This document shows, in pieces, positions 1-24,000 of a stretch of DNA of 24,000 bases. The position numbers and the translations under genes are program-made. Numbering within the stretch: position 1 is the stretch's first letter; each line of letters opens with the position of its first letter. The notes under the pieces are model-generated. The model had not been told where the DNA came from. It worked only from the letters and a program-made list of their open reading frames with translations, and made no database searches. The stretch is from Clostridia bacterium (GTDB taxonomy: Bacteria > Bacillota > Clostridia > Christensenellales > UBA1242), in the NCBI GenBank assembly GCA_017452445.1, contig JAFTMH010000005.1, forward strand, positions 15,351-39,350. The letters are read 5' to 3'.

Positions 1-141
1 ACTTCTTAGAGTTTTGGTGAGAAATTTTGATGCAAGGTTTGAAAGAAAGCTTAAAATGATTGGCATTTTGTCGTAAAAGTTGTGCACATTTCCACAAAAA
101 TTGCGAATGTTTTGTCGCAGACAATTTTTATAGATTCGCCG

Positions 142-172
142 AAAACACTTCGATTGTCGAGGTGTTTTTTTT
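142..172 (+). terminator. Rho-independent terminator of a + strand unit ending upstream or at the left edge
   Basis: ACACTTCGA (145-153) pairs with TCGAGGTGT (157-165) including one G-T wobble, around a short loop. It is followed by T8 (166-173). A possible upstream reading frame (frame 2) closes at TAA 74-76. Confidence 0.55.
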
Positions 173-216
173 GATTAAAAATTTTTATTTTGTCAAACAT
201 CTTTGCAGAGGTGGTT

Positions 217-972
217 ATGAAGATTTGGAATGACAAAGAGGTAAAGTTTTTGTTTGAGAAGGTTGAGGAGTGCAAGCAAAAAGCAATTTCACTCAAGTTT
301 GCATTTGAAGAGCATGCCAAAGTTTTTGAAAGAAAAGCAAACAGTGTGCGAAATTATTATTATCAAGAGGTAGAAAATTTGCACAAAGACACACACAGGT
401 GTCAAAGGTTGCAGATTGATTTGCGCAAGCATCAAAAAGCACAATTTGTGAGATTTAACGCTGAGTCCGAAAAGAAATTGGCAGAACAGATTGGGCAACT
501 TACGGCAAATGGAATGTCTGTTAGATCTGCATGCGAAAAGTTGAGTGGTGGAGATTTGGCCGTGATGACAAGGATTCAAAACAAATATCAATCTCTAAAA
601 AGAAGGGCTGTCAAGGCAGGCAATGTTGTGGTGTTTAGAAAACAAAATTTGCTTGGAGAAGAAGAAATCAACAGTCTGTTTTTGGGGCTTGTGAAGTTGG
701 TTAAAAAATCTGCAACCGAAGAGGTTGAGGCAAGGTTTAAAGAAGAAAAACTAGGGGCAAACTTGGCGATCAAAAAGGCAACCAAAACAATTTTGGAAAA
801 AGATGAGGTTATTTCAAATTTGAAAAGAGAAATTGAGAAATTGAAGCAAGAAAATTGTTTTTTGTCTGAGCAATTGGCTGGTGGAAAAAGCAGACAGCAA
901 CAACTTAAAGATCATTTTGCACAAAACTCTCAACAAAACAACTTCAAAAACAAAAAAGAGTTTGATTTGTAG
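217..972 (+). CDS. Hypothetical DNA-binding protein with two Myb/SANT-like (RsfA-like) helix-turn-helix segments and a C-terminal coiled coil
   Basis: ATG 217 follows GAGGTGG (208-214); the track ORF from 190 is an N-terminal extension. The N-terminus W-x3-E-x3-LF...SLKFAFEEHAKVF-RKANSVRNYYY matches the Myb/RsfA pattern W..EED..L...AFEE....R....RW. A second similar segment is FNAESEKKLAEQIGQLTANGMSVRSACEKL...IQNKYQSLKRR. The C-terminus is heptad-like (EVISNLKREIEKLKQENCFLSEQL). Existence as a CDS is likely; the family assignment is by eye. Confidence 0.7.
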   Translation: MKIWNDKEVKFLFEKVEECKQKAISLKFAFEEHAKVFERKANSVRNYYYQEVENLHKDTHRCQRLQIDLRKHQKAQFVRFNAESEKKLAEQIGQLTANGMSVRSACEKLSGGDLAVMTRIQNKYQSLKRRAVKAGNVVVFRKQNLLGEEEINSLFLGLVKLVKKSATEEVEARFKEEKLGANLAIKKATKTILEKDEVISNLKREIEKLKQENCFLSEQLAGGKSRQQQLKDHFAQNSQQNNFKNKKEFDL

Positions 973-996
973 GTGTTGTTGTGGTAAAATTTGAGT

Positions 997-3900
997 ATGA
1001 AAATCAAATTGGTTGAAGGTGCAACTGCTTACGAAGCGGCAATAAACACTTTGCAATATGTTGATGCAAAGGATTTGACAAAGGACAATCTTGTTGTTGT
1101 GCCTGATACTTTTTCTATGCAAGCAGAAAGTTTGCTTTTTGATGTGCTTGGCACAAAATCAGTGTTCAACGCAAAAGTGGTTGGCATTTCAAAACTTGCC
1201 AGCAGCATTTTAAGAAAAAACAACATTCCTTTTCAAAGAATTAGTGGACTTGAAGAAGTGTTTGTCGTTTTTAAAGCAGTAAAAGAATGTGAAAGCAGTT
1301 TTCAATATTTCAAAAAATGCAGTGTTGATTTTTGCATCAAAATCCTTAAAATAATAAAACAATTTAAGGCGTGCAAAGTTTTGCCAAGCGCAATAAAGAA
1401 AGTTGGCGATCAACTTTTGGATAGAAAAATGGCTGATTTAAGGCTTGTTTATCAAAAATATGAAGATTTGCTCGGTGAGCGCCTCGACTTGTCTAAAATG
1501 CTTGATTTTTTTGCAAAAAATGCAGAAAATTGCATTGATTTGTCAAATGTAAATTTATTTTTTGTAAATTTTGACAGCTTTTCAGCAGAGATAAGTTCGT
1601 TTATTTGCAAGTTGGCAGCATCTGCCAATTTGACATACATAGGCATGGCAAAACCAATTTCAGTTGGCAATGCGTTTATTTATGAAGATGACATTTTTGA
1701 AAAGGTGAAAATGTTTTCAAAAGAAAACTCTGTTTTGGTGGAAATTGAAAACAAACCAACTGCTTTGACAGGAAACAGATTGAAGCTTGTCGAAAATCTT
1801 TTTTCTTTTGATGTGACAAAAGGTGAAGATAAAAATTATTTTACAAATATTATTGCACAAAACAGACAAGACGAAGTTGAATTTGTTGCAAAATACATAA
1901 AACATCAAGCTTGGCAAGGTGGCAGATTTAAAGATTTTGCAATTGCAGTGTCTGATCCGGTTTATTATGACAAAATAAAAGAAGTTTTTTCGCAATATGA
2001 CATTACATATTATTGTGACGATGCTGTAAATTTGTCGCACACGATTTTGGGTAGATTTTTGACAAAACTTTTGCAGATTGCAAAACTTGACTTTGATAAA
2101 GAATCGCTTGAATATTTGGTTTCGCACCCATTGACAGAGTGTGAAAACAAAGCACAGATTTTGTCTGACATTTGGTATTTTAATGTTGAAGATGAAATCG
2201 AATTTGAACAAAGGTTTGGTCAGTTGAATAATATTGTTTCTGAGATAAAAAACCTTAGAAAATGCAAAAAATGTGCTGATTTTGCAATAATTTTGAAAAA
2301 AATAATCCAAATTGTTGACGAAAAATATTTAAAAATGATTGAAACCTTGCATCAAGACGATTTGTTTAAGCAAGAAAGCGAAAACGCACAAGCGAAAGAT
2401 TTGATTGTTGCTGTGCTTGACAAACTTGCTCAACTTGGAGAGCAAGACAAAATTGATTTGATAGATTTTGAAAATCTGTTTGCACTCTCTCTTGAAAGTG
2501 TTAAGGTGGAAACAATCCCATCTTATGTAGATGCTGTTTATGTTGGAGATGCAACAGGAAGTTATTTTGAAGATGTTTCGCAGTTGATTGTTTTGGGAGC
2601 AACAGCAAATGCCCTTCCTCGCACACAAGGTGATGTAGGGATCATTGATGATGCTGATATCGAAAAGTTGAGATTGAACTTTAGATTGGAACCTGAAATC
2701 AAAGTTTTAAATCGCAGAAGCAGATTGAAATTGTTTGAATGTTTGCAACACGCAAAAGACAGGCTTATTGTCTGTCAACCGGCAGCAGAAGATGGTCAAA
2801 TTTCGCAACAGGCAAGTTTTGTTGAAGATTTGAAACTTATGTTTGGCAACAATGTCGCACATACGGTTGTTTTTGAAAAAATTGAAACACCAACTTTGAC
2901 AAAAGAAGAAATGTTGAGCAAACTTTTAAGATATTTGGGCAACAAAACAAACTTGACAAATGCTTACACAAAACTTAAAGCAACAGACAGCATGCCAAAA
3001 AATTTTGCAGGCGAACTTGCACATTTGGCAGAAAACAGTGTGACAAAACCTGTTGAGTTTGAAACTTTGCCAAAAGAGATTGCAAATAAGGCAGCGTTTG
3101 CAAAAGGCACAGTTTCTGCTTCTAGACTTGAAAAATATTTTGATTGCCCGTTCAATCATTTTGTTAATTATATTTTGGGAGTAAAACAGAAAAACAACAT
3201 TCAACCAACAAAACTTTTGTTTGGAAATTTTCAACATGAGTTGATTGAAAAATTTGTTGCTGACAACAATTTTGATGTTTCAAAAGTAGATGCAAAGGGG
3301 ATTGAGAGATTTTTAGACGAAAACTTTATGACCATTGCAAAAAAACATTATGATGAAAAAATAATTTCAAAAAAGAGTTTTCTTGCTTATCTAAAAAATG
3401 AAAGTGTCATAATTTTGAGGTCTGTGGTTTATGAGCAATCAAACAGCAACTTTAGACCTGCCAAATTGGAAGAGTTTGTTGGTGGGCCAATTGCAAACGA
3501 AGTTAAACTTGTGGGCAGAGTTGATAGAATTGATGTTTGCGACAATTATTTTAGAATTTTGGATTACAAAACTGGCAATGTTGGCAGCGTTTTGAAAGAT
3601 TTGTATTATGGCAACAAATTGCAACTGTTTTTGTATGGGAAAGAAGCACAACGCAAGTTGGGCAAAGATTGTGCAGGATTGTATTATTTCAAATGCAACA
3701 CAAATTACAAGTCACAAAGTGCAAAAAACGAAAATTTGTTTAGAGGACTTACCAAAAAAGACAATGATGTTGTCGAAAATTCTGATCGCAGATTGCTAGA
3801 TGAAGGATCAAAAAGTGATATTATCGGCATGGCTAGAAAGAAAGATGATGGCAAACAAACATTTTCGTTTAAGTATGGAAGTCCCGTTGAAGATTTTGAT

Positions 3901-4086
3901 GTGCTTTTTGATTATGCAACAAAAGTTTCACAAGGTGCGATCGAAGAAATAAAGCAAGGTTACATCAAAGACAAACCTTATGAAGGCAAGTGTGAAGGTT
4001 GCCCTTATGGTGCAATCTGCAAGCATAACCCATTGAGTGGTTATAGAATTTTGCAAAAAGTCGAAAAAATAGAATTGGGAGAATAA
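997..4086 (+). CDS. addB: ATP-dependent helicase/nuclease subunit B (AddB/RexB type) with an Fe-S-stapled PD-(D/E)XK nuclease domain
   Basis: About 1030 aa, immediately upstream of and overlapping addA. The C-terminal nuclease motif is GRVDRIDV...RILDYKTG. Four Cys sit in the AddB iron-staple layout: YFDCPFNHF, then CEGCPYGAIC. The start is ambiguous between TTG 991 and ATG 997. Confidence 0.9.
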   Translation: MKIKLVEGATAYEAAINTLQYVDAKDLTKDNLVVVPDTFSMQAESLLFDVLGTKSVFNAKVVGISKLASSILRKNNIPFQRISGLEEVFVVFKAVKECESSFQYFKKCSVDFCIKILKIIKQFKACKVLPSAIKKVGDQLLDRKMADLRLVYQKYEDLLGERLDLSKMLDFFAKNAENCIDLSNVNLFFVNFDSFSAEISSFICKLAASANLTYIGMAKPISVGNAFIYEDDIFEKVKMFSKENSVLVEIENKPTALTGNRLKLVENLFSFDVTKGEDKNYFTNIIAQNRQDEVEFVAKYIKHQAWQGGRFKDFAIAVSDPVYYDKIKEVFSQYDITYYCDDAVNLSHTILGRFLTKLLQIAKLDFDKESLEYLVSHPLTECENKAQILSDIWYFNVEDEIEFEQRFGQLNNIVSEIKNLRKCKKCADFAIILKKIIQIVDEKYLKMIETLHQDDLFKQESENAQAKDLIVAVLDKLAQLGEQDKIDLIDFENLFALSLESVKVETIPSYVDAVYVGDATGSYFEDVSQLIVLGATANALPRTQGDVGIIDDADIEKLRLNFRLEPEIKVLNRRSRLKLFECLQHAKDRLIVCQPAAEDGQISQQASFVEDLKLMFGNNVAHTVVFEKIETPTLTKEEMLSKLLRYLGNKTNLTNAYTKLKATDSMPKNFAGELAHLAENSVTKPVEFETLPKEIANKAAFAKGTVSASRLEKYFDCPFNHFVNYILGVKQKNNIQPTKLLFGNFQHELIEKFVADNNFDVSKVDAKGIERFLDENFMTIAKKHYDEKIISKKSFLAYLKNESVIILRSVVYEQSNSNFRPAKLEEFVGGPIANEVKLVGRVDRIDVCDNYFRILDYKTGNVGSVLKDLYYGNKLQLFLYGKEAQRKLGKDCAGLYYFKCNTNYKSQSAKNENLFRGLTKKDNDVVENSDRRLLDEGSKSDIIGMARKKDDGKQTFSFKYGSPVEDFDVLFDYATKVSQGAIEEIKQGYIKDKPYEGKCEGCPYGAICKHNPLSGYRILQKVEKIELGE

Positions 4087-7000
4087 TGGCAAAACGAGAT
4101 CCTATTCCAGAACAATTGGCTGTTTTGGAAAATGACAAAAAAAACATGTTGGTCAGTGCCTCTGCAGGCAGTGGCAAGACTTTTATTATGATTGAATATG
4201 TCGCTAAACTTGTTGTCAAACAAAAAATCCCAGTGCAACAACTTTTGGTGCTTACATACACAAAAGCGGCTGCGACCGAAATGAAAGAAAGGTTGCTCAA
4301 AAAGTTGAAAGAAGAGTCGCAAAAAGATTTGTTTGTTGTAGAACAAATTGACAATTTGTCGACTGCCAACATTTGCACAATCCATGCTTATTGCGAAAAA
4401 TGTATAAAAAAATACGCAAATTTGCTTGATATCAACGAAAGTTTTGAAGTTTTGGACGAAAACGCTGCAAACAAATTGAAATCAACAGCATTTGTGCGTG
4501 CTTTTGAAAAAATGAAAGAATGTTATTCTGCCGAATATCAGCTTTTGGTTGAAATTTTCAAAAATGACAAAGAAAAAATCAAAACTATGATGCTTGGCAT
4601 CGAAGAATTGGCAAATTCTGTTTCTGACAAAGAAGAGTTTTTGACAAACAATGTCAAAAATATGGAAACTTATTTTGATCAAGCATTGCAGTTTTTGTGT
4701 GAAAATTTGAAAGAAAAAATCCAATCAAAATTGCACAGTTTGGAATGTTTGCATGCAGAAGATTATTATGACAAAGTCCGTGCAACCGTTTTGCCGGTTT
4801 TGAATGCAAAAGATTTGTTTGAAATTGCAACAATTAAAGAATGCTTAAAATATCCAAACAAACCAAGCGACAAATTGTATGGCAAAGAAATCGCAACTGC
4901 TGCAGGAAAAATCAAAGATTCTATCAAAAAAATGATAGATGAAGTTGAAAAGCTTGATTTGCAAGATGAAGTCAATGTAGACAAGCAAAGGTCGGGAGAG
5001 TTTGAAAAATTGTTACTCAAACTTTTTGACATCTACGAAAAAGAGCAAGAAGAACTTAAAAAGCTTAAAAATTGTCTTACATTTTCCGACTTTGAAAAAT
5101 ATATGAGCATTTTGTCAAAACAAGAAGATTTGTTTTCAAATCTTAAATATGTTTTTGTTGATGAATATCAAGATACAAACAAAATGCAAGAGAGAATTGT
5201 TAAAAATGTTGCCAAAAACTGCAATTTTGTTGCAGTTGGCGATGCAAAACAAGGGATTTATGGTTTTAGACTTGCAAGTTTTGAAATTTTTTTGAAAGAT
5301 ACCGAAAATTTTTCAAAAGATGAAAATTCGACGGTTAAAAATCTTAAAACCAATTTTAGAAGCAGTCAACATATTTTGTCATTTGTAAACAAGATTTTTG
5401 AAGTTTGCATGACAAAAGAACATTGTGGCATTGACTACAAAAAAGATGCTATGCTCAAAGAGTTTGCCCCTTTTGGCGAAGATGGGCAAAAAGCAATCAA
5501 TATAGATTTGATTGAAGAAGAAAAATTGCCAGAAAAAGAGTTGCCACAAATTTACAGCGTCAAAGAAGACGAACTTGTTGTCAAAGAAAATAAAATTGCG
5601 CAACTTGTTGACATTAGAAACAAAATTGTCGAAGTTATGCAAACTTCAATTTATGAAAACAAACAACTAAGAAGATGTCAATACAAAGATATTGCCATTT
5701 TGTTTAGGGAAAGAAACGGGCTGTTTAACCAACTTGAAAAATTTTTGATTGAAAGTGGAATTCCTGTGGTTTCAAACTCAAAAAATGTTTTGTTGGAAGA
5801 AGCAGAAATACAAGTGTTGCTCAATCTTTTAAAACTTGCTTTAAATGTTGATGATGACATTGCATTGTTGAGTGTGATCAATTCGCCATTCTGCAACATT
5901 GATTTCTTTGAAGTGGTGAAAGAAAAAGCGTCAACAGAAAAAACTCTTTGTCAGTTGGTTGTTGAAGATGAGAAGGGTTTGTTTGCTCAATTTAATCAAA
6001 CAATTGCAGATTTTTCAAAAAATATTCAAATTTTTGGTGCAAGAAGTGCATTTTTAAAACTTTTTGACAAAGTTGATTATCGTGCATACATAAACACAAA
6101 ACCAAATCAACACAATCTCAACAATTATATAGACACATTTTTGTCAGAAATTGATGCTTGTGATTTGGGTTATGATTTGCCGGGGCTTATCAATTATTTT
6201 GAAAGTGTCAAAATTACAGTGCAGTCGCAACCATCTTCAATAGGCGATGCAGTTTTGCTTACAACAATTCACAACAGCAAAGGGCTTGAATATCCAATTG
6301 TGTTTATGGCGGAGTGTGACAAAAAGATAAGAAAAAACGACACAAAATCCACAATGAGCATAAACGAAAGGTTTGGTTTTGCTGCAAAACTTTTTGATCA
6401 AGAAGAAAACACATCGGTTGATTCGGTGCGCATGAGGGCAATAAAAGAATCAAAACGAAAAAAAGAGTTTATTGAAGAACTTATGATTTTTTATGTTGCG
6501 CTTACAAGACCAAAAAATCGTTTGTATCTTTTTGGCGAGTTTAGCGACAAAATTTTTGAAGATAAAACACTTGATGAGTGTGAATGTTATTTTGATCTGA
6601 TCTTCTATGCGTTGAAAAAAGAAAAGTTTGAGTTGATGGCAAATGGCAGATACGAAGACGAAAATACGAAGATTTCTTTTGTTGGGCTAGAACAAGAAAA
6701 AACATTTGTTGAAAAACAATCTTTTGAAATGGCTGAATATGATCCGGGAATTGTGCAAAAAATCGAAAAATATCTCAATTTTGAATATAAATACAGCAGA
6801 ATTAAAAACTTTAAATTGAAAGAAAGTGTGACTGGCTTGTCAAAAAGGCATGACGAAGATCAACTTTTGAAATATTCAAACGACAATTTTGTTTTTTCAA
6901 ATAATATGGTTGAAATTGGAAACGCTTATCACTTGGCTTTGAAGTTGATTGATTTTGCAAAAGTGAGTGACGAGCAAACTTTGCATCAAGAATTGCAAAA

Positions 7001-7397
7001 ATGGAATGATGTTTTGCAAGAAGGTGCAAGTTTGATTGATGAAAAGGTGCTTTTGCGCAACATTTTGCTTCTCAAACAGGTTGTTGGAGATGGTGTTGTG
7101 TTTAAAGAAAAAGATTTTATCACAAAAGACAGCATCTGCAATTTGATTGAAGGTGAAGTTGAAAAAGACGAAATTTTTGTTCAGGGCATCATCGACTTGT
7201 TTGTTGTCAAAGGAGATGAAATAGTTTTGATTGACTATAAATATTCAAATTCTACAAGTGATGACTATCTTGTGGATAAATATAAAAATCAATTAAAATT
7301 ATACAAAAATTCGTTAAAAAATGCATTTTCTAAGCAAATAAATGATGTTTATTTGTTGTCATTAAAGCATTCAAAACTTATAAAAGTTGACATTTAA
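4086..7397 (+). CDS. addA: ATP-dependent helicase/nuclease subunit A (AddA/RexA), a UvrD-like SF1 helicase with a C-terminal nuclease
   Basis: Walker A is SASAGSGKTF and the DEYQD box is VDEYQDTN. Helicase motifs TIHNSKGLEYPIVF and YVALTRPKNRLYL are present. The C-terminal RecB-type nuclease motif is GIIDLFVV...VLIDYKYS. GGGAG lies at 4077-4081, and the start overlaps the addB stop as TAATG. Confidence 0.95.
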   Translation: MAKRDPIPEQLAVLENDKKNMLVSASAGSGKTFIMIEYVAKLVVKQKIPVQQLLVLTYTKAAATEMKERLLKKLKEESQKDLFVVEQIDNLSTANICTIHAYCEKCIKKYANLLDINESFEVLDENAANKLKSTAFVRAFEKMKECYSAEYQLLVEIFKNDKEKIKTMMLGIEELANSVSDKEEFLTNNVKNMETYFDQALQFLCENLKEKIQSKLHSLECLHAEDYYDKVRATVLPVLNAKDLFEIATIKECLKYPNKPSDKLYGKEIATAAGKIKDSIKKMIDEVEKLDLQDEVNVDKQRSGEFEKLLLKLFDIYEKEQEELKKLKNCLTFSDFEKYMSILSKQEDLFSNLKYVFVDEYQDTNKMQERIVKNVAKNCNFVAVGDAKQGIYGFRLASFEIFLKDTENFSKDENSTVKNLKTNFRSSQHILSFVNKIFEVCMTKEHCGIDYKKDAMLKEFAPFGEDGQKAINIDLIEEEKLPEKELPQIYSVKEDELVVKENKIAQLVDIRNKIVEVMQTSIYENKQLRRCQYKDIAILFRERNGLFNQLEKFLIESGIPVVSNSKNVLLEEAEIQVLLNLLKLALNVDDDIALLSVINSPFCNIDFFEVVKEKASTEKTLCQLVVEDEKGLFAQFNQTIADFSKNIQIFGARSAFLKLFDKVDYRAYINTKPNQHNLNNYIDTFLSEIDACDLGYDLPGLINYFESVKITVQSQPSSIGDAVLLTTIHNSKGLEYPIVFMAECDKKIRKNDTKSTMSINERFGFAAKLFDQEENTSVDSVRMRAIKESKRKKEFIEELMIFYVALTRPKNRLYLFGEFSDKIFEDKTLDECECYFDLIFYALKKEKFELMANGRYEDENTKISFVGLEQEKTFVEKQSFEMAEYDPGIVQKIEKYLNFEYKYSRIKNFKLKESVTGLSKRHDEDQLLKYSNDNFVFSNNMVEIGNAYHLALKLIDFAKVSDEQTLHQELQKWNDVLQEGASLIDEKVLLRNILLLKQVVGDGVVFKEKDFITKDSICNLIEGEVEKDEIFVQGIIDLFVVKGDEIVLIDYKYSNSTSDDYLVDKYKNQLKLYKNSLKNAFSKQINDVYLLSLKHSKLIKVDI

Positions 7398-7423
7398 GTC
7401 AAAGGCGAAACTGCTTGAAAATA

Positions 7424-7466
7424 GGGAAGGAAAAATGTTTTTTAAACAAAAATCCTTCTCTTTTTT
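7424..7466 (+). terminator. Possible terminator after addA
   Basis: GGGAAGGA (7424-7431) pairs with TCCTTCTC (7453-7460) with one G-T wobble, followed by T6. The loop is long (21 nt), so confidence is modest. Confidence 0.4.
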
Positions 7467-7473
7467 CATATAG

Positions 7474-7546
7474 AAAAAAATTATAAAAAAATATTTAAAA
7501 AATTATTGAAAAATATTAGTAATTATTTTTTTAGTTGTGATATACT
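7474..7546 (+). promoter_or_regulatory. Extended -10 promoter (TGaTATACT, 7538-7546) preceded by four roughly phased A-tracts
   Basis: TG at 7538-7539 and TATACT at 7541-7546, 23 nt upstream of ATG 7569. There is no good -35 hexamer. The upstream ~65 bp is almost pure A/T, with A-tracts starting at 7474, 7485, 7497 and 7509. Confidence 0.5.
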
Positions 7547-7568
7547 ATTGCATATACAAGGGGGTTTT

Positions 7569-10007
7569 ATGATTTCGACAATTTGTGATATCGTAGGCAA
7601 TGTAGTAAAATTTTTGACAAATGCTACAAACAAACTTGGTTTGGACCTTTTGACAATCATCGCTTTGGGCGTTGAAGTGCTTTTGGTGCTCTTCTTCTTG
7701 ATCAAGTCTGCACTTTCTTATGAGTCAGCTTTGAACAGAGCGTTGGACAAGGTCAACTATTGGTTGTTTGAAAAGAAAGTTGTCACTGAAGAAAATGTTA
7801 GAGAGTTGAATGATCTTTTCAAAAAGAAAGGTCCAAAAAGACTCTGCTATTATTGGCAACAATACATACTCTTTAGAGAACATGATCCATCAGAATATCT
7901 TTCAACAGACAATTTGATTGAAAAGCCATTGAAGACAAGTTCTGCACAATCAAACATCAAAAACTTGGGATTGTTTACAACTATCTGGGCTTTCATTGCA
8001 TCAATGTTTATTTTGATTGCAGAAGCAATTGAAGCAAATGTGCTTACAGGCACAGCGTTGGTTACTTCTATGCTTGTAGCATTGATTATCTGTGTGATTG
8101 GTTTTGGTTTTGTGGCTTATATGAGAGCAAGAAAGAATGCAGTGCTCAATTCGCTCTATCAAAGCGTTTCGCTTTTTGGTAGATTTATGGACAATGCCTG
8201 CGTAGATCTTCCATCATATATTGACTATCAAATTCTCTTTACTCCACAAGAAATCGAGAAGGGACAACCTGTTTTGCGTGAATTCTTGGATTATAAAGCA
8301 AGAAAAGAGAAAGAAGAATTCAACCGTTCTAAAGAAGAAATTGTTGAACATGTTTCATATGACTTCTCTGAAACAGGCGTTGACGGATCTATCGTGCTTG
8401 AAAGAGCAATGAGAGAAAGCGAACTCTTCTTGAAAAAGAAAGAAAGATTGCTCGTTAAAGTTTCTCAATTGGAATCAGAACTTGAATCTAGAAGAAAGAA
8501 CTTTGATAATGTTCAAAAAGAATCTCAAACAAAGATTCAAGCATCAAAAGAAAATATTCTTAGACTTCGTCAGATGCAAGAAGAAACAACAAACAGAATT
8601 GAAAGCAACTATTACAGAAAGCAACAAACACAAGAAATTGCTAAGCAAGAACAACTCGAACAAGAATTTGAACAACAAAGAGCAAAATACTTGCTTGAAA
8701 AGAATGAAGGCGAAGAAGAAATCAAGAAACTTAATGACGAGCTTGAAGGTTATCGCAAAAATGTTGAAAATGCAATGCTCAACGAATATCAAACATTCTT
8801 CAACAAATTCTGTAAGAGTGCAGAAAAAGTGGTTGCAAAAGTGTTTGCTGACAAGATCATTTCTTTGAAAGATCAAAATGCAAAAGATAAAGAATATATT
8901 ACTTCACTTGAAATCAAGTTGAAAAATGCTGGACAAGGTGATTTTGATTTGCCATCAGATCCAGCAACTCCAGCAACAACAAATCCAACTGAAGGTGTGA
9001 CAGACATTCCTGCAGAAGGAAGATATGACGAAGCTGGAAACTATTTGTATCCAAATGGAACATGGTACGACCCACAAGGAAACTTCCATGATGAAAACGG
9101 AAATGTTTATTCTCAAGATGGACAATTGATTTCTTCAGCAGCTGACAATGCTCAAGCTGCACAAGAAGTTGCTGCACCTGCAGAAGAAAAGAAAGTTGTA
9201 AACTTTGATGACTTTGATGACTTCGACTTTATGACAGATGTTGCACAAAAAGACGACATCTACAATGTTGCAGAAAAGGTTATTGAAGAAGTTGACACAG
9301 ATGACAGCATCGAAGTTGTAAACAACAGCGCTGAAGAAGTTGCTGCACCTGCAGAAGAATCTCCAGTTGTAGAAGAAAAGAAAGTTGTTGATGATTCGTT
9401 TGAAGATTTTGATATCGACGCACAACCAAAAGCAGAAGAAAAACCTGCTCTTGTAGATTTCGATTTTGATGAAATGGAAGAAAAATCTGATGATGGTGAT
9501 GAAGAACCTGCTGAAGCAGTAGAGGCACAACCAAAGAAAAAGGCTGGCCGTCCAAGAAAAGTTGTTACTGAAGAAAATCAAGCGCCAAAGAGAAGAGTTG
9601 GCAGACCTAAAAAAGTAGTGACAGACGAACCTGCAAAAGAAAAGAGAAGTGTTGGTAGACCAAAGAAAATTGTTAAGCCAGCAGCTGCTGAAGATGGCGA
9701 AAAGAGAGGCAGAGGTAGACCAAAAAAAACGGTTGAATCAGTTTCTGAAATAAACAAAAAACTCTCTGAAGAAGAAGCAAGATTGAGTCAAGCAAAAGAA
9801 GAAATTGACAACGAAATCAAACTTGCAGCAAATGCAATGGAAAACAATGATCCAAAGCAAGCAAGAAGAGAGCAACTTCTTAAAGAAATTGAAGCACTTC
9901 AAAACGAAGCTGCAACAGTTATGGGACAAGAAGAATCTGAAGGAAAAATTGCAGAAATTAATGCAAAACTTGAAAACCTTCTTGATGAAATTAAAAACTT
10001 GAACTAA
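7569..10007 (+). CDS. Large membrane-anchored coiled-coil protein with an acidic FD-rich region and four C-terminal AT-hook motifs (HMGA/CarD-like tail); function unknown
   Basis: ATG 7569 follows AAGGGGG (7558-7564); the track ORF from TTG 7506 runs through the promoter. Three hydrophobic segments are present: LLTIIALGVEVLLVLFFLI, LGLFTTIWAFIASMFILIAEAI, and ALVTSMLVALIICVIGFGFVAYM followed by RARKN. They are followed by about 220 aa of E/K/Q-rich heptad sequence, a G/N/Y/D-rich segment, an acidic region, and 4x GRP(R/K)K. The gene has its own promoter and a strong terminator. Confidence 0.85.
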   Translation: MISTICDIVGNVVKFLTNATNKLGLDLLTIIALGVEVLLVLFFLIKSALSYESALNRALDKVNYWLFEKKVVTEENVRELNDLFKKKGPKRLCYYWQQYILFREHDPSEYLSTDNLIEKPLKTSSAQSNIKNLGLFTTIWAFIASMFILIAEAIEANVLTGTALVTSMLVALIICVIGFGFVAYMRARKNAVLNSLYQSVSLFGRFMDNACVDLPSYIDYQILFTPQEIEKGQPVLREFLDYKARKEKEEFNRSKEEIVEHVSYDFSETGVDGSIVLERAMRESELFLKKKERLLVKVSQLESELESRRKNFDNVQKESQTKIQASKENILRLRQMQEETTNRIESNYYRKQQTQEIAKQEQLEQEFEQQRAKYLLEKNEGEEEIKKLNDELEGYRKNVENAMLNEYQTFFNKFCKSAEKVVAKVFADKIISLKDQNAKDKEYITSLEIKLKNAGQGDFDLPSDPATPATTNPTEGVTDIPAEGRYDEAGNYLYPNGTWYDPQGNFHDENGNVYSQDGQLISSAADNAQAAQEVAAPAEEKKVVNFDDFDDFDFMTDVAQKDDIYNVAEKVIEEVDTDDSIEVVNNSAEEVAAPAEESPVVEEKKVVDDSFEDFDIDAQPKAEEKPALVDFDFDEMEEKSDDGDEEPAEAVEAQPKKKAGRPRKVVTEENQAPKRRVGRPKKVVTDEPAKEKRSVGRPKKIVKPAAAEDGEKRGRGRPKKTVESVSEINKKLSEEEARLSQAKEEIDNEIKLAANAMENNDPKQARREQLLKEIEALQNEAATVMGQEESEGKIAEINAKLENLLDEIKNLN
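9163..9359 (+). repeat. Intragenic direct repeat: an identical 26-nt unit at 9163-9188 and 9334-9359 (171 nt apart, in frame)
   Basis: AAGAAGTTGCTGCACCTGCAGAAGAA occurs twice and encodes EVAAPAEE. Each copy is followed by KKVV and an acidic D/F module. Confidence 0.85.
9546..9722 (+). other. Array of four AT-hook cores (G-R-P) inside the 7569-10007 CDS
   Basis: GRP codons lie at 9546-9554, 9600-9608, 9654-9662 and 9714-9722. Their contexts are KKKAGRPRKVV, KRRVGRPKKVV, KRSVGRPKKIV and KRGRGRPKKTV. Spacing is 18, 18 and 20 aa. Confidence 0.85.
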
Positions 10008-10010
10008 AAG

Positions 10011-10039
10011 AAAAGACTGCAAATCGCAGTCTTTTTTTT
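10011..10039 (+). terminator. Rho-independent terminator of the 7569-10007 gene
   Basis: AAAAGACTGC, loop AAATC, then GCAGTCTTTT, continuing into a T-run (10032-10039). It starts 4 nt after the stop codon. Confidence 0.85.
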
Positions 10040-10110
10040 GTTGGGATTTTGAAATAGTAAGACTTTTTTACGCAATAGCTATTGAGGGTGAGTGATAGAC
10101 AAACTTGCAA

Positions 10111-10140
10111 CAAAAAACACAACCTAAAATCTGGTTGTGT
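10111..10140 (-). terminator. Rho-independent terminator of the minus-strand unit (small membrane protein / radical SAM)
   Basis: ACACAACC (10117-10124) and GGTTGTGT (10133-10140) form an 8-bp stem. On the minus strand the hairpin is followed by TTTTTTG (complement of 10111-10117), about 20 nt downstream of the stop at 10160. Confidence 0.7.
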
Positions 10141-10159
10141 TTGAGTTTTGTAGACTTAA

Positions 10160-10456
10160 TTAAAACAATACGATATATCCTTGTACGAGTCCATAAACAA
10201 GCAAAACGATTGCCAAAATGATAAATAAAAATCCGAGAATGAAACTTATAAGTGCAGATGGAGTGCGGCGATATTCTCTGTGATAGCCACCGTTATACAT
10301 CAAAGCAAGGCCAACAAAATAAGCGACATAAGTTAATGCCAAAAAAGAATCCAATGATTTGATAAGATTGAAGTGATACAAAACAGCAAAGACAACTGCT
10401 GCGAGAGCGAATATAATGCCAAAGCCCATACATTTTTTAGGTGATATCTTTCCCAT
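10160..10456 (-). CDS. Small integral membrane protein (98 aa, about 3 TM segments), function unknown
   Basis: There is a strong SD: AAGGAGATAAATT then ATG (complement of 10454-10469). Hydrophobic stretches are GFGIIFALAAVVFAVL, LALTYVAYFVGLALM and LISFILGFLFIILAIVLLVYGLV. Confidence 0.75.
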   Translation of the reverse strand: MGKISPKKCMGFGIIFALAAVVFAVLYHFNLIKSLDSFLALTYVAYFVGLALMYNGGYHREYRRTPSALISFILGFLFIILAIVLLVYGLVQGYIVLF

Positions 10457-10503
10457 AATTTATCTCCTTACATATATAATGATAATTTTTTTTGAAAAAT
10501 AAG

Positions 10504-11382
10504 TCAATTATTTTCGCCAAATTTCGGAACAAACGCCTCGCTTGCACTGTCAAATTGTTGTAAATAGCCATTTATAAGGTTTAGTTTTTGCATATGAGCA
10601 ACAACGGCCTTGTATTCGATAGGTGTGAGTTTGCGATTTAGGCTGCTTTTTCCGTTTGGGGTAAACTGACTCATAAGGCTTATTTTGCGATTTTCAAAAT
10701 GCTCTGCAATTTGATCCAAAACTTCAAAAGAGTTTTTTGTGTATCCAGGTAAAACGAGATGTCTTATCACAACTCCTTGTTTCATAAATTCGCCATCTAA
10801 AATGTCAGGTTTGAGTTTGCACATTAATTTGATTGCTGGCAATGCTTTTGAAAAATAGTCGTTACACTTTGAAAATTGTTGCCCAAGTTGATCGTTTGAA
10901 TATTTGAAATCTGCCAAAAACACATCAACAAATTTGCTTACGAGAGAAATGTTTTCTTCGGTTTCATAACTGTTTGTGTTCCACACAACGGGGATTGATG
11001 GCTTAAATTTTTCAAAACACATTGCAAGTTGTTTTGAAAAATGGGTTGGGGTGACAAGATCAATGCTTGAGTGAGAATATTGGTTTTCTTCTATCAGTTT
11101 GCAAAACTCGTCAATGGTGTAAGTTTGTCCAACTCCACCACGAGAAATTTCGTAGTTTTGACAATAGTCGCATCTAAGGTTGCAGCCCGAAAAGAAGATT
11201 GCAAGAGTGCCTTTGTCGCCAGTTATGCAAGGCTCTTCCCACTCAAAGTTTTTGATTATTTTTGATATTCTTATTGTGTTAAACTCGTTGCAGAATCCCG
11301 TTTGAATTTGTCTAGAAATTTTGCAATTTCTTGGGCATGTTGTGCAAGTTTGAGTTTGGTTTTGTTGAATGCTTTTTTTCAT
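10504..11382 (-). CDS. Radical SAM protein, PflX-like (COG1313, homolog of pyruvate formate-lyase activating enzymes)
   Basis: The CxxxCxxC cluster motif is GCNLRCDYCQNYEIS. The N-terminal Cys pattern CTTCPRNCKISR...GFCN is typical of PflX-type proteins. I place the start at ATG 11382-11380 (MKKSIQQ...). The track's 48-codon extension to 11526 is hydrophobic junk that overlaps the divergent promoter and gene. Confidence 0.85.
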   Translation of the reverse strand: MKKSIQQNQTQTCTTCPRNCKISRQIQTGFCNEFNTIRISKIIKNFEWEEPCITGDKGTLAIFFSGCNLRCDYCQNYEISRGGVGQTYTIDEFCKLIEENQYSHSSIDLVTPTHFSKQLAMCFEKFKPSIPVVWNTNSYETEENISLVSKFVDVFLADFKYSNDQLGQQFSKCNDYFSKALPAIKLMCKLKPDILDGEFMKQGVVIRHLVLPGYTKNSFEVLDQIAEHFENRKISLMSQFTPNGKSSLNRKLTPIEYKAVVAHMQKLNLINGYLQQFDSASEAFVPKFGENN

Positions 11383-11391
11383 ATTATAAAT

Positions 11392-11400
11392 ATTATCACA
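11392..11400 (-). promoter_or_regulatory. Extended -10 element (TGtGATAAT) only 9 nt upstream of the radical SAM start codon
   Basis: The minus strand reads TTGTGATAATATTTATAAT then ATG. No purine-rich SD is present in the 20 nt before the ATG. Confidence 0.45.
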
Positions 11401-11454
11401 ACTGAAAATAAAAGGCAACAAAAGCTTGAACAGATTGCATTTTGCCCCAATGAC

Positions 11455-11483
11455 TAGACAAATTTGAATATGTGTGGTATAAT
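11455..11483 (+). promoter_or_regulatory. SigA-type promoter for the CNNM/CorC gene
   Basis: TAGACA (11455-11460), a 17-nt spacer, then TGgTATAAT (11475-11483). Confidence 0.6.
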
Positions 11484-11517
11484 GTGCTGTAATTTCAAAA
11501 ATAAAGGAGACAAAAAA

Positions 11518-12918
11518 TTGAATCACCCCAGTATGCTTTTAGCGGCTTCATTTACAACTGTGCACGCAGCACTCATAGCAGCAATCGCTGTTTTGTTGGT
11601 GCTTTCGGCATTTTTTTCAGCGAGCGAGACAGCTCTCTCTTCCATGAACCTTATTAGAATCAGGACAATGGCAGAAAATAAAGTAAAAGGAGCACGCAAA
11701 GCATTGTATTTGTCAGAACACTCTGACAGAGTGCTTACGACAATCCTTGTTGGAAACAACATTGTAAATATTTTGTCTACTACACTTTGTGCATTTTTGT
11801 TTGCACAATTTGTTGATAATGCAACTTTGCAAACAGTTTTGAACACCGTTGTGATGACAATCATCATTTTGATCACAGGTGAAATCTTGCCAAAGGCACT
11901 TGCAAAGAAAAGCCCTGAAAAGGTGGCAACAAAGATTGCACCAATCATTTATGTTGTTATGAAAGTGCTTTATGTTGTCGTTGTTCCATTTTATGGCCTT
12001 CAAAAACTTTTTACCAAAAAGAAAGAGGGAGAAGCTTCAGTCACAATGACAGAAGACGAACTTGAAAGCATTATTGAAACTATGGAAGAAGAGGGTGTGC
12101 TTAAAGAAGAAGAGGCAAACCTTTTGCAAGGGACTTTCAAAATTAAAGAAGCGACTGCACATGACATTATGACACACAGAGTTGATGTTGTGTTTTTGAA
12201 AGATGATGCGACTGTTGAAGAAATTGAAAAGACTTTTATCGAACATCAATATAGCCGTATTCCGGTTTACAAAGACAACACAGACAATGTGGTTGGCGTT
12301 TTGACACTTAAAGATTTCTTTAGTGCAAAATTGTCTGGCAAAAAGATTGTGCTTAAAAACCTTATGACAGAACCACTTTTCACAGCCGAAAATGCAAATG
12401 TTGACACTCTTATCAAAGAGATGCAAAATGCAAAAAAACATTTGGCGATTGTGCTTGATGAGGCAGGTGGTGTTTCTGGTATTGTGACAATGGAAGACTG
12501 TACCGAAACAGTGTTTGGTGAAATTTATGACGAAACAGACCAAGATGAAGTAGAACCTTCAATCGAACCTGTTGGCATGGACGAATATGAAATTGATGCC
12601 GAAATCACAGTTGAAGAATTGTTTGAAAAACTTGAAATTGAAAATATCCCTGAAAATCCATACAGATCACTCAGTTCGTTTGTGTTTGATTTGTCAGAAA
12701 ATGTCCCTGAGATAGGTGCGATTTACACATTTGACACAATTGACGAAATTATTGACGGCGAAGGAAGATTGGAACAGCACAAAATCAACATGTTGTTTAC
12801 GGTTATCAAAATGGATTCGCACCGTATTGAAAAGGTTAATTTGAAAATTAAGTATGTTGACAATTTGACTGATCCAAAAGAACCTAAAGAAAAAGATAAA
12901 GAAGAAGGAGAGGAATAA
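11518..12918 (+). CDS. CNNM/HlyC/CorC-family protein (DUF21 transmembrane domain, tandem CBS, CorC_HlyC C-terminal domain); putative Mg2+/divalent-cation transport-associated
   Basis: The DUF21 signature is LLVLSAFFSASETALSS. The CBS-pair region includes IMTHRVDVVFL...YSRIPVY...VVGVLTLKD and HLAIVLDEAGGVSGIVTMED. The C-terminal CorC_HlyC-like segment is YEIDAEITVEEL...RSLSSFVFDL...PEIG. The start is either TTG 11518, 8 nt after AAGGAGA (11504-11510), or ATG 11533. The track start 11464 lies inside the promoter. Confidence 0.9.
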   Translation: MNHPSMLLAASFTTVHAALIAAIAVLLVLSAFFSASETALSSMNLIRIRTMAENKVKGARKALYLSEHSDRVLTTILVGNNIVNILSTTLCAFLFAQFVDNATLQTVLNTVVMTIIILITGEILPKALAKKSPEKVATKIAPIIYVVMKVLYVVVVPFYGLQKLFTKKKEGEASVTMTEDELESIIETMEEEGVLKEEEANLLQGTFKIKEATAHDIMTHRVDVVFLKDDATVEEIEKTFIEHQYSRIPVYKDNTDNVVGVLTLKDFFSAKLSGKKIVLKNLMTEPLFTAENANVDTLIKEMQNAKKHLAIVLDEAGGVSGIVTMEDCTETVFGEIYDETDQDEVEPSIEPVGMDEYEIDAEITVEELFEKLEIENIPENPYRSLSSFVFDLSENVPEIGAIYTFDTIDEIIDGEGRLEQHKINMLFTVIKMDSHRIEKVNLKIKYVDNLTDPKEPKEKDKEEGEE

Positions 12919-12933
12919 TCTTCTTCTTTTTTT
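12899..12933 (+). terminator. Probable terminator overlapping the 3' end of the CNNM/CorC gene
   Basis: AAGAAGAAG (12899-12907) pairs with CTTCTTCTT (12920-12928) around a 12-nt loop that contains the stop codon. T5 follows (12929-12933). Confidence 0.55.
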
Positions 12934-12974
12934 GAAATGTAAATTTATGGAAATAATCTTTTGCGATTAAATGA

Positions 12975-13003
12975 TTGAATTTTTGAAAATTTTGTGTTAC
13001 AAT
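12975..13003 (+). promoter_or_regulatory. SigA-type promoter for the 13029 gene
   Basis: TTGAAT (12975-12980), a 17-nt spacer, then TGtTACAAT (12995-13003). Confidence 0.6.
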
Positions 13004-13028
13004 TTTTTTTGTAAATAGGAGAAAAGTT

Positions 13029-13421
13029 ATGCAAGAAAATATTATAAAACCACATTTGGTAAGACCTATTCTTGAAAAGGTTGTTTTTGAAATAATGCAA
13101 TTTCCACAACAAAACGCAACAATCAACATCAAACCCACCGATGTTTTGGACATAAGAAAAGTGTCAGAAGAAATCGTCAAAGTTACTTTGCAAAGGTCGC
13201 TTGAAGTTAGCCCTGCAAATTTGATTAGGGTTGCCGTAACTATGAGCATTGATATCCCTGTTGACTCAATCGAATTTGTCAGACTTCCAGATCCAAAGGA
13301 TTACATCAAAAACAGTCAACCGGTGCGAATTTTGACTGCTTATATTTCAAATACAATCACAAACCTCACAACAAATTCAATTTTGGGACCAATCGTAACA
13401 CCACCAAATATTCAAGAATAA
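13029..13421 (+). CDS. Hypothetical 130-aa protein; possible SecB-like fold (by-eye pattern only)
   Basis: SD is TAGGAGAAAAGTT then ATG, and the gene has its own promoter and terminator. The order of predicted strands and the C-terminal helix resembles SecB-family topology: LEKVVFEI, INIKPTDVLDIRKV, IVKVTLQRSLEV, IRVAVTMSIDIPV, then PVRILTAYISNTITNLTTNSILGPIVTPPNI. For comparison, SecB has ILFPYARExI....G.FP.L.L.P.NF. Confidence 0.7.
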   Translation: MQENIIKPHLVRPILEKVVFEIMQFPQQNATINIKPTDVLDIRKVSEEIVKVTLQRSLEVSPANLIRVAVTMSIDIPVDSIEFVRLPDPKDYIKNSQPVRILTAYISNTITNLTTNSILGPIVTPPNIQE

Positions 13422-13426
13422 AAAAC

Positions 13427-13458
13427 AAAATCCAGCCAAAGTCGGTTGGATTTTTTTT
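13427..13458. terminator. Bidirectional terminator shared by convergent genes 13029-13421 (+) and 13475-14161 (-)
   Basis: AAAATCCAGCC (13427-13437), loop AAAGTC, then GGTTGGATTTT (13444-13454) with one G-T wobble. There is a T-run on the + strand (to 13458), and the - strand has GTTTTTT after the hairpin. Confidence 0.8.
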
Positions 13459-13474
13459 GTATTTAAGCAAATGT

Positions 13475-14161
13475 TTATGCTTTTGGTTTTGTTGCAGTGC
13501 TTGCGCTTGCTGCTCGTTTTATTTTTTTTCTTGTTTTTGATTGTTTCAAATCTTGCAAAGAGAGTTTTCTCTCTTTTACTGCCTTGATGATGTCTTCGCT
13601 GAGCAAAACTTTTCTAAATTGTTCGTTGTTGATGTTTTTGATGTCGATGATGTCGTCCTCATCAATAAAATCATATTCGATAATGTGTGCAGCAGTTTTG
13701 TTCTTTTCCAAAATTTGGATCATTTCGCTGATAAATGCTCTTTGCAATCCCCAAAGTATGTCTTGATTTTCTTCTTGCAACCCGTTCAAGAAAATGTCAA
13801 AATACAAAACTACAACATCAAGCACCAAAACTCTGCGACCTCTAAAAACTTCTGGTTTGTTGATTTTGTAGTCGCCATCGAGTTGATTTTTGAAAAACAA
13901 TCTTCCCATGTCAATACTTGCTGAAAGGTCAACCAAAGATTTTGAAATACCTTCTTTGTCTGCAGTTGTTGGGTGCCTTAAATATAAAGATTTCATTATG
14001 TATGCAGTTTTTTCAAACCAAGCTTTCATTGCGCCATAGTTGTCGTGTGCAAGAGTTTGATTTTGTATGTGTGTGCTGTGCGAAATTGCAAGTGCTGCAA
14101 TAAGAGTTGAAGCAAATGACATAACAACACTTATGATTGCAATAATTTCTGAAATATCCAT
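13475..14161 (-). CDS. Hypothetical N-terminally membrane-anchored protein (228 aa) with a basic C-terminal tail
   Basis: ATG at 14161-14159 follows AGGAGA (complement of 14169-14174); the track start 14224 is an extension. The N-terminal TM segment is IIAIISVVMSFASTLIAALAI. The tail is KQSKTRKKIKRAASASTATKPKA. I recognise no catalytic motif. Confidence 0.75.
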   Translation of the reverse strand: MDISEIIAIISVVMSFASTLIAALAISHSTHIQNQTLAHDNYGAMKAWFEKTAYIMKSLYLRHPTTADKEGISKSLVDLSASIDMGRLFFKNQLDGDYKINKPEVFRGRRVLVLDVVVLYFDIFLNGLQEENQDILWGLQRAFISEMIQILEKNKTAAHIIEYDFIDEDDIIDIKNINNEQFRKVLLSEDIIKAVKERKLSLQDLKQSKTRKKIKRAASASTATKPKA

Positions 14162-14284
14162 ATTTATATCTCCTAAAAAAATTATATAAAGTTTGTTTAG
14201 GTTAGTCAAATTTTTGAAAGACAATTTTTGCAGTTGACAACTTTGGGGCGATATGTTAATCTAAAACTGAAATAGGAGGGGGAT

Positions 14285-14512
14285 ATGGAAGAGAGAATTA
14301 TGCCACACGGGCTTAGAACTAGATGGGAAAATAGATATATGGAAGCAGGAAAGTTGTTTTTTGAAGAAAAATATTTGGCTGCTAGAAACAAATATGAAAT
14401 TTGCCTTGATGAAGCAAGTGGATATGACCTTGAAGGAAATATGAAGGAAAGAGCAAAAAGAGGTATTGCTGACTGCAATCAAAAACTCAACGAAAGGGTT
14501 GCTGGCAAGTGA
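14285..14512 (+). CDS. Hypothetical 75-aa protein with a single TPR-like helical hairpin
   Basis: There is a strong SD: GGAGGGGG (14275-14282) shortly before ATG 14285, and a terminator follows directly. YMEAGKLFFEEKYLAARNKYEICLDEA fits the TPR residue pattern. Confidence 0.6.
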   Translation: MEERIMPHGLRTRWENRYMEAGKLFFEEKYLAARNKYEICLDEASGYDLEGNMKERAKRGIADCNQKLNERVAGK

Positions 14513-14523
14513 TGAAAAACAAA

Positions 14524-14558
14524 AATATCGACACAAAAATCGTGTTGATATTTTTTTT
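14524..14558 (+). terminator. Rho-independent terminator after the 75-aa gene
   Basis: AATATCGACAC (14524-14534), loop AAAAATC, then GTGTTGATATT (14542-14552) with one G-T wobble, followed by a T-run to 14558. Confidence 0.75.
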
Positions 14559-14572
14559 GCTGTCATAAAAAC

Positions 14573-14601
14573 TTTACTTTTTTCTTATAAAATTTTATAC
14601 T
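14573..14601 (+). promoter_or_regulatory. SigA-type promoter for groES-groEL
   Basis: TTTACT (14573-14578), a 17-nt spacer, then TATACT (14596-14601), about 22 nt before the groES start. No CIRCE inverted repeat lies between the promoter and the start. Confidence 0.55.
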
Positions 14602-14623
14602 AATTATGCAAAAAGGAGCGAAA

Positions 14624-16533
<1,910 letters not shown>

Positions 16534-16542
16534 AATAAGAGA

Positions 16543-16572
16543 AAAGAAAGGGGCAATGCCTCTTCTTTTTTT
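16543..16572 (+). terminator. Rho-independent terminator after groEL
   Basis: AAGAAAGGGGC, loop AAT, then GCCTCTTCTT (with a G-T wobble), followed by T7 (16566-16572). Confidence 0.7.
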
Positions 16573-16598
16573 GCAAAAAATCGACATTTTTAATGTTA

Positions 16599-16628
16599 TT
16601 GACACTAGGTTTGTTTGTGTGTTATAAT
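16599..16628 (+). promoter_or_regulatory. Near-consensus SigA promoter for the 16666 gene
   Basis: TTGACA (16599-16604), an 18-nt spacer, then TGtTATAAT (16620-16628). Confidence 0.65.
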
Positions 16629-16665
16629 ATATAAGATTGATGTTGTCAATCTGGGAGGGGATAAT

Positions 16666-18054
16666 ATGAAAAGTCACGAAATAGAATCAGAAATCCAATT
16701 TTTGTTTGACTCTGTTGAATTTGGCTCTGATAGATATTATGATTTGAGCAAAGGGGCAGAATATGTTTGCGATCAAATTGTTGCAGACATTGACAAGCAA
16801 AACTTTTCAGATTTGAAAGTGCTCGTGCTTATGGTGATGAAATCATATTTGAAAGTAGGCCGCAGAGAAGAAATGAAACCTTTTGTATCTCGTTCTGCAA
16901 TCAAACTTACTGACACATATGGATTGTTGACAAAGTTTTTTGACGAATATGTGGAAAAGGGCGCTTCTTGCAAAACAAATGAAGAAGCAAACAAAATTTT
17001 GGCAAAAATTTACATTGCTGGCATGCAACAAATTTTTGGCGACGAAGTTTTGATGCTTGATGTGTTTGCTGGCAAGAAAAACGAATCATTGAAAAATGCA
17101 CTTACAACTGTGGCAAGAGCAGAAGGTTATACACTCAGCCCAAGGACAAAAAGATTGGCAAGTAGACCAGTAGCAACAAAAGCAGGACAAGTTGCTGACG
17201 GCAAATATCAAGACGCGTTGCTTAAAAAATATGAAGCATTTACTTTTGAATTTTTGAGAAGATTTGACCTTTTTGTTTCAGAAAAAATGGACAAAGCTGT
17301 TGCTGTTGAATTTTTGGAATTGATCAAATCAATTTCTCATATTATGGAAAGCAGAATGAGTGAAGCAACAAAACATTCTACAAAAGGTCAAGTTGCAATC
17401 GAAATGGCCAGAAAAGCAATCGAACATATTGACTGGCAACTTGAAACTACATATATTGTTGAAGAGGAAAGATTGCCATATTATCAACAAGTTCAAAATG
17501 CAATTTCAAGATACAAAAAAGGTCAACATTCTGAAAAAGACAAACAAACACTTGATTTGCTTATGGACAGAATTGGCGCAATGCATCAACTTCTTGCTTG
17601 GAAAGACGAAAACGGTTATAGAAGACCAGCAAACTTTTATGTGGTTTCTGCAGGCATGACAGCGCAACAAACAAAAAATGTTTTGAAGGCGCTTGAAACA
17701 ATTGGTTATGCAAAAACAGAAGCAGAAAGAGCAAGCATAAGAGAAACAAAAACTCTTCTTTCAATGAGTTTTGACACTTTGCATGTTGCAAGCACAACAC
17801 CGGTCGATGTTGAAAGGGCACTTGATATTTATCGTACAAAAATCGTTTCTGCTGATGGAAGACAAAGAGATTATGCAAGTCCAGAAGCGTATGCAAAATA
17901 TTGCGCGACAGTTGAAGAGTGGTTGAAAAAGTTTGACATTCCTCATTATGAAGAAGCAATCAGAGCAATTGGTTATGACATTGTTCAAGAAAGAGAACCT
18001 ATTGTTATTCCAGAAAAAGCTGTTGTTGCAACACAAGCATTTACAAAAAATTAA
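16666..18054 (+). CDS. Hypothetical 462-aa soluble, probably all-helical protein; no recognisable motif
   Basis: ATG 16666 follows GGGAGGGG (16653-16660); the track start 16615 lies inside the promoter. The frame is long and uninterrupted with neighbour-like codon usage, and it has its own promoter and terminator. No Walker, nuclease, HTH, TM or metal-binding motif is seen by eye. Confidence 0.8.
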   Translation: MKSHEIESEIQFLFDSVEFGSDRYYDLSKGAEYVCDQIVADIDKQNFSDLKVLVLMVMKSYLKVGRREEMKPFVSRSAIKLTDTYGLLTKFFDEYVEKGASCKTNEEANKILAKIYIAGMQQIFGDEVLMLDVFAGKKNESLKNALTTVARAEGYTLSPRTKRLASRPVATKAGQVADGKYQDALLKKYEAFTFEFLRRFDLFVSEKMDKAVAVEFLELIKSISHIMESRMSEATKHSTKGQVAIEMARKAIEHIDWQLETTYIVEEERLPYYQQVQNAISRYKKGQHSEKDKQTLDLLMDRIGAMHQLLAWKDENGYRRPANFYVVSAGMTAQQTKNVLKALETIGYAKTEAERASIRETKTLLSMSFDTLHVASTTPVDVERALDIYRTKIVSADGRQRDYASPEAYAKYCATVEEWLKKFDIPHYEEAIRAIGYDIVQEREPIVIPEKAVVATQAFTKN

Positions 18055-18057
18055 CAA

Positions 18058-18083
18058 AAAACAGGGGTTGTCCCTGTTTTTTT
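18058..18083 (+). terminator. Rho-independent terminator after the 462-aa gene
   Basis: ACAGGG (18061-18066), loop GTTGT, then CCCTGT (18072-18077) and T6. An A-run lies upstream. Confidence 0.85.
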
Positions 18084-18216
18084 GTTGAAATGTGAAGAAA
18101 TATGACAACTTTTTGCAAGTTTGGTGATTTTTTTATAATTATTTTCAAAAAAATAAAGGAATTTCAAGGACGAGTGGAGTATATTATAAGCAATTGACGA
18201 TTTTTTAGGAGATTGA

Positions 18217-19989
18217 ATGCAAAATAATGGATTTTCAGTCGAATGGTTGAGCGAACTTAAACGAAAAAATGACCTTGTGTCAATCGCATCAAACTATTTG
18301 AGACTTGAACAAAAAGGCAGCAGAACTTGGGCATGCTGTCCTTTTCATAATGAAAAAACACCATCTTTTTCGATAAGAAACGAAGATGGAATTTATCATT
18401 GTTTTGGTTGCAAAGAATCTGGCGATGTCATCAAGTTTGTGCAGAAAATGGAAAATTTGGATTTTATGGACGCAGTCAAAATGTTGGCCGAGAGAGTGGG
18501 TATGCAAATTCCAGAATTTCAAAATTCTGCAGCAATCAAAGAAGGGCAAAGGCAGAAAGAAAGGATTTTGAGTGTTTTGGATTATACATACAAACACTAT
18601 GTTGAAAATTTGTATAGCAACGAAGCAAAACCAGCGCAAGAATATATAAAGAAAAGAAAGTTTACAAGAAGAGAACTTGAAGATTTTAAGATTGGATATT
18701 CAAAAGGTTGGACAGACCTTGTGACTTATCTTAAAGGAAAAGGGTTTAAAGAACAGGAAATGATTGATGCCGGAGTTTGTGCAAAGAAAAACGATCGACT
18801 GTTTGATCCTTTGGCAAACCGATTGGTGTTTCCGATTTTCAACTCTTTTGGAGAGTGCATTGGCTTTAGTGCAAGAGCACTTGAAAAAACAGATTTTGCA
18901 AAATACAAAAACACAGCAGAAACTGCAGTTTTCAAAAAGAGAAGAGTTGTGTTTGGCATAAATTTGCTTAAAGCGCAAAAACAACAACAACTTTTGCAAA
19001 ACATAATTTTGGTTGAAGGTCAAATGGATGTTATTGCAATGCACAAGGGTGGTTTTAAATCAACTGTGGCTTGCATGGGGACAGCATTTACACAAGACCA
19101 TGTCGCCGAACTTAAAAAATATAGCACAAACATTGTTTTGTGTTTTGATGGAGATGGAGCAGGCACAAAAGCAACGCTTGCAGCAATTGAAATTTTGAGA
19201 TATGAAAATGTCAACTTGAGAGTTGTTGCCTTGCCAGATGGAAAAGATCCTGATGAAATTTTGAATTTGTTTGGCAAAGAAAAATTGCAAGAGATGATTG
19301 AAAATGCAAAACCTTATATGGAGTTTTTGATAGATCACTACCAAAGTAAGTTTGACATGAGCAGACCTGAAGAAAAAGGAAAATTTGTCAAAGTCGTTTT
19401 GGCAGAAATCAAAAAGCTTGGAAGTGAAACATTGTTTGAACCTTATTTGGAAAAGGTTAGAGACATCACAAAAATACCTTTGGATATTTTGAGAAGGGAC
19501 ATAAACTTAAAGCAAGAAGAAAAACAACCTGTTTTGCAAAAAGAACCTGCCAAAGAGGTAAAAATAGAAAAAGGTGATGAAAGGGCTGTCAAATATATTT
19601 TGGCGACACTTATGCACAAAAAAGATGTTGTTGATCAACGGATTAATTACAACAAATTGTTGATAGGATATGAAAAATATTTGCAAATTATCGAGCAAAA
19701 CCTGCCACTTTCTGCAATTTTTGATTTTGAAGGGGCAAACGAAGACGGATTTTTGATGGATATTGTAAATTTCAATTTTTCAACTTATCAAGGAGACGAA
19801 GAGAGATATTTTAGAGAATGCTTGTGGAAGGTTGCAGAACAACTTCTCAAAAAAGAACAAACAGAATTGAATGAAGAATATCGCAAATGCGAAGATTTGG
19901 ACAGAAGAAGTGAGATTGCAAGAAAACTTGGAAAACTTGCATTGCAACTCAAAAATAAAAGTTTGGAGGAATTTAATGTCAGAAGATAA
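18217..19989 (+). CDS. dnaG: DNA primase DnaG
   Basis: The CHC2 zinc finger is [13 protein letters not shown]...[22 protein letters not shown] motifs are [11 protein letters not shown] and [13 protein letters not shown], plus [11 protein letters not shown] is TAGGAGA (18206-18212). Confidence 0.95.
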
Positions 19990-21049
19990 AGAAAATGTAG
20001 CAAAAATCAAAGAAGTTCATGAAAAATTGCAAACACTTGCAATCAAAAAAGGATCAATCAATGAAGATGATATCTATTTTTGGCTTTTGAAGGTTGGTGA
20101 CAACGCAGCAAATGTGGACAAGTTTATTGATCACCTTAAAAAGAAAGGTATCAAAATCATCAAAACTAATGATGAAGATTTGTATAAAGACAATTTGTCA
20201 GATTTGGTTATGTCAGCAAGTGTTGACGACCCTGTAAAAATGTATCTCAAAGACATTGGAAAAGTCCCTCTTTTGTCAATAGAAGAAGAAAGAGAACTTG
20301 CAAAAAAAGTTATGCAAGGGGATCAACATGCAAAATCAGTTTTGTGTGAAGCAAACTTGAGATTGGTTGTCAGCGTTGCAAAGAAATATGTTGGAAAAAC
20401 ATCAATGTCTTTCCTTGATCTTATCCAAGAAGGAAATATGGGTCTTCTTAGAGCTGTTGACAAATTTGATTATACAAAAGGTTTCAAATTTTCAACTTAC
20501 GCAACATGGTGGATCAGACAAGCAATCACTCGTGCAATGGCTGACCAATCAAGAACAATCCGTATCCCAGTGCATATGGTTGAAACAATCAACAAATATG
20601 TAAAAGTTTCAAGAAGTTTGATGCAAAAATTGCAAAGAGAACCAACTATTGAAGAAATTGCAAAAGAAATGGATTTGTCTGTTGCAAAAGTTATGGAAAT
20701 TCAAAAAACTGCACAAGATCCAATTTCGCTCGAAACGCCAATGGGTGAAGAAGATGACGGCAAGATGGCAGATGTTATTGTTGACGAATCTGCAAGATCT
20801 CCAATTGAAAGTGCGACACAAACACTTCTTAGAGAACAACTTTTGGCCGTTATTGACACATTGACTCCAAGAGAACAAGAAGTTATCAGACAAAGATATG
20901 GTCTTTTGGATGGCAAGCAAAAAACTTTGGAAGAAGTTGGCCGTGAATTCCATGTAACAAGAGAAAGAATTAGACAAATCGAAGCAAAAGCTTTGAAAAA
21001 ACTTAAAAATCCAACCAGAAGCAAAAAATTGGTAGATTTTGTAGAATAA
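19976..21049 (+). CDS. rpoD: Primary RNA polymerase sigma factor (RpoD/SigA, 357 aa)
   Basis: Region 2 is [16 protein letters not shown]...[14 protein letters not shown]...[41 protein letters not shown]. Region 4.2 is [30 protein letters not shown] 19976 follows GGAGGA (19965-19970) inside the end of dnaG. The track start 19871 is an out-of-frame overlap extension. Confidence 0.95.
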
Positions 21050-21086
21050 AAATTGGCACCAAAGAGTGCATTAAATGGAGAATGTA

Positions 21087-21788
21087 ATGAATATTGAAAA
21101 TTTGTTGAAATATCAAAAGCGTGATGAGGACTTGTTTAAGGTAGAACAAAAACTTGCAAACAGTGCATACAGAAGAAAAGCAGCCGAATTGACTGCAGTT
21201 GCAAAAAAGGCACAAGCGAAATCTACCGAACTTGAAAACCATGCAGAAAAATTGATTGTTGAAATTGGAGAAATTAAAGAAAAATACAATCTCACCAAGA
21301 AGAAAGCAGAAGGTATGGTTGCTGCAAACATTGAAAATATGACAATGGAAGAACTTGAAAAAACAAACGAATTGAAGCAAAAAATTATGCAAAATCTTGC
21401 AATTTTGGAAAAAATGCTTCAAAAAAGTGCAGAAACAATAAATCAAATTTTGTCAGAATTCAACAAAACAAAAAAAGCATATGATGAAGCAAGAAGCCAA
21501 TATGCAATTTGCAAACAAAAGATTGACGAAGAAACAAAAGAACTTGAGCCTGAAAAGGAAAAATTGAAAAAAGAGTTGCTTGCTTTGGAAAAAGATGTTG
21601 ATCCTGCGCTTATGGCTGAATATAAAAAGAGAAGAAATGACAACATTTTCCCTGTTGTTGTGCCATTGGAAAACGGAACTTTCTGTGGAAGATGCAGAAT
21701 GGAACAACCAAAAGTTGCAATTTCAAAACTTAAAGAAGCCGGCGTAATTGTCTGCGAACATTGCAAACGATTTATATATCAAAAATAA
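21087..21788 (+). CDS. COG1579/DUF164-type coiled-coil protein with a C-terminal C4 zinc ribbon
   Basis: About 190 aa of heptad-rich sequence are followed by FCGRCRMEQP...VCEHCKRFIY (CxxC...CxxC). The start is ATG 21087, 6 nt after GGAG (21077-21080), or ATG 21075. Confidence 0.8.
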   Translation: MNIENLLKYQKRDEDLFKVEQKLANSAYRRKAAELTAVAKKAQAKSTELENHAEKLIVEIGEIKEKYNLTKKKAEGMVAANIENMTMEELEKTNELKQKIMQNLAILEKMLQKSAETINQILSEFNKTKKAYDEARSQYAICKQKIDEETKELEPEKEKLKKELLALEKDVDPALMAEYKKRRNDNIFPVVVPLENGTFCGRCRMEQPKVAISKLKEAGVIVCEHCKRFIYQK

Positions 21789-21790
21789 CA

Positions 21791-21820
21791 AAAAGACGCT
21801 AAAAAAGCGTCTTTTTTTGT
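21791..21820. terminator. Bidirectional terminator between convergent genes; the hairpin overlaps the last codons of the desulfurase gene
   Basis: AAAAGACGC (21791-21799), loop TAAAAAA, then GCGTCTTTT (21807-21815), with the T-run continuing to 21819. On the minus strand the same hairpin is followed by TTTTGTTATTTTT. The minus-strand stop codon (21799-21801) sits at the stem/loop junction. Confidence 0.75.
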
Positions 21821-22947
21821 GTTTTTAGCATATGTTTGACTGCAAAAACAAGTCTTTCGATTTCTTGATAGGTGTTAAAGTAAGACATTGACACTCTGAC
21901 AGCGCCAGAAATTTGCGTGCCAAGGTGTTTGTGTTTGAGTGGGGCGCAGTGCAAACCACTTCTTGTGCAGATGTCAAAATGTTGATCTAAAAAGTTTGAA
22001 ACATCGGCAGAGGGGATGTTTGGAATGTTGAATGCAAACACACCACAAGAGTTTTCGTTTTTGGTGTAAATTTCTAGTGGCAGTTTTGAAAATTCGTAGT
22101 GCAAATAAGTTGTTAAATCTTCGATTTTTTCTTGAATATATTTCCAATTTTCTTCCACAAAGGTTACACCTTCGCCAAAACCTAAAATTGCAGGAGTGTT
22201 GAGAGTGCCAGCCTCTAGTTTTTCTGGCAAAGAGTTTGGCATTTCGAGAAGGTGTGAGTTTGAGCCTGTGCCACCAAAGCGAAAAGGTTGAATTTCAAAA
22301 TCTCCGTTGATTGCCAAACAGCCAACACCTTGAGGAGCATAAAACCCTTTGTGTGGAGCAAGTGCGAGTAGGTTTATATTTTGTTTTTGCATGTCATAGA
22401 AAAAGTGTCCACCACCTTGTGCTGCATCGACCAAAAACAAGATTTTTCTTTTTTGCAAATTTTGTCCAATTTCTTCAATATTTGCGACATCACCATTGAC
22501 ATTTGAAACATGATTGCAAACAACCAAATATGTTTTTTCGTTTATGTGTTTTTTTATGTCGTTCCAACAAATGGAATGTCCATCTTCAGGTTCGGCGACA
22601 CTTAAAGAAAAGTCTGGATCAATTGTTTGAAGTCGTTGCAAAGGTCTGAGCACAGAATTGTGTTCGTTGCAAGAGCAAACCACATGACCACCGATTTTGT
22701 GCGTGCCGAAGATTGCTATGTTGAGGGAGTCTGTGCAGTTTAGCGAAAAAGTGATTTTTTCTGGCAAGGTGTTGAGGTGGCGAGCGATGTGTTGTCTGAC
22801 TTCTTCAACTTGCATTGCCGTTTTTATTGCCTGTTTGTGCCCACTTCTGCCTGGGTTGGCTGAATATGTGCTCAATGCTGTCAAAACCGATTTTTGGACG
22901 GATTTTGGCTTTATTAAGGTAGATGCTGAATTGTCTAAATAAATCAT
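21799..22947 (-). CDS. Class-V aminotransferase-fold cysteine desulfurase family protein (SufS/Csd group-II-like active-site loop)
   Basis: The N-terminus is MIYLDNSASTL. The PLP-lysine context is ALAPHKGFYAPQGVGCL and the active-site Cys loop is TRSGLHCAPL (compare RxGHHCA in SufS-type enzymes). Length is 382 aa. Confidence 0.9.
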   Translation of the reverse strand: MIYLDNSASTLIKPKSVQKSVLTALSTYSANPGRSGHKQAIKTAMQVEEVRQHIARHLNTLPEKITFSLNCTDSLNIAIFGTHKIGGHVVCSCNEHNSVLRPLQRLQTIDPDFSLSVAEPEDGHSICWNDIKKHINEKTYLVVCNHVSNVNGDVANIEEIGQNLQKRKILFLVDAAQGGGHFFYDMQKQNINLLALAPHKGFYAPQGVGCLAINGDFEIQPFRFGGTGSNSHLLEMPNSLPEKLEAGTLNTPAILGFGEGVTFVEENWKYIQEKIEDLTTYLHYEFSKLPLEIYTKNENSCGVFAFNIPNIPSADVSNFLDQHFDICTRSGLHCAPLKHKHLGTQISGAVRVSMSYFNTYQEIERLVFAVKHMLKTQKKTLF

Positions 22948-23023
22948 TGTCCTTCTTCTTTCATTTTTTTGTTATATTTATAATATAATGAAATATGGGG
23001 AGATTTGTGCACAAGGAGATGAG

Positions 23024-23284
23024 ATGAGTTTTGTATTGGCTATCTTTCGATCTCGCTTTGCGACTTTGAGTTTTGCAAAAATGCTTAGAGAAAACAATGT
23101 CCCTGTGGCAGTCATAAACACGCCACACAAATTGGCAGAAAGTTGTGGACTTTCTGTTAAATTTGCGCAAGAATATTTTTTGCTTGCACAAAGGTTGCTC
23201 GCAAAAAGCAATTTAATGCGAAATTTTGCAGGTTTTTATGGGTTTGTGCAAAGAAATGGACTTTTTGAAGTTGTAAAAATGTGA
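23024..23284 (+). CDS. DUF3343-like small protein (putative Se/S carrier-like, 86 aa)
   Basis: ATG 23024 follows AAGGAGA (23013-23019); the track start 22988 is an extension. The pattern FVLAIFRS...A...AKMLRENNVPVAVINTPHKLAESCGLSVKF matches the DUF3343 hallmark: a small alpha/beta protein with P+.is.sCG.a+.f. It is divergent from a cysteine desulfurase, which is a typical neighbourhood. Confidence 0.65.
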   Translation: MSFVLAIFRSRFATLSFAKMLRENNVPVAVINTPHKLAESCGLSVKFAQEYFLLAQRLLAKSNLMRNFAGFYGFVQRNGLFEVVKM

Positions 23285-23320
23285 AAGAATAGTATTTTTA
23301 TTTTTTCATAAAATAGCAAT

Positions 23321-23854
23321 ATGAAGGCGTTTTTTGCGATTTTTTTTAGTTTTTTTGCGATTTTTTTAACAATTTTTTGCACGAATTGTTTTTACGGAAC
23401 ATTTTTTCCGACCAAATATCAAGAAGAGATTGATTTTTGTTGCAAAAAATATGATGTTGATCCAGCGATTGTTTTTTCTTTGATAAACATTGAAAGTCAT
23501 TTCAACAAAAATGCAATTTCTTCAAAGGGTGCTGTTGGTTTGATGCAGGTTATGCCAACAACTGCAAAAGGGATTTCAAAAGATGTAGGAAAACAAGAGT
23601 TTGATTTGTTTGACGCTCAAGACAACATAGAGTTTGGAGTTTGTTATTTTGCGCAACTTCAAGACAGATTTGGCGATTTGCACCTTGCGTTGTGTGCTTA
23701 CAATGCAGGGCCGACAAATGTTTCAAATTGGCTTAAAAATGAAAAATACAGCACGGACGGCAAGACGCTTTCAAATATACCTTTTTCGGAAACCGAAAAT
23801 TATTTGAAAAAGTTTGAAAGAAATTTTAGATATTATTCAGCAAAAATAAAATAA
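23321..23854 (+). CDS. Membrane-anchored lytic transglycosylase (SLT domain)
   Basis: The N-terminal TM segment is FFAIFFSFFAIFLTIF. The SLT catalytic block is LINIESHFNKNAISSKGAVGLMQVMPTTA, followed by LCAYNAGPTNV. There is no clear SD before ATG 23321. Confidence 0.9.
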   Translation: MKAFFAIFFSFFAIFLTIFCTNCFYGTFFPTKYQEEIDFCCKKYDVDPAIVFSLINIESHFNKNAISSKGAVGLMQVMPTTAKGISKDVGKQEFDLFDAQDNIEFGVCYFAQLQDRFGDLHLALCAYNAGPTNVSNWLKNEKYSTDGKTLSNIPFSETENYLKKFERNFRYYSAKIK

Positions 23855-23855
23855 A

Positions 23856-23887
23856 AAGAGATGACTATTTGCCGTCTCTTCTTTTTT
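23856..23887. terminator. Probable bidirectional terminator between the SLT gene and a convergent gene
   Basis: AAGAGATGAC (23856-23865), loop TATTT, then GCCGTCTCTT (23871-23880), with one wobble and one mismatch, followed by CTTTTTT. The minus strand has TTTTTATTTTATTTTT after the hairpin. Confidence 0.6.
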
Positions 23888-24000
23888 GGCAAGCATCTAA
23901 AAATGCTTGAATAAATTTGCGGTGGTTTTCATCTTCTTTATATAGCGACTCGGGATTGAATCTTGTCAGAAGAACAAATTTGTTTGCCATATCTACACTT
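23865..24000 (-). CDS. 3' end of a convergent gene, open to the window edge; alternatively a 41-aa ORF from ATG 23990. The C-terminus resembles a class-I glutamine amidotransferase (PdxT-like).
   Basis: My hand translation of the minus strand is SVDMANKFVLLTRFNPESLYKEDENHRKFIQAFLDACQKRRDGK, then TAG at 23867-23865. The frame is open up to position 24000. It resembles the ...FLGCSFHPELTEDHRV.QLF... tail of PdxT/GATase1 proteins, but with Asn where the His of HPE is expected. The fragment is too short for a firm call. Confidence 0.3.
   Translation of the reverse strand, partial: SVDMANKFVLLTRFNPESLYKEDENHRKFIQAFLDACQKRRDGK

What the first reader, a model, noticed from the sequence alone, without database searches (positions are those of the whole stretch)
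7569..10007. Membrane-anchored coiled-coil protein with an HMGA/CarD-like tail: candidate membrane-nucleoid tether
One 812-aa product combines several modules. (i) It has three hydrophobic segments, with RARKN after the third, which puts the long C-terminal part in the cytoplasm. (ii) It has about 220 aa of E/K/Q-rich heptad sequence. (iii) It has a short G/N/Y/D-rich module. (iv) It has an acidic region of about 130 aa. (v) It has four AT-hooks, followed by a final coiled-coil segment. AT-hooks bind the minor groove of AT-rich DNA, so the protein would physically link the membrane to an AT-rich chromosome. I do not recognise this architecture as any named bacterial family (not EzrA, RacA, Noc, SMC or FtsK). 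The gene is a stand-alone transcription unit with a strong terminator. By eye it uses more C-ending codons (ttc, atc, ctc, gac) than the flanking rexBA genes, which may hint at high expression.
Basis: partly seen in the sequence, partly recalled or inferred. Interest (0 to 1): 0.72.

Follow-up and report, generated by a model that had tools for sequence, protein, structure and literature searches.

The report
ZorA-like membrane stalk protein with AT-hooks
This unannotated 812-residue protein of an uncultured gut Clostridium has a membrane domain predicted to fold like the ring subunit of ion-driven rotary motors (ZorA/ExbB/TolQ/MotA), followed by a long stalk and a DNA-hooking tail, so it may be more than a passive membrane-to-chromosome tether.

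Summary
The host is a Candidatus Caccovivens MAG with 35% GC.

No Pfam, NCBIfam, PADLOC, PHROG or PDB-sequence profile recognises the protein, apart from the AT-hooks. An AlphaFold model of residues 1-300 (pLDDT 89) matches ZorA best in the PDB (Foldseek E 1e-4, TM 0.42-0.51). ExbB, TolQ and PomA follow, and 44 of the first 45 hits are ring subunits of 5:2 ion-driven motors. The stalk (273-455) has an 11/3 hydrophobic period, which fits a right-handed coiled coil like the ZorA tail.

The family has about 220 clusters at 50% identity, and every named source is an uncultured Clostridia genome. What is conserved is the membrane domain plus the stalk. Only 50 of 113 full-length members carry two or more AT-hooks.

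In 78 of 79 related loci the gene lies just downstream of addB-addA. It diverges in step with them (r 0.91-0.95) and is more conserved than they are. No MotB/ExbD/ZorB-like partner was found, and profile-profile comparison with ExbB/TolQ is not significant.

Verdict: a new, unannotated variant of the 5:2-motor ring-subunit architecture with a DNA-binding tail. The tether idea is partly supported. Whether it works as a motor is open.

The parts
7569..10007 (+). CDS of protein X (812 aa plus stop)
   Evidence: ORF and translation. RBS aaggggg at 7558-7564. 553 homologues at E<=1e-3 among the candidates scored, with the same start.
7641..7709 (+). TM1 (residues 25-47). The N-terminal residues 1-24 are modelled as a continuation of the same helix, predicted to lie outside the cell.
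   Evidence: Hydropathy. AF2 helix 2-48.
7710..7964 (+). Cytoplasmic helical domain between TM1 and TM2 (residues 48-132). It is K/R-rich and carries family-wide conserved residues: SYE 50-52, P89, W96-Q97, R103 and P120.
   Evidence: It corresponds in position to the membrane-proximal cytoplasmic domain of ZorA/ExbB in the fold matches.
7965..8123 (+). TM2-TM3 hairpin (residues 133-185). TM2 'LGLFTTIWAFIAS' aligns in register with TolQ 'IGLFGTVWGIMHAF'. At the TM3 position where 109 of 117 family members have Pro, this protein has Ala171.
8124..8384 (+). Cytoplasmic extension of the TM3 helix plus the most conserved block of the protein (residues 186-272: RARKN..FGRFMDNACVDLPSYIDYQILFTPQEIEKGQPVLREFL).
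   Evidence: 92-97% column identity within the close clade. P215, F224, E228 and L236 are invariant across the 40-sequence diverse alignment.
8385..8933 (+). Helical stalk (residues 273-455, about 27 nm if it is one continuous helix). The dominant hydrophobic period is 3.66. It contains the conserved motif TNRIExNY (341-348).
9018..9128 (+). G/N/Y/D-rich module (residues 484-520) made of repeats of the type [YFH]D-x-x-G-N-x-[YFV].
   Evidence: Sequence. 73-80% identity in the close clade. Similar motifs occur at least twice in 36 of 113 family representatives.
9129..9533 (+). Acidic, low-conservation region (residues 521-655) with acidic-aromatic motifs (NFDDFDDFDF, SFEDFDID, VDFDFDE).
9534..9734 (+). 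Basic region with four AT-hooks (GRPRK 660, GRPKK 678, GRPKK 696, RGRGRPKK 713-720).
   Evidence: All 120 closest relatives have 4-8 hooks.
9735..10004 (+). C-terminal helical segment (residues 723-812). It ends in a short amphipathic helix (..IAEINAKLENLLDEIKNLN) of a type that recurs across the family, usually followed by a Lys-rich end.
10007..10039 (+). Intrinsic-terminator hairpin with a U-run.
   Evidence: dG -17.1, z -5.7.
7416..7468 (+). Terminator-like hairpin with a U-run between addA and X.
   Evidence: dG -21.5, z -3.9.
991..7397 (+). addB (991-4086) and addA (4086-7397), the conserved upstream neighbours of X.
   Evidence: Pfam ADDB_N/PDDEXK_1 and UvrD-helicase/UvrD_C/PDDEXK_1. 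Synteny in 78 of 79 related loci.
217..972 (+). Y, a small unannotated coiled-coil protein 19 nt upstream of addB. It is the first gene of the conserved Y-addB-addA-X block.

Best explanation
X is a membrane-embedded stalk protein built on the plan of the ring ('A') subunit of 5:2 ion-driven motors, and ZorA is its closest structural match.

Proposed anatomy:
- A peripheral TM1, a helical cytoplasmic domain, and a TM2-TM3 hairpin whose last helix runs on into the cytoplasm form the membrane module.
- This module probably oligomerises, with a pentamer expected by analogy.
- It projects a right-handed coiled-coil stalk of about 25 nm into the cytoplasm.
- From the tip of each stalk chain hangs about 350 residues of flexible tail: a G/N/Y module, an acidic segment, four AT-hooks and a short terminal helix.

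Proposed working: the hooks bind the minor groove of the AT-rich (35% GC) chromosome or of incoming DNA, so the complex holds DNA at the membrane. Because the gene sits beside addB-addA and diverges in step with them, the most likely setting is DNA-end processing or chromosome maintenance at the membrane, as a vertically inherited housekeeping function.

Shown here: the modules, the predicted fold match, the conservation pattern, the stalk periodicity, the synteny and the co-divergence.

Inferred: the oligomeric state, DNA binding, any functional link to AddAB, and above all whether the membrane module conducts ions or rotates. No axle ('B') subunit was found.
For: Fold:
- Two independent AF2 models were made: one from a 15-sequence alignment (pLDDT 76) and one from a 40-sequence diverse alignment (pLDDT 89.2, pTM 0.71).
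- Both retrieve ZorA first (E 1.6e-3 and 1.3e-4, probability 1.00, TM 0.42-0.51), then ExbB, TolQ and PomA.
- For the better model, 44 of the first 45 PDB hits are A subunits of 5:2 motors.

Topology: the positive-inside distribution fits the N-out/C-in topology of ExbB/TolQ.

Weak sequence echoes:
- hhalign places X 133-206 on TolQ 140-212 in register (E 0.027).
- Among 3,420 ORFs from 80 loci, the eight best sub-threshold phmmer matches of E. coli TolQ are all X orthologues.

Stalk: the hydrophobic period is 3.66 over 273-455. The ZorA tail was modelled as a right-handed pentameric coiled coil (PMC11946911).

Conservation:
- The membrane domain and stalk are the conserved core. A profile of residues 1-290 finds 219 clusters at 50% identity, 146 of them at E<1e-30.
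- The tail is variable.

DNA-binding tail:
- Pfam AT_hook scores above its cut-off.
- All 120 closest relatives have 4-8 hooks.
- 28 of the 63 representatives with fewer than two hooks have another strongly basic window. One hook-less member carries a histone-H1-like HC2 hit, PF07382.

Context:
- Y-addB-addA-X is present in all 73 GTDB loci and in L001, L075, L076, L080 and L081, while the downstream genes differ.
- Across the 56 loci where all three genes could be scored, X identity correlates with AddA and AddB identity (r 0.91 and 0.95). X is more conserved than they are (53% against 46%).
- There are no relatives in IMG/VR viral contigs and no PHROG hit.
Against: - No sequence method links X to MotA_ExbB or ZorA. 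Pfam, NCBIfam and PADLOC give nothing, and PDB profile searches give nothing.
- hhalign against a 12-sequence ExbB/TolQ alignment gives E 0.23 and probability 0.3%.
- TM-scores of 0.42-0.51 are borderline, and the model is a monomer.
- No MotB/ExbD/TolR/ZorB-like gene lies within about 8-9 kb of X in 80 loci (1.17 Mb). The best phmmer E-value is 0.15.
- No acidic residue inside the TM helices is conserved across the family. E36 occurs in only 23 of 117 members.
- This particular protein has Ala where 109 of 117 relatives have the TM3 proline.
- The stalk is about 180 residues, against about 500 in E. coli ZorA.
- AT-hooks are absent from about half of the family.
- X is separated from addA by a terminator-like hairpin and a gap of 38-401 nt.
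- General synteny in these genomes is fairly high, so adjacency may be inherited gene order rather than functional coupling. One family member (P0374, L079) is not next to addBA.
Confidence: 0.5

Rival explanations
1. X is a passive tether. The three hydrophobic helices are only an anchor, the coiled coil is a dimeric spacer, and the AT-hooks pin the nucleoid to the membrane. The resemblance to ZorA/ExbB is a coincidence between all-helical membrane proteins.
For: - There is no significant sequence or profile link to MotA_ExbB or ZorA.
- No B subunit was found.
- TM-scores are only 0.42-0.51.
- AT-hooks are present and conserved in the close clade.
Against: - The 'anchor' with its cytoplasmic loop and the 'spacer' are the most conserved parts, and they are conserved family-wide. 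A mere anchor or spacer should drift.
- The fold hits are not a random mix of helical bundles. 44 of 45 belong to one superfamily, and two independent models agree.
- The stalk is 11/3-periodic rather than heptad.
- Half of the family lacks hooks.
Confidence: 0.25
2. X is a Zorya-like immune sensor. It would detect envelope perturbation or incoming phage DNA at the membrane, capture AT-rich linear DNA with its hooks, and hand it to the neighbouring AddAB helicase-nuclease, which would play the role that ZorC/ZorD play in Zorya.
For: - ZorA is the best structural match and has a long cytoplasmic tail.
- In Zorya the tail is required to communicate with the DNA-binding ZorC and the nuclease ZorD (PMC11946911).
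- X lies next to addB-addA in 78 of 79 related loci.
- AddAB degrades linear DNA (established knowledge).
Against: - There are no zorB, zorC or zorD neighbours and no PADLOC ZorA hit.
- The gene is vertically inherited. It diverges in step with AddAB, is more conserved than AddAB, and sits among housekeeping genes: groEL, dnaG and sigA in the window, and the ribosomal S10 operon in L076 and L081. That is unlike the patchy, island-borne distribution of defence systems.
- It is absent from viral contigs.
- It appears to be transcribed separately from addA.
Confidence: 0.12
3. The family's function is not primarily about DNA. The conserved membrane-and-stalk core would be a scaffold for envelope, division or sporulation processes. 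The disordered tail would recruit protein partners through short motifs (G/N/Y repeats, FDDF motifs, the terminal helix). AT-hooks would be a lineage-specific add-on.
For: - Only 50 of 113 representatives have two or more hooks, and 35 of the other 63 lack any strongly basic window.
- The terminal amphipathic helix with a Lys-rich end and the G/N/Y motifs recur across the family whether or not hooks are present.
- P0374 lies near spoIIE rather than addBA.
Against: - In the clade of this window all 120 relatives keep 4-8 hooks.
- Many hook-less members have other basic, histone-like tails.
- The addBA neighbourhood is nearly universal among the loci examined.
Confidence: 0.13

Closest known systems
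ZorA of type I Zorya (E. coli ZorA5B2; PDB 8qyd, 8qyk, 8qyy; PMC11946911)
   Same: - It is the best fold match to residues 1-300 (Foldseek E 1.3e-4, probability 1.00, TM 0.42-0.51).
- Both have three TM helices, a membrane-proximal cytoplasmic domain and a long C-terminal helical tail reaching into the cytoplasm.
- The X stalk periodicity of about 11/3 is compatible with a right-handed bundle.
   Different: - There is no detectable sequence similarity and no PADLOC ZorA hit.
- There are no zorB, zorC or zorD neighbours.
- The stalk is about 180 residues instead of about 500.
- X has a disordered acidic and AT-hook tail that ZorA lacks.
- X is core-like and vertically inherited rather than island-borne.
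- The host is a Bacillota (Clostridia) lineage, presumably Gram-positive (inferred from taxonomy, not tested), with no ZorB-type peptidoglycan-binding partner seen.
ExbB / TolQ / MotA-PomA (Pfam MotA_ExbB, PF01618), the ring subunits of 5:2 ion-driven motors
   Same: - They supply ranks 5-45 of the fold search.
- X shares the ExbB/TolQ topology: N-out, TM1, a large cytoplasmic loop, a TM2-TM3 hairpin, and C-in.
- TM2 of X aligns in register with the TolQ/ExbB 'GLFGTVWGI' segment.
   Different: - Sequence and profile comparisons are not significant.
- No ExbD/TolR/MotB partner is present.
- X carries a C-terminal extension of more than 500 residues.
CarD of Myxococcus xanthus and eukaryotic HMGA (AT-hook proteins)
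   Same: An acidic stretch is followed by four AT-hooks with the G-R-P core and flanking K/R. Pfam AT_hook scores above its cut-off. That this order, acidic first and hooks second, is the CarD order comes from my own knowledge of the CarD literature.
   Different: X has no CarD_TRCF (RNA-polymerase-interacting) domain. The hooks are a small part of a large membrane protein. Only the fourth hook has the full R-G-R-P. The hooks are not conserved across the whole family.
Membrane-attached coiled-coil and DNA-anchoring proteins of Bacillota (EzrA, the RacA/DivIVA system, Noc, FtsK/SpoIIIE)
   Same: They share the general idea of linking membrane and chromosome or the division machinery through coiled coils or DNA-binding modules.
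   Different: No Pfam or NCBIfam hit to any of these families. The membrane topology, fold and DNA-binding module all differ.

Membership tests
5:2 ion-driven motor ring subunits (MotA/ExbB/TolQ/ZorA) | Significant sequence-profile match to MotA_ExbB (PF01618) or to ZorA models | tested here: not met
   Pfam on X and on 40 family members gave no MotA_ExbB hit. PADLOC gave no ZorA hit. PDB profile searches gave nothing. hhalign gave E 0.027 and probability 1.8% against TolQ alone, and E 0.23 against a 12-sequence ExbB/TolQ alignment.
5:2 ion-driven motor ring subunits (MotA/ExbB/TolQ/ZorA) | Fold: TM1, a helical cytoplasmic domain, and a TM2-TM3 hairpin with a long cytoplasmic extension | tested here: met
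   The AF2 model has pLDDT 89.2. Foldseek against the PDB gives ZorA at E 1.3e-4 and probability 1.00, and 44 of the first 45 hits belong to this superfamily. An independent lower-confidence model gave the same result. TM-scores of 0.42-0.51 are moderate.
5:2 ion-driven motor ring subunits (MotA/ExbB/TolQ/ZorA) | N-out/C-in topology with the large loop and the C-terminus in the cytoplasm | tested here: met
   Positive-inside rule: at least 14 K/R in loop 48-132, none in the 156-160 turn, and RARK after TM3. This is a prediction only.
5:2 ion-driven motor ring subunits (MotA/ExbB/TolQ/ZorA) | Adjacent gene for a B ('axle') subunit: a single TM helix with the essential Asp, plus a periplasmic or peptidoglycan-binding domain | tested here: not met
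   No such gene flanks X in 79 related loci or in the window. phmmer with E. coli TolR and ExbD against 3,420 ORFs from these loci gave a best E-value of 0.15. Whole genomes could not be searched.
5:2 ion-driven motor ring subunits (MotA/ExbB/TolQ/ZorA) | Conserved polar (Thr/Ser) and Pro residues in the inner TM helices that line the ion path | tested here: inconclusive
   Position 137 in TM2 is T/S in 70 of 117 members and position 144 is S/T in 72 of 117. The TM3 Pro at position 171 is present in 109 of 117, but this protein has Ala171. Equivalence to ZorA T147/S184 is not established.
5:2 ion-driven motor ring subunits (MotA/ExbB/TolQ/ZorA) | A5B2 stoichiometry and ion-driven rotation | not testable with these tools
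   No multimer prediction or experiment was available.
Zorya defence system (ZorA) | Long cytoplasmic coiled-coil tail | tested here: met
   The helical stalk spans 273-455 with a hydrophobic period of 3.66. It is shorter than the ZorA tail, which spans about residues 223-729.
Zorya defence system (ZorA) | Operon with zorB plus zorC/zorD (or the type II/III partners) | tested here: not met
   The neighbours are Y, addB and addA upstream and variable housekeeping genes downstream.
Zorya defence system (ZorA) | Patchy, mobile, island-like distribution typical of defence systems | tested here: not met
   X diverges in step with AddA and AddB (r 0.91 and 0.95) at a fixed chromosomal position. There are no relatives in viral contigs.
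AT-hook (HMGA/CarD-like) DNA-binding domain | AT-hook motif (G-R-P core flanked by basic residues), repeated | tested here: met
   Pfam PF02178 scores 21.8 bits against a cut-off of 17.4. There are four GRP[RK]K hooks at 660, 678, 696 and 716, spaced 18-20 residues apart.
AT-hook (HMGA/CarD-like) DNA-binding domain | CarD_TRCF N-terminal domain (for membership of the CarD family proper) | tested here: not met
   No such Pfam hit.
AT-hook (HMGA/CarD-like) DNA-binding domain | Minor-groove binding to AT-rich DNA | not testable with these tools
   This needs EMSA or footprinting.

The most novel reading that the evidence does not exclude
X is the ring of a previously unrecognised ion-driven rotary machine of Gram-positive gut Clostridia. 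Its axle subunit would be encoded elsewhere, or the machine would work without one. Its rotating pentameric stalk would grip DNA directly through up to twenty AT-hooks. That would be a membrane-potential-powered device that twists, reels or positions DNA at the membrane, in concert with AddAB.
Probability: 0.1. Interest if true: 0.92.

Novelty: new variant of a known kind. Interest (0 to 1): 0.68.

Why it matters
If the fold assignment holds, the 5:2-motor ring architecture would extend in three directions at once. It is so far known from flagellar stators, Ton/Tol, gliding and type IX secretion, and Zorya. Here it would appear as:

- a vertically inherited, core-like gene of a Bacillota (Clostridia) lineage;
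- with no visible axle partner;
- with a tail that binds DNA.

It would also give a concrete candidate for how small-genome, AT-rich gut Clostridia (Caccovivens and related, possibly Christensenellales-like, lineages) attach DNA to the membrane. It would put a name on a family of about 220 clusters at 50% identity that is at present entirely 'hypothetical protein'. The near-universal position beside addB-addA offers a testable link between a membrane complex and double-strand-end processing.

Tried and rejected
- Sequence family searches on the full protein (Pfam, NCBIfam, PADLOC, PHROGs) gave only AT_hook. A PADLOC LmuB hit (E 7e-6, residues 288-431) is a coiled-coil match and was discounted.
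- Pfam on 40 family members gave scattered sub-threshold TM-hairpin hits (DUF2207_C in 7 of 40, best E 9e-5; Tetraspanin; MARVEL). These were treated as compositional.
- PDB sequence-profile searches with A1 and A2 gave nothing meaningful.
- hhalign of A2 against E. coli TolQ, ExbB and a 12-sequence ExbB/TolQ alignment built from plasmid records was not significant, although the alignment was in register.
- Candidate B subunits were examined and rejected:
  - the 98-aa three-TM neighbour (10160-10456, minus strand) is kept only in the close clade and has no MotB-like features;
  - orf249 (13475-14224, minus strand) is not conserved;
  - Y is soluble;
  - the genes downstream of X in distant loci are unrelated to one another (a UppP-like membrane protein, a short-chain-dehydrogenase-like protein, a response-regulator-like protein and others).
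- An SOS/LexA box upstream of X was not seen on reading 7398-7568.
- The high-expression reading of codon bias was rejected.
- A viral-contig scan found no relatives.


Full report
- The ORF runs from an ATG at 7569, preceded by aaggggg at 7558-7564, to a stop ending at 10007. It encodes 812 residues.
- Hydropathy gives segments at about 25-47, 133-155 and 160-185, followed by RARKN.
- The TM1-TM2 loop holds at least 14 K/R and the TM2-TM3 turn holds none. The positive-inside rule therefore puts the N-terminus outside and the long C-terminal part inside.
- Four GRP[RK]K hooks start at residues 660, 678, 696 and 716. Pfam AT_hook scores 21.8 bits against a cut-off of 17.4.
- The G/N/Y module (484-520), the acidic region (about 521-655, net -20 in the 60-aa window starting at 587) and the terminal helical segment are all there.
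- A strong terminator hairpin follows the gene (dG -17.1, z -5.7). A terminator-like hairpin with a U-run also separates it from addA (7416-7468, dG -21.5, z -3.9). A separate transcription unit is plausible.

- The stalk is not mainly heptad. On a family alignment the hydrophobic period over 273-455 peaks at 3.66 (11/3), and only 273-330 is about 3.5.
- The codon remark is true for TTC (0.41 against 0.06 in addA/addB), CTC, ATC and GAC. Overall C3 is unchanged (0.14), and groEL/groES do not share the bias. It says nothing about expression level.

**Where the window comes from, and how large the family is.**
- The window is 99% identical to a Candidatus Caccovivens sp. MAG contig (L002) and has 34.8% GC. 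The identical protein is annotated 'hypothetical protein [Clostridia bacterium]'.
- A word-indexed search found 553 relatives at E<=1e-3. The 120 best all have 4-8 hooks and the same start.
- A profile of residues 1-290 searched against 1.84 billion representatives found 219 clusters at 50% identity, 146 of them at E<1e-30. These proteins are typically 650-1,400 residues long, and the match always covers the whole N-terminal domain.
- All source names are uncultured Clostridia, Christensenellaceae or Eubacteriales MAGs.
- No relatives turned up in IMG/VR viral contigs, and there was no PHROG hit.

**What is conserved.**
- Within the close clade, the best-kept stretches are residues 200-240 (92-97% identity) and 320-380 inside the 'coiled coil' (90-95%). 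The TM1-TM2 loop follows at 76-82%. The linker and acidic regions are poorly kept.
- Across the diverse family the conserved features are:
  - SYE 50-52, P89, W96-Q97, R103 and P120;
  - a TM3 proline, present in 109 of 117 members (this protein has Ala171);
  - P215, D-Y-(E/Q)-x-L-F-T at 219-225, E228-I229 and P234;
  - the motif TNRIExNY at 341-348 in the stalk.
- The tail is variable. Of 113 full-length representatives, 50 have two or more GRP hooks. Of the other 63, 28 have another strongly basic 60-residue window. 81 have a strongly acidic window. Many end in a short amphipathic helix followed by lysines.
- The family is therefore defined by the membrane domain plus the stalk, not by the AT-hooks.

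**The fold of the membrane domain.**
- No sequence method recognises it.
- An AF2 model from a 15-sequence alignment (pLDDT 76) was all-helical. Searched against the PDB with Foldseek, it returned ZorA first (E 1.6e-3), then ExbB, TolQ and PomA.
- A second model from 40 diverse sequences reached pLDDT 89.2 and pTM 0.71. It gave the same ranking with better statistics: four ZorA entries at E 1.3e-4 to 7e-4, probability 1.00 and TM 0.42-0.51. 44 of the first 45 hits are ring subunits of 5:2 ion-driven motors.
- The predicted anatomy matches that superfamily. TM1 comes first. A helical cytoplasmic domain follows (helices 51-121). Then comes a TM2-TM3 hairpin whose last helix (160-213) continues far into the cytoplasm, followed by a long tail.
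- In E. coli ZorA the tail is a pentameric, right-handed coiled coil that is required for function (PMC11946911). The 11/3 periodicity of the X stalk is what such a bundle would show.

**Limits of that assignment.**
- Profile-profile comparison does not support homology. A2 against E. coli TolQ gives E 0.027 and probability 1.8%. Against ExbB it gives E 0.21. Against a 12-sequence ExbB/TolQ alignment that I assembled from plasmid records, it gives E 0.23.
- The only encouraging points are weak. All three alignments place TM2 of X ('LGLFTTIWAFIAS') on the TolQ/ExbB signature ('GLFGTVWGIM') in register. Among 3,420 ORFs from 80 loci, the eight best sub-threshold matches of TolQ are all X orthologues.
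- TM-scores are moderate and the model is a monomer.
- Most importantly, no axle (MotB/ExbD/TolR/ZorB-like) gene lies near X in any of the 79 related loci or in the window. No membrane-embedded acidic residue is conserved family-wide.
- I therefore treat 'built like a 5:2-motor ring subunit' as likely (about 0.6), and 'is a working ion-driven motor' as open.

**Genomic context.**
- In the window the order is Y (217-972, unannotated), addB (991-4086), addA (4086-7397), then X. After X come a convergent 98-aa membrane protein, a radical-SAM gene and CNNM/CorC. Further on lie groES/groEL, an unannotated 479-aa ORF, dnaG and a sigma-70 factor.
- All 73 loci from GTDB species representatives show addA followed by X (with addB and Y upstream wherever the locus reaches that far), at 40-99% identity in the N-terminal domain and 25-38% GC, while the downstream genes change.
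- The same block is found around distant hook-less or divergent members: P0368, P0322, P0353 and P0158. There, Y is reduced to a gene of about 105 residues matching the C-terminal part of Y in two cases (L075, L076) and is a 236-275-aa ORF in the other two (L080, L081).
- One member, P0374, is elsewhere, next to an HD_4/TGS gene and near spoIIE.
- Across the 56 loci where all three genes could be scored, X identity correlates with AddA identity (r 0.91) and AddB identity (r 0.95). X is more conserved than either (53% against 46%).
- The gene is thus vertically inherited and strongly constrained. That fits a housekeeping role better than a mobile defence system.
- The adjacency is suggestive of a functional link but does not prove one. 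There is always an intergenic gap (38-401 nt). In this window that gap holds a terminator-like hairpin. General synteny in these genomes is also fairly high.

**Most likely mechanism.**
- X inserts with a ZorA/ExbB-like membrane module and oligomerises, with a pentamer expected by analogy.
- It extends a stalk of about 25 nm.
- It presents flexible tails whose AT-hooks bind AT-rich DNA. The preceding acidic, aromatic-rich segment may mask the hooks or bind partners. The conserved stalk motif and the terminal helix are candidate docking sites.
- Rival readings and their weights:
  - a purely passive dimeric tether, 0.25;
  - a Zorya-like immune sensor that uses AddAB as effector, 0.12;
  - a scaffold whose main business is not DNA, 0.13.

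**Novelty.**
- Searches of the held literature for ZorA/ExbB/TolQ surveys, and for bacterial membrane-anchored AT-hook proteins, found nothing that describes this family.
- I rate it a new variant of a known kind: the 5:2-motor ring-subunit architecture with a DNA-binding tail, no visible axle subunit, and core-like, vertical inheritance.

Noticed in passing
window 217-972 (+); L075 1691-2026; L076 1699-2010: Y is an unannotated 251-aa coiled-coil protein 19 nt upstream of addB. It occupies that position wherever the 73 GTDB loci reach that far. Its C-terminal ~100 residues (EEEINSLFLGLVKLVKK.. plus coiled coil) persist as a 103-111-aa gene in two distant loci. Residues ~29-88 give weak, sub-threshold hits to Siphovirus Gp157 (Pfam, E 0.022) and to 'Mu Gam-like end protection' (PHROG, E 0.044). 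A DNA-end-binding modulator of AddAB is a lead, not a finding.
   Followed up: partly
window 7416-7468 (+): A terminator-like hairpin with a U-run lies between addA and X (dG -21.5 kcal/mol, z -3.9). The consensus terminator scan did not flag it, because its loop is long.
   Followed up: yes
window 8079-8081 (codon 171 of X): This protein has Ala where 109 of 117 family members have a TM3 proline. Most of its Caccovivens-clade relatives keep the Pro.
   Followed up: partly
window 10160-10456 (-): A 98-aa protein with three hydrophobic segments, convergent with X, has no Pfam or PADLOC hit. It is kept next to X in the Caccovivens-like clade and is absent from distant loci.
   Followed up: partly
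window 16615-18054 (+): A 479-aa ORF between groEL and dnaG has no family assignment. Its only hit is a weak one to CTD10 of ABC-3C systems (E 0.09).
   Followed up: no
window 13475-14224 (-): An ORF of about 226-249 aa has an N-terminal hydrophobic helix and a Lys-rich C-terminus, and no family. Its only hit is a weak PADLOC PycC match (E 0.006) over residues 151-181 of the 249-aa ORF. It is conserved only in the nearly identical MAG.
   Followed up: partly
window 7569-8438 (codons 1-290 of X): The membrane domain has GC3 of 0.36, against 0.20-0.24 in the rest of the gene. TTC makes up 41% of Phe codons in X, against 6% in addA/addB and 0% in groEL. The cause is unknown. It is not a general high-expression bias.
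   Followed up: partly
L079 9001-11565: Family member P0374 is the one exception to the addBA neighbourhood. It lies downstream of an HD_4/TGS (RelA/SpoT-like) gene, with spoIIE and mscL nearby.
   Followed up: no
window 10115-10142 (both strands): A second hairpin that can fold on either strand (10 pairs, 8-nt loop) lies between the X terminator and the convergent 98-aa gene. It may terminate the latter.
   Followed up: no

What the first reader, a model, noticed from the sequence alone, without database searches (positions are those of the whole stretch)
9130..9735. Acidic region followed by four evenly spaced AT-hooks mirrors the eukaryotic HMGA / Myxococcus CarD layout
Four G-R-P cores lie at codons starting 9546, 9600, 9654 and 9714. 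Their contexts are KKKAGRPRKVV, KRRVGRPKKVV, KRSVGRPKKIV and KRGRGRPKKTV, spaced 18, 18 and 20 aa apart. Immediately N-terminal is a strongly acidic stretch (FDDFDDFDF, SFEDFDID, VDFDFDEMEEKSDDGDEE). The RGRP core flanked by basic residues is the established AT-hook. An acidic segment adjacent to four AT-hooks is the arrangement described for the HMGA-like C-terminal domain of M. xanthus CarD, which is considered rare in bacteria. Finding it in a low-GC Bacillota-like genome, fused to a membrane anchor rather than to an RNAP-interacting domain, appears to be a different deployment of the module.
Basis: partly seen in the sequence, partly recalled or inferred. Interest (0 to 1): 0.62.

Follow-up and report, generated by a model that had tools for sequence, protein, structure and literature searches.

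The report
ZorA-like membrane protein with AT-hooks
The acidic stretch and four AT-hooks are real and conserved, and they form the DNA-binding tail of an undescribed membrane protein of uncultured gut Clostridia whose anchor resembles the ZorA/ExbB motor subunit, which has no motor partner and is nearly always encoded right after the DNA-break-processing genes addB-addA, so it probably holds DNA at the membrane.

Summary
The four GRP cores sit exactly at nt 9546, 9600, 9654 and 9714, each flanked by basic residues and preceded by an acidic segment. They pass Pfam AT_hook (21.8 vs 17.4 bits). This is the only ORF in the 1.1-Mb genome with such a motif. All 120 closest homologs keep 4-8 hooks.

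The gene (7569-10007, 812 aa) encodes, in order:
- a 3-TM domain;
- a helical stalk of about 180 aa;
- YD-like beta-hairpins;
- a small conserved FDxFD element;
- an acidic disordered linker;
- the hook array;
- a C-terminal helical cap.

Two AlphaFold models both hit ZorA, then ExbB/TolQ, as best PDB folds. A profile-profile link to real ZorAB pairs of the same order gives 68% probability (decoys <1%). Direct ZorA/MotA HMMs do not match, no ZorB/ExbD/OmpA partner exists, and the TM helices are poorly conserved. It therefore looks like a motor-dead anchor.

addA lies directly upstream in 69 of 74 related loci. Sister clades replace the hooks with Lys/Ala/Pro-rich H1-like tails. The acidic-then-basic order holds in 86 of 89 representatives, which echoes the CarD experiments.

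The resemblance to CarD is analogy, not homology. The most likely function is a membrane-DNA tether linked to AddAB; this is inferred, not shown. The scan found the same family before in at least 8 other genomes, with the same reading.

The parts
7569..10007 (+). Whole gene, 812 aa (P0001). ATG at 7569 behind a GGGGG ribosome-binding site; stop codon 10005-10007.
   Evidence: full-length homologs
7470..7568 (+). AT-rich intergenic leader with A-tracts and a TGTGATATACT -10-like element. No terminator-like site was found between addA and the gene.
   Evidence: promoter function not tested
7641..7703 (+). TM1 (aa 25-45)
   Evidence: hydropathy; helix in both AF2 models
7704..7967 (+). Cytoplasmic loop (aa 46-133). 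One of the two most conserved parts of the family; carries the motif PKxLRxxWQQY...PSxY.
   Evidence: aligned with the equivalent loop of ZorA-like proteins
7968..8123 (+). TM2-TM3 hairpin (aa 134-155 and 163-185). Poorly conserved; one Pro in TM3 is kept in >=90% of the family but is not present in this protein.
   Evidence: aligned to the MotA_ExbB hairpin of ZorA-like proteins
8124..8384 (+). Membrane-proximal cytoplasmic region (aa 186-272). The most conserved segment of the family.
8385..8927 (+). Helical stalk (aa 273-453), pLDDT about 90. Includes the stretch RLRQMQEETTNRIESN-YRKQQTQE (aa 332-356), invariant at every position but one (Y/F) among the homologs.
9009..9134 (+). Three YD-like beta-hairpin repeats (aa 481-522; YDxxGN). 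The repeat number ranges from 0 to 9 across the family.
9189..9326 (+). Conserved FDxFDxFDFMTD...IYxVAE element (aa 541-586). Predicted small alpha/beta unit with pLDDT 62-79.
9327..9530 (+). Acidic disordered linker (aa 587-654), net charge about -7 to -10 per 30 aa, pLDDT about 30. Contains a recent duplication: 9334-9371 copies 9163-9200 at 87% identity.
9531..9734 (+). Array of four AT-hooks (aa 655-722), with GRP cores at 9546, 9600, 9654 and 9714. Disordered. Encoded by a degenerate 54-nt tandem repeat.
9735..10004 (+). C-terminal three-helix cap (aa 723-812), conserved among the close homologs (>=54% identity); similar helical ends seen in some distant members.
10011..10035 (.). Stem-loop with T/A runs on both sides, after the stop codon; a bidirectional terminator-like site.
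991..7397 (+). addB (991-4086) and addA (4086-7397), the conserved upstream neighbours.
190..972 (+). 260-aa coiled-coil protein upstream of addB, found in the same position in 35 of the 80 related loci.

Best explanation
The gene encodes a cytoplasmic-membrane protein, and the acidic-plus-AT-hook segment is its DNA-binding end.

Anatomy. The N-terminal 3-TM module (N-out, C-in, with a large cytoplasmic loop between TM1 and TM2) is a very divergent relative of the A subunit of 5:2 ion-driven motors; it is closest to ZorA. It has no B subunit and no conserved channel residues, so it most likely serves as a static and perhaps oligomeric anchor. From it a helical stalk of about 180 aa (up to about 27 nm if extended) projects into the cytoplasm. 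The stalk ends in a disordered acidic linker followed by four AT-hooks and a helical cap.

Mechanism (inferred). The hooks insert into the minor groove of the AT-rich chromosome (36% GC) and hold DNA near the membrane. The preceding acidic segment probably tunes this binding electrostatically, as acidic regions do in HMG-type proteins. Because the gene follows addB-addA in nearly all relatives, the tether probably works with AddAB in processing DNA ends at the membrane.

Shown here: the motif array and its conservation, the domain order, the fold resemblance, the lack of a partner, and the synteny. Inferred: topology, oligomeric state, DNA binding, and any link to AddAB function.
For: Hooks:
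- They pass Pfam AT_hook.
- They are unique in the genome.
- They are kept in 120 of 120 close homologs at 4-8 copies.
- They are present at 2-11 copies in 50 of 115 family representatives, concentrated in two clades.
- Clades without hooks carry Lys/Ala/Pro- or Arg-rich tails at the same place.
- The acidic window precedes the basic one in 86 of 89 representatives.
- Experiments show that CarD works with HMGA, H1 or any basic disordered tail (PMC8156234). Together these indicate selection for a generic DNA-binding polycation.

Anchor:
- Two separate AF2 models (pLDDT 79.7 and 73.0) both give ZorA as the top four PDB hits (E 5e-4 to 4e-3, prob 1.00, target-normalised TM 0.45-0.51), followed by ExbB and TolQ.
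- hhalign of aa 1-300 against 123 ZorA-like proteins of the same order gives prob 67.6%, E 5e-5, with 116 columns in register over the loop motif plus TM2-TM3. Reversed and shuffled decoys give <=0.9%. Those target proteins do hit ZorA HMMs and sit beside ZorB-like genes.

No partner and no motor signature:
- The 99%-complete genome has no real MotA_ExbB hit (the one sub-threshold match is a DegV gene) and no ExbD, OmpA or ZorB match.
- No downstream gene is conserved.
- The TM helices have 0-1 positions conserved at >=80%, against 20-23 in the cytoplasmic parts.

Topology: positive residues flank the cytoplasmic sides, giving the same orientation as ExbB/ZorA.

Synteny:
- addA is directly upstream on the same strand in 69 of 74 loci from named Christensenellales/Clostridia MAGs, with a median gap of 154 nt.
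- The same holds in 6 of 7 remote homologs from other families of the order.
Against: - No experiment exists for any member of the family.
- Direct sequence tests for ZorA/MotA membership fail.
- The fold match is moderate (TM about 0.45-0.5) for an all-helical model, and the profile link is 68%, not decisive.
- Three of the four hooks lack the first Arg of RGRP. GRP-core hooks with distant basic residues have been reported to prefer RNA (my own knowledge).
- 22 of 115 representatives have neither hooks nor a strongly basic tail, and remote homologs have only acidic tails. DNA binding is therefore not universal to the membrane module.
- Conserved gene order with addAB may reflect co-regulation or history rather than joint function.
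- About a fifth of sampled genomes of the taxonomic family lack a detectable copy (46 of 60 have one).
Confidence: 0.55

Rival explanations
1. A stripped-down, chromosomally fixed Zorya-like defence module. The ZorA-like protein senses envelope or DNA-entry events, grips incoming DNA with its own hooks (taking over the role of ZorC), and AddAB serves as the helicase-nuclease effector (in place of ZorD).
For: ZorA is the best fold hit, twice. There is a profile link to real ZorAB pairs in the same order. In Zorya the ZorA tail recruits a DNA binder and a nuclease near the membrane (PMC11946911). The gene is tightly linked to the helicase-nuclease genes addB-addA.
Against: No ZorB or any peptidoglycan-binding partner was found, yet Zorya needs ZorB anchoring and ion flow. 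The TM helices are not conserved. The gene sits at a fixed core position in hundreds of species rather than patchily in defence islands. No PADLOC model matches. In a 1.1-Mb genome AddAB is most likely the housekeeping enzyme.
Confidence: 0.12
2. The tail is a charged disordered region whose GRP motifs do not bind the chromosome. It might bind RNA, form condensates through acidic/basic block interactions, or simply act as a spacer.
For: The segment is predicted disordered (pLDDT about 30). Three hooks are non-canonical. Hooks can be replaced by other basic sequences or be absent. Acidic and basic blocks always occur together.
Against: The GRP core and its flanking K/R residues are kept across 120 of 120 close homologs and in two deep clades, despite free drift of the spacers between them. 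The last hook, KRGRGRPKK, has a canonical RGRP core flanked by basic residues on both sides. The replacements are H1-like DNA-binding-type sequences.
Confidence: 0.12
3. An active 5:2-type ion-driven motor whose B subunit is too divergent or too small to be recognised, rotating a DNA-binding tail.
For: The fold and the register of TM2-TM3 match the stator A subunits. A Pro in TM3 is kept in >=90% of the family.
Against: No ExbD, MotB or ZorB match in the genome. No conserved neighbour that could be a B subunit. There are no conserved polar TM residues; the TMs are the least conserved structured parts.
Confidence: 0.08
4. A membrane-tethered transcription regulator that works like CarD/HMGA at specific AT-rich promoters.
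For: Same acidic-plus-four-hooks layout as CarD. There is an A-tract-rich region upstream of its own gene.
Against: No RNAP-interacting domain. The stalk and membrane anchoring do not fit a promoter-bound factor. The tail sequence is interchangeable with non-specific H1-like tails.
Confidence: 0.04
5. The long C-terminal part is extracellular and binds extracellular DNA or anionic wall polymers.
For: YD-like repeats resemble motifs common in surface proteins. AT-hooks would bind extracellular DNA.
Against: The positive-inside rule puts both the TM1-TM2 loop and the segment after TM3 in the cytoplasm. The orientation matches ExbB/ZorA. A 600-aa highly charged coiled-coil and disordered segment is an unlikely export substrate. 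The gene is linked to cytoplasmic AddAB.
Confidence: 0.04

Closest known systems
ZorA, A subunit of the Zorya ZorA5B2 anti-phage motor (PDB 8qyd, 8qyk, 8qyy, 8vvn; PMC11946911)
   Same: Three-TM topology with a large cytoplasmic loop, TM3 continuing into a long cytoplasmic helical tail, and a tail that serves contacts with DNA-handling proteins. Best fold match for two models. Weak profile link through ZorA-like proteins of the same order.
   Different: No ZorB, ZorC or ZorD. No match to ZorA/MotA_ExbB HMMs. TM helices not conserved. The stalk is about 180 aa, against about 500 aa in ZorA. The tail carries its own DNA-binding hooks, YD-like hairpins and a disordered acidic linker. The gene holds a core, syntenic position next to addAB instead of lying in a defence island.
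[quoted passage not shown]
   Same: A disordered segment made of an acidic region followed by four AT-hooks. Natural replacement of hooks by H1-like basic tails in relatives parallels the experimental HMGA/H1 swaps in CarD.
   Different: No CarD_CdnL_TRCF RNAP-binding domain and no detectable homology. Attached to a membrane module and a stalk. Followed by a helical cap rather than ending the protein. Only one hook has RGRP. Found in gut Clostridia, not myxobacteria.
Eukaryotic HMGA1/HMGA2
   Same: The last hook, EKRGRGRPKK, closely resembles the HMGA hook core as I recall it (my own knowledge, not compared here). Hooks lie in a disordered region and are paired with an acidic segment.
   Different: In HMGA the acidic tail lies C-terminal to the hooks (my own knowledge). 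HMGA proteins are small, soluble nuclear proteins of about 100 aa.
ExbB / TolQ / MotA stator A subunits (Pfam PF01618)
   Same: Fold-level similarity of the TM1-loop-TM2-TM3 module, at ranks 5-50 in Foldseek.
   Different: No sequence match. hhalign against 14 MotA proteins of the same order gives 0.1-0.7%. No ExbD/TolR/MotB partner and no conserved channel residues.
Membrane-to-nucleoid tethers with a TM, coiled-coil and DNA-binding architecture, e.g. plant plastid MFP1 (papers listed; its architecture is from my own knowledge)
   Same: The same logic of membrane anchor, coiled coil and C-terminal DNA-binding part.
   Different: Unrelated sequences, and a different anchor and DNA-binding type. 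MFP1's main role is now thought to lie in starch granule positioning (PMC10801857 abstract).

Membership tests
AT-hook motif (Pfam PF02178) | GRP core flanked by Lys/Arg, scoring above the family's gathering threshold | tested here: met
   21.8 bits against a cut-off of 17.4 for the whole protein; four [KR]x0-2GRP[KR] motifs. No single hook passes on its own.
AT-hook motif (Pfam PF02178) | Canonical R-G-R-P core | tested here: inconclusive
   Only hook 4 (RGRGRPKK) has it. Hooks 1-3 are AGRP, VGRP and VGRP.
AT-hook motif (Pfam PF02178) | Conservation of the core in relatives, as opposed to low-complexity drift | tested here: met
   120 of 120 close homologs have 4-8 hooks. Two deep clades carry hooks in 29 of 32 and 19 of 20 representatives.
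AT-hook motif (Pfam PF02178) | Minor-groove binding to AT-rich DNA | not testable with these tools
   Needs gel-shift or footprinting with GRP mutants.
CarD (CarD_CdnL_TRCF family with HMGA-like tail) | N-terminal RNAP-beta-interacting Tudor-like domain (PF02559) | tested here: not met
   No such Pfam hit at E <= 0.1. The N-terminus is a 3-TM module.
CarD (CarD_CdnL_TRCF family with HMGA-like tail) | Acidic segment followed by four AT-hooks in a disordered C-terminal region | tested here: met
   description of CarD
HMGA | Small soluble protein with three hooks followed by an acidic C-terminal tail | tested here: not met
   An 812-aa membrane protein in which the acidic part precedes the hooks. 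The HMGA order is from my own knowledge.
MotA/ExbB/TolQ/ZorA superfamily (5:2 motor A subunits) | Match to the MotA_ExbB (PF01618) or ZorA HMMs | tested here: not met
   No hit in Pfam, NCBIfam or PADLOC, and no hit on this gene in the genome search with PDLC00601.
MotA/ExbB/TolQ/ZorA superfamily (5:2 motor A subunits) | Fold: TM1, cytoplasmic helices, TM2-TM3 hairpin, with TM3 extended into the cytoplasm | tested here: met
   Foldseek top hits are ZorA, ExbB and TolQ for two independent models. Scores are moderate (TM 0.43-0.51).
MotA/ExbB/TolQ/ZorA superfamily (5:2 motor A subunits) | Remote sequence homology by profile-profile comparison | tested here: inconclusive
   67.6% probability, E 5e-5, in register with ZorA-like proteins, against decoys <=0.9%. 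Against flagellar MotA the probability is 0.1-0.7%.
MotA/ExbB/TolQ/ZorA superfamily (5:2 motor A subunits) | Adjacent B subunit (MotB/ExbD/TolR/ZorB) with an Asp-bearing TM helix | tested here: not met
   No ExbD, OmpA or ZorB1 match in the 99%-complete genome. The upstream gene is addA, and no downstream gene is conserved.
MotA/ExbB/TolQ/ZorA superfamily (5:2 motor A subunits) | Strongly conserved TM2-TM3 channel residues | tested here: not met
   0-1 positions at >=80% in the TM helices, against 20-23 in the cytoplasmic segments.
MotA/ExbB/TolQ/ZorA superfamily (5:2 motor A subunits) | Pentameric assembly | not testable with these tools
   Only monomer prediction was available.
Zorya defence system | ZorA and ZorB together with ZorC/D, ZorE or ZorF/G effectors in one locus | tested here: not met
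   None of these was found. The neighbours are addB and addA.

The most novel reading that the evidence does not exclude
A domesticated, ZorB-less descendant of a Zorya-type stator has become a fixed core component of small-genome gut Clostridia. It forms an oligomeric membrane platform whose stalks present up to 20 AT-hooks, capture DNA at the membrane and hand its ends to AddAB. This would be a previously unknown membrane-coupled branch of bacterial DNA-end processing, or of defence against incoming DNA, in which the DNA-binder and nuclease roles of ZorC/ZorD are filled by a fused hook array and by AddAB.
Probability: 0.15. Interest if true: 0.85.

Novelty: new variant of a known kind. Interest (0 to 1): 0.7.

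Why it matters
- AT-hook arrays are regarded as rare in bacteria, and CarD is the textbook case. Here they are a standard part of a protein family found in hundreds of uncultured gut Clostridia species.
- The natural swaps between hook arrays and H1-like tails give an evolutionary counterpart to the CarD domain-swap experiments.
- The family shows that the ZorA/ExbB-type membrane module can persist without its B subunit, as a probable static anchor.
- It points to a physical link between membrane, chromosome and AddAB that has not been described. It offers a testable candidate for nucleoid-membrane tethering in minimal-genome Firmicutes.

Tried and rejected
- Direct family searches of the whole protein found only AT_hook in Pfam. 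NCBIfam gave one spurious weak hit, and PADLOC gave only an SMC-like coiled-coil hit to LmuB.
- A profile search of PDB sequences found only designed helical bundles matching the C-terminal helices.
- hhalign against 14 flagellar MotA proteins of the same order gave no signal.
- The genome search with PF02178 is uninformative: the model is too short and rang in none of the control genomes.
- The apparent MotA_ExbB hit elsewhere in the genome is a DegV gene and is spurious.
- A search for a conserved downstream partner gene failed. The best cluster covers 17 of 67 loci and lies on the opposite strand.
- I tested whether hook-bearing tails go with lower GC than hook-less tails. They do not: median GC is 31.5% against 30.5%.
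- Glu36 in TM1 is invariant among close homologs and looked like a possible channel residue. It is not kept in the wider family.
- Literature searches for a membrane-anchored bacterial AT-hook protein, or for AT-hook together with AddAB, found nothing relevant.
- The CarD HMGA/H1 paper (PMC2726384) is not held. Its result is cited through the review PMC8156234.
Full report
OBSERVATION

The ORF 7506..10007 (+) most likely starts at the ATG at 7569, behind a GGGGG ribosome-binding site, and encodes 812 aa.
- GRP cores lie at aa 660, 678, 696 and 716, which is nt 9546, 9600, 9654 and 9714.
- The three acidic strings are present. Net charge per 30 aa is -5 to -10 between aa 526 and 660, and +6 to +8 between aa 661 and 720.
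- Pfam AT_hook scores 21.8 bits against a cut-off of 17.4.
- In the whole 1.107-Mb genome (36.4% GC), GRP occurs 35 times in 536,849 aa of six-frame ORFs. This ORF is the only one of 2598 with any [KR]x0-2GRP[KR] motif, and it has four.
- At DNA level the hooks form a degenerate 54-nt tandem array: four copies of a 43-nt core at 63-74% identity.
- Caveat: only the fourth hook is RGRP. The others are AGRP or VGRP.

CONSERVATION

All 120 best homologs (54-97% identical, full length) keep 4-8 hooks, while the spacers between hooks vary freely.

A search of 1.84 billion cluster representatives with aa 1-460 found 211 clusters. Of 115 full-length representatives:
- 50 carry two or more hooks (up to 11);
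- 43 have no hook array but a strongly basic tail at the same place, for example AKKPAKAPKKAEKKPVAKSKPKAEKKPAKSPAKAPAKAPAKK;
- 22 have neither.

On a tree of the N-terminal 450 aa, hooks fill two well-supported clades (29 of 32 and 19 of 20 rows). At least 7-8 changes of state are needed. Among the 89 representatives with both a strongly acidic and a strongly basic window, the acidic one comes first in 86, whether or not the basic part is made of hooks. The acidic-then-basic layout is therefore a selected feature of the family, and hook arrays and H1-like tails are interchangeable within it.

ANATOMY

The description rests on hydropathy and two AF2 models.
- aa 1-24: amphipathic helix.
- aa 25-45: TM1.
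- aa 46-133: an 88-aa positively charged loop.
- aa 134-155 and 163-185: TM2 and TM3, followed by RARK.
- aa 186-272: conserved membrane-proximal region.
- aa 273-453: long helices, pLDDT about 90.
- aa 481-522: three YD-like beta-hairpins.
- aa 541-586: a small alpha/beta element containing FDDFDDFDFMTD...IYNVAEKVIEEV, pLDDT 62-79, conserved among close homologs.
- aa 588-722: a disordered stretch (pLDDT about 30) holding the acidic linker and the hooks.
- aa 725-811: three helices.

Two points follow. The hooks are not at the free end of the protein.

THE ANCHOR

The topology suggested a MotA/ExbB/ZorA layout before any fold search (note).
- Foldseek of the aa 1-300 model gave ZorA chains as ranks 1-5 (best E 5.4e-4, prob 1.00, TM 0.43-0.51). 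Ranks 6-50 were almost only ExbB, TolQ and PomA.
- The separately built full-length model again gave ZorA as ranks 1-4, then ExbB and TolQ.
- Direct sequence tests fail. Pfam, NCBIfam and PADLOC find nothing, a PDB profile search finds nothing, and hhalign against 14 MotA proteins of the same order finds nothing.

While collecting MotA controls I found 510-530-aa proteins in other families of the same order. They score on MotA_ExbB, hit ZorA HMMs (PADLOC 1.5e-19; NCBIfam 2.7e-18), and sit beside ZorB-like OmpA-domain genes (PADLOC ZorB1 1.8e-63). hhalign of our family's aa 1-300 profile against 123 of these gives 67.6% probability and E 5e-5. The 116 aligned columns cover the loop motif (PKxLRxxWxxY), TM2 and TM3 in register. 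Reversed and 20 column-shuffled decoys give <=0.9%.

I read the module as a very divergent member of the ZorA/ExbB fold class: probable, not proven.

IT IS NOT A MOTOR AS FAR AS CAN BE SEEN

- The 99%-complete genome has no real MotA_ExbB, ExbD, OmpA or ZorB match.
- The upstream gene is addA, and no downstream gene is conserved.
- Across the family, the TM helices have 0-1 positions conserved at >=80%. The cytoplasmic loop has 20 such positions and the membrane-proximal region has 23.
- In real stators the TM2-TM3 hairpin is the conserved core.

CONTEXT

- Relatives were confirmed in 273 species-level genomes. The 80 best loci are nearly all gut Christensenellales/Clostridia MAGs; one close homolog is labelled Candidatus Caccovivens.
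- In 69 of 74 loci with at least 1 kb upstream, addA lies directly upstream on the same strand, with a median gap of 154 nt. addB precedes it, and in 35 of the 80 loci the 260-aa coiled-coil gene precedes addB.
- In samples of the taxonomic groups, strong matches occur only in the window's own family. They were found in 7 of 7 genomes in the order-wide sample and in 46 of 60 in the family-wide sample.
- Seven genomes of other families have weak homologs of the 3-TM module alone. Six of these also follow addA. The ones read in full have other tails, hyper-acidic in three, and none has hooks or an H1-like basic tail.
- The membrane module and its addAB linkage are therefore older than the DNA-binding tail.

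MECHANISM

Best reading (confidence 0.55): a static, possibly oligomeric membrane anchor. Its cytoplasmic stalk presents a polycationic, AT-hook-based DNA-binding segment to the AT-rich chromosome. The adjacent acidic block modulates that binding, and the whole works in some connection with AddAB.

Shown: motif array, conservation, domain order, fold resemblance, absence of a partner, synteny. Inferred: topology, oligomeric state, DNA binding, functional coupling.

Rivals are listed with their refutation tests:
- a ZorB-less Zorya-like defence module using AddAB as effector (0.12);
- a charged disordered region that does not bind the chromosome (0.12);
- an active motor with a hidden B subunit (0.08);
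- a CarD-like regulator (0.04);
- an extracellular tail (0.04).

COMPARISON WITH THE KNOWN

CarD's C-terminal domain is described as a disordered acidic segment followed by four RGRP hooks (PMC4374960; PMC8156234). It works when replaced by HMGA, H1 or the H1 C-terminal tail. The present tail has the same layout, and its relatives show the same interchange in nature. There is no CarD N-terminal domain and no detectable homology, so this is convergence on a layout.

ZorA (PMC11946911) is the closest known structure for the anchor and stalk. The defining system features are missing: ZorB, ion-channel residues and ZorC/D.

No paper describing this family was found.

EARLIER NOTES OF THIS SCAN

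Follow-up agents reached the same reading for relatives in at least eight other genomes: ZorA-like, no ZorB, an AT-hook tail, and a position after addAB. I saw those notes only after my own fold search. They agree with my results and did not change them.

New in this report:
- the profile-profile bridge through real ZorAB pairs, with decoy controls;
- the hook/H1-like interchange and the acidic-before-basic rule;
- the per-region conservation argument against motor function;
- the older, hook-less addA-linked homologs;
- the genome-wide uniqueness of the hooks.

VERDICT

Novelty: a new variant of known kinds (ZorA-type module plus AT-hook tail) in an undescribed family. Interest: 0.70.

Noticed in passing
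L115:1589-4611 (also L114, L116, L117; other families of the same order): ZorAB-like pairs in Clostridia. A 510-530-aa ZorA-like protein (PADLOC ZorA1 1.5e-19) lies next to a 323-333-aa ZorB-like OmpA-domain protein (ZorB1 1.8e-63), followed by a small third gene with no family. No ZorC/D/E was seen in the stretch read. The database lists an extra Pfam family, PF28082, on these proteins that my Pfam copy does not hold.
   Followed up: partly
window 190-972 (+): A 260-aa coiled-coil protein directly upstream of addB, found in the same position in 35 of the 80 related loci (tblastn 1e-8 to 1e-49). It has no Pfam family.
   Followed up: partly
window 9163-9200 and 9334-9371: Recent internal duplication (38 nt, 87% identical) that repeats the EVAAPAEE...KKVV...FDxFD module inside the acidic region. 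A third, shorter VDFDFDE copy follows.
   Followed up: partly
window 8562-8636 (aa 332-356): A polar stretch in the stalk, RLRQMQEETTNRIESN-YRKQQTQE, is invariant at every position but one (Y/F) among the homologs (>=54% identical) and is recognisable family-wide. That is unusual for a purely structural coiled coil and suggests a partner-binding site.
   Followed up: no
window 9009-9134; P0167, P0198, P0200, P0213: YDxxGN hairpin repeats between the stalk and the acidic region vary from 0 to 9 copies among family members. Some members (e.g. P0167) end in such repeats and have no basic tail.
   Followed up: no
L108:4981-6660, L112:4907-6859: Remote addA-linked homologs of the 3-TM module in other families carry a 250-300-aa hyper-acidic disordered tail. 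It ends in a conserved helical domain of about 60 aa (LPxLVDYxLT...KIxxCLxKxM) and has no basic region.
   Followed up: partly
window 10011-10142 and 10160-10456 (-): Two terminator-like hairpins separate the gene from a convergent 98-aa ORF with four hydrophobic segments, for which no family search was run. None of the window's downstream genes is conserved next to the gene in the 80 related loci.
   Followed up: partly
window 7470-7550: The leader upstream of the gene is almost pure A/T with several A5-A7 tracts. This is the kind of DNA an AT-hook protein would bind, so autoregulation is conceivable.
   Followed up: no
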